NCBI GenBank assembly: GCA_963665095.1 | Contig: OY762069.1 | Coordinates: forward strand, 1,568,001 to 1,632,000 | Direction: 5' to 3' | DNA: 64,000 nucleotides | Source: an uncultured Desulfobacter sp. | Lineage (GTDB): Bacteria > Desulfobacterota > Desulfobacteria > Desulfobacterales > Desulfobacteraceae | Part shown: piece by piece, positions 1-64,000 of the stretch | Numbering within the stretch: the first letter of the stretch is position 1 | How the letters are laid out: every line of letters starts with the position of its first letter | Made by a program: the position numbers and the translations under genes | Notes under the pieces: generated by a model | Told to the model about the DNA's origin: nothing | Database searches by the model: none | The model's input: the letters and a program-made list of their open reading frames with translations, nothing else

Positions 1-345
1 CGGCATCTGAAGTGGCGGGCAATTAAGAAAGGCCTCAATTTTGGAAATAATCGGCCCCATCAGGTCAATGGTGACAATATGGTGCTCAAGCCCCTTACGG
101 GTCAGATATTTACGAAGATTTGCATCAACAAGGGTATGTACAATCAGACTTTCAATATCCTTAACCTTTTCAATGAGGTCATCCACCTGGCTTTCGGTAC
201 GGATCCGGGGCATTTTGACAACAGTAATATTAAAGTCGGGAAACTGAACCAGGGTGGATTCAACCAGGTGAAAGGCATTGAGCCCCTCCCCGCAGGATGC
301 CACATAGATCATCTGAAATTTGTTTGATGCAATCAAGTCGATCAT
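1..345 (-). CDS. Pyruvate,phosphate/water dikinase regulatory protein (DUF299 kinase/pyrophosphorylase), N-terminal part; runs off the window
   Basis: Manual translation of the minus strand from ATG at 345: MIDLIASNKFQMIYVASCGEG...LVQFP...PRIRTE...IVHTLVD..LR...IDLMGPII..IE.FL; matches the PDRP/PSRP N-terminal pattern. Not in the ORF track because it is truncated. Confidence 0.75.
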   Translation of the reverse strand, partial: MIDLIASNKFQMIYVASCGEGLNAFHLVESTLVQFPDFNITVVKMPRIRTESQVDDLIEKVKDIESLIVHTLVDANLRKYLTRKGLEHHIVTIDLMGPIISKIEAFLNCPPLQMP

Positions 346-519
346 GAAATAAGGCCTTTATCCGCTACAGGTTTTAAGATATATACAGCCATGGGTTACC
401 CAAGGGTTTGTTCCAAGGGGTCCCCCTTAAGACTGTACATGAAAGAGGCCCGGATGGGTATTAATTCTTTCATAGGACGCCCCCATACAAAAACCTGAAG
501 AAAGAGTCAAACAAAGATT

Positions 520-951
520 ATGGGACATCAGGATAAAGACCATTACGCAAAAAAACATCCCCATGCAAAGCTGGATCATGCCATTGCCCCCCTTATTCAG
601 CAGGCAGAAAATGACGGCATTTTAGCCTGTGCTGACGCCCATCGCATTGCGAAACAGACCCATTGTACACCTGAAGATATAGGCGTACAGGCGGATCTGC
701 TGGAGCTGCGGCTTGGCAAATGCCAGCTTGGACTGTTCGGATGTATATCCGGCAATAAAAACTTTAACCCGGATGCCCGAATTACATCGGCTGTCAGGAA
801 AATTATTCTTGAAAAACAGTCAGACGGCAGGATTGATTGTAAAACCTGCTGGGATATTGCAAAAGAGTGCAAAATTTCCAGAATTGATATGGGAACCTTT
901 TGTGAGCAGCTTGAAATTCGGATTAAACCCTGTCAGTTAGGGGCATTCTAA
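520..951 (+). CDS. Conserved hypothetical Cys-rich protein with two tandem copies of a small domain
   Basis: Two repeats: CADAHRIA...KCQLGLF and CKTCWDIA...KPCQLGAF. Confidence 0.7.
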   Translation: MGHQDKDHYAKKHPHAKLDHAIAPLIQQAENDGILACADAHRIAKQTHCTPEDIGVQADLLELRLGKCQLGLFGCISGNKNFNPDARITSAVRKIILEKQSDGRIDCKTCWDIAKECKISRIDMGTFCEQLEIRIKPCQLGAF

Positions 952-983
952 ATAGTCTTCAGGCAGCTGATTTCCAGCCCGTT

Positions 984-1361
984 TTAAATTTCAGGTTGAT
1001 CCTCTTTCAGGGTCTGGACTTTTTTAACCGCTTTTTTCCTGCGATGCTGTTTCTGTTTTTTCAACCTGGCTATTTTTTGAACCTGGGCAGGGGGAATCCC
1101 GGTGAACGTTTGCTCAACTTCCTGAATCAGACGTCTAAGGGCCATGAACCGGTTCAGATGCTGGGATCTGTATTTACCGAATTTCACACTAATTCCCGTG
1201 GGTAGATGGGTAAGAAAAACTGCTGAAGAGGATTTATTCACTTTCTGACCGCCACGGCCGGAGGATTTAATAAATTTTTCCAGGATGTCCTTTTTACCTA
1301 TTCCCAGACGCACCATCTTATTTTCAAGTTGTTTGATTTTTGCTTTATCCGGTCCAGCCAT
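984..1361 (-). CDS. Stand-alone RF-1/GGQ-domain peptidyl-tRNA hydrolase (ArfB/PrfH-like ribosome rescue factor)
   Basis: SSGRGGQKVNK...V.LTHLPTGI motif and basic C-terminal tail. Confidence 0.85.
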   Translation of the reverse strand: MAGPDKAKIKQLENKMVRLGIGKKDILEKFIKSSGRGGQKVNKSSSAVFLTHLPTGISVKFGKYRSQHLNRFMALRRLIQEVEQTFTGIPPAQVQKIARLKKQKQHRRKKAVKKVQTLKEDQPEI

Positions 1362-1400
1362 AGCGCCTACGATGGGTTTTCCTGGCAGATGAAAATAGTA

Positions 1401-3950
1401 TCAGGTTTTAACTTTTTGTCTGTCATCCAGTATTTTATCAATGGTATCGGAAAATTCCTTAATAATAAGAGGCTTTGACAATACCCCTTTAATACCACTG
1501 GCCGCCATCATATCACAAGTTATATCCTCACTGAATCCCGTGCAAAGGAAAACCGGAATATCGGAACGTATGGCAAGCAGTTTTTCGCACAGCCGGTTAC
1601 CATTCATCTGCTCCATATACATATCTGTGATGACCAGGTCAAATTTAAACGGGTCTTTTTTAAAACAATCAAGGGCTTCCAGTGGGCTGTCCATGGTAGT
1701 GACATGGCAGCCAAGACGATCCAGTATTGCGCCTGCAATTTTAAGAATGGGGGGTTCATCATCAACATAAAGCGCATGAATTCTGGTTTGAAGAACCTCT
1801 TGACATGAAGGGATCATATCAACGGACTGGCTGTCTGTGGCTTCCCCCTGGTATGCCGGCAGGTATATGTGGAATTCGCTGCCCTTGCCAGGCCGGCTGT
1901 GAACCTTTATGCCACCGCCCATATCCTTGATAATGCCGTAAACCACTGACAGCCCCATACCGGTTCCCATATCTTCCCCTTTTGTCGTGAAAAAGGGCTC
2001 AAATATTTTTTTCATCACATCCCGTGGCATACCTGAGCCTGTGTCAGACACCATCAGGCACGCATACTTACCCGGCTTAATTCTGATAGTGGTGCCGGAT
2101 TGGCTGACACGAACCGGCATTAGCGACAATTTAATCGTGCCGCTATCCCGGGGCATGGCCTGAACAGAATTGGTTATAAGGTTCATAATGACCTGATGCA
2201 TCTGAATGGGATCTGCATAAACCTGCGGCGTGTTTTGATCCACCTCTGTTTCGACTGTAATATACCGCGGGATGCTGGAACTCATTAATTTAAGCACATC
2301 TTCAATGGCAGTTTGTATGAGTAAGGGGCTTCTGACCTCTTTTTTGCGACGGGAAAATGTTAAAATCTGCTGGACCAAATCCTTGGCCCGAACTGCGCTT
2401 TCGTAAATCTGCTGGAGGCTGTCTCGGACCAGAAGATCATGGGCGGGAATCTCCTGAAGAAGAATTTCTGCATGTCCTAAAATGGGAAACAGCATATTGT
2501 TAAAATCGTGGGCAATTCCGCCTGCCAGGGTGCCGATGGACTCTATTTTCTGAGCCTGGGCAATTTTTTCACCCATTTCAATTTCATTTGAAATATCGCG
2601 CTGAACAAATACGTAATTTATAATTTCACCTTTACTATCACGAACCGGAGATATAATGGCATCAACTGTATAAAAAACACCATCCTTTCTTTTATTTATC
2701 ATTTTGCCTGTCCATATACGCCCGGCACTGATGGTCCCCCATAGATTGATAAAAAACTGGGTATTGTGTTCACCACTTCGAAGTATTTTTGCATCACGGC
2801 CGATGCATTCGTCCCGGCTGTAACCGCTCTGGCGCTCAAATGCTGCATTCACGTATTCAATGGTGCATTCGGCATCTGTGATAAAGACGGTATCAGGTAA
2901 CTGCTCAATAGCTGCAAGCAGCATATTCCGCTCTTTTTCAGATTTTTTTTGTTCCGTCATATCACTGGCCACACTGGCAATACGCCAGGGATTTCCCTCT
3001 TTATCCCTGATTAAATTGGTTCGGACAAAAAGGGGAACCAGATCCCCATCAGGGAACAGCGTATCAATTTCACCCTGCCAGGCCCCGTGCTTAACGGTAT
3101 TTTCAATTATTTCCTTCTGGGAAAATTTATAGGTATGCTTCTTCCTGAATTCATCAAAAGAGGGAGTTAAAATCTGCCGACGGGTTCTGTTTATTCTTCG
3201 GCATTCGGCATCATTGACATAGATGGTATTTCCGTCAAGGTCTGTAATTCTGACAAGATCCTGAATATTGTTCAGAACCATGGCCTGAAACTCTATAGAG
3301 TTGCTGTTTTTCTCCCAGGAGGTGACCTCGGCTATAAATCCGGACCACAGGATTCGGCCGTTATTAGAAAATATCGGTTTGACGACACCCTTAATCCATT
3401 TTAGTCTGGAATCCTTTAACCTGATTCTGCACTCTATGACTGAGTCGCTCATAGTAGCGACTGCTTCAGCCATCTGAACTTTTATCCTTTCACGATCCTC
3501 TTGGGGTATAATTTCAATTATATTTTTCGGCCGGAAAATTTCTTTTATCGGCATATCAAACAGGCGAACTGCACCCTGGCTGACAAAGGAAATCTTTATT
3601 TCGCCTGCTGTGTTCTGAATCAATTGAAATACAACACCCGGCAGGCTTGAAATGATATCCCCGGTCAGCGCGTCACGCCCTTTATTCCATGTTAGAATTT
3701 TGTTATGTTCTTTTGTATCAGAACTGGTACCCGGAATCCCGGCAGATGCCCCGTGATGGATGTTGTCCCTGCTGTCCGCCAGGGACAGTTGAAACGGCTT
3801 CCCTCTTTTGTCGCAGTCATCCGGCAGAAAGGCTTTTACTTCTGCCAGCGTAGTTTCAAGAGTAGAGAGATCTTCTCTCAGGGACGCATTTTCAAGCTCA
3901 AGCTCCCGAATTTTTTGCTCGAGCCTTTCGCATGAAGTTTCTATCAACAT
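1401..3950 (-). CDS. Cytoplasmic multi-PAS hybrid histidine kinase with C-terminal receiver
   Basis: Three PAS/PAC segments, H-box GGIAHDFNN, N-box NLITNS, DTGSG, FEPFFTTK, GTGMGL, receiver YVDDE...DLVITD...KP. Confidence 0.93.
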   Translation of the reverse strand: MLIETSCERLEQKIRELELENASLREDLSTLETTLAEVKAFLPDDCDKRGKPFQLSLADSRDNIHHGASAGIPGTSSDTKEHNKILTWNKGRDALTGDIISSLPGVVFQLIQNTAGEIKISFVSQGAVRLFDMPIKEIFRPKNIIEIIPQEDRERIKVQMAEAVATMSDSVIECRIRLKDSRLKWIKGVVKPIFSNNGRILWSGFIAEVTSWEKNSNSIEFQAMVLNNIQDLVRITDLDGNTIYVNDAECRRINRTRRQILTPSFDEFRKKHTYKFSQKEIIENTVKHGAWQGEIDTLFPDGDLVPLFVRTNLIRDKEGNPWRIASVASDMTEQKKSEKERNMLLAAIEQLPDTVFITDAECTIEYVNAAFERQSGYSRDECIGRDAKILRSGEHNTQFFINLWGTISAGRIWTGKMINKRKDGVFYTVDAIISPVRDSKGEIINYVFVQRDISNEIEMGEKIAQAQKIESIGTLAGGIAHDFNNMLFPILGHAEILLQEIPAHDLLVRDSLQQIYESAVRAKDLVQQILTFSRRKKEVRSPLLIQTAIEDVLKLMSSSIPRYITVETEVDQNTPQVYADPIQMHQVIMNLITNSVQAMPRDSGTIKLSLMPVRVSQSGTTIRIKPGKYACLMVSDTGSGMPRDVMKKIFEPFFTTKGEDMGTGMGLSVVYGIIKDMGGGIKVHSRPGKGSEFHIYLPAYQGEATDSQSVDMIPSCQEVLQTRIHALYVDDEPPILKIAGAILDRLGCHVTTMDSPLEALDCFKKDPFKFDLVITDMYMEQMNGNRLCEKLLAIRSDIPVFLCTGFSEDITCDMMAASGIKGVLSKPLIIKEFSDTIDKILDDRQKVKT

Positions 3951-4391
3951 ACACTCTCCAGGAAAATAGGAGTTCAGCGGAAATGATTTATTTTGTAATC
4001 ATTTATTTTGGAATCAGAGCAGGTTGTAAAATTATATATACACTTCATATCTGATAACCAGAAGATAATGCAAGATATTTTTCACAAAATTTCGTTAATC
4101 AGATAAAAAAATCAGTTAAAATCTTATGCGCTTAAAAACCATTCTCTTGTAATAGCCCTGAAACCAGGCGATTCAGAAGCTAATAAATATATTTTTTCTC
4201 CCGGTAGCTGCGAAATTATTCTGCGAATATTTAAAAGCCTTACATGCGGCTTCATCAGGGAGATGTTAATTTATTGATATGTCAGCGCAGTATGGTATAA
4301 GATACAGATTCGGTTGCAGTGTATGAAATCTGCTTCCCGTAATGCTTATAAAATATATTGTGTATCGTATTTAAAATACGGAGGTAAACGC

Positions 4392-4823
4392 TTGTATTCA
4401 AAAATTGTTATCCTGGATTTCCCCCCGCAGGTCGCGCAGAAACCTCTGATTTGCCATCTGGTAAAAGAATATGACCTGCTGGTCAATATTCTTAAGGCAC
4501 AGATCTCTTCCCGAAGTGAAGGGCATATGGTGCTTGAAATGTCATCAGCAGGGAAAGCCGGCTTTAATAAAGGAATCAGTTTTTTAAAAGACCAGGGAGT
4601 CCGGATATCCACACCTGAACATAAAATATACAAGGATGAAGAGATCTGTACCCATTGCGGGGCCTGTACTGCCGTTTGTTCCACAGGTGCCCTGTATATA
4701 AAACGCCCTGAAATGGAGGTAATATTTGACTTAGATAAATGCAGCCTTTGTGAGCGCTGTATTTTGACATGTCCCTCCCGGGCCATGGGGTTGTTCAGCC
4801 AGGATATAAAAGAGACGGCCTGA
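4392..4823 (+). CDS. NIL-domain / 2x[4Fe-4S] ferredoxin protein
   Basis: NIL-like 'KPLICHLVKEYDLLVNILKA' plus CTHCGACTAVC and CSLCERCILTCP; GGAGG then TTG at 4392 preferred over the ORF-track start. Confidence 0.85.
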   Translation: MYSKIVILDFPPQVAQKPLICHLVKEYDLLVNILKAQISSRSEGHMVLEMSSAGKAGFNKGISFLKDQGVRISTPEHKIYKDEEICTHCGACTAVCSTGALYIKRPEMEVIFDLDKCSLCERCILTCPSRAMGLFSQDIKETA

Positions 4824-5866
4824 TGGCAAACCCTGTGGTTGCGGTTGCGCTGAGTGGTGGCATTGACTCACTTGCGGCAGGGTTTCTTGTCAGGCAGCAG
4901 TTTAAGCAAGTTTTCGGTATTCACTTCACCACCGGATATGAAACAAATAGTTTGGATATAGCCATGCTTGAGGCCATGCTTGGATTTCCGGTCTACTCTG
5001 TTGACCTGTCACAGGCATTTGAAACCCGGGTGGTGAATTACTTTGTTTCCGCCTACATGGCCGGCAAAACCCCGAACCCATGCCTGGTCTGCAATGAACG
5101 TATAAAATTTTCAGCGTTGCTTGACCATGCCGAACAGCGTGGTGCTGATGCCCTGGCCACCGGTCACTATGCCTCAGTAATCAACGCCATCAATGATAAC
5201 ACAATGGATCAGAAACAGGCCTGGCTGGAAAGAGGAGCAGACCTTAAAAAAGACCAGTCCTATTTCCTGTCCATGGTAAACCCACAAATTCTTGACAGAG
5301 TTATTTTTCCTTTGGCTTTTCTGACAAAATCCCATGTGCGCTCTCTTTGCAAAACGCACAAATTGACTCCGGTCCTGACGGATGAAAGCCAGGATATCTG
5401 CTTTCTTCCCAGCGGGAAGCATGGCATTTTTATCGAAGAAAAGACAGGGAGAAAACCTGCATCCGGCCCGGTAGTGGATGGAAAGGGAAACAAAATAGGC
5501 ACACACCAGGGGCTTCACAGTTTTACTGTGGGGCAGCGCAAGGGCATAAATATCCCAGGCACGGAACCCTATTATGTCAAAAAAATTGATCTGACAACCA
5601 ACACCCTGCATGTATGCTGTAAGCATGAACTTGCCGTAAAACAGATGATGGTTGAACAGCTTATCTGGAACTTTCCTGAACATGAAAACATAGATAAGCT
5701 AACCGTTCAGATAAGGTACCGTCATGCAGCAGCCAAGGCGGACATAGAGAGGATAGGCAACCAGATGCGGGTTACATTCGACACACCGCAGCATGCGGTC
5801 ACCCCAGGTCAGGCTGCAGTATTTTACCAGGGAAATCGTGTTCTTGGTGCTGGAATTATAGCGTAG
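4823..5866 (+). CDS. mnmA: tRNA 2-thiouridine(34) synthase MnmA (C-type, CxxC)
   Basis: SGGIDS, TPNPCLVCN, ATGHY, KDQSYFL, ESQDICF, TVGQRKG, TPGQAAVFY; ATG overlaps the upstream TGA. Confidence 0.95.
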   Translation: MANPVVAVALSGGIDSLAAGFLVRQQFKQVFGIHFTTGYETNSLDIAMLEAMLGFPVYSVDLSQAFETRVVNYFVSAYMAGKTPNPCLVCNERIKFSALLDHAEQRGADALATGHYASVINAINDNTMDQKQAWLERGADLKKDQSYFLSMVNPQILDRVIFPLAFLTKSHVRSLCKTHKLTPVLTDESQDICFLPSGKHGIFIEEKTGRKPASGPVVDGKGNKIGTHQGLHSFTVGQRKGINIPGTEPYYVKKIDLTTNTLHVCCKHELAVKQMMVEQLIWNFPEHENIDKLTVQIRYRHAAAKADIERIGNQMRVTFDTPQHAVTPGQAAVFYQGNRVLGAGIIA

Positions 5867-5967
5867 TTGACCGACCAGATCGTTTATCCATAATATTCTG
5901 TCAAAATCAAGCAAACAGAGTACATCACAAAAATTAAAAGAAGAGCACCATTTTATCTGCAATATCA

Positions 5968-7311
5968 ATGAAACAAAAAAAGTTTTACATAGAATCCCTG
6001 GGGTGTAAAGTCAACAAGTATGAATCAGACGGCATAGCAGCCCAGCTTGAGGGCCAGGGACATCTTCGGGTTGATAAAAACATGCCCGCAGACATCTGTA
6101 TTATCAACACCTGCGCTGTCACCTCAAAAGCCGGCATGCAGTCCAGGCAGGCGACCAGACGACTGATCCGGGAACATCCGGATGCCGTTATTTTAGTCAC
6201 AGGCTGCCATGCCCAGACAGATCCGGACCAGTTTAAAAAAATTGCAGGCGTTGATCACATTGTCTGCCATCAGGATAAACCACTGATCAGCAGGTTCCTT
6301 GATGAAAATGACTGTTTATGCCCAAGCTTTGAGTTCAGAAAACCGCAGTTTACCAAAAGCGAGGCCTTTATCGGATTTGATCAGCCTGTGTCAGGAAAGA
6401 TGACCCGGGTTTATCTGAAAATCCAGGACGGCTGTAACCAGTTCTGCTCTTACTGCATTATTCCCTATGCCAGGGGCGCTTCCGTGTCTATGCCGGTGGA
6501 CCAGGTGCTGGCCCATGTGTCCGGTTTAAGCAGAAAAGGGTTTTCAGAAATAATATTAACTGGCATTCATACCGGGCTGTATGGCGTAGATTTACATCCT
6601 TCCACATCATTAACCGAGCTTGTAGAAATACTTGATAAAAAACAGCTGGCTGAGCAGATACGGATATCATCCATAGAGCCCAATGAAATTACAGATTCGC
6701 TTATTCAAATGGCCAGGCCCGGACATATTCTGTGCGACCATTTTCACATTCCGCTGCAGGCCGGCGATAATGACGTACTCAAAAAAATGAAGCGGCCCTA
6801 TACAGTTGAACAATTTACTGAAGTGATTCATAAAATCCATGAGGACCTGCCCTGGGCCGGTATCGGCCTGGACGTCATTGTAGGGTTTCCCGGTGAAACT
6901 GAAACCGCCTTTGAAAACAGTTATAGATTGATTGAAAATCTGCCGGTATCATATCTTCATGTATTTCCGTTCTCACCAAGAAAGGGAACCCCTGCCTGGC
7001 ATTTTGCCTCAAAAGTCCCCGCTTCCGTCGCCAGACAACGGGCCTCAAAGATGCGCGCTTTAGGAGAATATAAGCGGCAGGCTTTTATTCGTGCCAACCA
7101 GGGACGTACGCTTCAAGGCGTGATTCAGCACCAAAGAGACCGAGACACAGGCCAGCTCAAAGCCGTTACATCCAACTACCTGACAGTTCTCATCAACGAA
7201 GATTCATGTTCGAGTGATCAGAATCCCGAGTTACTTAAAGGCAAAACCATCCATCTTGTATATGATCAGTTCGATAAAAACTGCACAATTAGAGGCCGTA
7301 TTATTATATGA
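5968..7311 (+). CDS. mtaB: tRNA t6A37 methylthiotransferase MtaB (radical SAM)
   Basis: LGCKVNKYES, INTCAVT, KIQDGCNQFCSYCIIP, RISSIEP, VIVGFPGET, HVFPFSPRKGTPA. Confidence 0.92.
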   Translation: MKQKKFYIESLGCKVNKYESDGIAAQLEGQGHLRVDKNMPADICIINTCAVTSKAGMQSRQATRRLIREHPDAVILVTGCHAQTDPDQFKKIAGVDHIVCHQDKPLISRFLDENDCLCPSFEFRKPQFTKSEAFIGFDQPVSGKMTRVYLKIQDGCNQFCSYCIIPYARGASVSMPVDQVLAHVSGLSRKGFSEIILTGIHTGLYGVDLHPSTSLTELVEILDKKQLAEQIRISSIEPNEITDSLIQMARPGHILCDHFHIPLQAGDNDVLKKMKRPYTVEQFTEVIHKIHEDLPWAGIGLDVIVGFPGETETAFENSYRLIENLPVSYLHVFPFSPRKGTPAWHFASKVPASVARQRASKMRALGEYKRQAFIRANQGRTLQGVIQHQRDRDTGQLKAVTSNYLTVLINEDSCSSDQNPELLKGKTIHLVYDQFDKNCTIRGRIII

Positions 7312-7352
7312 TTTATTCCTGAAGTAGGATAAAAGGCTGGGCCGCATCTTTT

Positions 7353-8120
7353 TCAGAACCCCCTGGCTTTTCGGATATGCTCATATGCTTCCTGAATTTC
7401 AGTAAATTTGTCCGTGGCAAATTTAACAAATTCCTCGGGTAATCCCTTGGCCTGAATTTTATCAGGATGGTACTCCTGAACCAGAGTCCGGTACTGTTTC
7501 TTTATCTCTTCAACGCTGGCATTTTCATCGCATTTCAAAACCGCATAATAAGGATCTGATTTTTTAACATATCTGGATTTCAACCGGTCAAACTGAGATC
7601 CCGAAAGTTTGAAAATCCGGGCAGCAGATGCCAGCATCGCCTCCTCCTTTGAAGAGACAGTGCCATCTGCAGAAGAGACCCTGAGCAGAACATCCATCAT
7701 CAGCTCAATGATATTTGTATGGTACTTGAAGACGGAGTAAAACTGATGGGCATAATCTTCAAAGGATTCAGGTGCTGTCACCGCTTTTCTGAAAATATTC
7801 TGTGCCGTCTGCCGGGTTGCGTCGTCAAGCTGAAGGTCGTTGATCATAAAGCGCTCAACCGCTTTAATTTCCGCTTCATTGATTCGGCCGTCCGCTTTAC
7901 TGATTTTCGCAAGCATGGAAAAAGCGGCTGTAAAAAATATCAGTTGGGCCTCTTCATTAGATGACAGTCCGACACCTTTGCGGCCGGGGATGGAACGTAA
8001 ATATTCATCTTCTTTTTTATCGACAAATGCATGGCCAAAAGCAGCCCCTGCAACCGCTCCGAGGGGCCCGCCAAGGGCAAGACCAATGGTGCCGCCAATC
8101 ATTTTACCAAGCCAGCTCAT
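7353..8120 (-). CDS. djlA: Co-chaperone DjlA (TerB-like + DnaJ domain)
   Basis: N-terminal WLGKMIGG...GH.F, KADGRI, C-terminal J domain with YHPDK. Confidence 0.9.
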   Translation of the reverse strand: MSWLGKMIGGTIGLALGGPLGAVAGAAFGHAFVDKKEDEYLRSIPGRKGVGLSSNEEAQLIFFTAAFSMLAKISKADGRINEAEIKAVERFMINDLQLDDATRQTAQNIFRKAVTAPESFEDYAHQFYSVFKYHTNIIELMMDVLLRVSSADGTVSSKEEAMLASAARIFKLSGSQFDRLKSRYVKKSDPYYAVLKCDENASVEEIKKQYRTLVQEYHPDKIQAKGLPEEFVKFATDKFTEIQEAYEHIRKARGF

Positions 8121-8235
8121 TTAAAAACCTTTGAATTTTCTTGTCTCATAAGGGTGTTAATCCTTGCCAAAAAACTGGTTTTTCAATATAAACACTATTA
8201 TCTTTATCGTCAAACAATAACAGGAAATAGCAAGG

Positions 8236-8499
8236 GTGCTGATAAAAAACATCGTCGGAGCCATTATCATCATTTTAAATATGGCAGGGCTTGGATTCCT
8301 GTTCTATTTAAGTGTTGTCAGCCGATTCAGCCACACTGACACCAGTGAATCATCCGGTTTTAACAATATGTCAAGAACCGGTCCTGCGGACAGACAGCCT
8401 GTTATCATTGACGAGGATATCATCCCTGACGAAGATGATCTGTTAAAAGATATGGATCTTTCTGATCTTGACAGCCTGGACCTGGATGATTTTAACTGA
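8236..8499 (+). CDS. Small membrane protein with acidic C-terminal tail
   Basis: One hydrophobic helix, D-rich tail; directly upstream of the BON gene. Confidence 0.5.
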   Translation: MLIKNIVGAIIIILNMAGLGFLFYLSVVSRFSHTDTSESSGFNNMSRTGPADRQPVIIDEDIIPDEDDLLKDMDLSDLDSLDLDDFN

Positions 8500-8500
8500 T

Positions 8501-9109
8501 ATGCTGACACGACTCTTTTTAAAGAACAGTATACGATCTGTCTGGATAACGCTTTTGCTTCTCATCCTGATGATGGCAGCAGGCTGTTCCACCGGTAATC
8601 CAGACACCGGATCTCCGGTCTATAGCCACTCCTCTGCAGAACAGCCCGGACGTTCCCCGGCAGATGTTATCAGTGACTCCCTGCTCTATTCCCGTGTTGC
8701 GCTAAAATTTAACTCAGACGATATGGTGGATGACGACGGTATACATATCAAAGTAAGAAAAGGCGCTGTCTATCTTGATGGCAGAGTGGCTGACATCTAT
8801 CAGCGCCGCATTGCCACAGACTTAGCCCGAAGTGTTGAGGGGGTGGTCCGGGTTGTGAACCGTCTGCAGATTGCAAATCAAGGCACTGTATTTGTGAATC
8901 CGGAACTTCAGATCAAAACACAGATCACCATGGCTTTAATCAGCGACCCTGAGTTGAACAGTCAGCCGTTATCAGTGATGGTAACCCCGGATCAGGTAAT
9001 ATTGTCTGGCAAGGTTAAAGCATCTTATCAAATCCGAAAAGCAGAAAGTCTTGCTGCATCCTATGCCGGCCAGAGACGCGTGGTCAGCCAGATTCAAATC
9101 ATGGACTGA
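8501..9109 (+). CDS. Dual-BON-domain lipoprotein (OsmY/DolP-like)
   Basis: Lipobox AAGC, two BON repeats (G.VYLDG.V...A...A.SV.GV..V.N.L). Confidence 0.85.
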   Translation: MLTRLFLKNSIRSVWITLLLLILMMAAGCSTGNPDTGSPVYSHSSAEQPGRSPADVISDSLLYSRVALKFNSDDMVDDDGIHIKVRKGAVYLDGRVADIYQRRIATDLARSVEGVVRVVNRLQIANQGTVFVNPELQIKTQITMALISDPELNSQPLSVMVTPDQVILSGKVKASYQIRKAESLAASYAGQRRVVSQIQIMD

Positions 9110-9148
9110 TACAGACATCTATGCCTGATGCGGTCTTCAGGGCAGATA

Positions 9149-12100
9149 TCAGGCTGTCTGTTTTTTCTGCCAGCGCTTTTTCTTTCTTATCTTTTCTTTA
9201 ACTGGCGCACACCGGGTCTCTATACTCCCCGGCCCCAGAATCGTTTCAATCTCTTTAAAAAAATCGGGATGGGCATCAGCTCTGTACAGGTCGGAAAGCT
9301 TCATTAAAACCTCAGGGTGTTCATCATCAATGTGAATACTGAAAAGGGAGATGCAGTCCCCCGGATAGCGTTCTATAACGGGTTTAATCTGGTCAAACAC
9401 ATCAAGTTTGTGTTTTTCAGCATCCACCTGCATGACAATACCTGCAGTCCATTGGGTTTCAGCATGGGCCACGGGAACAATGGCCTCTGCTATCAGCTTC
9501 ACCGTACTTTCTGTTTTCTGGACCTCCGCCTCCACAATGACAATCTGTTCCTGGGACAAAAAGGTGTGCGTTCTGGCATACAGATTGGGAAATACCACCA
9601 GTTCAACTGTGGCATACTGGTCCTCAATGGCGCAGAAAGCCATCATATCCCCCTTTTTGGTTTTGTGTTGTTTTAACACCTTAAGGGTCCCGCCAATGCG
9701 CACCATCTTCTCATTTTCCATATCCTGAAGAGAAACAGTGTTTACGGTTGTATATTTGTTTATGATATCGGCATATTCATCCATGGGATGGCCTGTGATA
9801 TAAAAGCCTAGGGCTTCCTTTTCCAATTCCAGCAGTACATTGCCGTCCCACTCACCCAGTGACGGCATTTGCGGAATACTGGAGGGAAGCGATATACCCA
9901 CACCTGAATCAGCAAACAGATCCAGCTGGGCATCGGCCTTTTCCTTCTGGATTCTGGAGCCGTGTTCAAGCGCATCTTCAATCACAGCCGTCATCTGAGA
10001 ACGTTTGTCCCCCGTGGAATCAAGTGCCCCGCATTTAATCAGGGCCTCCACCACCTTTTTATTGGCCTTGCTTAAATTCACCCGTTCGCAGAAATCATAC
10101 AGGCTTTTATAGGGGCCTTCTTTCTCCCTGCTTTCCACAATGGAGTCAATGGCGGCATCACCAACCCCTTTGATGGCCGCAAGCCCGAACCGGATACACC
10201 CGTCATCCACGTTAAAAAATGCATCACTCTGGTTGACGTCCGGAGGCAGCACCTTGATATTATGTGCCCGGCACTCATCCATATATTTAAGTACTGCATC
10301 TGAATTACTGCGTTCTGACGTCATGAGTGCGGCAATAAATTCAACTGGGAAATGTGCTTTGAGATAGGCGGTCTGAAAAGCGATCAGGGCATAGGCGGCG
10401 GAATGTGATTTATTAAACCCGTATCCCCCGAATTTCTCCATGAGATCAAACAACTCCTTGGCCTTGTCCGGGTCATGGCCGTTTTCCTTTGCCCCGTTCA
10501 TGAAAAGCGTGCGGTGTTCTTCCATCATGGCGGCTATTTTTTTGCCCATGGCCTTGCGCAGTCCGTCTGCCTGGGCCATGGAGTAGTTGGCAAGAACACC
10601 TGCAATTTTCATCACCTGTTCCTGATACAGGATAACACCGTATGTTTCCTTGAGAACGGATTCAAGTTCTGGGAACAGATAGGTCACAGGTTCACGGCCA
10701 TGCCTTCTTTCAACATACGTGTCCGCCATGCCGGAATCCAAAGGCCCGGGCCGGTAAAGAGCCACCAGCGCAACGATATCTGAGAAACTGGCCGGTTTCA
10801 GACGTGAAATCAACTCTTTCATGCCGGAGCTTTCCAGTTGAAACACGCCGGTTGTGTCTGAACTTTGAAGCAAATCAAAAGTTTTTTGATCTGAGTAATC
10901 AAGATGAAGCAGATCCGGCGGTGTTTTTTCCTGCTTTTCAATAAGACCGATGCAGTTTTTAATAACCGTGAGATTGCGAAGTCCTAGAAAATCAAATTTG
11001 ACCAGTCCCTGCTTTTCTGTAAAGGTCATGTCAAACTGGGTAATGGTTTCGCCGTCTTTGCCTTTAAACAGGGGCAGATATTCGCACAATGGCTTGTCCG
11101 ACACCACCACCCCGGCTGCGTGGGTGGAAGCATGCCTGGGCAGCCCTTCAAGCACCATGGAAACGTCAAGCATCTGGCTTTTTACATCCGATTCACAGCA
11201 CTTATCCCTGATGGCCGGCACTTCCTCCAATGCTTTTTTCAAGTTTTTGGCAGTATCAGGGATCATTTTGGCAATTTCATCCACCTCGGACAGTGGCACG
11301 CCCAACGCCCGTCCCACATCCCGGATCACTGCCTTGGCTTTGAGTTTTCCAAAGGTAATAATCTGACAGACATACTCAGGCCCGCCATATCGCTTTACCG
11401 TATAGTCGTACACCTGCTCCCGGCCTTCAATGCAGAAATCCACATCAATATCAGGCATGGAGATCCGGGCCGGATTCAGAAACCGTTCAAAAATCAGCCC
11501 GTGTTCTATGGGGTCCAGGGCCGTAATACCCATGGCATACGCCACCATGGAACCGGCAGCAGATCCTCTGCCAGGACCCACCGGCACCCCGATGCTCCTG
11601 GCATGGGCGATAAAATCCGCCACAATCAGAAAATACCCGGGAAACCCCATTTCAAGAATCACCCCGATTTCATATTCGATCCGGTCCCGGTATACCTTTT
11701 CATCAATCTTTGGATTTTTGGCTTTGATTTTAGCCAGCCTTTCTTCAAAGCCTTCCATAGCCAGCTTTTTGAAAAGTTCGTCCTCGGACAATCCATCCCC
11801 CAGGTCATACCTGGGAAAATGGTAGGTCTTTTTGCCAAAATCAATCTCGCACATATCCGCGATTAGTTTTGTGTTGGCAATGGCGTCCGGGAAATGCCCC
11901 AATGATCCGTCCATCTCCTCTTTTGATTTAAAATAGAGCTGGTCTGAATCAAATTTGAACCGCTTGGGGCTGTCATATGTATCGCCGGTCTGAATACACA
12001 AAAGGATCTCATGGGCTTTGGCATCTTCTTTGGCAAGGTAGTGGCAGTCATTGGTTGCCACAAGAGGAATGGAGAGCCGTTTGCTCATCTCAAGCAGCCC

Positions 12101-12676
12101 CTCATTGAGCCGGTGCTGAATCTCCATGCCATTTTCCTGAACTTCCAGGAAAAAATTGCCCTCACCCAGCGTATCCAGATAGTACCTTGCCAGATCATCG
12201 GCCTTATTGATCTCCCCGGCCAGTATGGCCTGGGGGATATCCCCTTTCAAACATGCAGACAACCCCACAAGCCCCTTGCAGTGTTCAGACAACAGGGCTT
12301 TGTCGATACGGGGTTTATAATAAAACCCCTTCAGCTGGGCCACAGATACCAGTTTGCAAAGATTAGTATACCCTTCCATGTTTTTGGCCAGAAGCACCAG
12401 GTGCCTTAACCCTTTGGCGTCTACCTGTGTCCTGTCGTTCAGGGTTCTCGGGGCAACATAAACCTCGCAGCCCAATATGGGTTTGATGCCTGCTTTCTGG
12501 GCTTTTTCATAAAACTCAGCCACGCCGAACATGGTGCCGTGATCCGTAATGGAAACAGCATCCATACCATATTCCTTGCATCTCTCCATAAGGGAGTTAA
12601 GCCGGATGGCACCGTCCAGAAGGGAATATTCCGTATGAAGATGGAGATGATAAAAAGGGATATCCTTGTCACTCAT
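9149..12676 (-). CDS. dnaE: DNA polymerase III subunit alpha
   Basis: HLHLHTEYSLLDGA PHP domain, GPGRGSAAGS, MPDIDVDF, YGFNKSH. Confidence 0.98.
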   Translation of the reverse strand: MSDKDIPFYHLHLHTEYSLLDGAIRLNSLMERCKEYGMDAVSITDHGTMFGVAEFYEKAQKAGIKPILGCEVYVAPRTLNDRTQVDAKGLRHLVLLAKNMEGYTNLCKLVSVAQLKGFYYKPRIDKALLSEHCKGLVGLSACLKGDIPQAILAGEINKADDLARYYLDTLGEGNFFLEVQENGMEIQHRLNEGLLEMSKRLSIPLVATNDCHYLAKEDAKAHEILLCIQTGDTYDSPKRFKFDSDQLYFKSKEEMDGSLGHFPDAIANTKLIADMCEIDFGKKTYHFPRYDLGDGLSEDELFKKLAMEGFEERLAKIKAKNPKIDEKVYRDRIEYEIGVILEMGFPGYFLIVADFIAHARSIGVPVGPGRGSAAGSMVAYAMGITALDPIEHGLIFERFLNPARISMPDIDVDFCIEGREQVYDYTVKRYGGPEYVCQIITFGKLKAKAVIRDVGRALGVPLSEVDEIAKMIPDTAKNLKKALEEVPAIRDKCCESDVKSQMLDVSMVLEGLPRHASTHAAGVVVSDKPLCEYLPLFKGKDGETITQFDMTFTEKQGLVKFDFLGLRNLTVIKNCIGLIEKQEKTPPDLLHLDYSDQKTFDLLQSSDTTGVFQLESSGMKELISRLKPASFSDIVALVALYRPGPLDSGMADTYVERRHGREPVTYLFPELESVLKETYGVILYQEQVMKIAGVLANYSMAQADGLRKAMGKKIAAMMEEHRTLFMNGAKENGHDPDKAKELFDLMEKFGGYGFNKSHSAAYALIAFQTAYLKAHFPVEFIAALMTSERSNSDAVLKYMDECRAHNIKVLPPDVNQSDAFFNVDDGCIRFGLAAIKGVGDAAIDSIVESREKEGPYKSLYDFCERVNLSKANKKVVEALIKCGALDSTGDKRSQMTAVIEDALEHGSRIQKEKADAQLDLFADSGVGISLPSSIPQMPSLGEWDGNVLLELEKEALGFYITGHPMDEYADIINKYTTVNTVSLQDMENEKMVRIGGTLKVLKQHKTKKGDMMAFCAIEDQYATVELVVFPNLYARTHTFLSQEQIVIVEAEVQKTESTVKLIAEAIVPVAHAETQWTAGIVMQVDAEKHKLDVFDQIKPVIERYPGDCISLFSIHIDDEHPEVLMKLSDLYRADAHPDFFKEIETILGPGSIETRCAPVKEKIRKKKRWQKKQTA

Positions 12677-12682
12677 ATTATT

Positions 12683-14152
12683 TTAATTGCTTTCAACTCT
12701 GTAGTTAGGGGCTTCCTTGGTGATCACAACGTCATGGACATGACTCTCCCGTAAACCAGCTGCTGTTATCTGAACAAATTTAGCCTTTTTATGCAGGTCA
12801 TCAACTGTTCCAGCACCAAGATATCCCATGCCGGCCTTAAGACCGCCAATCATTTGAACAATGTTTTCCCGGACGGTCCCCCGGTAGGGAATTCGGCCCA
12901 CAATGCCTTCAGGCACCAGCTCTTCATTTTCACCGGTATCTTTCTGGTAATAGCGGTCGGAACTGCCTTTTTTCATGGCCTCCACAGATCCCATGCCGCG
13001 GTAGGCTTTGTAGGAGCGGCCCTGATAGATCACAATTTCGCCCGGACTCTCCTTGGTGCCGGCTAGAAGACTGCCCAGCATCACGGAATGGGCTCCGGCC
13101 CCAAGGGCCTTGGCTATGTCACCGGAGAATTTAATACCGCCGTCCGCAATTAAAGGAATGCCGGTTTTCTTGGAAATCTGCGCACAGTTTAAAACTGCTG
13201 TAAGCTGAGGTACGCCCACCCCGGCCACAATACGGGTGGTACAGATGGAGCCGGGTCCGATACCGATTTTAACAGCATCCACACCGGCATCAATCAACGC
13301 CTTTGCCCCATGTTCAGTGGCAACGTTTCCTGCAATAAGCTGGCATGAAGGAAAAGCACCTTTAATCCGTTGTATGGCCTCAATGACATTTTTTGAATGG
13401 CCGTGGGAGGTATCAATGACAATGGCGTCAGCACCTGCAGTTAAAAGGGCTTCCACCCGCTGCATCATATCAGACCCCACACCGACAGCCGCACCGGCCC
13501 TGAGCCGGCCAAGAGAGTCTTTGCAGGCATTGGGGTATTTTTTAATTTTTTCAATATCCTTGATGGTAATCAAGCCTTTGAGCTTGCCCTGGGGATCCAC
13601 CACAAGAAGTTTTTCAATCCTGTGCTTGTGCAGCATGATTTTGGACTCTTCAAGCGAACATTTTTCAGGCACAGTTACCAGATTTTCACTGGTCATCACC
13701 TCTTTAGCCGCCTTGTCAAGCTGGGTTTCAAACCGCAAATCCCGGTTGGTTACAATTCCCACCAGCTTGTCGCCCTCCACCACAGGAATCCCTGAAATCC
13801 GGTACTTGGCCATAATATTGAGCACATCGGAAATCGTGGCATCCGGATGAACGGTTACCGGGTCGACAATCATGCCGCTTTCACTTTTTTTAACCCGGTC
13901 CACCTCAACGACCTGTTCGGCAATGCTTAAATTTCTGTGAATAAATCCCATGCCTCCGGCCCGGGCCATGCTGATGGCAGTTTCAGCCTCGGTCACAGTA
14001 TCCATGGCCGCACTGACAATGGGGATGTTAAGTTCAAGTTCTTTTGTCAGACGGGTTCGGGTCTGCACCTCATCGGGCAGTATGGATGAATAATCTGGAA
14101 CCAGGAGTACATCATCAAAAGATAACCCTGGCTCGAAAAATATTTTTGACAT
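12683..14152 (-). CDS. guaB: IMP dehydrogenase
   Basis: [11 protein letters not shown] pair, [20 protein letters not shown]. Confidence 0.98.
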
Positions 14153-14344
14153 AAAAAGCCTCCAGAAAGGGAAAGGTGTTTATTAATACTTTAAAAGGCC
14201 GGCAGTCATTTAAAAGGTGTGAATGAAAGGGCCGGCCTGTTTATTATTCCGGTAAAGTATATAAACACGTACTTTTACCAAAACCATGGCGGTTTTTCAA
14301 GGTCAATTCCCATAAGATTTCCCATAAGCCTTTTGGTCGCATTT

Positions 14345-15430
14345 TCATTTGCCAGGTCTGTCAAGCATATCAAGTATTACCGGTATGGCAGGTGGAACCT
14401 GTGTGCTCTTTTTAAATATCGGGGCAAGCATGGTTTTATGGTTGGCACGGACCACCGTGACAGGCACGTCCACAAGCACTGCAGAATTTAACGTGACCAG
14501 GCCGTCACCAATGATCATTGCCGCCTGATTCAAAAAAAAGTCTAAAAAACTGACATCCGGCGCAAGTTTGTCCTGTATATTCTGCCCACGGGTGATGGTG
14601 AAGTGTTCAGGCAAAGACTTCGGCAAAGGAAGTATTCGGCCGGCAATCATGTGCAGCCGTACCCCTTCAGGATAAGGCCGCGCGTTCAAACAGGAAAGAA
14701 ACTTCGAGCCTGGCAGAAGATCTATGGCAGCGGCACCAGTGCCGTCAAAAAAGGCGGAAAACCAGGACCCCTTACCATGTACGAAAAGCAATACCTGCTC
14801 TCTTATCTCCATGAAAAGCCGGAATCTTGCCAGAAAAGCACCGTGATTTGGGGTACCGGCCATGATCAGATCAGATATGACCGGAACCCTGCCGTTTTTC
14901 ACGGCAGATTCATAATTAATATCAGGATCTGAAAGCATCTGCCTGGCCACAAGGCCGCCCATACTGTGGCAAATGAGTACGACAGGCTGATTAAAAGATA
15001 CGCGGCTTAAGCAGTGAAATAAAAACAGAGAAGAGACATCAATATTCTGGTCATCCGGATACCGCAGTAAAAGCACGTCAAATCCTTCTTGCCAGAGGGC
15101 AGGGGCAAGCTTATCCCAGATCAACCCCGGCTCATCAAGACCGTGTATAAGAATAACACATGGTGCTGTCACCGCATTAGCACACGGCATCACACGATGG
15201 CCTGGCCCCTGGAAACAGAACAGACCGAACTCTTTAGCGGCCCTGGAAAAAGCAGGATTAAAAACACTCTGAATCAGTTCATATGAAAAAATCCTGATCT
15301 GCTTTTCCTGGGGTAAAAATGGAGTACGCCCAACCTGGTACAAAAGCGAGATTACCGTTAGAAACAGAAAAATCCGTGCTGTCTTTTTTTTAATCCGGGC
15401 AGAAATCATAAGAAAATAATTTGTTTTCAT
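14345..15430 (-). CDS. Alpha/beta hydrolase (lipase/PGAP1-like), membrane anchored
   Basis: IHGL oxyanion motif, CHSMGG nucleophile elbow, GTPNHG, GDGLV; start uncertain (ATG 15430 chosen to avoid overlap with the divergent gene). Confidence 0.8.
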   Translation of the reverse strand: MKTNYFLMISARIKKKTARIFLFLTVISLLYQVGRTPFLPQEKQIRIFSYELIQSVFNPAFSRAAKEFGLFCFQGPGHRVMPCANAVTAPCVILIHGLDEPGLIWDKLAPALWQEGFDVLLLRYPDDQNIDVSSLFLFHCLSRVSFNQPVVLICHSMGGLVARQMLSDPDINYESAVKNGRVPVISDLIMAGTPNHGAFLARFRLFMEIREQVLLFVHGKGSWFSAFFDGTGAAAIDLLPGSKFLSCLNARPYPEGVRLHMIAGRILPLPKSLPEHFTITRGQNIQDKLAPDVSFLDFFLNQAAMIIGDGLVTLNSAVLVDVPVTVVRANHKTMLAPIFKKSTQVPPAIPVILDMLDRPGK

Positions 15431-15500
15431 CCTCGAATATCTGATATAGCACCCCAAGGAAAATTCAACCACCTTAAATTTTATACAGGGAGCCTGACAG

Positions 15501-16322
15501 ATGACATACCTGACCATTGATCCGGAACTGTGCAAAAAAGACGGCATTTGTGCGGCTGAATGCCCCATGAAAATCATCTCCTGGAAAAAAGGCGAACGGC
15601 CCAGACCTTATCCCAATACCCGCAGCCTTTGTATCAATTGCGGCCATTGTGTGGCAGTATGTCCCCATGGCGCCCTTAACCACGAACACATACAGGTGGA
15701 TGACTGCACACCTGTCGATAAAAATCTCGTCCTCACGCTACCTCAGACCGAACAGTTCCTGCGCTCAAGACGCTCCATAAGAACTTTCAAGCCGGATGCA
15801 GTGGCACCTGACACTTTGTCAGAATTGATACGCCTGGCCAGCTATGCCCCGTCAGGGCACAACACCCAGCCGGTAAAATGGCGGGTCATAAACGGTTTGG
15901 ATCTTGTAAATGAGTACACCGCTATTGTGGTTGAATGGATGACTAAACAGCTGGACGAAAATCCGGATATGGCAAAGCTTATGCATCTGGATATGCTGGT
16001 CAATGCATGGCAGCATGGCGTAAATACCGTCACCCGGGATGCCCCTACCCTCATTCTTGCCCAGGGTCATAAAAGCAACCCCATGGCCCCTCAGGCCTGT
16101 ACTATTGCCATGACCTATCTGGATCTGGCAGCCAGGGCCTTTGATGTGGCGACCACCTGGTGTGGATTCTTTCATATGGCCGCCATGGTGTATGAACCTT
16201 TGGCAATTAAACTTGGCAAAGACGAGGGTCTTAGAACCCATGCAGTGATGATGGCAGGGTACCCGGTTTATACATACCACCGGATGCCACCCCGCAATAC
16301 TCCGGGAATCACCTGGGCGTAA
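15501..16322 (+). CDS. Nitroreductase family protein with N-terminal 4Fe-4S ferredoxin
   Basis: CKKDGICAAECP, CINCGHCVAVCP, RRSIR, APSGHNTQP. Confidence 0.92.
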   Translation: MTYLTIDPELCKKDGICAAECPMKIISWKKGERPRPYPNTRSLCINCGHCVAVCPHGALNHEHIQVDDCTPVDKNLVLTLPQTEQFLRSRRSIRTFKPDAVAPDTLSELIRLASYAPSGHNTQPVKWRVINGLDLVNEYTAIVVEWMTKQLDENPDMAKLMHLDMLVNAWQHGVNTVTRDAPTLILAQGHKSNPMAPQACTIAMTYLDLAARAFDVATTWCGFFHMAAMVYEPLAIKLGKDEGLRTHAVMMAGYPVYTYHRMPPRNTPGITWA

Positions 16323-16341
16323 CAGTAAAAAGGACAGATCC

Positions 16342-17424
16342 ATGGGAAATAAAATTGGCGTTGTCACCGGAGGTGGTGACTGTCCCGGACTTAATGCCGT
16401 TATCCGTGCCATTGTAAAGGCCGGGGACATGAAGGGATTTACCACCATCGGCATCCGGGGAGGCTTTGACGGACTTTTACCTCCGGTTCAGGCAGATCCT
16501 CTATCCCTAAGGGATATGGACGGACTTCTTATCCGTGGGGGGACCATTCTGGGGACTGCCAACTCCGGTCGGTTTTCATCAAAAACCGGACAGGGAGAAA
16601 CCAGGAAAATTCCTGAAGAAATCATGACTCAGGTCAGACAAAATGCAGAAGCACTGGGTTTGGCCGCTCTTGTGGTGATTGGAGGAGATGGGACCCTGAC
16701 CACTGCACTTCAGATGCATGAATCAGGACTCCCTGTAATCGGGGTTCCAAAGACCATTGACAATGACCTTGACGCCACCCAGCAGACCTTTGGATTTGAT
16801 ACGGCTGTGGCCTGTGCCGTTGATGCCCTTGACCGGTTGCACTCCACAGCCCAGAGCCATAACCGGGTGATGGTCCTCGAGGTCATGGGCAGATATGCCG
16901 GATGGATTGCCGCCTATGCAGGATTAGCAGGCGGTGCTGATGTCATTCTTATTCCTGAAATAAAATTCACCATGGCAGCCATAGAAAAAAAGATTCGTGA
17001 ACGGGAGGCCACAGGCAAATTGTTCACCATTGTTATTGTGGCAGAAGGGGCAAAAATAGATGATAACATGGTGGTAACAAACAATGATAACAAGGATCGT
17101 GAAGTACGGTTAGGAGGTATTGGATACAGGGTTGCATCACAAATTGAGCAGACCACGGGTAAAGAGAGCCGGTGTGTTGTACTGGGTCATCTCCAGCGCG
17201 GGGGGCAGCCAACCCACTGGGACCGGCAGTTATGTACCCGATTCGGGGTCCAAGCTGTGGATATGGCAGCCAGAGGCATTTTTGGCAAAATGGTGGCGCT
17301 CAAACCCAGTGGAATGATGGGGGCAGTTCCTTTAAAAGATGCTGTGAACAGAATTCATTGTGTCGATCCCAAAGGGGAACTGATCATGACAGCCCGGACA
17401 CTGGGGATCTGTTTCGGCGACTGA
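16342..17424 (+). CDS. pfkA: 6-phosphofructokinase (PfkA family, group III-like)
   Basis: TGGGDCPGLNAV, GGTILGT, GGDGT, PKTIDND, EVMGR, LGHLQRGG. Confidence 0.93.
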   Translation: MGNKIGVVTGGGDCPGLNAVIRAIVKAGDMKGFTTIGIRGGFDGLLPPVQADPLSLRDMDGLLIRGGTILGTANSGRFSSKTGQGETRKIPEEIMTQVRQNAEALGLAALVVIGGDGTLTTALQMHESGLPVIGVPKTIDNDLDATQQTFGFDTAVACAVDALDRLHSTAQSHNRVMVLEVMGRYAGWIAAYAGLAGGADVILIPEIKFTMAAIEKKIREREATGKLFTIVIVAEGAKIDDNMVVTNNDNKDREVRLGGIGYRVASQIEQTTGKESRCVVLGHLQRGGQPTHWDRQLCTRFGVQAVDMAARGIFGKMVALKPSGMMGAVPLKDAVNRIHCVDPKGELIMTARTLGICFGD

Positions 17425-17462
17425 ATCAACCGCTTTAGCTCTCTATTTAAAGGAGGCAAGCC

Positions 17463-18071
17463 ATGTTATTAACTGTAAATCCTCATACCCCCCAGGCCCG
17501 GATCATATCCATGGCAGTGGATATCTTAAAAAAAGGGGGAATCATTGCATACCCCACAGATACCTTTTACGGTATCGGGTGTGATATCATGAACAAGAAG
17601 GCCATTGAAAAAATTTATCTGATCAAACAACGGGCCAAGACCAAGCCGTTCAGCTTTATCTGTCCGGATTTAAAAAACATATCCGAATATGCCAAGGTCT
17701 CCAATATGGCGTACAGGCACATGAAACGACTTCTGCCCGGGCCTTACACCTTTATCCTTCCCGGCTCAAAAATGGTGCCTAAAATAATGCTCACTAAGCG
17801 GAAAACCGCTGGTATCAGAGTGCCGGACAACCAGATCGCCATCTGTCTTGCCCAGGAGTTGGGAAATCCCATCATCTCGACCTCAGCAACAGATCCTGAC
17901 GGGGAGGTGTTTGAAGATGCGTCTTTGCTTGATGACTATTTTGGCACACGGCTGGATGCGGTCCTGGACGGAGGCTCTGTACCCAATACACCATCGTCTG
18001 TCATCTCACTGGTCGACGATGAGATTGAAATCTTAAGGGATGGTGCCGGAGAGGTTGATTTTCTTGAATAG
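17463..18071 (+). CDS. tsaC: L-threonylcarbamoyladenylate synthase (Sua5/YciO/YrdC)
   Basis: YPTDTFYG, K.R...KP, LPGPYT, GIRVPD, STSA. Confidence 0.88.
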   Translation: MLLTVNPHTPQARIISMAVDILKKGGIIAYPTDTFYGIGCDIMNKKAIEKIYLIKQRAKTKPFSFICPDLKNISEYAKVSNMAYRHMKRLLPGPYTFILPGSKMVPKIMLTKRKTAGIRVPDNQIAICLAQELGNPIISTSATDPDGEVFEDASLLDDYFGTRLDAVLDGGSVPNTPSSVISLVDDEIEILRDGAGEVDFLE

Positions 18072-18089
18072 ACCCGCTGCCACTGTGCA

Positions 18090-18989
18090 TTAATTAAAAT
18101 TATATTTGAACTGCTCTGATAACCGGCTGCCCCAATTAACATCCTGAATCAGGGTCTCGGCCAGCTTTTTAAACAGGGTCATCTTATCCTGTTTGGGGTA
18201 GACCGGGACCAGTTTTTCCTGAATACCTGCCAGTTGTCCGGCCCACTGAACCGCATCGTCAAGGTTCCCTAACCGGTCGACAAGCTTGAGCTTTAATGCT
18301 GTTTGACCGGTATACACCCTGCCGTCGGCAAGTTTGGCCATGGCAGCGGTTTCTATATTCCGGGCAGATGCTGCATCCGATACAAACTGCGCATGGAGTT
18401 CATCCACAAGACTTTGAAACAGTTGTTTTTCGCTCTCTTTAAGTTCTCTCATGGGAGATCCCATATCTTTAAATTCACCGCTTTTTATTACCACGGGGGA
18501 GATACCGATCTTTTTTGCGATCTCTTCAAGGTTGGCGTATTCCATAATAACCCCGATGGAACCAGTGATCGTACCCTTATTTGCCACAATACCCTGGGCC
18601 GCACACGCGATATAATATCCGCCGGATGCCGCCACAGATCCCATGGAAGTGATCACAGGCTTATCAGTACGTGCCTTGATAAGTTCCCGGTAGATTTCCT
18701 GGGACGGACCAATCCCGCCACCAGGGCTGTCCACTCTTAAAATAATTGCCTTTATGGACTCATCTTCCCTGAATGTTTTAATATCTCTAATAATGTTTTT
18801 CGAAATAAGAATCGGTCCCGTCACCTCCACAATACCAATATTTCCAGAAGAGGAAGAAGACTCATTCAACTGGGTATTGACGGCAAAAGCGCCTAACATG
18901 GCCATACCTGAAATGGCAATTACCATAAAGGCGAAACAGCCGCAGATAATACACAAAAAAAACAGGAAAGGATGACGTCTTGAAAACAT
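18090..18989 (-). CDS. sppA: Signal peptide peptidase SppA (short form)
   Basis: DSPGG, AASGGYYIA, TGSIGV, DGRVYTG. Confidence 0.93.
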   Translation of the reverse strand: MFSRRHPFLFFLCIICGCFAFMVIAISGMAMLGAFAVNTQLNESSSSSGNIGIVEVTGPILISKNIIRDIKTFREDESIKAIILRVDSPGGGIGPSQEIYRELIKARTDKPVITSMGSVAASGGYYIACAAQGIVANKGTITGSIGVIMEYANLEEIAKKIGISPVVIKSGEFKDMGSPMRELKESEKQLFQSLVDELHAQFVSDAASARNIETAAMAKLADGRVYTGQTALKLKLVDRLGNLDDAVQWAGQLAGIQEKLVPVYPKQDKMTLFKKLAETLIQDVNWGSRLSEQFKYNFN

Positions 18990-19020
18990 AAGAAAGGGAT
19001 CCCTTTAATTTTAAACAATA

Positions 19021-19066
19021 AAAATAAAAAGGCCGGATGCCTCTATAAAAGGATCAATCCGGCCTT
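19021..19066 (-). terminator. Probable intrinsic terminator after rpsA
   Basis: AAGGCCGGAT...ATCCGGCCTT stem; plus-strand A-run gives a U-tract on the minus strand. Confidence 0.55.
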
Positions 19067-19105
19067 AAAACATATCAGCACAGTATGCTGCCTGTCAGAA
19101 GCACA

Positions 19106-20896
19106 TTATTCGCTTTCTTTTTTCTCCGCTTCCAGTTTCTCCTGAATATTGGTTCTCAGGATCTCTCCAAATGCTGAGGCAGCTGGTTTTGCACTTTTGG
19201 CAATTTCTTCAAGATATCTGTCGTCGTCATCTTCATCCAGACGCTTAATGGACAACCCGATCCGTCTTTCATCAGAATTAATGTTCATCACCTTGGCAGT
19301 AATGGATTCTCCTATCTGATAGTGATCTTTAGGGCTCTTGATATTTTCCTTGCTGATTTCTGACACATGAACAAGGCCTTCAATACCCTCCTCAAGTTCT
19401 ACAAATACGCCGAAATCAGTCAGATTGGTAATCTCTCCGGAAATTTCCTTGCCCACTTCATACCGTTGGGCCACAGTTTCCCAAGGATCCACCTGGGTCT
19501 GTTTGATGCCAAGGGAGAATCTTTCATTGGCTTTGTCAATATCCAGAACAACTGCCTGAATGGTATCGTTCTTCTTGTAAATTTCAGAAGGATGTTTGAT
19601 CCGCTTGGTCCAGGAAATATCAGAGATGTGAACCAGGCCGTCAATGTCGTCATCAATACCGATGAACAGACCAAACTCTGTAATATTTTTAATTTTGCCT
19701 TCGATAATTGTCCCCACAGGGTATTTTTGGGAAATAACTTCCCAGGGATTTTCAACTGTCTGTTTGATACCCAGGGAAATCCTGCGGTTGTCGGGCTTGA
19801 TATCCAGCACAACCGCCTCAACCTGCTCACCCACAGCTACCATCTGGGATGGATGCCGGATCTTACGGGTCCAGGACATTTCAGATACATGAATAAGCCC
19901 TTCAACACCCTCTTCCAGCTCAATGAACGCACCGTAGTCTGTCAGGCTGACAACGCGGCCTTCAACTTTGGAGTTGACAGGATATTTTTCTGAAGCTGTG
20001 GTCCAGGGGTCAGGTGTCAGCTGCTTCATACCCAAGGATACGCGCTCCTTCTCAAAATCAAATGAGAGGATTTTCACATTGATCTGATCACCTACTGAAA
20101 AGAGTTCAGACGGGTGTTTAACCCGGCCCCAGGAGATATCAGTAATATGCAGAAGTCCGTCCACACCGCCAAGATCAACAAACACACCGTATTCGGTAAT
20201 ATTTTTAACAATACCTTCCATAACCTTGTCATTTTCAATGGCAGACAGGGTGGCAGACCGCATTTTCTCTCTTTCGGTTTCAAGTAGCACTCTGCGGGAC
20301 AGGACGATATTATTTCTTTTCTTGTTGTACTTGAGAATTTTAAAGGTATATGTCTGACCGACCATTTCATCCATATTGCGGATTGGGCGAAGGTCTGCCT
20401 GGCTTCCGGGAAGGAAGGCCTGCAGTCCGATGTCAACGGAGAATCCGCCTTTAACCCGGCTGGTGATCACACCTTCAATGGTGCCGTCATCATCATAGAT
20501 ATCTTTGATGGCATCCCAGACTTTTACCTTTTTGGCTTTGTCGCGGGACAGAAGAACCGTTTCTTCCTCTTCGTCCCAGACTTCAATCATAACCTCAAAC
20601 TCGTCGCCGACTTTGACGTTGACATTGCCGTCCTCACCAATGAATTCCTGAATAGAGATCTGTCCTTCTGATTTGTATCCCACATCCACAAGGACGGTTT
20701 CCCTGCCGACGGCGATCACAGTTCCGGTGACAACCTGTCCCTCTTCAAATTTACTGAGGCTGGACTCGTAAATATCCAGCAGTTCTTCCATGGTTTCTTC
20801 TCCGGTGAGCACAATTTCAGGCTCTTCCACCGCATTTTTAGTCTCTAATTCTTGATTCATGTTTTGGTTTTCGTTTTCTTCAGCAATGTTGTTCAT
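19106..20896 (-). CDS. rpsA: 30S ribosomal protein S1
   Basis: Six S1 repeats (YGVFVDLGGVDGLLHITDISW etc.). Confidence 0.98.
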   Translation of the reverse strand: MNNIAEENENQNMNQELETKNAVEEPEIVLTGEETMEELLDIYESSLSKFEEGQVVTGTVIAVGRETVLVDVGYKSEGQISIQEFIGEDGNVNVKVGDEFEVMIEVWDEEEETVLLSRDKAKKVKVWDAIKDIYDDDGTIEGVITSRVKGGFSVDIGLQAFLPGSQADLRPIRNMDEMVGQTYTFKILKYNKKRNNIVLSRRVLLETEREKMRSATLSAIENDKVMEGIVKNITEYGVFVDLGGVDGLLHITDISWGRVKHPSELFSVGDQINVKILSFDFEKERVSLGMKQLTPDPWTTASEKYPVNSKVEGRVVSLTDYGAFIELEEGVEGLIHVSEMSWTRKIRHPSQMVAVGEQVEAVVLDIKPDNRRISLGIKQTVENPWEVISQKYPVGTIIEGKIKNITEFGLFIGIDDDIDGLVHISDISWTKRIKHPSEIYKKNDTIQAVVLDIDKANERFSLGIKQTQVDPWETVAQRYEVGKEISGEITNLTDFGVFVELEEGIEGLVHVSEISKENIKSPKDHYQIGESITAKVMNINSDERRIGLSIKRLDEDDDDRYLEEIAKSAKPAASAFGEILRTNIQEKLEAEKKESE

Positions 20897-21044
20897 TAAT
20901 ATTAGTCCCCCTAATCGATGATGTTACCAGCCTTATGGATATTGAAGAAAAGATCGCAAAGGCTGGTACAATTGGTCCTTATATCAATGAGGAGAAGAAA
21001 AATCAAGGAATTTAGAAAAAGAAAATCAAAGAATTACAAAAAAT

Positions 21045-21704
21045 TTAAGCGGTTTCAATCACTGATTTCATTTTATCAACAACCTGTGAAGGACTTAAAC
21101 AGGTCACATCAATTATAATAGCATCCTCAGCCGGTTTTAAGGGGGATACCGCCCTTTGGGAATCGTCTGAATCCCGCTTTTTCATATCTTCAAGGATTTT
21201 CTCAAAGGGTATTTCCCCTGAATTTATTTCTTTAAATCGCCTTTTTGCACGGACCTGAACATCTGCTGTCAAAAAAAACTTAAAAGGGGCATGGGGAAAT
21301 ACAGCCGTCCCCATATCCCGACCTTCAAAAACAGCGTCCTGTTCCTGTGCTATGGATTTCTGAATGGTTAAAAGAGCCTGTCGGACCATGGGAGATGCAG
21401 ATGTGGCCGAGGCCAGCATACTGATATCATTGGTCCGGATAAATGCACTGATATCTCTACCCGCAGAGAGCAACACAGGATCCCGGCCGTCCCTGGAAAA
21501 TCTCAGATCCAACGTTCCGAGAAACAAACCAAGTGCCTTATCATCTTTCCAGTCAATGGCCTGACAGGCTATTTCATACGCTACCCCCCGGTACAGGGCT
21601 CCGGTGTCCACATAAACACAGCCAAGTTCCTGTGCAAGTGCCTTGGAAACGGTTGTCTTACCGGCCCCGGCCGGACCGTCAATTGTTATTATGCGCCAGC
21701 TCAT
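21045..21704 (-). CDS. cmk: Cytidylate kinase
   Basis: ITIDGPAGAGKTT, DTGALYR, EGRDMGT; start taken at MSWR (21704). Confidence 0.95.
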   Translation of the reverse strand: MSWRIITIDGPAGAGKTTVSKALAQELGCVYVDTGALYRGVAYEIACQAIDWKDDKALGLFLGTLDLRFSRDGRDPVLLSAGRDISAFIRTNDISMLASATSASPMVRQALLTIQKSIAQEQDAVFEGRDMGTAVFPHAPFKFFLTADVQVRAKRRFKEINSGEIPFEKILEDMKKRDSDDSQRAVSPLKPAEDAIIIDVTCLSPSQVVDKMKSVIETA

Positions 21705-21727
21705 ACAATTTTCCTTTGCGCTGTTGA

Positions 21728-22816
21728 TCACTTTATTACGCTGACAAGGGCATCTACACATTTTTGATTTTCTGTGGCTGTGCCCGTGTTGATCCGCAAA
21801 AAAGTATCAAATCCATAGGATGCCAGGGACCGGACCACAACGCCTTTATACAATAGTTTTTTACTGATCTCAGAAGCGTTGGACCCCACATTAACCATCA
21901 GAAAATTGGCCTGAGTCGGCAGTACCTCAAAACCGGCATTTGACAGTTCCCGGGTCAAAAAATCGATCCCTTCATGAATGCCTTTGACGGTTTCGTTTAA
22001 AAACACGCTATCTTCAAGCGCAGCCTGAGCTGCCGCCTGGGCCAGGGTATTTACGTTAAAGGGCTGCCGTATCCGGTTTAATATTTCGGCAATCTGCCTG
22101 TCCATAATCCCGTATCCGACACGGTAACCGGCCAGGCCGTATGCCTTTGAAAATGTTCTGATGGTCACGATCCGCGGATCTGCCAGCGGGGTCTCAAGGG
22201 AATTATACACAGAATCATCACGGACAAATTCAATGTACGCTTCATCAACAACAATAAGAATATTGTCAGGCAGCTGATCTGCAAAGCGTTGAAATGCATC
22301 TTTTGTGATTACGGCACCGGTGGGATTGAATGGATTGGTGATAAACACCAGTTTTGTTTCAGGAGTGACCGCTGTCACAAGCCCATCAAGATTGGTGGAA
22401 TAATCAACCAGAGGCACCATAACCGGCACCCCTTTGGCAGTTTTAACACTGATCTCGTACATAAGAAATGACGGCAGGGGCATAACAGCCTGCTGTCCGG
22501 GATCAAGAAAGCCGTGGGCCAGCAAGGCAATGATATCATCTGAACCATTGCCAATAACCAGGTTGTCCATATCAATATGATATTTTTGTGCCAGTTTTTC
22601 ACATAAAGAAAAAGGGACAGGATCGGGATACCGGTTCATCAAAGATAGGTTTGACTGTACAGCCTCATCCACTTTAGGAGAACACCCAAAAGGATTTTCA
22701 TTGGAAGCAAGCTTAACTGCATTGGATATGCCGTACTCCCGTTCCACTTCGCTTAATGGCTTGCCTGCTTCATAGGGCTTTATGGTCTTGACGGACTCAC
22801 TGGTGTTAATCAGCAT
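21728..22816 (-). CDS. hisC: Histidinol-phosphate aminotransferase
   Basis: KLASNENP, GNGSD, NPFNPTG, DEAY, RTFSKAYGLAG; start taken at MLINT (22816). Confidence 0.93.
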   Translation of the reverse strand: MLINTSESVKTIKPYEAGKPLSEVEREYGISNAVKLASNENPFGCSPKVDEAVQSNLSLMNRYPDPVPFSLCEKLAQKYHIDMDNLVIGNGSDDIIALLAHGFLDPGQQAVMPLPSFLMYEISVKTAKGVPVMVPLVDYSTNLDGLVTAVTPETKLVFITNPFNPTGAVITKDAFQRFADQLPDNILIVVDEAYIEFVRDDSVYNSLETPLADPRIVTIRTFSKAYGLAGYRVGYGIMDRQIAEILNRIRQPFNVNTLAQAAAQAALEDSVFLNETVKGIHEGIDFLTRELSNAGFEVLPTQANFLMVNVGSNASEISKKLLYKGVVVRSLASYGFDTFLRINTGTATENQKCVDALVSVIK

Positions 22817-23078
22817 GAAAAATATACTCCATTGGCTTTGTTCTTGTTGGATCTTCTTCATGGAACTTTTTATATCGTCCGGATAATATAAATTCCATAG
22901 AAGGTACAATTAATTAGTTAGGATTTAAATTTTTGTCAACACCTGTGAGACAGCCTAAAACTTTGTTACTATGCAGTTTAAGGTTCTAACTGTTTTCCCA
23001 GGAGTCAGGATCTTTGACATAATAGATAAAAACAGATCTCAAAACAGCATTTTTCAAAATTTAAGGATAAGATAGTTT

Positions 23079-24263
23079 ATGAACAAGACTGGCCCACAGG
23101 TGAAAACAGGACTTGACATGCTAATAAATAATCCGCCTGAAAACTTAAAGGGGCAACGCATAGGCCTTTTGGCAAACCCCGCTTCTGTGGCAGAAGGGTT
23201 TATTCATGCCAGAGACGTTTTAAATCAATTGTATCCCGGACAGCTTACGGCCCTTTATTCCCCCCAGCACGGTTTTTTTGCCGAAAAACAGGATAATATG
23301 ATAGAGTCTGGACACTTCTCAGACCCTGATCTTGATATACCGGTTTTCAGTCTTTACAGTGAAACCCGAATCCCGACACCAGACATGTTTGACCCCATCG
23401 ACACCCTGGTTATTGATATCCAGGATGTGGGCACCCGGGTGTATACCTTTATTTATACTATCTCGTACTGCCTTGAGGTGGCAGCGGATCTTGGAAAAGC
23501 CATTGTCATTCTTGACCGGCCCAACCCCATTGGCGGAACCCAGATAGAAGGCAATATCCTTGAAAGCGAGTACAGATCTTTTGTGGGGCGCTTTCCCATC
23601 CCCATGCGCCACGGCATGACAGTGGGAGAGTTATCCGTATTCATCAACCAGACCCGGGAAATCGACTGCAACCTCACTGTTATTCCAATGAAAGAGTGGC
23701 GCAGAAAAATGTACTGGACAGACACCAATCTGGTATGGATACCCCCTTCACCGAATCTGCCCACCCCGTTTTCTGCCATGGTATACCCCGGGCAGGTTAT
23801 TTTTGAAGGTACAAATATCTCAGAAGGGAGAGGGACCACCCTGCCCTTTGAACAGTTCGGAGCCCCTTTTATCGATGTGAGCAATTTAAAACGCCGTGTT
23901 GCAGAACGAATCAAAGGAGCTGTCCTGCGGCCGGTATGTTTTGAGCCGACATCAGGTAAATGGTGCAATCAAGTCTGCAATGGATTTCATATTCATGTTA
24001 TTGACAAGGATCTTTATAAGCCCTATCTGGCATCGCTGATTCTGATGCAGGAAATTGCCCGGGCCCACCCCGATGCGTTTGCATTTAAATCACCACCCTA
24101 TGAATATGAATACGAACGTATGCCCATGGATCTAATCTTAGGTAGCCGGACATTAAGAGAAAACATTGCTGCCATGAAAAAACCGGAATTTCTGGAACAT
24201 GAATGGCAAAACCCATTGAAGGAATTTAAGGAGACGGCCAGAGAATTTTATCTGTATGCCTGA
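23079..24263 (+). CDS. namZ: DUF1343 exo-beta-N-acetylmuramidase NamZ-like protein
   Basis: SPQHG, DIQDVGTRVYT, LDRPNP, PMRHGMTVGE, SPNLP, SEGRGT. Confidence 0.88.
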   Translation: MNKTGPQVKTGLDMLINNPPENLKGQRIGLLANPASVAEGFIHARDVLNQLYPGQLTALYSPQHGFFAEKQDNMIESGHFSDPDLDIPVFSLYSETRIPTPDMFDPIDTLVIDIQDVGTRVYTFIYTISYCLEVAADLGKAIVILDRPNPIGGTQIEGNILESEYRSFVGRFPIPMRHGMTVGELSVFINQTREIDCNLTVIPMKEWRRKMYWTDTNLVWIPPSPNLPTPFSAMVYPGQVIFEGTNISEGRGTTLPFEQFGAPFIDVSNLKRRVAERIKGAVLRPVCFEPTSGKWCNQVCNGFHIHVIDKDLYKPYLASLILMQEIARAHPDAFAFKSPPYEYEYERMPMDLILGSRTLRENIAAMKKPEFLEHEWQNPLKEFKETAREFYLYA

Positions 24264-24289
24264 TCAACCTGGTACAAAAGTGCTCAAAT

Positions 24290-24323
24290 AAAAAAACCGT
24301 GGCTATCTGCCACGGTTTTTTTT
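24290..24323. terminator. Bidirectional intrinsic terminator
   Basis: A-run-CCGTGGC-TATCT-GCCACGG-T-run between convergent genes. Confidence 0.85.
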
Positions 24324-24365
24324 AAATTATCTCAAAAACCGGTAAATCCGGAAAATGATCCGAAT

Positions 24366-24629
24366 TTACTTGCTGCTTTTCAATTCAGCCAGTTCTTTTT
24401 CAAGCTCAGCGATTTTAGACTTGTCATCATCAGCAGGAGCATCAACACCGTCATCGTTCTTCCAGGAGTCTTTCAACTCGTCAAACCCAAGGTAAAGAGC
24501 AAGGCCACCGCCGAGCAGAAGCACAGGGGGGATACATCCGCACAGAAGATTTACGAATTCACCAAACCAAACAGCTAAACCAACAACACCGAGAAGAACT
24601 GCAATAGCTCCGCCAATTAACGTTTTCAT
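24366..24629 (-). CDS. Small two-TM membrane protein with coiled-coil tail
   Basis: AGGAGG RBS, two hydrophobic segments, KIAELEKELAELK. Confidence 0.75.
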   Translation of the reverse strand: MKTLIGGAIAVLLGVVGLAVWFGEFVNLLCGCIPPVLLLGGGLALYLGFDELKDSWKNDDGVDAPADDDKSKIAELEKELAELKSSK

Positions 24630-24943
24630 AGGTTGTCCTCCTTAAATTCCCATCTTACATTTAATAGGTGATACATACTCGTTTAAGAATGCTTATTTCA
24701 ATAGATGAGGAAAAATATCACAGGCCCCTGATTTTATCAAGGCGTTTTTGGTCTTAAATCAATAGCAATAGAAAGCTTTTTATTTCAAGCAGTTAACGAA
24801 ACACATCCCCCCTTTCCCAACCTTTTTATCAAAAATTATCATATTGCCATGTCAATCAAGCTCTGGTATTGATTTAACCCGAAAAGCGGTTGAAAAAACG
24901 GCCGGACGCTTCCGGACTCCGATGGAAATAAAGGAACCTCCCC

Positions 24944-27589
24944 ATGAGTTTGTTTACACCGATTGAAAATATATTCGCAACCACCCGGGTAAAAATACGC
25001 AAATCCGTCAACTACCTTCTCAATGATACCCAGGATTATTATTCAAACTATTATCCAGGCACCCAAAGTTTTATTGTAAAAAAAATCCTAAACCGGCTCG
25101 TAAAAAAAATATGCATTGATGACCATACCCTCGAAAGAATAAAAACCATTCCTGAAGACGCTGTGGTTATATTTGCATGTAAAAATAAGCATATTTTTGA
25201 CTTTCTATATTTTAACACCCTGTTTAAGCCTCTGGGCTATCCTTTCCCGGAACTTGGGTTTGATGTAAAATTCTTTTTTCTTCAACCGATAAAACAGCTT
25301 GGCCGTATCATGATTGCCCAGCTGGACCATTACTTACATCATTTCGGTTTCAAAGATATCTACTCATCCGGATATGCAAAAAAAATGCTTCTGGACAACC
25401 GGGCCGGTTTTTTAACACTGATTGAGGAGGACCAGTTTTACGACCGGTTTATAAAATCCACACCTGATCCTTTGTTCCACCTGATCGAACTGCAGAATCA
25501 GATTGACCGGCCTGTGGTCATCTTGCCCGAGGACATCATTTACATTACAAAGCCCATGCATAAAAACCCAAGCCTTGCTGATATTCTTTTCGGCACCCAT
25601 GAAAAGCCCGGGCGAATCAAGCGGATTATCACCATGCTGCGCCACCCTGAAAAAATCCGTGTGGAAGTGGCCCGGCCTGTGAACCTGAAAAAATTTCTGG
25701 CGCAACCTGAAATCCAGCGACTGGATTCGGAATTTCAAACCCACCGGCTCAGAAGCCATATCGTGGATGTATTAAACAGACAGCGTAAAAGCATCACAGG
25801 ACCCGTTCTTAAGTCAAGACATGAAATAACTGAGGATATATTAAACAGGAAGAATCTCAGGGAATTTTTAGCTTCCTATGCCGATCAGACAAATACCCCC
25901 TTACGCAAAGTAAATAAAAAGGCTGCCGGTTACATCCAGGAAATTGCCGCCAACTATAACCTACGGGTGATCAATTTTTTAAACTGGCTTTTAACATGGG
26001 TTTTCAAAAATATTTTTGAAGGTGTTTCTGTCTCACAGGAAGAGATCAACATGCTGCGTGACACCTATACCAAAGCGCCGCTGATTCTGATTCCCTGTCA
26101 TAAAAGCCATCTGGATTACCTGCTTTTACCCTATGTCATGTTCAGGAATAATATGCCCTGCCCCCACATTGCGGCAGGCAAAAATCTCTCCTTCTGGCCC
26201 CTTGGCCCCATATTCCGGGGTGGCGGTGCTTTTTTCCTGCGGCGCACATTCAAAGGGGCTGAGCTTTACGCCCGCATGTTTGCCGCCTATATTGAAAAGC
26301 TTCTTTATGAAGGCTTCAATATTAAGATTTACATCGAAGGTGGCAGAAGCCGTACCGGCAAACTGCTTCCTCCAAAAACAGGCGGGCTTTCAATGATCAT
26401 CCGCGCCTTTTTAAACGGGGCCTGTGAAAATCTATATTTTGTCCCCATTTATGTGGGATATGACAGGGTTCTGGAAGAAGACGCCTACCTCAAGGAAATT
26501 GAAGGCGGGAAAAAAACGCCGGAAAACCTTAAAGGTCTTTTAAATACCCGGAAATTTTTAAAACGAAAATATGGGAAGGTCTATCTTAAATTTGATGACC
26601 CTATTTCCATAAACGACTATATGGCTGAAAAAGGGGTGGATCTGCACCGGGCCTCCCAGGGCGAGTTCATGGATTTTGTCAAACGGTTCGGCTACAAGCT
26701 GATTAATTCCATCAATGACAACACTGTGGCAACCCCCCACGGCATCATTGCATCCGCCATCCTTAACTGTTCTGAGAGCACTTTTACAAAGGAGCAGATG
26801 TTTTCCCGGGTGACAACATACATGAACCATCTGGCCTTTCATGGATCTTACCTGTCCGACACCCTGATTCTTGACCAGGACAATGCCTTTGATTCTGTAA
26901 TTGAGAACTTTCTGTCACGAAATTTCATAGAGCTGGCAGATGAAGATGAAGATGACATTACAGACACCACCATGCTCATTGTCAAACATAACAAAAGGCC
27001 TGTTCTGGACTACTATAAAAATTCCGTTATCTGTTTTTTTGTCTCTGCCGCGTATACGGCCACGGCAATCATAGAAACAGACCGGTTTACATTTGAAATG
27101 GAGGAACTGGTAACTCGGTATAAATTCCTGCAAACCATGTTTACAGATGAATTTTCATTTAACGAAGAAATCACAACTGAAGCACAGATTTCAAAAACGC
27201 TCAAAGGGTTTATCAATGAAGGCATCCTGGTGCCGAATGCTGAATACCCTGATATGCTCGATGTAACAAGCGAAGGGTTAAGAAAACTGAAATGCTTTGC
27301 AGCGTTCCTGATTCCATTTTTCGAGTCCTATATGACCTGTCTGGTCTTCCTGGAAAAGGAAAAAACTGACAAGTATGATGTCAAAGAGCGCACCAAAAAG
27401 CTTTTGTCCTTTGGTTCCAAACTGTACAAGCGCAATCAGGTGGTCAGAAAAGAGTCGTTATCCCTGATCAACTACCGCAATGCCGTGAATTATTTTGCCA
27501 GAAATGACATCAACGGTTCAGCAGACCAGGAGCGGATAGATGAATATAAAGAAATTATTGACCGGCTTTCCCGGCGGATTTCAGGCTGA
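24944..27589 (+). CDS. plsB: Glycerol-3-phosphate acyltransferase (PlsB-like)
   Basis: PCHKSHLDY (HX4D), AAGKNL, GAFFLRR, IEGGRSRTGK. Confidence 0.9.
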   Translation: MSLFTPIENIFATTRVKIRKSVNYLLNDTQDYYSNYYPGTQSFIVKKILNRLVKKICIDDHTLERIKTIPEDAVVIFACKNKHIFDFLYFNTLFKPLGYPFPELGFDVKFFFLQPIKQLGRIMIAQLDHYLHHFGFKDIYSSGYAKKMLLDNRAGFLTLIEEDQFYDRFIKSTPDPLFHLIELQNQIDRPVVILPEDIIYITKPMHKNPSLADILFGTHEKPGRIKRIITMLRHPEKIRVEVARPVNLKKFLAQPEIQRLDSEFQTHRLRSHIVDVLNRQRKSITGPVLKSRHEITEDILNRKNLREFLASYADQTNTPLRKVNKKAAGYIQEIAANYNLRVINFLNWLLTWVFKNIFEGVSVSQEEINMLRDTYTKAPLILIPCHKSHLDYLLLPYVMFRNNMPCPHIAAGKNLSFWPLGPIFRGGGAFFLRRTFKGAELYARMFAAYIEKLLYEGFNIKIYIEGGRSRTGKLLPPKTGGLSMIIRAFLNGACENLYFVPIYVGYDRVLEEDAYLKEIEGGKKTPENLKGLLNTRKFLKRKYGKVYLKFDDPISINDYMAEKGVDLHRASQGEFMDFVKRFGYKLINSINDNTVATPHGIIASAILNCSESTFTKEQMFSRVTTYMNHLAFHGSYLSDTLILDQDNAFDSVIENFLSRNFIELADEDEDDITDTTMLIVKHNKRPVLDYYKNSVICFFVSAAYTATAIIETDRFTFEMEELVTRYKFLQTMFTDEFSFNEEITTEAQISKTLKGFINEGILVPNAEYPDMLDVTSEGLRKLKCFAAFLIPFFESYMTCLVFLEKEKTDKYDVKERTKKLLSFGSKLYKRNQVVRKESLSLINYRNAVNYFARNDINGSADQERIDEYKEIIDRLSRRISG

Positions 27590-27595
27590 TATTTT

Positions 27596-29287
27596 GTGAA
27601 AGCTCTGATACTTGCGGCCGGATACGGGACCAGGCTTGCGCCTTATACAGATCAGGTGCCCAAGCCTCTTTTCACCATCACCGGCCGCCCTGTAATGGAT
27701 TTTGCTATTCAGCAACTGCTGGATGCAGGGTGTACCAAAATTTTTATCAACACCCATCATCTGGCGTCACAGATTGAACAATTTGTTGATGCCCATCCGT
27801 CAAAAAAGTTTCTGGAAACAGTGTATGAGCCTGAAATTCTGGAAACCGGCGGTGCCATGGCCAATCTTGCCAAAAAGTTAAATCAGGATGACTTTCTTGT
27901 TATCAATGCAGACGTGCTTTGTGATTTTGACCTGTCCGGTCTCATGTCCTGCCACAAGGCATCCGGAGCCGTTGCCACCCTTCTGGTTCACGACTGCCCC
28001 CGGTTTAACAAACTTTGTGTGGAAAAAACCGGTACTGAAACCGCGTGGGTCAGACATTTTACCGAGCCCCCGGAAACCGGCCTGGCTTTCACAGGCATCC
28101 AGGCAGTTTCACCTGACATTTTTGGACATATGCCGTCAAAAAAAGTTTTTTCAAGCATTGATGTGTACCAAAAGCTGAGTAGTCAAAAAAAGGTCCTTGC
28201 CCTGATGGCAAACCAGCTCTACTGGCGGGATATGGGAACACCTGAAGATTATCAGGATACAGCCAGAGTATGGCTGGCAGCCGCCTTGTTTCATCTGCCG
28301 CCGTCCCGATTTCATGAAATTAAAATATCCCTCATTGCCGGAGACGGCTCCGACCGTAGCTGGTATCGTGCCTGCCACGGGAATGACAGCCTGATTCTGT
28401 CAGACCACGGTATCTGCATTGAACCCTGTGGAAACAATAACCCGCCGGCCCAACTCAATGCCTTTGTAAAAATCGGAGCCCATCTGGCACGGCAGGGCGT
28501 TGCCGTTCCTGAAATATACGGTCATGATACCATTTCAGGCCAGGTCGCCGTACAGGATCTTGGTCCCGTCCGCCTGGCAGAGCATATCAAGGATCTTGGA
28601 GAAAAAGATACAATCTATTGGTATGACAAAGTTATTGGTGGACTGATTGATTTTTCTTTTAACGGCATAATGGACTTCAATCCGGCATGGACCTGCCAGA
28701 CGCCCACCTACAGTGAACAGGTGATCATGGATCTGGAATGCCGGTATTTTATGGAGGCGTTTGTTAACACCTATCTGGGCTGTAAAGCACAATTTGAAAA
28801 TTTCAGACAGGCATTTTCCCATATTGCCGAAAACGCCCTGGCCCACGGAATAACCGGGCTGATGCACAGAGACTGCCAGTCAAAAAATATTATGATTCAT
28901 AATGACGCCATATGGTTTATTGATTTTCAGTCCGCACGTCTCGGCCCCATTCAGTATGACCTTGCTTCCCTTTTTATTGATCCCTATGTTACACTACCCC
29001 GAACTGTCCAGGACCGGCTGCTGGAAATGGCCATTGATAAAATTGGCGCGAAAACGTCCTTTGACAGATTAAATTTTACACGCACCTATCAATATTGCTG
29101 CCTGTCACGCAACCTGCAGATACTGGGTGCTTTTGGTTTTCTGACGCGTATAAAAAAGAAACCCGGCTTTCAGCAGTTTATACCGCCGGCCCTGACAGGG
29201 CTTGACATGCGGTTAACTGAAATTGGAGACCCTGAACTTTCGGACCTGACCCGGTTGGTCAGAGATCTGCTAGGAGAATTTTCATGA
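27596..29287 (+). CDS. Fusion of MurU-like nucleotidyltransferase and AmgK-like anomeric sugar kinase (APH fold)
   Basis: N-half KALILAAGYGTRL.P.T...PKPL, ETGG, FTGI, W.DMGTP; C-half GDGSDRSWYR, QDLG, HRDCQSKNIM, IDFQSA..GP..YDLAS. Confidence 0.85.
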   Translation: MKALILAAGYGTRLAPYTDQVPKPLFTITGRPVMDFAIQQLLDAGCTKIFINTHHLASQIEQFVDAHPSKKFLETVYEPEILETGGAMANLAKKLNQDDFLVINADVLCDFDLSGLMSCHKASGAVATLLVHDCPRFNKLCVEKTGTETAWVRHFTEPPETGLAFTGIQAVSPDIFGHMPSKKVFSSIDVYQKLSSQKKVLALMANQLYWRDMGTPEDYQDTARVWLAAALFHLPPSRFHEIKISLIAGDGSDRSWYRACHGNDSLILSDHGICIEPCGNNNPPAQLNAFVKIGAHLARQGVAVPEIYGHDTISGQVAVQDLGPVRLAEHIKDLGEKDTIYWYDKVIGGLIDFSFNGIMDFNPAWTCQTPTYSEQVIMDLECRYFMEAFVNTYLGCKAQFENFRQAFSHIAENALAHGITGLMHRDCQSKNIMIHNDAIWFIDFQSARLGPIQYDLASLFIDPYVTLPRTVQDRLLEMAIDKIGAKTSFDRLNFTRTYQYCCLSRNLQILGAFGFLTRIKKKPGFQQFIPPALTGLDMRLTEIGDPELSDLTRLVRDLLGEFS

Positions 29288-30120
29288 GTTCCGTCCCTGT
29301 TATGATTAACGGTTTACCCGGAAAAGTGGCCGACGTTATTGCCACGGCCGTGCTTGCAGATGCGCGTTTTTCCATAGTGCCCTACTCTCTGACCGGAGAA
29401 GATATTCCTGATACAAAAACCAGTATCGGGACAACTGAAATTATCCTTTTAAAACCCAGTGCCCGGGAAACCGCGATTACTGGAATCATAGATGCCTATC
29501 CCGGCCTCATCAGCGTGGACTATACCCACCCAAGTGCCGTAAATGGCAACGCTGTGTTTTATACCAAGCACCACATACCCTTTGTCATGGGCACCACCGG
29601 GGGAGACAGAGATGCCCTTGAAAGAACGGTTAACGCAGGAAAAACACCGGCGGTCATTGCCCCGAACATGGCCAAACAGATCGTGGGACTTCAGGCCATG
29701 ATGGAATACGGGGCAAAAACTTTTCCAGGGTTGTTTGCAGGGTATTCACTGGAAGTTACAGAAAGCCATCAGCAATCAAAAGCTGACACATCCGGTACGG
29801 CCAAAGCCCTGGTGGCCTGTTTTAAAGAGCTTGGAAGTGATTTTGATGTCTCCCGGATTCAAAAAATAAGGGATCCTGAGATACAAAAAGAAAAATTGGG
29901 CATTCCGGAGCAATACCTGGGAGGTCATGGCTGGCATACATATACGCTGAAAGCACAGGACGGCTCGGCGTTGTTTGAAATTACCCACAATATTAACGGC
30001 AGGCAGATTTATGTATCCGGAACCCTTGATGCTGTAGTGTTTTTGCATGGGATAGCAGCCACCCACGTCTCGGATAAAAAAATTTTTACCATGATTGATG
30101 TACTATCCAACCCCAGGTAA
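29284..30120 (+). CDS. dapB: 4-hydroxy-tetrahydrodipicolinate reductase (plant-like subtype)
   Basis: MINGLPGK, VDYTHP, FVMGTTGGDR, IAPNMAKQIV, ESHQQSKADTSGTAKA. Confidence 0.88.
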   Translation: MSSVPVMINGLPGKVADVIATAVLADARFSIVPYSLTGEDIPDTKTSIGTTEIILLKPSARETAITGIIDAYPGLISVDYTHPSAVNGNAVFYTKHHIPFVMGTTGGDRDALERTVNAGKTPAVIAPNMAKQIVGLQAMMEYGAKTFPGLFAGYSLEVTESHQQSKADTSGTAKALVACFKELGSDFDVSRIQKIRDPEIQKEKLGIPEQYLGGHGWHTYTLKAQDGSALFEITHNINGRQIYVSGTLDAVVFLHGIAATHVSDKKIFTMIDVLSNPR

Positions 30121-30131
30121 TTGAGGTTATT

Positions 30132-30686
30132 GTGACACCCCTGGTTAAAATCATTTTAGTCATCATAGGTCTTGCCTATCTAATATCACCGCTGGATCTA
30201 ATTCCCGATCTCTACCTGCCATGGGTGGGATGGATAGATGACAGCCTGGTTATCATTTGCCTGTATCACCTTATCCGTTACGGCAAACTGCCCGATTTCT
30301 TATTTAAAAAAAACGGCCGGAGTCAATCTGGAAATAAAAAAGCGGGTTCTTCAAAAACGTTCACCAGGCCATCACCGGGCAGAGCATCCGGCCGGTCAAA
30401 GATGTCACAGCAGTCAGACACCTCACAGGAGTCCCAGACATCACAACAGTCTAAGTCCAACAATTCATTCGGACAAACCAGCACCACCAGATCCCCTTAT
30501 GATATTCTTGGCGTTGAAGAGAATGCCTCCTGGTCTCAGATCCAGACAGCCTATAAAAATAAGGCCAAACAATACCATCCAGATAAGCTGTCCCATCTTG
30601 GTGAGGAATTTTCAACCCTGGCCAATGAAAAATTTTTAGAAATTCAGGAAGCGTTTATCACGCTTAAAAAAATCTATGACAGGTAA
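30132..30686 (+). CDS. DUF1232 (YkvA-like) membrane protein with C-terminal DnaJ domain
   Basis: YLISPLDLIPD...GWIDD; PYDILGV...YHPDK. Confidence 0.88.
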   Translation: MTPLVKIILVIIGLAYLISPLDLIPDLYLPWVGWIDDSLVIICLYHLIRYGKLPDFLFKKNGRSQSGNKKAGSSKTFTRPSPGRASGRSKMSQQSDTSQESQTSQQSKSNNSFGQTSTTRSPYDILGVEENASWSQIQTAYKNKAKQYHPDKLSHLGEEFSTLANEKFLEIQEAFITLKKIYDR

Positions 30687-30691
30687 ATAAA

Positions 30692-30985
30692 TTGACCGGT
30701 ATCAGTGAAATTCTTGTACTAATTCTTTTGATTCTGTGCATTCTTATTGTACCCCGGATGCTCAATCCAGCACCCGCGCCAGGTAATAAAAAGTCACGTC
30801 AGTCCAGCCGCCGGCTCAACATGAAACTGCGGGCCGCTATTGTCCTGTCCCTAACTGTGATTGTTGTTTCAGGGCTGTGGATAAAACCCTGGCAGGGAGA
30901 GGTTGTACTGTTTATTGCACTGGGAATTCTTCCGGTAGCCCTTTGCTGGGCCCTTGTCTGGATATTTTCTGCAAGAAAAAAATAG
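30692..30985 (+). CDS. Small membrane protein
   Basis: Three hydrophobic segments; TatA-like start G.SEIL.LI. Confidence 0.65.
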   Translation: MTGISEILVLILLILCILIVPRMLNPAPAPGNKKSRQSSRRLNMKLRAAIVLSLTVIVVSGLWIKPWQGEVVLFIALGILPVALCWALVWIFSARKK

Positions 30986-31011
30986 CCCGGAACCCGCCTG
31001 TCATTAAATTA

Positions 31012-32040
31012 TCATGAAAAAACAGCCGAACGGCTTCTGCCATACTGAATACCTAAACGGTCCATACGTTTTCTAAGGGTATTGGGATGGACACAAAGAA
31101 GCTCGGCAGCCCCACCAGGCCCGTTAATTTTTCCTTTAGCTGAATTCAGGGCACGGGAAATATGGATACGGTTGATCTGTTCAAGACTTAAAAACTGAAC
31201 CCTCCCCTGAGGCGTTTTAAAGTCTTGCTGGGGTTCAGACAGAATAAATTCATGGTTCTGCACCATAATATCAGAAAAATCAAGAAACCTGCCTTTGCAG
31301 CTGATCATGGCCCGCTCAATGACATTTTCAAGCTCTCTGACATTTCCCGGCCAGTTGTGGTCAGTCAGAAGACGCATACCACTGTCCGAAATGTCAGGTT
31401 CAAACTCTGGATTCAGTACAGCCATCTTTTTACGGATAAAATACCTGGCCAGATCCGGAATATCGGCTTTCCGACGCCGTAACGGGGGAATATGGATGGG
31501 AAAGACATTGAGCCGGAACCAGAGATCTTTTCTGAAACTACCGTTAACCACCATGGACTGAAGGTTTCTGTGGGTGGCAGAAATGATGCGAATATCCACC
31601 GACAGAGGCTGGTTGCCGCCAACGCGCTCAATTTCACGGTTCTGAATAACATTGAGCAGTCGCACCTGTGCTGACAGGGGCAGCTCTCCTATTTCATCAA
31701 GGAAAATAGTACCCTGATGGGCCCGTTCAAAGCGGCCCTGCTTTCTGAGAACAGCGCCTGTAAACGCCCCTTTTTCATGGCCGAACAATTCACTGTCAAT
31801 AAGGGTTTCAGGAATGGCGCCGCAGTTGACACTTACAAAGGAATGATGACTTCTGTTGGATTTTTGGTGAATCAGGGAAGCAATAATTCCTTTCCCCACT
31901 CCGGTCTCTCCAATTAAAAGTACTGAGGTGCCTGTTTCTGCAACCTGCTCAACCTGCTCCATAACACCGGCAAGGCCTTTATCTGTACCAATCAGAAAAT
32001 TTTTTTCAAAAAAGTCTTCTGTTTTTTTTGCTGTTTCCAT
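31012..32040 (-). CDS. Sigma54-dependent activator (AAA+ and HTH) without an N-terminal sensory domain
   Basis: [38 protein letters not shown]-terminal GAAELL..HPNTLR; in-frame TGA five codons upstream of the ATG. Confidence 0.92.
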
Positions 32041-32240
32041 TTTTTCAAATTTTCAATCATCCAGCACAACATTTTATGGATCCAGCGTCTTCCGTGACAC
32101 TTATCAAGCTCACCTTTATCATCCATTTAAACCAGTGAACTGTCTTTATTCAGGCTCCGCCCGTCAGTTAAAATCCACTAAGAATAACGGTATAATTTTC
32201 ACATGGCGTAAATTATACCGTCAATTTCCCCTCTTAAGAA

Positions 32241-32270
32241 ATTAACGAATGAAGTGGATAAATCCGTCGG
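32241..32270 (-). promoter_or_regulatory. Putative ECF-sigma promoter upstream of the sigma54 activator
   Basis: CCGACGGATTTATCCACTTCATTCGTTAAT; same length and pattern as 33912-33941. Confidence 0.55.
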
Positions 32271-32343
32271 AAAAATAGAATATTTTTCTTAATTTTTTTG
32301 TTTTGAATTTATTACATTCTTATGAGGAAGAACATGGCCCAAG

Positions 32344-32901
32344 TCAGACAGTGTCATCATAGATATTAAGTTCGGCACGCAGGGTTTTTCTACCCCTTGC
32401 CAGAAGTGATTCCACTGCTCGAACTGTAATATCAAGGGTTCGGGCAATATCACGGTAGTTCATTCCATGGATATGACGCAGGTATAGGGCTGAGCGCTGG
32501 TTTTTAGGCAGGGTTAAAAAAATCGACTCAATTTTATCTTTTAACTCAAAGGCGCATAACTGACTTAAGGGGGTGGAAAGAGAAATCTGCTCGGGCAGGT
32601 CGGAGACAGCAAGGGGACGTTTTTTGCGCAAGTGATCAATACACAGGTTGCGTGCAATTTTAAACAGGTAGGTTTCCAGGCGGCCATAATAAATTTGGGC
32701 ATCCGCATTGGCGTACAATCTTAAAAACACTTCCTGGGCAATATCCTCAGCTTCATGACTATTACGAAGAAGATTAAAGGCAAACCCATATATCCCGTTT
32801 TGATAACGGTCCAGGATCTCCTCAAATGCCTTTTTGTCACCCTTGGAAATCAAGGTCATCAAATCAGCATCTGTCTTTTGGGAATACAAAAGCGATGTCA
32901 T
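32344..32901 (-). CDS. ECF RNA polymerase sigma factor
   Basis: GD..AF..I...Y, AEDIAQEVF, YLFKIARNLCID.LRK, region 4 Y.DIA..L...V..V.S.L.R.R. Confidence 0.93.
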   Translation of the reverse strand: MTSLLYSQKTDADLMTLISKGDKKAFEEILDRYQNGIYGFAFNLLRNSHEAEDIAQEVFLRLYANADAQIYYGRLETYLFKIARNLCIDHLRKKRPLAVSDLPEQISLSTPLSQLCAFELKDKIESIFLTLPKNQRSALYLRHIHGMNYRDIARTLDITVRAVESLLARGRKTLRAELNIYDDTV

Positions 32902-33470
32902 TAATTGGCAGGTTTTATTTCCATCTCTGGCCGTTTCATCATGCCGGGGGATTCCATCATTGGTGGCGGCGGCGGCGGCGCCCCCTTCCCGGACCGTTCC
33001 ATCATTGTCCTTTCTTGAAATCGTTTTCTGACCTCGGAAAAATAATATCTTGTTTTTTCCGGTCCAATAAGGTCTCTGATTTCAATGAGGTGTTCAATTT
33101 TATCTGAAACGGTCTGACCCAGCATCCGGCTGAGCACTTCCTTTTGTCTTTCAAATGCGATTTTATCCAGTGGCCCGGGCTGACTGATCACTTCAATCAG
33201 TTTGTCCTCTTCCTTCATAACCTGTTGCATAAAGTCAAAGTGACGTTTATTCATGTGCTGAAGGGCCGCGGCCATCTTATCTTTTACATCATCGGAAAGA
33301 TCCATTCCTGCAAGCACTTGAATGCCGGTGTTTTCAGGCCCTGGAAGCCTTTGCATCGGTATATGGTTTGGCGGTTTGAAAGCAATAACCGTAGCTATCA
33401 CCCCGATATTTAGGGCGACTGAAAAGGCCAGCACTATCCACACCCCTTTTTTTAAAAAATTTATACCCAT
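32901..33470 (-). CDS. Periplasmic Spy/CpxP/ZraP-like (heavy-metal sensor) protein
   Basis: SVALN.G signal/TM segment, helical Met-rich body, poly-Pro tail; sits between anti-sigma and ECF. Confidence 0.7.
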   Translation of the reverse strand: MGINFLKKGVWIVLAFSVALNIGVIATVIAFKPPNHIPMQRLPGPENTGIQVLAGMDLSDDVKDKMAAALQHMNKRHFDFMQQVMKEEDKLIEVISQPGPLDKIAFERQKEVLSRMLGQTVSDKIEHLIEIRDLIGPEKTRYYFSEVRKRFQERTMMERSGKGAPPPPPPMMESPGMMKRPEMEIKPAN

Positions 33471-33892
33471 GACAGCAGAAGTCCTCCTGAAAAATAGAGA
33501 ACAGATGATACAAAACCATGAACCGTGTCGGAATTTGACGCCAGATCAAGGCCCAGCCGGCAGCCGGTGTATAGCCCCGCGGCCATCCCCATGGCCATGG
33601 CAGTACGCATAAGCCAGTCAAATTGAAAAAGGCTCGTTTTAACAGGGCCTGCGGCCACAAGGTCCTCAAAACGGTCAAGCGTTTTAAATTTTAAATCTCT
33701 GGAAGGAAGGCGGGCTGGAATACGCTCAAGCATTTCGGAAAGGCGTTTCAGTTCCAGGGCCTGCCTGTGACACTGTCTGCACGTGGAAAGGTGTTGATCA
33801 ACAGCCCTTTCAGCTTCCGGTGCCAGCTCACCATCAATCCAGGAATCGATTTTTTCATTTGCTTCCATGCATTTCATATGATCTACCTCCAT
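33461..33892 (-). CDS. zf-HC2 anti-sigma factor
   Basis: C......S.IDGEL......V..HL..C..C plus TM segment. Confidence 0.9.
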   Translation of the reverse strand: MEVDHMKCMEANEKIDSWIDGELAPEAERAVDQHLSTCRQCHRQALELKRLSEMLERIPARLPSRDLKFKTLDRFEDLVAAGPVKTSLFQFDWLMRTAMAMGMAAGLYTGCRLGLDLASNSDTVHGFVSSVLYFSGGLLLSWV

Positions 33893-33911
33893 GAATACTC
33901 ATCCTTTTAGT

Positions 33912-33941
33912 ATTAACGATCGAGCAGGGAAAAACCGGCGG
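33912..33941 (-). promoter_or_regulatory. Putative autoregulatory ECF promoter of the anti-sigma operon
   Basis: CCGCCGGTTTTTCCCTGCTCGATCGTTAAT about 20 nt upstream of the start codon; CGT core typical of ECF -10 elements. Confidence 0.6.
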
Positions 33942-34090
33942 TATTTTTTTCTAAATCTGACTATTTTTTAAGGGGTCAAATTCTACTCTATTTTTTAATT
34001 TTACACCATAGCGTATACGATCTCCTCCTATGGCATAAAACATACAACCGAACACTATATTAACACCTTGAATTAATAGGTAAAATCATT

Positions 34091-34108
34091 CAGGCATGGT
34101 TTGTGCCA
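34091..34108. promoter_or_regulatory. Sigma54 (-24/-12)-like element readable on both strands
   Basis: Plus: AGGCATGGTTTGTGC; minus: TGGCACAAACCATGC; both have GG-N10-GC. Confidence 0.45.
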
Positions 34109-34187
34109 TCATGGAACTCAACCAGTGAGACTTTTGCAGATTTATCTTTAAAAGCAACCTTGGAAAAGAGACATTTGAGGAGCAGCC

Positions 34188-35114
34188 ATGAAAATACATC
34201 TTCATAAAAATGCCACAACCACACCAGCCCAAAGGGCGTTTATTCAAAATAATCCCCACCTCACCGTGGCCGCTCTTGCGGAAAAAACAGGCGTCAGCAA
34301 AACCACAATCCGGCGGTGGCAGAAACGTATGGATGTATATGACCGTCCACACACCCCGAAACGAATTAAAACCGCCCTGTCTCCCATTGAGGAAATCAAG
34401 ATCACTATGTGCCGCATGGCTTTCAGGGCCGGACTCGATGATCTGAACCAGATCGCTGAAAACTTTTTTAACATCAAGTGCTCACGAGCCAGCTTGAACA
34501 GATGTCTTAAACGATATGAAATATCAAAACTGCCCAACCTGAAATCTTTTGTGCCCTTTGACCTTAAAGACTATACTGGTACCTATTTTTATTATTCCTG
34601 TTTTCACCTGCCTTCATTTTCGGAATCTGAACCGCCAGTGGTATTGCAATGTCTTCTAGACTGCACATTTCGGACGTTTCATGCACAATATTCCACTGCA
34701 CCCAGCAGGTTTTTACTGGATTATATCCAGCATTTCCCTTTGCGGGTTTTAGGCATTATTTACAGTGCCCCCATAATCCTTGGGGATCGGCATCCCGACA
34801 TGGCGTCCTCCCAGAGATCTATCCTGCAATTGTGCCGAACCTTAGGCCTGACATCAAGCTTTATTGACAACCAGCATTCCCAGGCCGAAGACAAACTGAA
34901 CCATACGTTGCAAAAGATGCTTAAAAACAGTGAAAAACAGGATTTAACAAATATCTGGAAAACCAACGACGATTTATTTAAACAGATTCATCAATATAAT
35001 TTTGATCTCCCCCTGGGTTTTTTAAAACAAAAAACCCCTTTTAAAGCTCTGGAATCTCACTATACTCACTTCCCAAACAGCTTCAAATTAAAGCCGGAAG
35101 CGCTTGCTTCTTAA
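34188..35114 (+). CDS. IS481-family transposase-derived protein; HTH intact, DDE residues degenerate
   Basis: N-term LHKNATTTP..R..IQ...LA...GVS..TI.RW..R....DR...P; SRASLNRCLKRY.IS.LP; C-term YN...PL..LK.KTP; expected HID and TDNG replaced by YYS and YSAP. Confidence 0.8.
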   Translation: MKIHLHKNATTTPAQRAFIQNNPHLTVAALAEKTGVSKTTIRRWQKRMDVYDRPHTPKRIKTALSPIEEIKITMCRMAFRAGLDDLNQIAENFFNIKCSRASLNRCLKRYEISKLPNLKSFVPFDLKDYTGTYFYYSCFHLPSFSESEPPVVLQCLLDCTFRTFHAQYSTAPSRFLLDYIQHFPLRVLGIIYSAPIILGDRHPDMASSQRSILQLCRTLGLTSSFIDNQHSQAEDKLNHTLQKMLKNSEKQDLTNIWKTNDDLFKQIHQYNFDLPLGFLKQKTPFKALESHYTHFPNSFKLKPEALAS

Positions 35115-35126
35115 CCTGTCTTTTCT

Positions 35127-35156
35127 GTTCCCTGCAGAAAATTTTCTGCAGGGAAC
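35127..35156. repeat. Perfect 30-bp palindrome
   Basis: GTTCCCTGCAGAAAA|TTTTCTGCAGGGAAC. Confidence 0.9.
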
Positions 35157-35198
35157 CAGCCTTTAACAATAAATTTTTCCGTATCTTTCTTTTAAAGA

Positions 35199-35278
35199 AA
35201 ATCTCATATGATTAATTTTAGATAAAATTATAATCCATAAATACATGGATAACCCTTTAAGAACTAATCATATGAAAC
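35199..35278. promoter_or_regulatory. Paired operator-like sites upstream of fliC
   Basis: ATCTCATATGATTA (35201) and TAATCATATGAAAC (35265); the latter recurs exactly at 54990-55003. Confidence 0.55.
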
Positions 35279-35314
35279 TTTCTATAATCATATTTTTTCA
35301 CTAGTTTTACCGAC

Positions 35315-35342
35315 TAAAGATTGACTAATCATCACACGATAC
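35315..35342 (+). promoter_or_regulatory. Sigma28 (FliA)-type promoter of flagellin
   Basis: TAAAGATT-N12-CACGATAC; same layout upstream of fliD. Confidence 0.7.
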
Positions 35343-35514
35343 CATGGCAGAATAACGGATCGATCCAGGCAGATAGCATCTGCCGCAACCCAAACCCTTC
35401 CTGAATATGTCTATTCAGACGGATCTGATCAGACTGTTTAGGAAAGAACTCCTAAAGGTGGACCGGCACTGATGCCGGCACTTAATTTACACCCAAATTC
35501 ACGGAGGAAATCAC

Positions 35515-37935
35515 ATGAGTTTAAGTATCAATACCAACCTGGCCGCACTCACCGCCCACAGAAACATGGTCGCCACAGACAATGATATGAGCACATCCCT
35601 TACCCGTCTCTCCACAGGGTTGCGGATCAACTCTGCGGCAGACGATGCATCCGGTCTGACCATTGCTGATTCTCTGGCAGCTCAGGCAGACGGCCTGGGC
35701 CAGGGCATTCAGAATGCCAATGACGGCGTTTCAATTGTCCAGACTGCAGATGGCGCTCTTGAAGAGTCTGTAAGCATCGTTAACACAATTAAAACCAAAG
35801 CCATCCAGGCCGCTTCTGACACCCAGACCACGGAAACCCGCTCGGCTATTCAGGAGGACATTGACAAGCTGTTGGAAGAACTGGACAGCATTGCCACCAC
35901 AACTTCCTACAACGGCATGCAGCTTCTTAACGGCACATACACCAACAAGGTCATCCAGACCGGGGCCTCTGCCAATGAAACTGCATCCATCAGCATTGGT
36001 AACAGCGAATCAGATTCCATTGGCCATATCTCCACCGCCACCCTGGAACTCGACGTTGATGACGGCGATGAAGTGCAGCTGACCATTACCTCATCCATCA
36101 CCGGAGAGGATGTGGAACTTGAATCAATCACCATCGAAGCAAATAATGAGGAGGAAAACGGCCTGGGTGCCCTGGCTGACGAAATCAATTCCGTATCATC
36201 TGTCACAGGCGTGTCTGCGGTGGCAGTTGTGGAAACCACTACAGAGTCGGCTATCCAGCAAGGCACCACTGGTTCTGATTTCTCCATCAACGGCGTGACC
36301 ATAGGTGCCGTTAATGTGGAAGACAATGACTCAGATGCATCGTTAGTGACGGCCATTAATGATGCCACCACAGAGACCGGTGTTTCAGCCGCAATCAATG
36401 ATGACGGCACCATTACTCTGACGTCTGAAGACGGTCGCGTCATCAGTGTTACCGGAGATCTGGGCGATGTGTTTGGCGAAGGCGTGACTGCGGATGACCT
36501 GTCAACCATCGGATACATCACTCTGACCCAGGACGGATCCAGCCAGTTTAATATTACAGCGTCTGCCACATCCAGTCTGGATACAAACCTTACAACAAAT
36601 GCGACGTATGAAACTGCGGATGACATGACCCTGGCGAAAGGGTCAACCATACAATCCGGTTCCACCCTTGCTGCAGGAAGTGTGGTTGGTGCTGATATAG
36701 AGGTTATAACGGCTGCTGTTGATGATACCCTCTATGACTATGAACTGGCATCCGGTTCCACCCTTAAAACGGGTTCTGAGTTAGCCCAAGGGACAACCAT
36801 AGGCGGGACTATTACGGTTGATTCAGCAGATGCAACTTTGAATACGGATATGACAATTGAAGCAGGATCGACCCTTGAGTCAGGGAGTATACTTGCCGCA
36901 GGCACTGTCCTGACTGCCACGTTTACGGCCGGCGGCGAAACCTATGAAGCGGGCGATACCTTGACTGCAAAGGTGACTCTTACCTCAGACTTAACTTTAA
37001 CTGAAGACATGACACTGTCAGCTTCCTCAGCGCTTGAGTCAGGGACGGTCCTTACGGCCGGCACGGAACTTGGAGCCGATATAACCCTGGCTGCCACGTT
37101 AACAACAACGGAGGATATGACACTGGAAGCCGGGTCTTCGATCCTGACAGGATCTACCCTTGCCGCGGGGACCACCCTGGGCGATGATACGGTGGTGGCA
37201 TCGACAACAGGTGGAGACATTACAACCACTGAAGAGACTGAAATCTCTGCCGGATCAACCCTATTAACCGGCCTTATTATTGCTGAAGATTCGGAAGTCA
37301 ATGGCACGATTACCATTGCCCAGACAGATTTATCTACCGGAGATTCCGTAACATTGGAGGAAGGCAGCACTCTTGCCGCGGGTACCACCATTGCGGCGGG
37401 TACAACCATTACCACAGATATTAGTGCAGGTTCCATTACTAGTGCAACATCTGATATTGAAGCAGGAACGACGATTACAACAGACATTGTGCTTTCAAGT
37501 GCCGTAACCCTTACTGACTCAATGACGTTGACAGGCACTGGCAATAGAATTGCCGCCGGATCGGAGGTCAATATCTCCAGCGGGGATTCAGGGGATGTGG
37601 TCCTTTCTGACCAGGAGAGTCTGACCCTGTCGGATATCAGCGTCATGACACAGGAGGATGCGGAAATCGCCATAGAAATTGCAGAAGCGGCACTGGCGGA
37701 TCTGGATTCCATACGTGCGTCTCTGGGTTCCACGGAAAATCAGCTGACATCCACCATCTCCAACCTGTCAGTTACCAAAACCAACGTCACGGCGTCTGAA
37801 TCCACTATCCGTGATGTTGACTTTGCAGAAGAGACATCCAACTATGCAAGACTGGCACTTTTGGCCCAGACAAGCTCCTATGCCCTGAGTCAGGCCAATG
37901 CATCAACCTCGAACATTACAAGCCTGCTGCAGTAA
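35515..37935 (+). CDS. fliC: Flagellin, 806 aa, hyper-acidic, with large repeat insertion
   Basis: INTN..A..A.RN...LSTGLRINSAADDASGL; C-term RA.LGS..NQL...ISNL....N..ASES.IRDVDFA.E. Confidence 0.96.
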   Translation: MSLSINTNLAALTAHRNMVATDNDMSTSLTRLSTGLRINSAADDASGLTIADSLAAQADGLGQGIQNANDGVSIVQTADGALEESVSIVNTIKTKAIQAASDTQTTETRSAIQEDIDKLLEELDSIATTTSYNGMQLLNGTYTNKVIQTGASANETASISIGNSESDSIGHISTATLELDVDDGDEVQLTITSSITGEDVELESITIEANNEEENGLGALADEINSVSSVTGVSAVAVVETTTESAIQQGTTGSDFSINGVTIGAVNVEDNDSDASLVTAINDATTETGVSAAINDDGTITLTSEDGRVISVTGDLGDVFGEGVTADDLSTIGYITLTQDGSSQFNITASATSSLDTNLTTNATYETADDMTLAKGSTIQSGSTLAAGSVVGADIEVITAAVDDTLYDYELASGSTLKTGSELAQGTTIGGTITVDSADATLNTDMTIEAGSTLESGSILAAGTVLTATFTAGGETYEAGDTLTAKVTLTSDLTLTEDMTLSASSALESGTVLTAGTELGADITLAATLTTTEDMTLEAGSSILTGSTLAAGTTLGDDTVVASTTGGDITTTEETEISAGSTLLTGLIIAEDSEVNGTITIAQTDLSTGDSVTLEEGSTLAAGTTIAAGTTITTDISAGSITSATSDIEAGTTITTDIVLSSAVTLTDSMTLTGTGNRIAAGSEVNISSGDSGDVVLSDQESLTLSDISVMTQEDAEIAIEIAEAALADLDSIRASLGSTENQLTSTISNLSVTKTNVTASESTIRDVDFAEETSNYARLALLAQTSSYALSQANASTSNITSLLQ
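36625..37575 (+). repeat. Hexapeptide ([LI]xxG[ST]x) repeat region inside flagellin
   Basis: About 7 blocks such as LAKGSTIQSGSTLAAGSV, LEAGSSILTGSTLAAGTT, LEEGSTLAAGTTIAAGTT. Confidence 0.85.
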
Positions 37936-37956
37936 TAAAAAGCATTGCTTAAGTTC

Positions 37957-37992
37957 AAAAACCTGCCGGAAAAATATTTCCGGCAGGTTTTT
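37957..37992. terminator. Bidirectional intrinsic terminator after fliC
   Basis: AAAAACCTGCCGGAAA-AATA-TTTCCGGCAGGTTTTT. Confidence 0.9.
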
Positions 37993-38015
37993 CATGGCTT
38001 GAAATAATTGGGGGC

Positions 38016-40919
38016 TTAAAACCGATTCTCATGAACACGGTCAAGCAGACTTCGTACGGACTGGATCATCTGTCTGACATCAATGGGCTTTACAAGTTTG
38101 CCTGTTATGTCCTCTTCTCCGGGAATGTCAGGAATTTTTTTACCACTAAATCCGGTACAAAATAGAATAGGCAGTTCCTTACGAATACCCCGAAGTTGTT
38201 CGGCCAGGGCAGCCCCTGACAGGCCGGGCATGGTAAGATCAGTAATCACCAGATGAAAATCCTCAGGAGACTGTCTGAACGTATCCAGCGCCTCATAGCC
38301 ATTGTTCATGCCGGTTACCCGGTATCCGAAACGCTCCAGCATGGCCTTTTCAATCACCATGACATCGGGCTCATCATCCACAACAAGGATGTGCTCATCC
38401 CCCCCTGACAGATCCGGAACCTCACTGCCTTTCCCGGTCTCCTTCTCCTCATCAGAAGCCACCCCATTCTCCAGCACGGGCAAATATACCCTGAAGGTGG
38501 TTCCATGCCCCGGTCGGGTGGTTACATTTACAGCGCCTCCCATCTGGCTGACGACCCCGTGTACCACTGCCAGCCCCATGCCGGTGCCCTTTCCCAGCTC
38601 TTTTGTGGTAAAATAAGGATCAAATATCTTTTCCTGCACCTGGGCAGACATGCCCACGCCGGTGTCAGTTACAGTCAACAGATTATATACCCCTTCGGAA
38701 ACGCTAAAAGATTCAGGAGATCCAGAGGTGATAGTTTTCTCCTCAAGGCATATGGTCATGATCCCTCCGGACTCTTCCATGGCATGAAAGGCATTGGTAG
38801 CCAGATTCATTATAATTTGATGGATCTGAACGGGGTCCGCCATAATTGGTTTGCAATGTGACGAAATGCGAATATCCATTTCAATGGTGGCAGGAATGGA
38901 CGCCCTCAAAAGATTCAGGGCTTCGTGAATGACATCCGGCACTTCCAAAAGCCGGGTCTCTCCCCTGTCCTGTCGGGAAAAGGCCAGAATCCGGCTGACA
39001 AGCTCTTTGGCACGTTTGGCTCCGGCATAAATTTTTTCCAGCCCCTTGCGCAACAGTCCCTGCTCCGGCGCATCCTGAAGCAGGATCTCGGTATATCCCA
39101 TAATCGGGAAAAGAATATTATTAAAATCATGGGCAATGCCGCCTGCCAATGTGCCAATGGACTCCATTTTCTGAGCATGAAGCAGTTGATTTTCCAGCTG
39201 TTTTACTTCTGTTATATCTCTGTATATGAACAACTTGAGCCTTTGGTCGTCGGACATGACAATGGATGAACAAGATATATTATAAAACCGGCCGTCAAGG
39301 GGACTTGAAATCTCTTTTGAATAGTCGTCCAGAAATGTTTCATCCTGCCAGCCGCACCAGGGGCAGATATCATCCAGCCCATGGATGGTCCGGTAACATT
39401 TGTGCCCTGTGACATCGGTGCAGGTTCTTTCAATCATGGCAGGATTCATATAAATTACGGTATAATCGGGAGAACAGATATACACCGGGTCTTTCATGGT
39501 CTCCATCATGGAGCGGTATTTTTCCTCACTCTGCCTTAACGCCTTTTCCACGGCTTTGCGCTGGGTAATGTCCCTGACATAAAGCAGGTACATCTGATTT
39601 TCAGGGACCTCAATACGTCCGTCAAACCGGTCATAGATACTTGTCTTGATCAGTGACAGCTTCACTTCAGCGGGCATCAGGCTTTTATCTTTACGCTGGT
39701 AGGTGCGGTACACGGTAACAGTTTGTTCACTGATCAGGCGGTTGTACAGCACGTCACCGTCATTATCATGGACAAGGTTTACATCTATTTGATCTGCTGT
39801 TTTTGAAAGCAGCTCCTCTCTGGTATATCCGAGCATCCGGCAGGCCTCGGTATTGATATCAATAAACCTGCCATCCAAACCTAAAATGGCTATGGCATCT
39901 GCCGCATTGAAAAATATATTCCAATACCGTTCCCGTGCCCGGGAAAGGCTTTGGGCAAGATTTTTCATCCCAAGGGAGAGATCTCCGATTTCATCATTTG
40001 ATGGCGGGGGAAAGTCATATTCAAAATTTTCAGACTTAATGGCCTGAATTGCATTTTTCTGTGATTCAAGAAACCGGTTAAAATATCTTGAGATAACCAG
40101 CCACAGCCCAAGATTTATTAAGACCGCGAAGAGGCTGACAATAATCACCATTGATTTATACTCGGCCTGACGGGTTGCATTTTCTTCCTGAATTACCCTG
40201 ATACCGTCGTTAATCAATACAAAAAACCGGTGGGAACTATTCTTAAGAAACTGCTCCTGATATCTCAGAGAAAAATGCAGTACCAGATCATCTTCAATAT
40301 TGTGGATCAAATCACGAACGGCACTGTTTATAGCCGGATCTTTAGTGATCTCGGCAATTGTCTTTTGGGTCTGCATCAGCCCTGGATACTGATCAAGATC
40401 ATGGTGTTCAAAGGAATGCGTGACCTGTACCCACAGCGTGTTTATAACTTGATAAAACTGTTTATGATCAATATCAGACAATACGTCTGCCTGTTTGGCA
40501 ATAACTGAAAGTATGCTGTAATTTTCCTCTGGTATCTGGCGGTGCCGGTCGTACTGTTCCAGCAGATATATAAAACTTTTTTGGAAGCTGTTAAATACAT
40601 GGGGTAATTCCTCGAAGCGCCTGGCGATCTTGAACGAATGGATATAACTGAAATCGGGAATATTTTTTATTTGGGCCTTCACGTGTTCAAGCTCATCAAG
40701 AATATCTTTTTCCATGGCAGGTGTGTGGTTTAAGAACACTTGGGCCGACATCACATTAAGTCTTTCCAGATGCAGTGAAAAATCTTTAAGCGCCATAATA
40801 CGGGCAGCTGACTTTATACTGGCGTCATAACTGAAAAAAGAGGTGACACTAAGACCAATGGTAATTACAGTCAAGGTGGAAAACAAAAAAAATACTTTTA
40901 CAGAAAGGCTAATTCTCAT
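38016..40919 (-). CDS. Membrane-bound hybrid histidine kinase (periplasmic domain, HAMP, 2 PAS, receiver)
   Basis: Two TMs, DEIG.L, PAS, GGIAHDFNN, DTGVG, FDPYFTTK, GTGMGL, VVDDE receiver. Confidence 0.93.
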   Translation of the reverse strand: MRISLSVKVFFLFSTLTVITIGLSVTSFFSYDASIKSAARIMALKDFSLHLERLNVMSAQVFLNHTPAMEKDILDELEHVKAQIKNIPDFSYIHSFKIARRFEELPHVFNSFQKSFIYLLEQYDRHRQIPEENYSILSVIAKQADVLSDIDHKQFYQVINTLWVQVTHSFEHHDLDQYPGLMQTQKTIAEITKDPAINSAVRDLIHNIEDDLVLHFSLRYQEQFLKNSSHRFFVLINDGIRVIQEENATRQAEYKSMVIIVSLFAVLINLGLWLVISRYFNRFLESQKNAIQAIKSENFEYDFPPPSNDEIGDLSLGMKNLAQSLSRARERYWNIFFNAADAIAILGLDGRFIDINTEACRMLGYTREELLSKTADQIDVNLVHDNDGDVLYNRLISEQTVTVYRTYQRKDKSLMPAEVKLSLIKTSIYDRFDGRIEVPENQMYLLYVRDITQRKAVEKALRQSEEKYRSMMETMKDPVYICSPDYTVIYMNPAMIERTCTDVTGHKCYRTIHGLDDICPWCGWQDETFLDDYSKEISSPLDGRFYNISCSSIVMSDDQRLKLFIYRDITEVKQLENQLLHAQKMESIGTLAGGIAHDFNNILFPIMGYTEILLQDAPEQGLLRKGLEKIYAGAKRAKELVSRILAFSRQDRGETRLLEVPDVIHEALNLLRASIPATIEMDIRISSHCKPIMADPVQIHQIIMNLATNAFHAMEESGGIMTICLEEKTITSGSPESFSVSEGVYNLLTVTDTGVGMSAQVQEKIFDPYFTTKELGKGTGMGLAVVHGVVSQMGGAVNVTTRPGHGTTFRVYLPVLENGVASDEEKETGKGSEVPDLSGGDEHILVVDDEPDVMVIEKAMLERFGYRVTGMNNGYEALDTFRQSPEDFHLVITDLTMPGLSGAALAEQLRGIRKELPILFCTGFSGKKIPDIPGEEDITGKLVKPIDVRQMIQSVRSLLDRVHENRF

Positions 40920-42058
40920 GGCACGGTATTCTTGTCATCTGTAAATATACGATCTTCATATATCAGCTGTTCAAGGGTATGCGCCTCGTACGCCTGTTTT
41001 ACCCGGCCGGTAAGCCGCCCCTGTTCAATCATGGATTTTACCCAGAAATCCACGCCTCTATTCCATTGCACATCCGTTTCATTGTGAAATCGTATCAAGG
41101 GCAAGGATTTGTGTTCTACATCCATCGGAATACGTAACCAGCCGGCAACCTGCCGGGCACTTTTTTCCGGATATTGCCGGATAAACAGGTTGGCATTTTT
41201 CATCAGTTTCAGAAAAATTTCAGTTTCACGGGGATGTTGACTGACAAACAACTCATTTGCGGCCAGGACACAACAGGGATATCCTTTATGACTGCCTTTA
41301 GGGGGCAAATCTTTAAGACGGGCAATGGTCTTTCCCACACCTTTTGATTCAGCCAGGACAGGATACGGCTGCATGACCACAAATCCATCTATAAAACTGT
41401 TTTCCATTGCCGGTATCAGGTTGCGGGCACCGTAAAGATTAATGAGAACAATTTGAGCGTCTGTGTCATGAATATTTTTAGACCATTTGATATTACAGGC
41501 AGTCAGGGCGGTTTCGAATATCAGATTTTGAACAGAAACAGACCCTTTGTATCCAATCCTCAAAGGCCTGGTTCGACAACTGACCATATCTCCGAACGAG
41601 TCCCAGTCATGGGCCGGCAAAGCATTTGACACAACCAGCCCAGCGCCTTCGGACATCACCGGTGCTAAAATTTTTATAGGGGCTCCCTGGTCAATAAAAT
41701 GAAGAAGAGCAGGCATGCCGCCAAAGGAGATATCAGTATAGTGTTCATAAAGCTTGCGAATCAATTCGCCGCCCCCAAGTCCCGGTTCAATCACAACCTT
41801 TGCAACGTCCCTGTTATCTTTGATTAAGATATATTCCATGGGCAGATCAGTGGCTTTAAGATAAATGCCACCGTTCTGCATGAAGTAATCCGGATTCAGG
41901 GCCGCCACAAACAAAGGGGCATGATGATCATGCATGGCATGACCAACTTTTAAAACCGCCAGCTCATTGATCTGGGGTTTACAGGAAAGGCAGGAAAGGG
42001 CCAGGCTCCATCCTGCCAACATAAATACTGTTCTAAAAGGAATAGAAAATTTTCCCAC
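40916..42058 (-). CDS. NitT/TauT (SsuA/NMT1-like) substrate-binding lipoprotein
   Basis: Signal peptide with Cys, HDHHAPLFVAA, EGAGLVV, SVQNLIF, YPCCVLA; overlaps the kinase start (ATGA). Confidence 0.8.
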   Translation of the reverse strand: MGKFSIPFRTVFMLAGWSLALSCLSCKPQINELAVLKVGHAMHDHHAPLFVAALNPDYFMQNGGIYLKATDLPMEYILIKDNRDVAKVVIEPGLGGGELIRKLYEHYTDISFGGMPALLHFIDQGAPIKILAPVMSEGAGLVVSNALPAHDWDSFGDMVSCRTRPLRIGYKGSVSVQNLIFETALTACNIKWSKNIHDTDAQIVLINLYGARNLIPAMENSFIDGFVVMQPYPVLAESKGVGKTIARLKDLPPKGSHKGYPCCVLAANELFVSQHPRETEIFLKLMKNANLFIRQYPEKSARQVAGWLRIPMDVEHKSLPLIRFHNETDVQWNRGVDFWVKSMIEQGRLTGRVKQAYEAHTLEQLIYEDRIFTDDKNTVP

Positions 42059-42240
42059 GGTATCGCAGTCTCAACTTTTACCTGGATTTCGTCATGATGT
42101 TAAGAATTACCTGACCGACAAGGCCAGTTACAATCATTTTGCCAACTTAAGTACTAATACCTATAAGCCATTTAATAGGTATTATCAATTCCTTTTAAAA
42201 ACGAGGCAGGGTAAAAGAGTGTTTTTACTACTGCTTATGA

Positions 42241-43113
42241 TCAGTTCCGCTGGGTCAACTGAGATAAAAGCATGCCGGCAAGGATCAGAATACATCCGGC
42301 AATGCCGCGGCCGGACAAAATCTCTCCTAAAAGCAGGCATCCTCCCACCGCAGCAAAAACAGACTCAAGACTGAAAATAACTGCCGCATGAGAAGCAGGG
42401 GTATTTTTCTGGGCATAGACCTGGAGCGAATAGGCAATCCCCACGGACATAAAGCCACCGTATGCAAGGGGAATGGTTGCGGCCTGGATGTCAGGAAACG
42501 TGGTGTGCTCCGTGAATGCGGAAACAATCATGCTGAGCACAGCACAGACAAAAAACTGAGTAAATGAGAGAAATACCGATGGAAACCGGTTAACAAAATG
42601 CCCGACGATCAGAAGGTGACCGGCAAATCCAAATGCGCAGGCCAGGACCAGAAGATCGCCCGGACCAATGTGAAGATCCTGTTTAACGCTGAGCAGAAAT
42701 ATCCCGGCCAGGGCCAGCAAGGCACTGATCCAGGTGGCAAGATTAATTTTTTCCTGATGCAGAAACAGATTGAAAAAAGGCACCAGCACCACGTATATAC
42801 CTGTAATAAATCCAGCTTTGCCGGCTGTGGTATACAGCAATCCCACCTGTTGAAAATTGGCTGCAAAGAAAAGCACAATACCGCAGGCTGTCCCGGCAAT
42901 GGCCAGCCCTATATATGAGCGGACTTTCATTTTTTCTCTGTTAAGTATCAGTAACGGTATAAGGGCAAAACACCCTAAAAAAAAACGGATACCGCTATAG
43001 GCAAATGGCCCGAGATGATCCATGCCCACACGCTGGGCCACAAAGGCAAACCCCCAGATCATAGCGGTAATTACCAGCAGGGCATCTGATTTTAAAGTTG
43101 CACGTGATATCAT
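42241..43113 (-). CDS. DMT/EamA family transporter
   Basis: IWGFAFVAQ, GKAGFITG.YVV.VP, GD..VL.CA, LESVFAA. Confidence 0.92.
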   Translation of the reverse strand: MISRATLKSDALLVITAMIWGFAFVAQRVGMDHLGPFAYSGIRFFLGCFALIPLLILNREKMKVRSYIGLAIAGTACGIVLFFAANFQQVGLLYTTAGKAGFITGIYVVLVPFFNLFLHQEKINLATWISALLALAGIFLLSVKQDLHIGPGDLLVLACAFGFAGHLLIVGHFVNRFPSVFLSFTQFFVCAVLSMIVSAFTEHTTFPDIQAATIPLAYGGFMSVGIAYSLQVYAQKNTPASHAAVIFSLESVFAAVGGCLLLGEILSGRGIAGCILILAGMLLSQLTQRN

Positions 43114-43361
43114 TAAGGTTATCCTAAATTTTTACAGATCAATGCTTACATGCACAGCAGATACTGAGTTATCTGATAATGCCAAAAATATCAGATATTA
43201 CAGGCTCATTGTTGCAGACATGGTGGCCCATTCTTTTATCCTATGATCCAGGATCCGGTCAAGACAATTTGACACCGGTTGACAAGGCCACCTGTTTACT
43301 ATAGCCTTCTGCGGGCCTGGCCAGAAGAACGGTATCTTTATTTATTTGGAAGCAAATTTAC

Positions 43362-44075
43362 ATGATTATCAGTTTTATCCTTTGCATGGCAGCCTTTGCT
43401 TTCAGTTTTGCAGGATTTGGTTATGGCCTGATCGCCGTCCCGCTTCTGGCATTGATTGTCCCTGTAAAAACAGCCGTGGCCATTCAATTTCCCTTTTCAG
43501 TGCTTCTGGTACTGATGAATACCTGCCGGTATGGACGACAACTTCAATGGCAGGATTTAAAACCGCTTTTCATAGGAGCTGCCATTGCCATTCCCCTTGG
43601 CGCACTATCTTTGCACTGGTTTCCTGAACTTGTGATGAAGCGAACGCTTGCTATATTTATTGTGCTGACGGTGATAAGCAGACGGGTGGCTTTTAAAACG
43701 GAAATACTGCACCGTATTACCGGGACTTTTCAGGGTGGTATGTTCCTGGGATTTATCAGCGGATGGTTTACAGGTGCCTATACAACAGGGGGTCCACCAG
43801 CGGTGATTTATGCCACAGGCAGATTCCCGGATATGGATAAAGCCAAAGGGGTGATGGGTGTCTATTTTCTGATTTCCGATCTCATGATTATGGGCCTGTT
43901 CTTATTCACAGGGGTGATTACCGCTGACACCCTGAAACAATCGTTCCTGTACACTCCGGCCGTACTCATTGGTCTTTTTGCAGGCCTGCTCTCCCTGAAA
44001 CGTGTCAGCTACAAGGGATACATGGCCGGTGTTGACACGCTTCTGATCATCGCGGCAGCCATGCTGAGCGTATAG
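43362..44075 (+). CDS. TauE/SafE family sulfite exporter
   Basis: GFGYGLIAVP, G...G...TGGPP, multi-TM. Confidence 0.85.
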   Translation: MIISFILCMAAFAFSFAGFGYGLIAVPLLALIVPVKTAVAIQFPFSVLLVLMNTCRYGRQLQWQDLKPLFIGAAIAIPLGALSLHWFPELVMKRTLAIFIVLTVISRRVAFKTEILHRITGTFQGGMFLGFISGWFTGAYTTGGPPAVIYATGRFPDMDKAKGVMGVYFLISDLMIMGLFLFTGVITADTLKQSFLYTPAVLIGLFAGLLSLKRVSYKGYMAGVDTLLIIAAAMLSV

Positions 44076-46028
44076 TTACATATAGTCCACAAGGCTTAGC
44101 CCCATGACAATGGATGTAGAACTCAAAGCCGCTTCATAAACCGTCTGAGTGGAATTGAGCACCATAATGGCCTCCACAGTATCCGCATCCTCCACGGTTG
44201 ACAGTTGTGTTGTCAGGGTGGATTCCGAATCAGAGATGGTGGCTTCGGTAATTGTGGTGGTATCGTAGATGCTTCCAATGGAGGAGATACTGGAGGTAAT
44301 ACTTTCATAGTGATTTTCCAGCCGGGTCATGGCCCGCTGTATGCCGTCCACATCGTTGTTTTCCAAGGCTTCCTTGAGGTCAAAAATGGTATCCCAGATG
44401 CTCCAGGTGGTCTGTTCCCCCTCCACAGGGCCTGATGAGACATCCACACCGTTGAAACCAAGGTCTGAGGAGGCACTGGTGGCAGCATTGGTGCCGCTGG
44501 AAAAAAGCAGATCAAAGGATTCAAGCTGCCTGCCGGTGTCAACATCCTCGCTGATGGTAAAGGTGTTGCTGTTCTCGTCGTATTCAACCGAATAGTTGAC
44601 CCGGTTGCCGTTCTCAGCAGAGGCAGTTTCAAGGGCTTCTTCCACAGCTTCAGCGTAAGATTCCGGATCTGAATAACTGCCGGCCTCTATTACAGCGGTC
44701 AGTTGTACACTGGCATCGCCATCCAGAGTGGTTTCAGTGAAATCAATGGTGTCATTTTCCCCTGCCACCACTGAAAATGTCTCAGCCACTTCAACATCAC
44801 TGCTTACGGGTTCAAGGGTCACTGTTTCCGAATCAAACCCAAGATCTGCCAGAATACTGGCATTTTCATACCCTTCTACAATGTCAAAGGAGATAACAGT
44901 CCCCTCTTCCGGGATGTCGTTTAAATCAATGACAATATCCGTGTCCCCGTCATCATCCACATCAATTTCTATGGTGCTGCCACTGGCTTCAATTTCAGAA
45001 GGAAGACCATATCCGGGATCATTGGAGACTTCCCAGGTACCGTCTTCGGTATATGTCAGGGTCAGCGGATCCGAACCTTCCGGCTCCGGCGTATATTCGG
45101 TTAATGCTGTGGCATTGACAATTTCAATTTCCGCATCTTCAAAATCCTGGCCGGCTGATTCAAAATTTGAAATCCGCACCGTTTCAGTCTGAATAGCCTC
45201 AAAAGTAACGGTAGTTGTGGTATCACTGCCGTCAGTGCCAATGGAAAATGTGTTGGATGCTTCATCATATGCCACTTCATAGACAATACCGTACCCCTGT
45301 TCTTCCGACGCCTCATTCAGGGTATCTTCAACAACGGCAGCCAGTGCTTCCTTACTGTAGGTGCCGCTGGTCACGGTGGCTTCAAGGACAATGATGTTTT
45401 CTTCACCCGTTCCCGGATCTTCAGTGAATATAATCTGGTTATTGGTGGTATCTACAATGATTTCATCTTCATAAAACAGATCACATCCGCAGCAGGCAAG
45501 GGATACATCCGTATTTTCAGAAATACTGATATTTACCGCGTCACTGGTGCCGTTATAGCTGACACTGGTGGGATTATCGTCGTCGTCCGGAGTAAACGGG
45601 GCAGTTTGATTATCATCCCCTGCAAAAACATATCCGCCATAAGCGTCTGAGTTGGCAAGGTCCAGAAGGGTATCGAGGTAGACCAGCATGCTTTCAGCCG
45701 CATCCGTGCGTTCCTGGGTGCTGGATGAGGCATTGGCAAGGGAAGAACACAAAAGCTTCATTTCGGACAACTGATCTGCAATGGAGTCAAGGGCGGTTTC
45801 AGCTGTGGTCAGCACGGTCTGGGCCTGGTCAACATTGGTCTGATACTGGTCCAGGCTTGCCAGGGTGGAGTTGATGCTTAATACCTGGGTCATTCCGGAA
45901 GGATCATCTGATGCCGAATTGATCTTCAGGTTGGTGGAGACGGTCTCATTGGCCTCGCTGAGATCGGAAGTAAGCCTGCCAAGCTGATATGTGGCCTGTT
46001 TATATATGCTTATTGTGGGCACTCTCAT
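44076..46028 (-). CDS. flgL: Flagellar hook-associated protein 3 (FlgL), enlarged
   Basis: MRV.T, VST..KIN..SDDP, GGYVFAG, C-term DAD..EAI..L...QT.YEAAL...SL.DY. Confidence 0.92.
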   Translation of the reverse strand: MRVPTISIYKQATYQLGRLTSDLSEANETVSTNLKINSASDDPSGMTQVLSINSTLASLDQYQTNVDQAQTVLTTAETALDSIADQLSEMKLLCSSLANASSSTQERTDAAESMLVYLDTLLDLANSDAYGGYVFAGDDNQTAPFTPDDDDNPTSVSYNGTSDAVNISISENTDVSLACCGCDLFYEDEIIVDTTNNQIIFTEDPGTGEENIIVLEATVTSGTYSKEALAAVVEDTLNEASEEQGYGIVYEVAYDEASNTFSIGTDGSDTTTTVTFEAIQTETVRISNFESAGQDFEDAEIEIVNATALTEYTPEPEGSDPLTLTYTEDGTWEVSNDPGYGLPSEIEASGSTIEIDVDDDGDTDIVIDLNDIPEEGTVISFDIVEGYENASILADLGFDSETVTLEPVSSDVEVAETFSVVAGENDTIDFTETTLDGDASVQLTAVIEAGSYSDPESYAEAVEEALETASAENGNRVNYSVEYDENSNTFTISEDVDTGRQLESFDLLFSSGTNAATSASSDLGFNGVDVSSGPVEGEQTTWSIWDTIFDLKEALENNDVDGIQRAMTRLENHYESITSSISSIGSIYDTTTITEATISDSESTLTTQLSTVEDADTVEAIMVLNSTQTVYEAALSSTSIVMGLSLVDYM

Positions 46029-46098
46029 GAAGGATCTCCCCGAAATACTGTAATTACACAGTCCTTTAAAAAGCTGCTTTCAACAATTTTTATATGCG

Positions 46099-49000
46099 TC
46101 ACCGTATGGCCAAAAGGGCCTCAAACATCTCTTCCACAGTTGTCAGCAACTGGGCCGCGGCAAGATACGCCTGCTGCTGGGCTGTCAGGTTGATCATCTC
46201 CTCGTCCAGGGAGACCGCGGAAATAGAATCCCGCTGTGACGTGAGCTGGTAAACCAGCGTTTCTGCATACTCCAGTGCAGAGGAAATACTTGAAGCGGCA
46301 GAACCCACGGACGACACCAAAGAGGCCTGGTAATCGTCAAGGGTTGTCTGGGTTACAGTAACCGAAACCCCCTCCCCTCTGGTATAGGTGTACGCCTTCA
46401 TATCCAGGGTGGTATACCGGGTATCTGACATGGCCAGGGCATTGGTGTTATCACTAGCAGCAAGCGCCCCTGTTTCAGTATCCACCATGCCGGAGGCAAG
46501 ATAATCACCGTCCGACACCACCTCATTCACACTGATGGTGGCAGCATCCGTGCCGGTAAAAAAGGTATTCACACCCAGGGCTGCGGCAAGGCCGCAATCC
46601 CCGTCAACATCCCCTGCAAAGGCATAGGAAAGGTCATCGGCATCCTTTGACTCAAAATCGATACGGATATATCCATCCCCGGTAACTGCCTTGTCAAAGA
46701 TAATTTCAATATCACCGATGCCGTCACCGTCCAGATCAATTTCAAACCCGTCGTCATCCCCGCCCTCAGGAATGATGGTAATGGTGCCGCCGGTGGGATC
46801 ATTGGCCACATACCAGGTGCCGTTGCTGCGTACAAACTGCAGGTCTTCTGCCTCAATTGTAAGGGCATTGTAGTTTAATACCGTAATTTCAAAATTTTCT
46901 TCATCAATGTTGTCAGCCCCTGAACAGGAGACATTTTCTATGGCACAATAATCGTCACTGGTTTGAAAAACGAGTGTGTTGTCCCCGGTAACAGAAGTGG
47001 CCACCCCCCCGGCACTGCGGTTGAATTCCTCGGCAAAGGATTCAAGGGTCCAGTGCCAGTCAGACAGGGTTTCAACGGTATTTCCATCGGCATCAGTTAC
47101 AGCATCACCGTTCTCATCCGTAGTAATATAAAAAACATCTCCTTCCACCAGAGTCCCGGAATCAAAGGTCAGGGTCATGCCGTCCACGGCCACGGTTATC
47201 TGGGAATTTTCATCCTCGGTACCTTCCAGTTCAATGGCGCCTGATCCGGTTTCAGATGTCCACTCAATTACAATAACATCTTCATTATCCGGCAGGGTTC
47301 CTCCGGAAACAACCGTAAACTCATAGGTATCATCGACGCTTGCAGCCGTTCCTGTCACATAAACGTCAAGCAGATCCGCCTGCCCATCCTCATCCGTATT
47401 TATCCGCAGGGTATTTCCAGCCACCAGACTGCCTTCAGAAATGTCAAAGCTTAAGATAGTTTCCCCGTCTTCGGTTATTTCCACCACACCGGATTGGTCC
47501 ACTTCTATGTACCCGGATGTACCGGTACTGTTACCCGCCTCATCCAGCACTTCCCAATAGAGTATGGCAGCATCCCCATAGGTAACAGCCGTGGTTGAGT
47601 TTTTAGTATCGGAATTGGCCACCAGGGTATCATTTTCAGGTGTTTCACTTCCGCTGCCTGTTCCCGTGGTAACACTTAAGGTGCTGTTTCCGAGAGTGGA
47701 GCTGAAATCGGTAATTTCAACGGCATCATCTCCGGTCTTTACAATGGTGATCGAGGTGCCGTTTTTAATAATCTCATAGCTTTCTGAAGGTAACACAGCT
47801 GACAGGGCGTCGTACAAATCCTGGGCGTTGGACGCATCATCCAGGCCGTTAGTTACAGTGTAGGATATTGTGTAGTCATCCACGTCAAAGGAGATAACAG
47901 ACCCGGTATAAAACTGATTATCATCCCCGTCAAAGCCCAGTGTAATCATGCTTGAGCCTGAACCTGAACTGCCTGAGGCGCCGAAAAGTCCGGTGTCAGA
48001 CGTCTGGTCCGAGGAGATTTCCATCCCGGGATCCATCACAATGGTGACACTTCCGGTGATCACGGCAGCTGTATCATACCCGCTGTATGCATCCCCAACA
48101 ATGGCAGAAACACCGGTTTGGGAGCTGGTCTCACACCCGGATAAATATACGGTCAGGTAATCAGTGGAAACAGGGGCAGAATAGATAACCTCCGAGTCAT
48201 ATGGTGTACCAAATGTCAGGATGCCGTCACCTGAATCAGTTTGTGAGCCGGACAAGGGAGTAACTGCAATAGTGGCGTCATCACCTGAATCTGCATCAGC
48301 ATCAAGTATTGACATATAATTACTGGTGGTGCCATGCAAAATAACGGCATCGTTATCTGCATCATACTCTACGCTTAAAAGCCCATTGCCCTCCTCTTCC
48401 ACGGCAGCAGACATGGCATCATAAAACGCCAGTGAGACCGCTGCCTGATCAGAGGTATCAACATCGGTTAAATCCACCTCAACATCAATGTAGGTATCCA
48501 CCCCATCCACAGTTACCATCAGGCTGAAACCGACCGTATCGCCCTGGTTGAAATTCTGAAACGAACTGAGCTGATAGCCGGCCGTGTCCACCACTTCAAA
48601 ATCCTGGATACCAAGGGTGGCGCCTGAGGCGCTTTCAATGGTGGTGCCGTCCACTGCCAGATCCGTGTCCTGCCTGGTTTCATTGATGGATTGAGCTGCA
48701 GCTGCCAGAGCATCTTCAAACTGTTCTTCAAGGGTACCGGCGGAAGAATCCACCGTAAAACTGACGGTTTCTTCCACCCCGTCAACGTATAAAGTAAACT
48801 GAACCACATCACCGTCATCAGCATCACTTATCTTTGAAATGTCAAAATTAAGTTCCGTAGTTGAGGCATAAGCAGTAATACCGTCAATGTCGGACAATTC
48901 ATCTGCAATATCTGCAGCAGAGCGAACCGCGTCTGATCCGTCATCACCGATATCAAGTGTCCAGGTATCATTACCATTGGAAATGGTTAAGGTCTGTTCC

Positions 49001-50286
49001 GACAGTGCAGCATCCAGGGCATCTGCGATATCAGAGGCGCTTGTGGTAATGCTGCCCAGATTGGTTGCGCCGGACTGCACTAAAATCTGTTCTCCCAAAG
49101 TGCCTTCATCAATCACTGTGATTTCATAGGTACTGCTCTCCTCGCCGGTTCCGGAAATATTTGAAATTTCAGAGGTAGAAATGGCCATATCTACCGTTAC
49201 GGTCTGGTATTCGGAATCAGTACCGGAGGCATCCTGGATCACCATGGAAAAATCTTTCGAATAATCTATGTCATCTCCATAGTAAAGACTGGCAAGGGTA
49301 CCGATGTCTCCGGCCTCATATGTTCCTTCAAGGGAACCTGAAAAATAGGTCTGGCCGGCGCCCTGGGAGTGGACATAATTCAGCGTCCAGATTAGGTTTG
49401 ACGCCAGTTCATCAAATTCAGCCATGGTTTCAGGGATAATGACGTCTCTGACTTCCAGCCATCCGGCAATGGCACCACAGGATATGTCATCGGTAATGTC
49501 ATAGGCGTTCCCGGATTTCCCGTTCCAGTATACGCTGCCCTGCTTTACGCTCAAGTCATAGGCAATCCCGTCCTCCACCAGGGGCAGGCCGCTGGTGGTA
49601 ATGAGATAGGTGCCGTCCTCCTTGACTGTGATATCAATGTCAATCAGTTCACCTAAGTCATCCACCAGGGCATTTCGTTCGTCTTCCAGATCATTGGCAT
49701 TGCCACCAGTGCTTTCAGCATTAATAATGGACAGATTCAATGCGGCAATCTGCTCGGCAATGGAGTTGACTTCGGATACGGCGGAAGATATTTCCGTATT
49801 CAGATTCGCAGTCAGTTCGGTTAAATCTTCCTCAATGGCATTGATACGGTCTGCCAGGGCCACACCTGCATCATACACGGCATTTTGCTCAGTTTCCCCG
49901 GAAGGGTTATTGCTCAAATCTTCCCAGGCAGACCAGTAGGCATCCAGCAGGGTGTTCAGACTGTCGTCACTGTCCTCGGAAAACAAATCCTCAATGGTGG
50001 CCATGTAGACCTCTTCCTCTTCCAGGGCCGCCTGGGTGGACAGTTCAGAGGTAAGGGCATTTTCAATGGTCTGGTTGACTGAACTTTCCACTGTTTCAAC
50101 GGTCACGCCGGTACCGTAGATATTTCCCCCGGGAGAGACCGTGGAGGTGGTGGACAAGACTGCCGTCTGGATGCTGTAATCATCATTATCCGCATTGGCA
50201 ATATTCTGGCTGGTCACGCTGATGGCGGACTGGTAGGCGGAAATGGCATTTGCCGCCGTGTTTAATATGGCATTCAGGCTGCTCAT
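46099..50286 (-). CDS. flgK: Flagellar hook-associated protein 1 (FlgK), 1395 aa
   Basis: Q.AI.VT.QNIANA....YS, W.DLS..P, ANDL.D.R..L, S.VSLDEEMINL...QQAY.AAA. Confidence 0.94.
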   Translation of the reverse strand: MSSLNAILNTAANAISAYQSAISVTSQNIANADNDDYSIQTAVLSTTSTVSPGGNIYGTGVTVETVESSVNQTIENALTSELSTQAALEEEEVYMATIEDLFSEDSDDSLNTLLDAYWSAWEDLSNNPSGETEQNAVYDAGVALADRINAIEEDLTELTANLNTEISSAVSEVNSIAEQIAALNLSIINAESTGGNANDLEDERNALVDDLGELIDIDITVKEDGTYLITTSGLPLVEDGIAYDLSVKQGSVYWNGKSGNAYDITDDISCGAIAGWLEVRDVIIPETMAEFDELASNLIWTLNYVHSQGAGQTYFSGSLEGTYEAGDIGTLASLYYGDDIDYSKDFSMVIQDASGTDSEYQTVTVDMAISTSEISNISGTGEESSTYEITVIDEGTLGEQILVQSGATNLGSITTSASDIADALDAALSEQTLTISNGNDTWTLDIGDDGSDAVRSAADIADELSDIDGITAYASTTELNFDISKISDADDGDVVQFTLYVDGVEETVSFTVDSSAGTLEEQFEDALAAAAQSINETRQDTDLAVDGTTIESASGATLGIQDFEVVDTAGYQLSSFQNFNQGDTVGFSLMVTVDGVDTYIDVEVDLTDVDTSDQAAVSLAFYDAMSAAVEEEGNGLLSVEYDADNDAVILHGTTSNYMSILDADADSGDDATIAVTPLSGSQTDSGDGILTFGTPYDSEVIYSAPVSTDYLTVYLSGCETSSQTGVSAIVGDAYSGYDTAAVITGSVTIVMDPGMEISSDQTSDTGLFGASGSSGSGSSMITLGFDGDDNQFYTGSVISFDVDDYTISYTVTNGLDDASNAQDLYDALSAVLPSESYEIIKNGTSITIVKTGDDAVEITDFSSTLGNSTLSVTTGTGSGSETPENDTLVANSDTKNSTTAVTYGDAAILYWEVLDEAGNSTGTSGYIEVDQSGVVEITEDGETILSFDISEGSLVAGNTLRINTDEDGQADLLDVYVTGTAASVDDTYEFTVVSGGTLPDNEDVIVIEWTSETGSGAIELEGTEDENSQITVAVDGMTLTFDSGTLVEGDVFYITTDENGDAVTDADGNTVETLSDWHWTLESFAEEFNRSAGGVATSVTGDNTLVFQTSDDYCAIENVSCSGADNIDEENFEITVLNYNALTIEAEDLQFVRSNGTWYVANDPTGGTITIIPEGGDDDGFEIDLDGDGIGDIEIIFDKAVTGDGYIRIDFESKDADDLSYAFAGDVDGDCGLAAALGVNTFFTGTDAATISVNEVVSDGDYLASGMVDTETGALAASDNTNALAMSDTRYTTLDMKAYTYTRGEGVSVTVTQTTLDDYQASLVSSVGSAASSISSALEYAETLVYQLTSQRDSISAVSLDEEMINLTAQQQAYLAAAQLLTTVEEMFEALLAIR

Positions 50287-50759
50287 GGCGTGAGCGTTCT
50301 TCCCTGGTGAACATAGCTGGATGCCGCGTGCAGCCGGTCCAGAACACCTTTAAACAACACCCCGTTGCGGCGGGCTGAATTCATCAGCTCCCTGTGCCGG
50401 TTTTCAAGATCCCGGGCCAGCGGGAAAAGAAGCTCCTTTTGTTCAGATGTCAGATTGGGAATCATTTTAACCCGGTTGACCAGGGTCCTTGGCATGGTTG
50501 AAGGTATTTCCCTGCCGGCCATGGCCCGGAGCTGCTCACTGATGGCGCGCACCAGATGTTCAAACCGGTTGACGCAGTTTCTTTTTCTTAGGATGAGCTG
50601 GTTCAGTGATTTGGGGTCATAGGCCATACCAGCCACATATTCAGCATCCAGAATGCGGTTCAGCTCCTTATGCAGGGCCCGGGTCCTGACCATTTTTCTT
50701 TCAAGCACAGCCACCTGGTCTTCTGCTTCCATGTCCGTATAAATTAAGGGAAGTATCAT
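50283..50759 (-). CDS. Probable FlgN-like export chaperone
   Basis: Helical 158-aa protein overlapping the flgK start; L..IL..E...K...N..L...Y pattern; position typical of flgN. Confidence 0.6.
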   Translation of the reverse strand: MILPLIYTDMEAEDQVAVLERKMVRTRALHKELNRILDAEYVAGMAYDPKSLNQLILRKRNCVNRFEHLVRAISEQLRAMAGREIPSTMPRTLVNRVKMIPNLTSEQKELLFPLARDLENRHRELMNSARRNGVLFKGVLDRLHAASSYVHQGRTLTP

Positions 50760-50771
50760 GCTTTTATTCTC

Positions 50772-53504
50772 CTATCGTTTCATGGATATCACCGTGCTCA
50801 TCATCTCATCCACGGTACTGATAATTTTGGCATTGGCTTCATAGGCATTCTGCAGTTCGATCATCTCAACAAACTCCTCGGAAATATCCACGTTGGATGA
50901 TTCAAGGCAGTAGGACGATATGGTGCCAAGGCCGTTTTCGCCGGCTTTATTGGTAATGGCAGCCCCACTTTCCGTTGTAGCGGCATACAGGTTTGAGCCC
51001 ACGCTTTCAAGGCCGTTGGGGTTGTTAAAATCAGCCAGAGCCACTAGAAAAAGGGCAATTTCCTGACCATTGGAGTAGGTGCCGGTGACAAGACCGTCTG
51101 AATCCACCTCAACCCCTGTCAGGTCACCGGATGCATAACCGTCTGCATCCTGATAGGTGGTGGAGGAGGAGGTGGCATACTGTGTGGACGACAGGGAGTC
51201 ATTTATCCAGTTGTTACCGTCCCAGCTGGAACCGATATTAAATGAAATATCGGTTTCGGTTGAACCGTAACTGCCGCCAAGAAAATCAACTGTAAATTGC
51301 AGGTAGCCGGTATCTTCGGCTTCGTCCATTGTCACTTCACGCCAGGCGGTGGATCCCTCGATATCAAAGGTAATGGTGCTTGAGTCTTCATATGGATCCG
51401 TGTCTGTGCCGCTTTTAAGTTTCTCTTCAAAGGTAAAAACAATATCATCTTTGTCGTCTTCATTGCCTGAACCATCCAGATCAATGGAGATATAGGTGGC
51501 ATCACCTGACAGGGTGGCATCACTGTATTCAGACGGCGGTACATCCGGATCCACATCAAAGGTGAATGTTTCACCGCCTGAAAGGGTGGTTGTGGCACCG
51601 GAAGTAACCGCAATAGTTACATCGGCAGAGGAATCGCCATCAAAATCTATGGAGACACTGTTGTCTGTTGTAGTCAGAATTTCAGCGTCTGCGTATTCTG
51701 CAGGCGGTGTCGGATCAATGGAAAAGGAGATAGTCTGGCCGCCACCGGTTGTCATGGCCTCATCCAGGGAGTATTCAATGGTGGAGGCACCGGCTGAATC
51801 AGACGAATAGACAGTGACCTGAACCCCGTTCTCATCGCTTTCAGAAGCAACAATGGAAACCGTAAGGCCCCCGCTGTCAGTGACGGACCATGACGTCCCG
51901 TCCCATGTCAGCTCAATATCACTGGTGGTGGCAATGGCACCTTCTGATCCCGACTCAATAATGGATAATTCCGGTTCGCTGTCAATTTCAAGACTATAGG
52001 ATTCACCAGATATATCATCCTCTTTCAGGGCCTCATTCCAGTCCCAGTCCGTACCGTCAAACCTCAGGCTGATATCTTCAGACACCATGGTCATGACATC
52101 GTAGTCTGTGATAGTGATATTGCCTGAATCTGTGCTGATTGCTGCGTATGTAGTGGTCATATCGCTGATGAGCGTACCGTCTTCTGCAGCTTGTTCAGGA
52201 TTGCTCCAGGCCCAGGTCTCTGTATACGGATTCCAGACAAGGGAAAGGTCTTCGGCATCAGAGGTCATAACACCGGCATCATTAATTGACACAGTGGTGT
52301 TATTATAAGCATCTCCTGTGTAAACGGCATTTTCAATATCCTGGACATGAAGGTCTGTGGGGTCATTAATATCAAAGGTGATTGTGTCCCCGGCCATGGC
52401 ATATTCGTCCAGGGAAATTTTCAAGTCTGCCTCTTCTTCGCCGCCGCTGGAGTCAGGATCAAGTACAATGTAAACTGTTGTTTCATCTGAATAGATGATC
52501 TCAGCATTGCTGTACGCATCCGGAAGGGTGGATTCATCCAGCACCCAGTTGTCCCCGTCAAAGGTCATGGAAATGCCGTAGCCATCCACCAGCATAGCTT
52601 CGGAATCTTCGATCTCAAAATGGATATCATCAACGGCATTATTTCCTGATGCCTCCACATTGCCGATCTGCCCGGTCAGTTCCTCCATGGTCATGGAGAC
52701 AATTTCCCCGGAGCTTTCAGAAAAAGTGATGGTTCCCCTGGCCAAAAGCCCTGCCGAATCCGTATCAGTCACAAGACTGCGGCTGTCCTCATCCGGATCA
52801 CAGCAGATAATATACTCCCATTCAGTGTCTGATTTTTTATCATAGTAAACAGTTACTTCATGGGCAGATCCCAGGGAGTCGTACACGGTAACAACAGTCT
52901 GGTATTCGTAACCGTCAGAGTCCACGGTTGTCTCTTCCTCTTCATCATACTCAAAAAGATTGGACAGTACTGTGGCAAGCGATTCCGCATCTGAATCCAG
53001 ATTGGTAATCACGATGATTTCTTCCGTATCGTCCGGAGGAGACGTGAACTCAGTCAGAACAAGATCTGTTATGGCACCGTATTCCTCGCCGGTGTCCCCA
53101 TCCACATACCATCCCTGGAGAATATATCCGCTGGAGTTCACCAGTGCCCCTGATTCATCAAATGAAAAATTACCGGCTCTGGTATAGAAAGTCTCTTCAG
53201 ATCCTTCTGCAGAGACCACAAAAAAGCCGTCGCCGCCAATGGCCAGATCAGTGGAGTTGCTGGTGGTTTCAAGTGAGCCGTCCGTAAATACCTGTGACAC
53301 TGTATCAATGGACATACCAAGACCCACCTGGGAAGCGCCTGCCTGGGTGCCAATGGTCTGGTACAAGGTATCTGCAAAGGTGGAAGTCCCCTTTTTAAAC
53401 CCCACCGTATTAATATTGGATATATTGTTACTGGTTACCTGAAGGGCGCTGCCAGTGTTGGTCAGACCGCTGGTGCCTGCGTAAAGGGAACTGGTTAATG
53501 ACAT
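50772..53504 (-). CDS. flgE: Flagellar hook protein FlgE, 910 aa
   Basis: SLY.G.SGL...NNISN.NTVGFK, DLAI.GDGFF, YTRAGNF, VYDSLG..H, LESSNVD...E. Confidence 0.95.
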   Translation of the reverse strand: MSLTSSLYAGTSGLTNTGSALQVTSNNISNINTVGFKKGTSTFADTLYQTIGTQAGASQVGLGMSIDTVSQVFTDGSLETTSNSTDLAIGGDGFFVVSAEGSEETFYTRAGNFSFDESGALVNSSGYILQGWYVDGDTGEEYGAITDLVLTEFTSPPDDTEEIIVITNLDSDAESLATVLSNLFEYDEEEETTVDSDGYEYQTVVTVYDSLGSAHEVTVYYDKKSDTEWEYIICCDPDEDSRSLVTDTDSAGLLARGTITFSESSGEIVSMTMEELTGQIGNVEASGNNAVDDIHFEIEDSEAMLVDGYGISMTFDGDNWVLDESTLPDAYSNAEIIYSDETTVYIVLDPDSSGGEEEADLKISLDEYAMAGDTITFDINDPTDLHVQDIENAVYTGDAYNNTTVSINDAGVMTSDAEDLSLVWNPYTETWAWSNPEQAAEDGTLISDMTTTYAAISTDSGNITITDYDVMTMVSEDISLRFDGTDWDWNEALKEDDISGESYSLEIDSEPELSIIESGSEGAIATTSDIELTWDGTSWSVTDSGGLTVSIVASESDENGVQVTVYSSDSAGASTIEYSLDEAMTTGGGQTISFSIDPTPPAEYADAEILTTTDNSVSIDFDGDSSADVTIAVTSGATTTLSGGETFTFDVDPDVPPSEYSDATLSGDATYISIDLDGSGNEDDKDDIVFTFEEKLKSGTDTDPYEDSSTITFDIEGSTAWREVTMDEAEDTGYLQFTVDFLGGSYGSTETDISFNIGSSWDGNNWINDSLSSTQYATSSSTTYQDADGYASGDLTGVEVDSDGLVTGTYSNGQEIALFLVALADFNNPNGLESVGSNLYAATTESGAAITNKAGENGLGTISSYCLESSNVDISEEFVEMIELQNAYEANAKIISTVDEMMSTVISMKR

Positions 53505-53586
53505 GGGGTTCTCCTTAACATGGAAAAAATTTTATACGTTGAGCTGCGGCCGGCATAAAAATGTACCGGCTCATTTACAGCATTTT

Positions 53587-54720
53587 TTATTCAACAGTGG
53601 TTATAGTTGATACGGAGATCAGACGGCCGGTATCTCCAATGACAAGGTATTGGGTACCATCCACATAGCTGACGGCAGTAACTTCGCCGCTGATGGGGGT
53701 GGTGGCAGACCCGGAATCCGTTGTTACGGTATAGTAGTAAAGCCCGTCCGATGCCGAGTAACCCGTTGAGGAAAGCCCGTTCCAGGTGACTTCATTGGTC
53801 CCTGTGGTAGTGTCATCGGCATCCACTTCTATGGTGGCCACCTCCTCATCACTGGCATTGTAGATCGTGATGGTGACATCTGATGTGGTTTCCAGATAAT
53901 AGGTCAGGGCATCCCCCTGAACCTCGCTGTCCTCTACCTGGATAATGGGATAATTGGATGATACGGTCATACCTAAGTACTCAAGAATGGAGGTGGACTC
54001 ATCTGAACTTGATGAAGATGAAGCGGATGTCACGGTGGTAACATCTTCCGGATCCACCAGTACCCCGCTGACAACCAGATATCCTTTGCCGTCCTGGTAA
54101 CTCACCGCATCCACGGTGCCGGTAAGGTAACTTTCCACCTCATCATACCCGTCCCCGTAATTGGCCATGACCACATAGGAGTATTCACCGTCGTCCAGGC
54201 TGTTCCCCTCGTCGTCCGTGCCGTCCCAGGAGATAAGATATGATCCGGCCTCCACCTCTCCCTGGGACAGTGTGGCCACCTGGGAGCCGTCTTCGTCATA
54301 CACGTAGACAATCACTTCAGCCGGTTCATCCACCTCATAAAAACCTGAGGTGACAGAACCGTCATCAATGGTCATGGACGTAACCGATGCCGTGACTGTC
54401 AGCCCCACATAGGAATTGGCATCAATATCATCTTCAGAAGCTTCCAACTCTTCTGTCATTTCATCGAGCTTATCATTGACATTGATGAGCTGTTCCACCT
54501 GAGTGAACTGGGCCAGCTGATCGGTAAAATCATCTGTATCAGCCGGGTCAAGCGGGTTCTGGTTTTCAAGCTGGGCCAACAGAAGGGTTAAAAAATCCTC
54601 TGTTCCCAGATCATAGGTCCCTTCACTGGTAGTTGACGTATCTTCAGCATCATAAGCTTCGTAGCTTGAAATCAGGGACGAAAGAATGCTGTTTCCTACA
54701 GATGAAGTTGAATCGGACAT
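53587..54720 (-). CDS. flgD: Flagellar hook-capping protein FlgD with duplicated C-terminal unit
   Basis: DFLTLLLAQLENQNPLDP...F..QLAQF..VEQL; WDG.D..G....DG.Y followed by a second WNG...G....DG.Y copy. Confidence 0.92.
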   Translation of the reverse strand: MSDSTSSVGNSILSSLISSYEAYDAEDTSTTSEGTYDLGTEDFLTLLLAQLENQNPLDPADTDDFTDQLAQFTQVEQLINVNDKLDEMTEELEASEDDIDANSYVGLTVTASVTSMTIDDGSVTSGFYEVDEPAEVIVYVYDEDGSQVATLSQGEVEAGSYLISWDGTDDEGNSLDDGEYSYVVMANYGDGYDEVESYLTGTVDAVSYQDGKGYLVVSGVLVDPEDVTTVTSASSSSSSDESTSILEYLGMTVSSNYPIIQVEDSEVQGDALTYYLETTSDVTITIYNASDEEVATIEVDADDTTTGTNEVTWNGLSSTGYSASDGLYYYTVTTDSGSATTPISGEVTAVSYVDGTQYLVIGDTGRLISVSTITTVE

Positions 54721-54989
54721 TTCCAGCTCCTTATGCTGTCGATTGTGTTATTGTCTTTAAGATCGTTTTAAACCTGTCCCAAGACATCTTTTCCTGCAGG
54801 TATTTAAACCAAAATAAATGCCGAAAGCCTTTAATGGCAGGGATTGCCAAAGCAAAAACATCAGATGTATCAAAAGATTATTTTCTAAACTTTTGCACCA
54901 CCACCGGACTGTGAATCTTCTTATTTCTTCACGAACTTTGGATCAAAACTGATAGTAAATGGCGGTTGAAAATCAGAACAGACTCGAAT

Positions 54990-55003
54990 TAATCATATGA
55001 AAC
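54990..55003. promoter_or_regulatory. Operator-like motif TAATCATATGAAAC in the flgD/fliD divergent region
   Basis: 14/14 identical to 35265-35278. Confidence 0.55.
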
Positions 55004-55255
55004 AAAAACTTAAAAAGAATGTCTTTGCCCTAACTAAATTCGGATGCTTCCTCTTCTTCAAAAGGAAAATTTTACCCATCCTTCTGATTTTATTAATTTA
55101 CCAGTCATATACAACTAAAGGGCGGATTTAAAATTTTTATTTGAATGCAAATCTCACTTATTTAGTTTTTTCGTTTTTCACCAATGATGGAATTATTGAA
55201 ATTTATATTGCGATTAATCAGTTGAGACATAGCAATTTTGTGATGTTTCCGCCTT

Positions 55256-55283
55256 TAAAGAATGGGGCGTTTACAGGCGATAC
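55256..55283 (+). promoter_or_regulatory. Sigma28-type promoter of fliD
   Basis: TAAAGAAT-N12-GGCGATAC. Confidence 0.72.
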
Positions 55284-55351
55284 ATGCTCCAGGACACCCG
55301 GCAGAATTTTCCTGCTCCGGGTTTTTAGTAAAGCGTTAAGGAGAATAGACC

Positions 55352-57412
55352 ATGGCAACCGGCACCATTACCTCACTTGGACTGGGCTCTGACCTTGACC
55401 TGCAAAGTCTTCTGGACACCCAGCAGGAAGCGGATGAGACAATTAACGACCTCAAACTGGATGAAATTGAGGAACTTGAAGCGGAAGAAGAAGCGCTGAC
55501 ATCCGTTCAAAGTGAGCTTCTGGCCATGAAAGCCAGTGCCCTGAATCTGTCTTTATCCTCCACCTATCTCTACAGAGATGTCAACTCTTCGGATGAAGAT
55601 GTGGCTACGGCCACAGTGCTTGATGGAACAGATACCGGAACCCACACCGTTGCAACAACGCGCCTGGCCTCCAACAGTTCGTATATGTCCGACGGATTTG
55701 AATCTGAATCTTCCACTGTGTATGTTCCCACCACGCAACAGTCCACTGACAGCTATGAAAGTGTTACAGATACCATACTGGAAGATGGAGACACCCTGAC
55801 CATCTCATATGGGGATGAAGATGGCCCCACCACTTTCACCATCACTGCTGCCGGGGACATGAGTGTTGAGGAACTGGCGGAGGCGATTAACACGGATGCG
55901 TCCAATGTGGACGATGACGGCAATACACTGGTAACGGCCAGCACCTACCTGGATGATGATGGCAGTATTCATATCCAGATTGATTCAACCTCGGAAGGGA
56001 CCGGAGAAGACAACCGCGTAGAAGTATCAGGGTCAGATGGTGTCACCTCCTTTACTGCCCCCACCCTGGAACTTTCTTTCAGCGTTGGAGACGGTGAGGT
56101 GTTTACCATCTCAGTACCTGCGGAAACAACCCTCGAAGATCTTGCCGAGCGGATTAATGATGCGGATGATAATCCCGGCGTTACAGCCACAGTTATTTAC
56201 ACAGGCACCGGTGACAATCCGTATCAGCTGGTTTTAGAGGCCGATGACAGTGGTGAAGACAACCGGATTACCATTGTCAGCAATGTGGAAGCATTAGGCC
56301 TGACCGAGTCAAACGGTGACGGCTACACCATGACAGGGGACGAATCCATCTCCTTTGAATCCGCTGTTACCATCGATGACACAAACAATACTATTGTATT
56401 TGAAGAGGTGGATGAAGATGGGAAGAGTGTCTCTGTGACAGCCCGGATTGATGCAGGCACCTATGATACCGCAGAAGAGCTGGCTGAAGCGGTTGAGTTA
56501 GCCCTTGAGAACGCCTCCAAAGAAGATGGCAATAATACGGACTACTCAGTTGAAATCGACTCTGAAACCGGATTAATGACCATTTCAGAAGCAGGCACCC
56601 TGGAAAGCGTGACCATTAACTGGGAAGATGACACCTGTACTGCAGCCGACACTTTAGGCTTTACTGAAACCAAAACCATCACACCCATGGACTCCTCACT
56701 GAATGCCATGGTCACCGTTGACGGCATTACCTATCAGCGCCAGGAGAACACAGGCATTGATGACATTATTGACGGTGTGACCCTGAAACTGTACTCCACA
56801 GGAAACACCACCATTACCGTGGAAAACGATACAGAAGATATTGTGACAGAAATCACAAGCCTTGTGGAGACTTACAACACACTGCTTGCTGAGATCGATG
56901 AAAATGATGACTATGACGATGATGAGGAAACCTACGGAACCCTGGCCCAAAGTTCCACTATCAGAACCCTGAAAACCTCATTGCAGGACCTGATCACCTC
57001 GGTGGTGGATACAGGCGGAGACATTACAAGTCTTCTGGATATTGGTATTGAGATTGATGAGGATGACGGCACGCTCACTCTGGATGAAGAAACCCTTGCA
57101 CAAGTATTGGAAGATAACTATGACGAGGTTGTCGCCCTGCTCAAAGGCACAGACGATGAAGAGGGTTTAGGCGATGTTCTAAATGATGCATTCGGTTCCT
57201 ACGCCATCTCTGACGGATATATTCAGAATGAAATTGATGCCATTGAAGACAAAATTGACCGCCTGGAAGAGGACTATGAGGAAGAAGTAGAGCGTATTGA
57301 AAAAAAATATGAAATTATGGCGGCAGAATACACAGAGCTGGATTCCTACCTTTCCGAACTTGCCAATATTGAAAGCTATATTGATACCATGATGTCTACT
57401 GATGATGACTAA
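55352..57412 (+). CDS. fliD: Flagellar filament cap FliD
   Basis: G.ITSLGLGS.LD, V..LA, VDG....R..N....D.I.GVTL.L, L..IGI.....G.L.LD, C-terminal coiled coil. Confidence 0.93.
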   Translation: MATGTITSLGLGSDLDLQSLLDTQQEADETINDLKLDEIEELEAEEEALTSVQSELLAMKASALNLSLSSTYLYRDVNSSDEDVATATVLDGTDTGTHTVATTRLASNSSYMSDGFESESSTVYVPTTQQSTDSYESVTDTILEDGDTLTISYGDEDGPTTFTITAAGDMSVEELAEAINTDASNVDDDGNTLVTASTYLDDDGSIHIQIDSTSEGTGEDNRVEVSGSDGVTSFTAPTLELSFSVGDGEVFTISVPAETTLEDLAERINDADDNPGVTATVIYTGTGDNPYQLVLEADDSGEDNRITIVSNVEALGLTESNGDGYTMTGDESISFESAVTIDDTNNTIVFEEVDEDGKSVSVTARIDAGTYDTAEELAEAVELALENASKEDGNNTDYSVEIDSETGLMTISEAGTLESVTINWEDDTCTAADTLGFTETKTITPMDSSLNAMVTVDGITYQRQENTGIDDIIDGVTLKLYSTGNTTITVENDTEDIVTEITSLVETYNTLLAEIDENDDYDDDEETYGTLAQSSTIRTLKTSLQDLITSVVDTGGDITSLLDIGIEIDEDDGTLTLDEETLAQVLEDNYDEVVALLKGTDDEEGLGDVLNDAFGSYAISDGYIQNEIDAIEDKIDRLEEDYEEEVERIEKKYEIMAAEYTELDSYLSELANIESYIDTMMSTDDD

Positions 57413-57526
57413 TAAGCTGCCGGCTAAACTTTGCTCATGTGGGACTTACACCCACGGGATAACAGTATCGAGTTTCATCCTCCTGTTCGGTTGAATCCCA
57501 ACGATTCGGATTTATCTGGACACGAG
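57413..57526 (-). mobile_element. Probable 5' (domain I) fragment of a second, antisense group II intron
   Basis: Minus strand reads GTGTCCAGATAAATCCG...GTGGGTGTAAGTCCCAC...AAAGTTTAGCCGGCAG, resembling group II domain-I elements; recalled pattern only. Confidence 0.45.
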
Positions 57527-57537
57527 CAGCGTTTTGT

Positions 57538-58439
57538 GTGTGCCGGGCACGGCACGTGTTCTTAAAAGTGAGTCAAACGCAAACGATTTCAATGCGTTTG
57601 GCAAGTCTCAGACCCAGCCGGATGGAGGCCAAGGGTGTAGTGGTAGTGCAACGGGGGTACCGGTGACGGTGCTTCGGGAGGAAACCGCCTTGCTGAGGCA
57701 AGGTACCACGAAGGTACGGGATAACGTACAGGAATTGGATATAAGGCGCACATACCGGGACGAGCCTGCACAACAAGGTGAAGTCCTCTATCCATTACAG
57801 GGTATGTCCGTAAATCCGGCATTCACGTACTGAAAGACACGTGTTTACCCCGGGAGATCTCCCATGTGCCGGATTGGCTGAGGGCCGGGTAACTGGTCCT
57901 GACCGCATGGGAGAAGTCAGCAGAGGGCATAGTAACCGGTGGAAACGAGCCCTGCAAACCAGAGAGGACTCACCCCGGTGAAGGCCTGAACGGTGCCCGG
58001 TCCGAAGGGTCCGGGTAAATGATAACGACAAATAGGAGATGAGTACTTGTGAACAGATCGCCACAGCAGTTGGAACTGTTTCCAGCGTCACAAATTGCCG
58101 AACGTCTGGGAAACAATGCCCGGTTAATGGAGATGATTCTTGAACGTAACAACATTATCCTGGCATGGAAGCATGTCTGTGCAAACAAGGGTGCCCCAGG
58201 AGTGGATGGCATGAAAACCAGCCAGCTTGGCAGCTACCTTGCAAAGCACTGGCCTGAAATCAAACAAGACCTGCTGGAATGCAGGTACAAACCGCTGCCG
58301 GTTAAAAGGAAGGAAATCCCTAAACCGGATGAAAGATAATACGCCAATATTTAAGAGCCGGCGTGATGGTCGCAGGCGTCACTGTGACCACGGAAGAGGG
58401 AACTCCCCAGGGAGGCCCTCTTTCACCGTTGCTGTCCAA
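57538..58439 (+). mobile_element. Truncated group IIC intron (attC-targeting type): domains I-III and RT fragments
   Basis: Starts GTGTGCCGGGCACGG right after TTGT; TTACCCCGGGAGATCT, AGAAGTCAGCAGAGGGCATAGTA, GAAGGCCTGAAC; ACAA loop at 57770; no domain V/VI seen. Confidence 0.85.
58049..58439 (+). pseudogene. ltrA: Group II intron reverse transcriptase/maturase remnant
   Basis: NKGAPGVDG and YKPLPVKRKEIPKPD, then in another frame IIRQYLRAGV...GTPQGGPLSPLLS; RT2-3 deleted, cut by an IS end. Confidence 0.9.
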
Positions 58440-58440
58440 A

Positions 58441-58992
58441 CCGGATGGCCACTTTAAAATCCCCCACCCGTGGCCGGGTCAAAATCCCCCGGCGACAGAA
58501 TATTAAGATCTAAGTTATGCTCTCAATATTTTTCATTTTCTCCTTTTTTCATCCCTCTTTATTATTGGGCAGCCGGGAGAGCCGCTGGGCGGCCTCTTTG
58601 AGCCGGTAACTCTTCCCTTCAAATTTCAGCAGATGACCATGGTGAAGCAACCGGTCCAGTATGGCCGATGATGCTGCATTGTCTTTTAGAAGCAGACCCC
58701 AGTCTTCAATGGATCGATTGGAAGTGATCACGGTACTTTTCCTTCTGGCATATCGGTTAATGATGACATCCAGCAGGTAGTCAGCTGCATCTTTAGGCAT
58801 TTTCTTCCGGAGGAACAAATCATCAATAACCAAAAGATCCGCCTGTGTAAACAGTTTGAAGACCTTTTTTCGATTTTGAATCTGCTCAGCCTCAACCATG
58901 TCTTCAAAAAACACATGGGCTTCCCGGTAAACCGTTTTCTGGAACAATTGGACGGACGCATGGGCGATGGTCTTGGCAATATGGCTCTTCCC
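58441..58992 (-). mobile_element. istB: IS21-family remnant: 3' half of istB plus right end
   Basis: GKSHIA...DLLVIDDL...TSNR...W....AILDRLLHH....GKSYR; tandem AAAATCCCCC/GGCC boxes at 58441-58497. Confidence 0.85.
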
Positions 58993-59019
58993 ATTATGTA
59001 AAGCTTTACATAATGGGAA
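58988..59019. repeat. Perfect 32-bp palindrome joining the two istB halves
   Basis: TTCCCATTATGTAAAG|CTTTACATAATGGGAA. Confidence 0.95.
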
Positions 59020-59524
59020 AACACATATTGCGACTGCTTTAGGTAACCAGGCCTGCCTGAAAAACCATACAGTTCTGTTCTCTTCTGCCATTGATATCGT
59101 CAACAATCTGATGGCAGCCCAGAAGGCGGGTCAGTTAAAGCAGGAACTGAGAAAATACCTCAAGCCAACTTTGCTGATCATGGATGAACTGGGCTACCTG
59201 CCTATTGACAAGATTGGGGCAGACCTGTTGTTCCAAATTATCAGTCAGCGCTATGAGCAAGGAGCCATCATAATAATCACAAACCGGGTGTTCAAAGATT
59301 GGCCGGAGATCTTCAACAATGACATGACATTAACATCAGCTTTGCTGGACAGGCTTCTTCACCACACCGAGCCTGTGGTCATTGAGGGTAAGAGTTTTAG
59401 AATGAAAGATGTGACGGAAGAATAACAAAGCCGAGGCCGGTCTACATGCGTCTGGAGGCCGGCCCTTTAATCGCCTGCATTTTTAAACCGGGAGATTTAT
59501 GACATGTTCACGCCCCGCCTGACA
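59015..59524 (+). mobile_element. istB: Second, different IS21-family remnant: 3' half of istB plus right end
   Basis: GKTHIATALG...LLIMDELGYLP...LLFQIISQRYE...TN...W..IF...ALLDRLLHH...GKSFR; end ...TTTTAAACCG...CCGCCTGACA. Confidence 0.85.
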
Positions 59525-60093
59525 CCGTTTCAAGTTCCCTTCAACCTCATAAATAGCACTTTAAAATCAAAAACAAAAAAAACAGGCTATAGTGGAAAAT
59601 AAACATTCCCTGTTAAAAATTGCAACAGTCACTTTAATGCCCTGTTAAATGGGACTTAATATATTTGTTCATTTCCAACCTGCCTATCTTTATGAGCCTA
59701 ACTCTCATTGGGGACCCCAGACATATGAAAAAGAACGATGATTTATCAGTATCACAGAACACAAAGAGAATAAACAAGGAATGTGTGTGGTAAATAATAT
59801 TATAATATCAAAAACTTGCCACAGTTTATAGCTATGATATTGATAATTCTTTCATGCATGCCTCCAACGTTATTGATTTTTAGGAAAATGATACGGGGCT
59901 ATTCTATAACTTATCGGGAAAGGGTTTCAGGGGATTTGATGTAAAATATGGGGATTGATGTTTTGTGTTGGGGTTAGGCCCTGTTGTGTCTCTCAACGCT
60001 AAAAAAAGCTATGGGTTGGAAATACGGTTGGAATATATTTTTCCACTATAAAAAAAGGGCCTCAGAAACCCTTCTGAAACCCTTTATTATCAA

Positions 60094-60168
60094 TGGAGGC
60101 GGCTCCCGGATTTGAACCGGGGAATAACGGCTTTGCAGGCCGTCGCCTTACCCCTTGGCTAAGCCGCC
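60094..60168 (-). tRNA. tRNA-Cys(GCA)
   Basis: GGCGGCTTAGCCAAGGGGTAAGGCGACGGCCTGCAAAGCCGTTATTCCCCGGTTCAAATCCGGGAGCCGCCTCCA. Confidence 0.96.
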
Positions 60169-60173
60169 TTTTG

Positions 60174-60248
60174 TGGAGCGGGAAACGGGATTTGAACCCG
60201 CGACTTCGACCTTGGCAAGGTCGCACTCTACCACTGAGTTATTCCCGC
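60174..60248 (-). tRNA. tRNA-Gly(GCC)
   Basis: GCGGGAATAACTCAGTGGTAGAGTGCGACCTTGCCAAGGTCGAAGTCGCGGGTTCAAATCCCGTTTCCCGCTCCA. Confidence 0.97.
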
Positions 60249-60384
60249 TCAGCAACAGGAGTTGTTTATAGTTGGATGGCAGATTTTTGTCAAGAAAATT
60301 TTCATCAAATGCACATTTTTCCTACCAGACAGGGATTGCTGCCAATACAGGCTCTGCTGGTTTTAAACTTCAGAGGTTTGACCG

Positions 60385-61029
60385 CTATTTGTTTTTCTGG
60401 TTCCAATCGGCCATAAAGGCATCAATCCCCTTGTCAGTCATATGGTGGAAAGCCAGCTTCTTAAGCACCCCATAGGGAATGGTGGCTATATCTGCACCTA
60501 TCAGAGCAGACTGCTGAACATGGAGCTGACTCCTGACTGAAGCCACAATAATCTGGGTGTCAAAATCATAATTGGTGTAAATCTGTACAATCTCTTCAAT
60601 CAGCCCCATGCCTTCCTGAGCCAGGTCGTCCAGGCGGCCCACAAAGGGAGAAACAAAAGTGGCACCGGCTTTGGCGGCCATCAATGCCTGAAGGGCTGAA
60701 AATACCAAAGTGACATTGGTTTTAATGCCCTCTGAGGACAAGGTCTTTACAGCTTTAAGACCTTCCACGGTCATAGGAATTTTTACAGCAATATTATCTG
60801 CAATCTTTACAAGTTCCCTGGCTTCCCTGACCATACCGTCATACTCCAGGCTAATTACTTCGGCAGACACCGGACCGTCTACAATTTTACAGATTTCGGC
60901 AATGATATCTTTGAATTCGCCTTCTTCTTTGGCAATCAAAGACGGGTTGGTGGTAACCCCGTCCACCATGCCCATGTCGTTGGCGTCCTTAATCTGTTCA
61001 ATATTGGCTGTATCAATAAAAAATTTCAC
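60385..61029 (-). CDS. tal: Transaldolase (short TalC/FSA family)
   Basis: [42 protein letters not shown] then GTG at 61029. Confidence 0.93.
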
Positions 61030-61552
61030 GGATTTCCTCCTTGTCCAGGGCAATTACCGCCTGGCTGTCATCTATGGGTAAATGTTTGAGCAGTTCGCTT
61101 ACGGTCTTTTTTTTGACCGGGTGAACCAAATTGGGATCTAAATCACAAAGGGGTGTCAGGACAAAATTTCTCTCGTGCATTCGGGGATGGGGGATCTCAA
61201 GCGTATCTGTCACCATCACAGTGTTGCCGTAAAAAATAATATCCAGGTCAATTTTACGCGGCCCGAACCGGAATGGTTTGCCATCCCTGTCCTGTTCTTT
61301 TTCAATCTCTTTAAAAACAGCTAAAAGCGCTTCCGGTGAAAAATCGGTATAAATTTTTAAAGCGGCATTTATAAACCAGTCCTGATCGACAAAATTCTGA
61401 GGCGCTGTCTTATAAAAGTCAGAAATCCCAGCCACACTGATACCGTCGATCTTTTCGAGCCGCTTGACAGCATCACACAAATTGGCAAGTTTGTCTCCCA
61501 TATTGGAACCGATGCTCAAGTATGCAGGTGTTGTTGTATCGTTGTCTGGCAT
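61013..61552 (-). CDS. folK: 2-amino-4-hydroxy-6-hydroxymethyldihydropteridine diphosphokinase
   Basis: [40 protein letters not shown]. Confidence 0.95.
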
Positions 61553-61566
61553 GGGTTTAAGCAGTT

Positions 61567-61998
61567 TTAAGGAAAATCTATAAAAAGTGTATCTGATACC
61601 GTGCTTTTATTATTGTCAGGACCTAACGCCTGAACCCGGAAATAGTAATGCAGATCCTGGTCAAGGGTATAGACAAAAGTAGTTTTTGGCATGGGAACCA
61701 CACCAACTGACTTAAACATGAAAGGGCACCCTTCACACCCCTCCAGGGGTTTGGTGGCCATGAAAACTTCGAATCCATCCACGTCACCTTCTGCCTGATT
61801 CCCGTTGTCATATGTCCAGGACAGAGTCGCCTCCCGGTTAATCAGGGCATAGGTCAACTGTGCAGGGGGAGCCAGAACCGTCCCCTTCTTTTCAGGGGGT
61901 ACAGGCGGTCCTTTTTTGCCACATGAAGGCAACAGACATGCAACCGCAAGGTAAACAAACAAAAAACAGCTTAAAAAGCGTTGACAGGTCCGCGTCAA
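61567..61998 (-). CDS. Lipoprotein with FN3-like domain
   Basis: Lipobox then CGKKGPPVPP; L.W, CxxCP, YYFRV.A. Confidence 0.75.
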   Translation of the reverse strand: MTRTCQRFLSCFLFVYLAVACLLPSCGKKGPPVPPEKKGTVLAPPAQLTYALINREATLSWTYDNGNQAEGDVDGFEVFMATKPLEGCEGCPFMFKSVGVVPMPKTTFVYTLDQDLHYYFRVQALGPDNNKSTVSDTLFIDFP

Positions 61999-63377
61999 AG
62001 TCCCAGATCCTTTTTAGCGGCATCAACGGCCGCACTGACATTGTCAAAGCCTGTACCGCCAAAAGAGTTACGCCGGGCCACCATGGCATCCAGACTGATG
62101 ACGTCGTAAATATCTTTTTCAATCAGTGCACTGAAAGTCTTCATCTCCTCAAGGGTCAAATCATCCAGGGCCCTGCCCTCTTCCAGTGCAAAAGCCACGG
62201 CCCTGCCGGCAACACCATGGGCCTGTCTGAACGGCATCCCCTTGCTTACCAGATAGTCGGCAAAATCAGTGGCATTTAAATAGCCTTTGGAACAGGCCTC
62301 ACGCATATGGTCTTTATGTATGACAATGTGACCGTCGAACATCCTGGTGTAGACCTCCAGGCAGACCTTTAGGGTATCCACCGTGTCAAACAAGGGCTCC
62401 TTGTCTTCCTGCATGTCCTTGTTATAGGCCATGGGCAAAGATTTCATAATGGTCAAAATGGTCATCAAATTGCCTACCACACGCCCGGTCTTGCCCCTGA
62501 CAAGTTCACATGCATCTGGATTCTTTTTCTGAGGCATAATGGAAGAGCCTGTGGTAAAGGCATCGGAGATGGTAATAAACGCAAACTCCGATGTGGACCA
62601 CAAAATCAGCTCTTCAGAAAGCCTGGAAAGATGAATCATGCAGATGGCAGCGTGGGAGATAAATTCCATTATAAAATCGCGGTCTGATACCGAATCAATG
62701 GAGTTGGTACTCGTACTGCAAAAACCGAGAACCTGGCTTGTATATTCCCGGTCTATGGGAAAGGTGGTCCCGGCCAAAGCGGCTGTGCCAAGGGGCATAA
62801 CATCCACCCGCTTAAGAGAGTCCTGGAGGCGCTCGGCATCCCGTTTGAACATCTCATAATAAGCCAGCATGTGATGGGCAAACAAAACAGGTTGGGCCCG
62901 CTGCATGTGGGTATACCCGGGCATGACGGTTATTCTATTGGCATCGGCCATGGCCACAAGTGTGGCCTGAAACCCTTTGAGCATCTCAATGAGATTTAAG
63001 ATCTCCTCTTTCAGGTAGATTCGGACATCCAGGGCCACCTGGTCGTTACGGCTCCTCGCAGTATGAAGTTTTTTGGCCACATCCCCGCACACATTACCCA
63101 AAGCATCTTCCACATGCATATGGATATCTTCCAGGCTATCTGTGAATACCATGTCACCATTGTCAATTTTTGCCTTGACTTTATCCAGACCCTGGACCAG
63201 GGTTTCTGACTCCTCAGTGGCGATAATCCCCTGCTTTGCCATCATTTCAAGATGGGCCTGACTCCCTTTTATATCACTTTCATAAAGACGCTTATCCACA
63301 TCAATGGAGGCATTGAAGGATTCCATCAGTTTGTCCGTGGATTCAGCAAATCGCCCGCCCCATAGTTTTTCACTCAT
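61995..63377 (-). CDS. argH: Argininosuccinate lyase
   Basis: KLWGGRF, RSRNDQ, PGYTH.QRAQP, GSSIMPQKKNPD. Confidence 0.97.
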   Translation of the reverse strand: MSEKLWGGRFAESTDKLMESFNASIDVDKRLYESDIKGSQAHLEMMAKQGIIATEESETLVQGLDKVKAKIDNGDMVFTDSLEDIHMHVEDALGNVCGDVAKKLHTARSRNDQVALDVRIYLKEEILNLIEMLKGFQATLVAMADANRITVMPGYTHMQRAQPVLFAHHMLAYYEMFKRDAERLQDSLKRVDVMPLGTAALAGTTFPIDREYTSQVLGFCSTSTNSIDSVSDRDFIMEFISHAAICMIHLSRLSEELILWSTSEFAFITISDAFTTGSSIMPQKKNPDACELVRGKTGRVVGNLMTILTIMKSLPMAYNKDMQEDKEPLFDTVDTLKVCLEVYTRMFDGHIVIHKDHMREACSKGYLNATDFADYLVSKGMPFRQAHGVAGRAVAFALEEGRALDDLTLEEMKTFSALIEKDIYDVISLDAMVARRNSFGGTGFDNVSAAVDAAKKDLGL

Positions 63378-63412
63378 CTAACTACTTCCCGCGCTTAACT
63401 TTCTGCGCTTTT

Positions 63413-64000
63413 TTATCTGCTTAATATCAGTTTTTCCAGAATAGCTTTATGCATATGTCGTTTATTTTCCGCCTGATCCCAGAACACGGCATTGTCTGCC
63501 TCCAGAACAGATTCGGAAATTTCCTCCCCCCGGTGGGCAGGCAGGCAATGCAGCACCATAACATCATCCTTGGCCCATTTAAGCAGTTCCTCATTTACCT
63601 GGAACCCCTCAAATATTTTAAGCCGTCCTTCCAGTTCATCTTCCTCGCCCATGCTGGCCCAGACATCAGTGTAAACCACATCCGCACCTTTTACCGCCTC
63701 CTTGGGATCGTTTGTGAACACAATATTATCTTTTGTGTCTGCCCCGGATGCGGCAATGATCTCAGGCTTGATATGATGCTGTTCCGGGCAGGCGACAATC
63801 AGATTAAACCCGAGTACGGACGCGGCATTCACCCAGGAGTTGGCCACATTATTGCCATCTCCCACCCAGGCAATTTTCACCTTTTCATACCCGTCTTTAT
63901 GCTCTATCACGGTCATGATGTCGCTTAAAATCTGACAGGGGTGAAAGGAATCGGTCAGGGCATTAATCACCGGAATAGTGGAACTTTTGGCAAAAGTTTT
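63413..64000 (-). CDS. argF: Ornithine carbamoyltransferase, C-terminal part; 5' end outside the window
   Basis: INALTD..HPCQ, GDGNNV, YTDVWASMG, HCLPAHRG, QAENK. Confidence 0.95.
   Translation of the reverse strand, partial: KTFAKSSTIPVINALTDSFHPCQILSDIMTVIEHKDGYEKVKIAWVGDGNNVANSWVNAASVLGFNLIVACPEQHHIKPEIIAASGADTKDNIVFTNDPKEAVKGADVVYTDVWASMGEEDELEGRLKIFEGFQVNEELLKWAKDDVMVLHCLPAHRGEEISESVLEADNAVFWDQAENKRHMHKAILEKLILSR

Follow-up and report, generated by a model that had tools for sequence, protein, structure and literature searches.

The gene directly upstream of the flagellin gene at this locus encodes a protein with the overall pattern of an IS481 transposase, and the question it raises is whether it is a mobile element, the leftover of one, or a protein that the host has taken over for a purpose of its own. 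A sequence-only reading had favoured the last of these, namely an exapted DNA-binding protein possibly regulating the flagellar genes, and had named loss of the DDE triad, copy number, synteny with fliC and dN/dS as the points to be checked. The window, by which is meant the whole stretch of 64,000 nucleotides analysed here, comes from a 6.9-Mb genome. The answer reached below is that the ORF is a single-copy and, as judged by alignment, catalytically dead IS481 descendant, conserved upstream of flagellin, whose product is on balance probably a DNA-binding regulator of the sigma-28-type promoters of flagellin and fliD. The coding features are as follows.

34177..34182, plus strand: ribosome-binding site GAGGAG, of which GAGG is kept in orthologs
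34188..35114, plus strand: focal ORF, 308 aa, ATG start, reading frame unbroken
Residues ~13-45 and ~66-109 of the product: two helix-turn-helix (HTH) modules
Residues ~116-300 of the product: predicted integrase-like RNase H-fold core

Relation to IS481 transposases and the catalytic residues

Both the uninterrupted frame and the clear ribosome-binding site pointed out in the sequence-only reading are present as listed. Using Pfam, only HTH models were detected in the focal protein (residues 18-49), and no rve domain. The NCBIfam model for IS481, NF033577, aligns residues 23-287 with profile positions 12-283 of 284 (E 1.1e-16, 61.2 bits; 272 of the 284 profile positions), well short of its curated cut-off of 224 bits. 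A match to nearly the full profile at a score so far under the cut-off indicates homology from end to end together with very great divergence, so the end-to-end IS481 pattern that had been read from the sequence holds, in highly diverged form. A search of PDB sequences found nothing meaningful (best E 0.8), and hhalign comparison of the focal family with five classical IS481 transposases gave a weak, partial match in the N-terminal part (E 0.0038, probability 8.7). Homologs of the protein are at present labelled either "transposase" or "helix-turn-helix domain-containing protein".

An AlphaFold2 model made from 27 family sequences (pLDDT 82.9, pTM 0.75) has a helical N-terminal part, with the HTH region at low confidence (pLDDT 42-70), followed by a beta1-3/alpha/beta4/alpha/beta5 core. 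The top Foldseek matches of the model are the IstA transposase 8b4h (E 1.9e-8) and the retroviral integrases of HIV. VIA-align superposes model residues 116-292 on HIV-1 integrase 5u1c (Z 9.1, 128 residues aligned, rmsd 3.4), with Z values of 8.3 for IstA, 7.9 for TnsB and 7.0 for MuA. The protein is thus predicted from the model to have an integrase-like core, and Pfam, the model and the structure searches together place the HTH modules before it, in the order HTH modules, then integrase-like RNase H-fold core.

The usable catalytic alignment came from closer relatives, found with one genome scanned per species. These are IS481 transposases of an LHKNA(T/R)TTP type, which share with the focal protein the two HTH modules, the integrase-like core and a C-terminal YN...TP. 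Six DDE-intact members of this type, 26-32% identical to the focal protein over the full length, were used to locate the triad.

D1: HID in the active relatives, S137 (YYS) in the focal protein, on model strand 132-141
D2: TDNG in the active relatives, S193/A194 (YSAP) in the focal protein, at the end of model strand 187-193
E: MVERFN in the active relatives, N238 (KLNHT) in the focal protein, on model helix 231-246

The loss of the first two Asp motifs (HID to YYS and TDNG to YSAP) that had been noticed by eye is borne out on this alignment; the third motif, which had been read as EDKLNHT, does indeed have no acidic residue in the E column, but had been placed a few residues off register. With D, D and E replaced by S137, S193/A194 and N238, the focal protein is, on the evidence of the alignment, catalytically dead. 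The same columns were counted in those 96 of the 102 homologs found that are 280 aa or longer: D1 is D or E in none of the 96, and D2 is D in none, with a D one position later in 75; E or D fills the E column in 17, the focal protein having N there. Outside the clade of dead sequences the D-D-E triad is complete in 30 of 31 relatives. Identity between the focal protein and the active transposases is 41-51% over residues 1-115, the DNA-binding half, versus 17-21% over residues 116-308, in agreement with the earlier impression of a better-conserved HTH half.

One of the active relatives is clearly mobile. In Tepidimonas sp. HKU77 an element of 1055 bp occurs in at least 15 copies (loci L065-L079), bounded by terminal inverted repeats of 19 bp and flanked by target duplications of 6 bp. 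The protein that it encodes, in which HID, TDNG and MVERFN are all present, shares 32% identity with the focal protein across residues 1-303.

Copy number, descent and selection

In the window's 6.9-Mb genome the focal gene is found once, together with a single paralog elsewhere (36% identical) that is also dead; each relative likewise has one copy. A repeat search around the ORF found no IS481-like terminal inverted repeat flanking it, as had been noted from the sequence, and no target-site duplication was found around the gene. The Tepidimonas-type end sequence has 14 matches in the window at up to 3 mismatches versus 8.3 expected, none of them flanking the ORF. One 16-nt inverted pair flanking the gene (34088/35391, 88% complementary) was tried as possible IS ends and rejected, since both the sigma-54-like element and the flagellin leader overlap with it and it was not seen in the aligned upstream regions of relatives. 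Only 22-29 bp separate the ortholog from the host gene before it in two relatives, too little to accommodate an IS end. The focal gene is not an insertion sequence.

For the phylogeny, a maximum-likelihood tree of 50 rows was midpoint-rooted, with distant IS481 as a single outgroup row; L092, L103 and L116, which are over-long or degenerate, and five rows of less than 270 aa were left out. All 21 dead sequences fall into one clade (support 96/92) on a long stem, almost all of them from Desulfobacteraceae, and the flagellin-linked sequences form a clade of 14 rows with support 100/99. The 28 active rows come from many phyla, on short branches. The dead clade thus has one origin, essentially within the Desulfobacteraceae. 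Of 24 genomes belonging to the same genus, 16 have exactly one uninterrupted ortholog each; orthologs also occur in other Desulfobacteraceae genera, whereas the 16 genomes examined from the order's other families have none. Lower-identity paralogs (up to 42%) lie in non-flagellar contexts.

Selection was measured by the Nei-Gojobori method on 15 orthologs, giving 105 pairs. For the 25 closest of these, omega is 0.18-0.48 overall, well below 1; it is 0.03-0.26 in the N-terminal half (residues 1-115) and 0.20-0.56 in the C-terminal half (residues 116-308). When the window's own copy is one of the pair, synonymous sites are saturated at a dN of about 0.25, yet the reading frame remains unbroken. 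Both halves are under purifying selection, the HTH half more strongly; the best-conserved part is the bipartite HTH, with a mean column identity of 79% over residues 1-60.

Unlike active IS481, then, the focal protein has no D-D-E triad and its gene has neither terminal repeats nor target duplication; the gene is single-copy, fixed in position and inherited vertically within one family. Being single-copy, conserved in position, under purifying selection and confined to a host-restricted clade, it has the characters of a domesticated transposase.

The filament locus and a candidate operator

Beyond the focal gene, the following genes of the window are relevant.

31012..32040, minus strand: sigma-54 activator with an AAA+ domain and without a receiver domain; ancestral neighbour
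32344..33892, minus strand: genes of the ancestral neighbourhood, transcribed away from the focal gene, for an ECF sigma factor, a 189-aa protein and a zf-HC2 anti-sigma factor
35515..37935, plus strand: flagellin of filament gene set A, 806 aa
44076..50286, minus strand: flgL-like and flgK genes, in other genera directly after the flagellin gene and convergent with it
55352..57412, plus strand: fliD (filament cap) of set A

Flagellin lies directly downstream of the ortholog, on the same strand and 356-623 bp away, in 14 of 16 relatives' loci; the linkage is likewise found in 13 of 14 named loci of at least 48% identity, among them Desulfospira and Desulfobacula, the two sets of loci overlapping. 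What appears to be the ancestral layout has the sigma-54 activator, the ECF sigma factor, the 189-aa protein and the anti-sigma factor on the minus strand, then the focal gene and flagellin on the plus strand, then flgL and flgK on the minus strand, and is common to the window, Desulfospira, a Desulfobacula MAG and other Desulfobacteraceae. In crown Desulfobacter the gene-flagellin pair is elsewhere, mostly beside tRNA-Pro(CGG), so that the pair holds together while the flanking genes vary between genomes. With orthologs intact, dN/dS low, element ends absent, the triad lost and synteny kept, the exaptation proposed from the sequence is supported.

The ortholog tracks one filament gene set, here called set A. 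In the thirteen set-A genomes with the ortholog (G001, G003, G005, G006, G012, G013, G016, G020-G024 and the window's own), the N-terminal part of flagellin is 88-100% identical to that of the window and FliD is 73-81% identical (100% in its own genome). Two genomes with orthologs of 51-56% identity, G009 and G017, have flagellins at 73-79% and FliD at 48-59%; in genomes without the ortholog, flagellins reach only 66-70% and FliD at most 48%, where any match was found. The window's genome has a second filament set near 5.36 Mb. One genome, G008, has an intact 65% ortholog without set A flagellin or fliD and without a site of the kind described below at its own filament promoters; there the gene may serve another purpose, or the loss of the filament set may be recent. 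An intact ortholog with neither linked filament genes nor sites counts against reading the gene as a regulator.

The candidate control elements around these genes are listed next, PWM scores being those of the position weight matrix described below.

34093..34107, plus strand: sigma-54-type promoter-like element GGCATGGTTTGTGCC (GG-N10-GC), 95 nt before the focal ATG
34111..34140, minus strand: copy of the conserved site, candidate autoregulatory operator, PWM 14.6, 77 nt before the focal ATG
35127..35156, plus strand: perfect 15+15 nt hairpin after the focal stop codon, terminator-like, without a clean T run
35192..35221, plus strand: distal conserved site, core AAAATCTCAnnTGATTA, the core starting 115 nt before the flagellin TAAAG
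35258..35287, minus strand: proximal inverted copy of the site, its core starting 51 nt before the flagellin TAAAG
35315..35341, plus strand: sigma-28-type promoter-like TAAAG-N17-CGATA, 173 nt before the flagellin ATG
54987-55003 and 55213-55228: further look-alikes of the site upstream of fliD
55142..55171, plus strand: conserved site upstream of fliD, PWM 18.6, 114 nt before the fliD TAAAG
55256..55282, plus strand: sigma-28-type promoter-like element of fliD

The sigma-54-like element that had been suspected upstream of the focal gene is there, with GG-N10-GC spacing. With a search pattern written after three examples had been seen, such an element was detected in all 9 loci of ancestral layout, 75-107 nt ahead of the ATG, versus 0 of 5 crown Desulfobacter loci; inspection of the flagellin upstream region by eye showed none. 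Directly downstream of it lies the minus-strand copy of the conserved site at 34111..34140, seen in this window only. The hairpin at 35127..35156 (-23.4 kcal/mol, z -5.4) suggests by its strength and its place after the stop codon that the focal gene and the flagellin gene are separate transcription units. A search of Rfam over 33800-35600 detected no RNA family, with one chance-level match (E 0.81); an undescribed RNA is possible.

Every one of the 15 linked flagellin genes has TAAAG-N17-CGATA between 135 and 173 nt upstream of its ATG, and the corresponding pattern is found in 14 of the 15 set-A fliD loci scanned, the exception being L151, where the gene start is not resolved. These elements are predicted to be promoters of the sigma-28 (FliA) type. 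Upstream of them is a conserved site of 20-30 bp with the core AATCTCAnnTGATTAG (up to 3 mismatches), which starts 114-116 nt upstream of the TAAAG at all 15 linked flagellin genes and occupies that place in 0 of 14 other flagellin upstream regions; these include both genomes without the gene and the second flagellins of genomes with it. Six loci of other genera, which had no part in training the matrix, all have the distal site at this position, and 4 of the 6 have the inverted partner as well, which indicates that a pair in inverted orientation is the ancestral state. The window's own pair has 26-nt arms (35192-35217 and 35262-35287) with 44 nt between; in crown Desulfobacter species the proximal site is not clear.

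A matrix trained on flagellin promoters alone also finds the site at fliD: scores of 10 or more occur in 11 of 14 set-A fliD upstream regions versus 1 of 8 other fliD regions and 0.9% of shuffled sequences, and 9 of the 14 have such a score at a fixed place, 113-115 nt before the fliD TAAAG (the other 5 have none there). The matrix, like the sigma-54 pattern, was derived post hoc from related sequences, and relatives are non-independent samples. In the whole 6.9-Mb genome there are 7 matches scoring at least 14, of which 4 lie in the window, where 0.075 per window would be expected: 35192 (plus), 35258 (minus), 55142 (plus) before fliD and 34111 (minus) before the focal gene. At this fixed distance the site is thus found only at filament-gene promoters that co-occur with the focal gene, and it is predicted to be an operator.

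Two other matches of the genome-wide search may be mentioned. The top one, scoring 30.7, falls in unrelated surroundings, with a LuxR-type regulator gene on one side and an unknown 195-aa ORF on the other; that the strongest site is found there counts against reading the focal protein as a filament regulator. A match near the second filament cluster (C1:5366317) is inside a 417-aa ORF and was treated as due to chance.

From these elements a mechanism can be proposed for the focal protein as a regulator. Sequence-specific DNA binding would be its most economical function, and the regulatory role would follow from the conserved cis-element at the filament promoters that co-occurs with the gene. 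The two HTH modules would bind the conserved sites upstream of the fliC and fliD promoters, in the ancestral layout as an inverted pair with starts about 66 bp apart, and the protein would probably bind as a dimer or higher oligomer joined through the former catalytic core. Its gene would be transcribed from the sigma-54-type promoter, driven by the neighbouring sigma-54 activator, and through this control the sigma-28 filament genes would be connected with a sigma-54 tier; the additional site that the window has over the gene's own promoter would bring about autorepression. As to direction, which is only predicted, we lean slightly toward activation or licensing of the set A filament genes rather than repression, since the sites precede the -35 element by a constant distance.

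Another factor, such as the co-inherited sigma-54 activator, might be what binds the conserved site.

Competing interpretations and known systems

A domesticated host protein need not be the reader of the promoter site. It might have another role at the filament locus or a more general one on DNA, as an architectural protein, as a partner that contacts a regulator through the former catalytic core, or in binding nucleic acid outside transcription. G008, which keeps the gene with no linked flagellin, fliD or site, and the paralogs in non-flagellar contexts would fit this, as would the C-terminal core, which is under selection (omega 0.20-0.56) without its catalytic residues and so must do more than fold. 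Against it, the bipartite HTH is the best-conserved part of the protein (79% over residues 1-60, omega 0.03-0.26 over residues 1-115), and site and gene occur together across genomes and across genera. We regard this reading as rather unlikely, but one to be taken seriously. Far less probable is a residual recombinase or synapsis protein which would rearrange or loop the DNA at the inverted pair, as a switch resembling phase variation, with the help of a partner nuclease or of catalytic residues other than the canonical ones. The 26-nt inverted arms around 44 nt (35192-35217 / 35262-35287), the ancestral character of the pair and the D adjoining the D2 position in 75 of 96 homologs are the kind of features it would predict, but D1 is absent from 96 of 96 homologs, all three residues are gone from the focal protein, the spacer does not include the promoter, and crown species have one clear site only. 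Known invertible segments are, moreover, far longer than a 44-nt spacer.

The interpretation to which we give the least credence is that of a transposition inhibitor or an IS leftover, in which a dead transposase dampens active elements or a decaying copy hitch-hikes beside flagellin. The genome is certainly rich in transposase genes, with 60 matches to the IS481 model, and some homologs are labelled "transposase" in one source; against this, a search of the window's genome with the focal protein as query matched only the dead 36% paralog and no DDE-intact close relative that might be inhibited, the orthologs have stayed intact and syntenic since before the genera split with omega well below 1, and no IS ends were found. 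Returning to the focal protein as a regulator of the filament promoters, a bolder version of it may be considered, which we hold to be doubtful: the inverted pair of ~30-bp sites would be the co-opted ends of the ancestral IS, a miniature-element relic, on which the dead transposase would still form a transpososome-like paired-end complex, and this frozen complex would act as a checkpoint between the sigma-54 tier and the sigma-28 filament genes, letting the cell choose between two filament gene sets.

Eukaryotes offer DDE-derived transcription factors for comparison: FHY3/FAR1, from Mutator-like elements, and the CENP-B/pogo relatives have kept the DNA-binding domain with catalysis lost or dispensable, recognize sites related to element ends, and are single-copy orthologs under purifying selection. 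The focal case differs in being bacterial, derived from IS481, and apparently wired to sigma-54 and sigma-28 promoters, as far as sequence patterns can indicate. To our knowledge, transposase-derived transcription factors are textbook matter in plants and animals, but documented cases from bacterial DDE transposases are very scarce.

Within bacteria, the parallel with TldR drawn in the sequence-only reading stands in theme and not in fold or mode of DNA recognition. TldR is reported to be a nuclease-dead, TnpB-derived, RNA-guided repressor that is carried by prophages and represses host fliC (Wiegand et al., PMC10705468). Compared with TldR as described there, the focal protein is likewise transposon-derived, dead at its active site and tied to flagellin, its role in transcription control being predicted. 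Unlike TldR, it stems from a DDE transposase and has HTH modules of its own, with no RNA family found at the locus and no sign of a guide RNA; its fold matches integrases and DDE transposases, and its sequence IS481, rather than a TnpB/RuvC-derived fold, and its gene is chromosomal and long-standing in the host family. Hin, an active serine recombinase encoded next to flagellin, inverts a segment that contains the promoter, as described in a 2022 review (PMC8987985) on how prokaryotes recruit mobile elements. Like Hin in that account, the focal protein is of mobile-element origin, is encoded beside a flagellin gene, and has inverted DNA sites upstream of that gene; unlike it, the focal protein has no catalytic residues, and the promoter lies outside the short spacer. 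A term search of that review (PMC8987985) found neither "DDE" nor "IS481", and a search of full-text literature, as far as the texts were accessible, found no IS481-derived regulator, no mention of the focal family and no bacterial DDE-derived case.

The path from an insertion sequence to a candidate regulator can be read here in the sequences themselves, through mobile relatives that keep their ends and DDE triad, one loss of catalysis and a long period of vertical inheritance. For annotation, the consequence concerns the genes of this kind that are now called "transposase" or "helix-turn-helix domain-containing protein". A set of candidate operators and a small candidate regulon, consisting of fliC, fliD and the focal gene, make up a testable model, and point to an unrecognised layer of flagellar control in sulfate reducers, which have two alternative filament sets.

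Filament genes and the candidate operator

The gene for the DDE-dead IS481-derived protein (308 aa, 34188..35114, plus strand) is followed directly by a flagellin gene with a leader of its own, and a further filament locus and a further match to the conserved site, the 20-30 bp candidate operator upstream of sigma-28-type fliC/fliD promoters, lie elsewhere in the same genome (C1 coordinates).

Window 35342-35514: flagellin leader, from a sigma-28-like element to the ATG, also present in relatives
Window 35515-37935: linked flagellin, 806 aa, very large, with flagellin N, C and IN domains
C1:5356935-5363238 (locus L167): second filament gene set, two tandem flagellins and FliD
C1:2854601-2854630 (locus L139, about 2002-2031): top genome-wide site match, PWM score 30.7, AAAAATCTCACATGATTAGTT

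Among the aligned sequences listed, from the window and relatives, the leader is 135-173 nt long and strongly conserved, with a GC-rich hairpin inside it; conservation and hairpin together suggest post-transcriptional control. The central variable region of the 806-aa protein gives matches to hexapeptide / left-handed beta-helix repeat models, all below their cut-offs.

The tandem flagellins at L167 share 73-75% identity with the N-terminal part of the window flagellin, and the accompanying FliD is 44% identical to that of the window; the genome thus carries two alternative filament sets. When the flagellin and fliD upstream regions of the second set were scanned, the conserved site was absent. 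The top genome-wide match is flanked on one side by a divergent gene for a LuxR-type regulator and on the other by an unknown ORF of 195 aa; it is a possible further target.

The paralog and related transposases

C1:4041199-4042164 (loci L002, L038): paralog, 36% identity, also DDE-dead
C1:333135-336914 (locus L003): example copy of the 418-aa transposase gene
Tepidimonas sp. HKU77 (loci L065-L079): active IS481-type element, 1055 bp, at least 15 copies

The setting of the paralog is non-flagellar, with two downstream ORFs of unknown function and then a phospholipase A1 gene. Transposase genes are abundant in this genome; one, encoding 418 aa, is present in 14 near-identical copies (13 of them scoring identically) that reach 205-210 bits on the IS481 model, under its cut-off. 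At L003 it is followed by an AAA-type ATPase-like gene, the same arrangement as in Mu/Tn552-like pairs. The active relative in Tepidimonas has 19-bp terminal repeats starting with TGT, the right end containing its transposase's stop codon, and 6-bp target duplications.

Genomic settings of orthologs and distant homologs

Just upstream of the ortholog-flagellin pair, five of the eight loci (L016-L023) from crown Desulfobacter -- the species in which the pair sits outside the ancestral gene order -- have a tRNA-Pro(CGG) gene, and in L017, L022 and L023 only its 3' half is present; the arrangement resembles a remnant left at an attachment site by islands that integrated there.

The complete 4.0-Mb genome G008 (loci L011, L036) encodes an intact ortholog at 65% identity, adjoining a PAS-containing sigma-54 activator, with no linked flagellin at the locus; its sole flagellin and fliD belong to the other type, and neither has the conserved site. 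More distant homologs (42-49% identity), in genome G011 (L037) and at L062, are convergent to flgL-flgK, with no flagellin between. This placement indicates that the homolog's tie to the flagellar cluster predates its tie to the flagellin gene itself.
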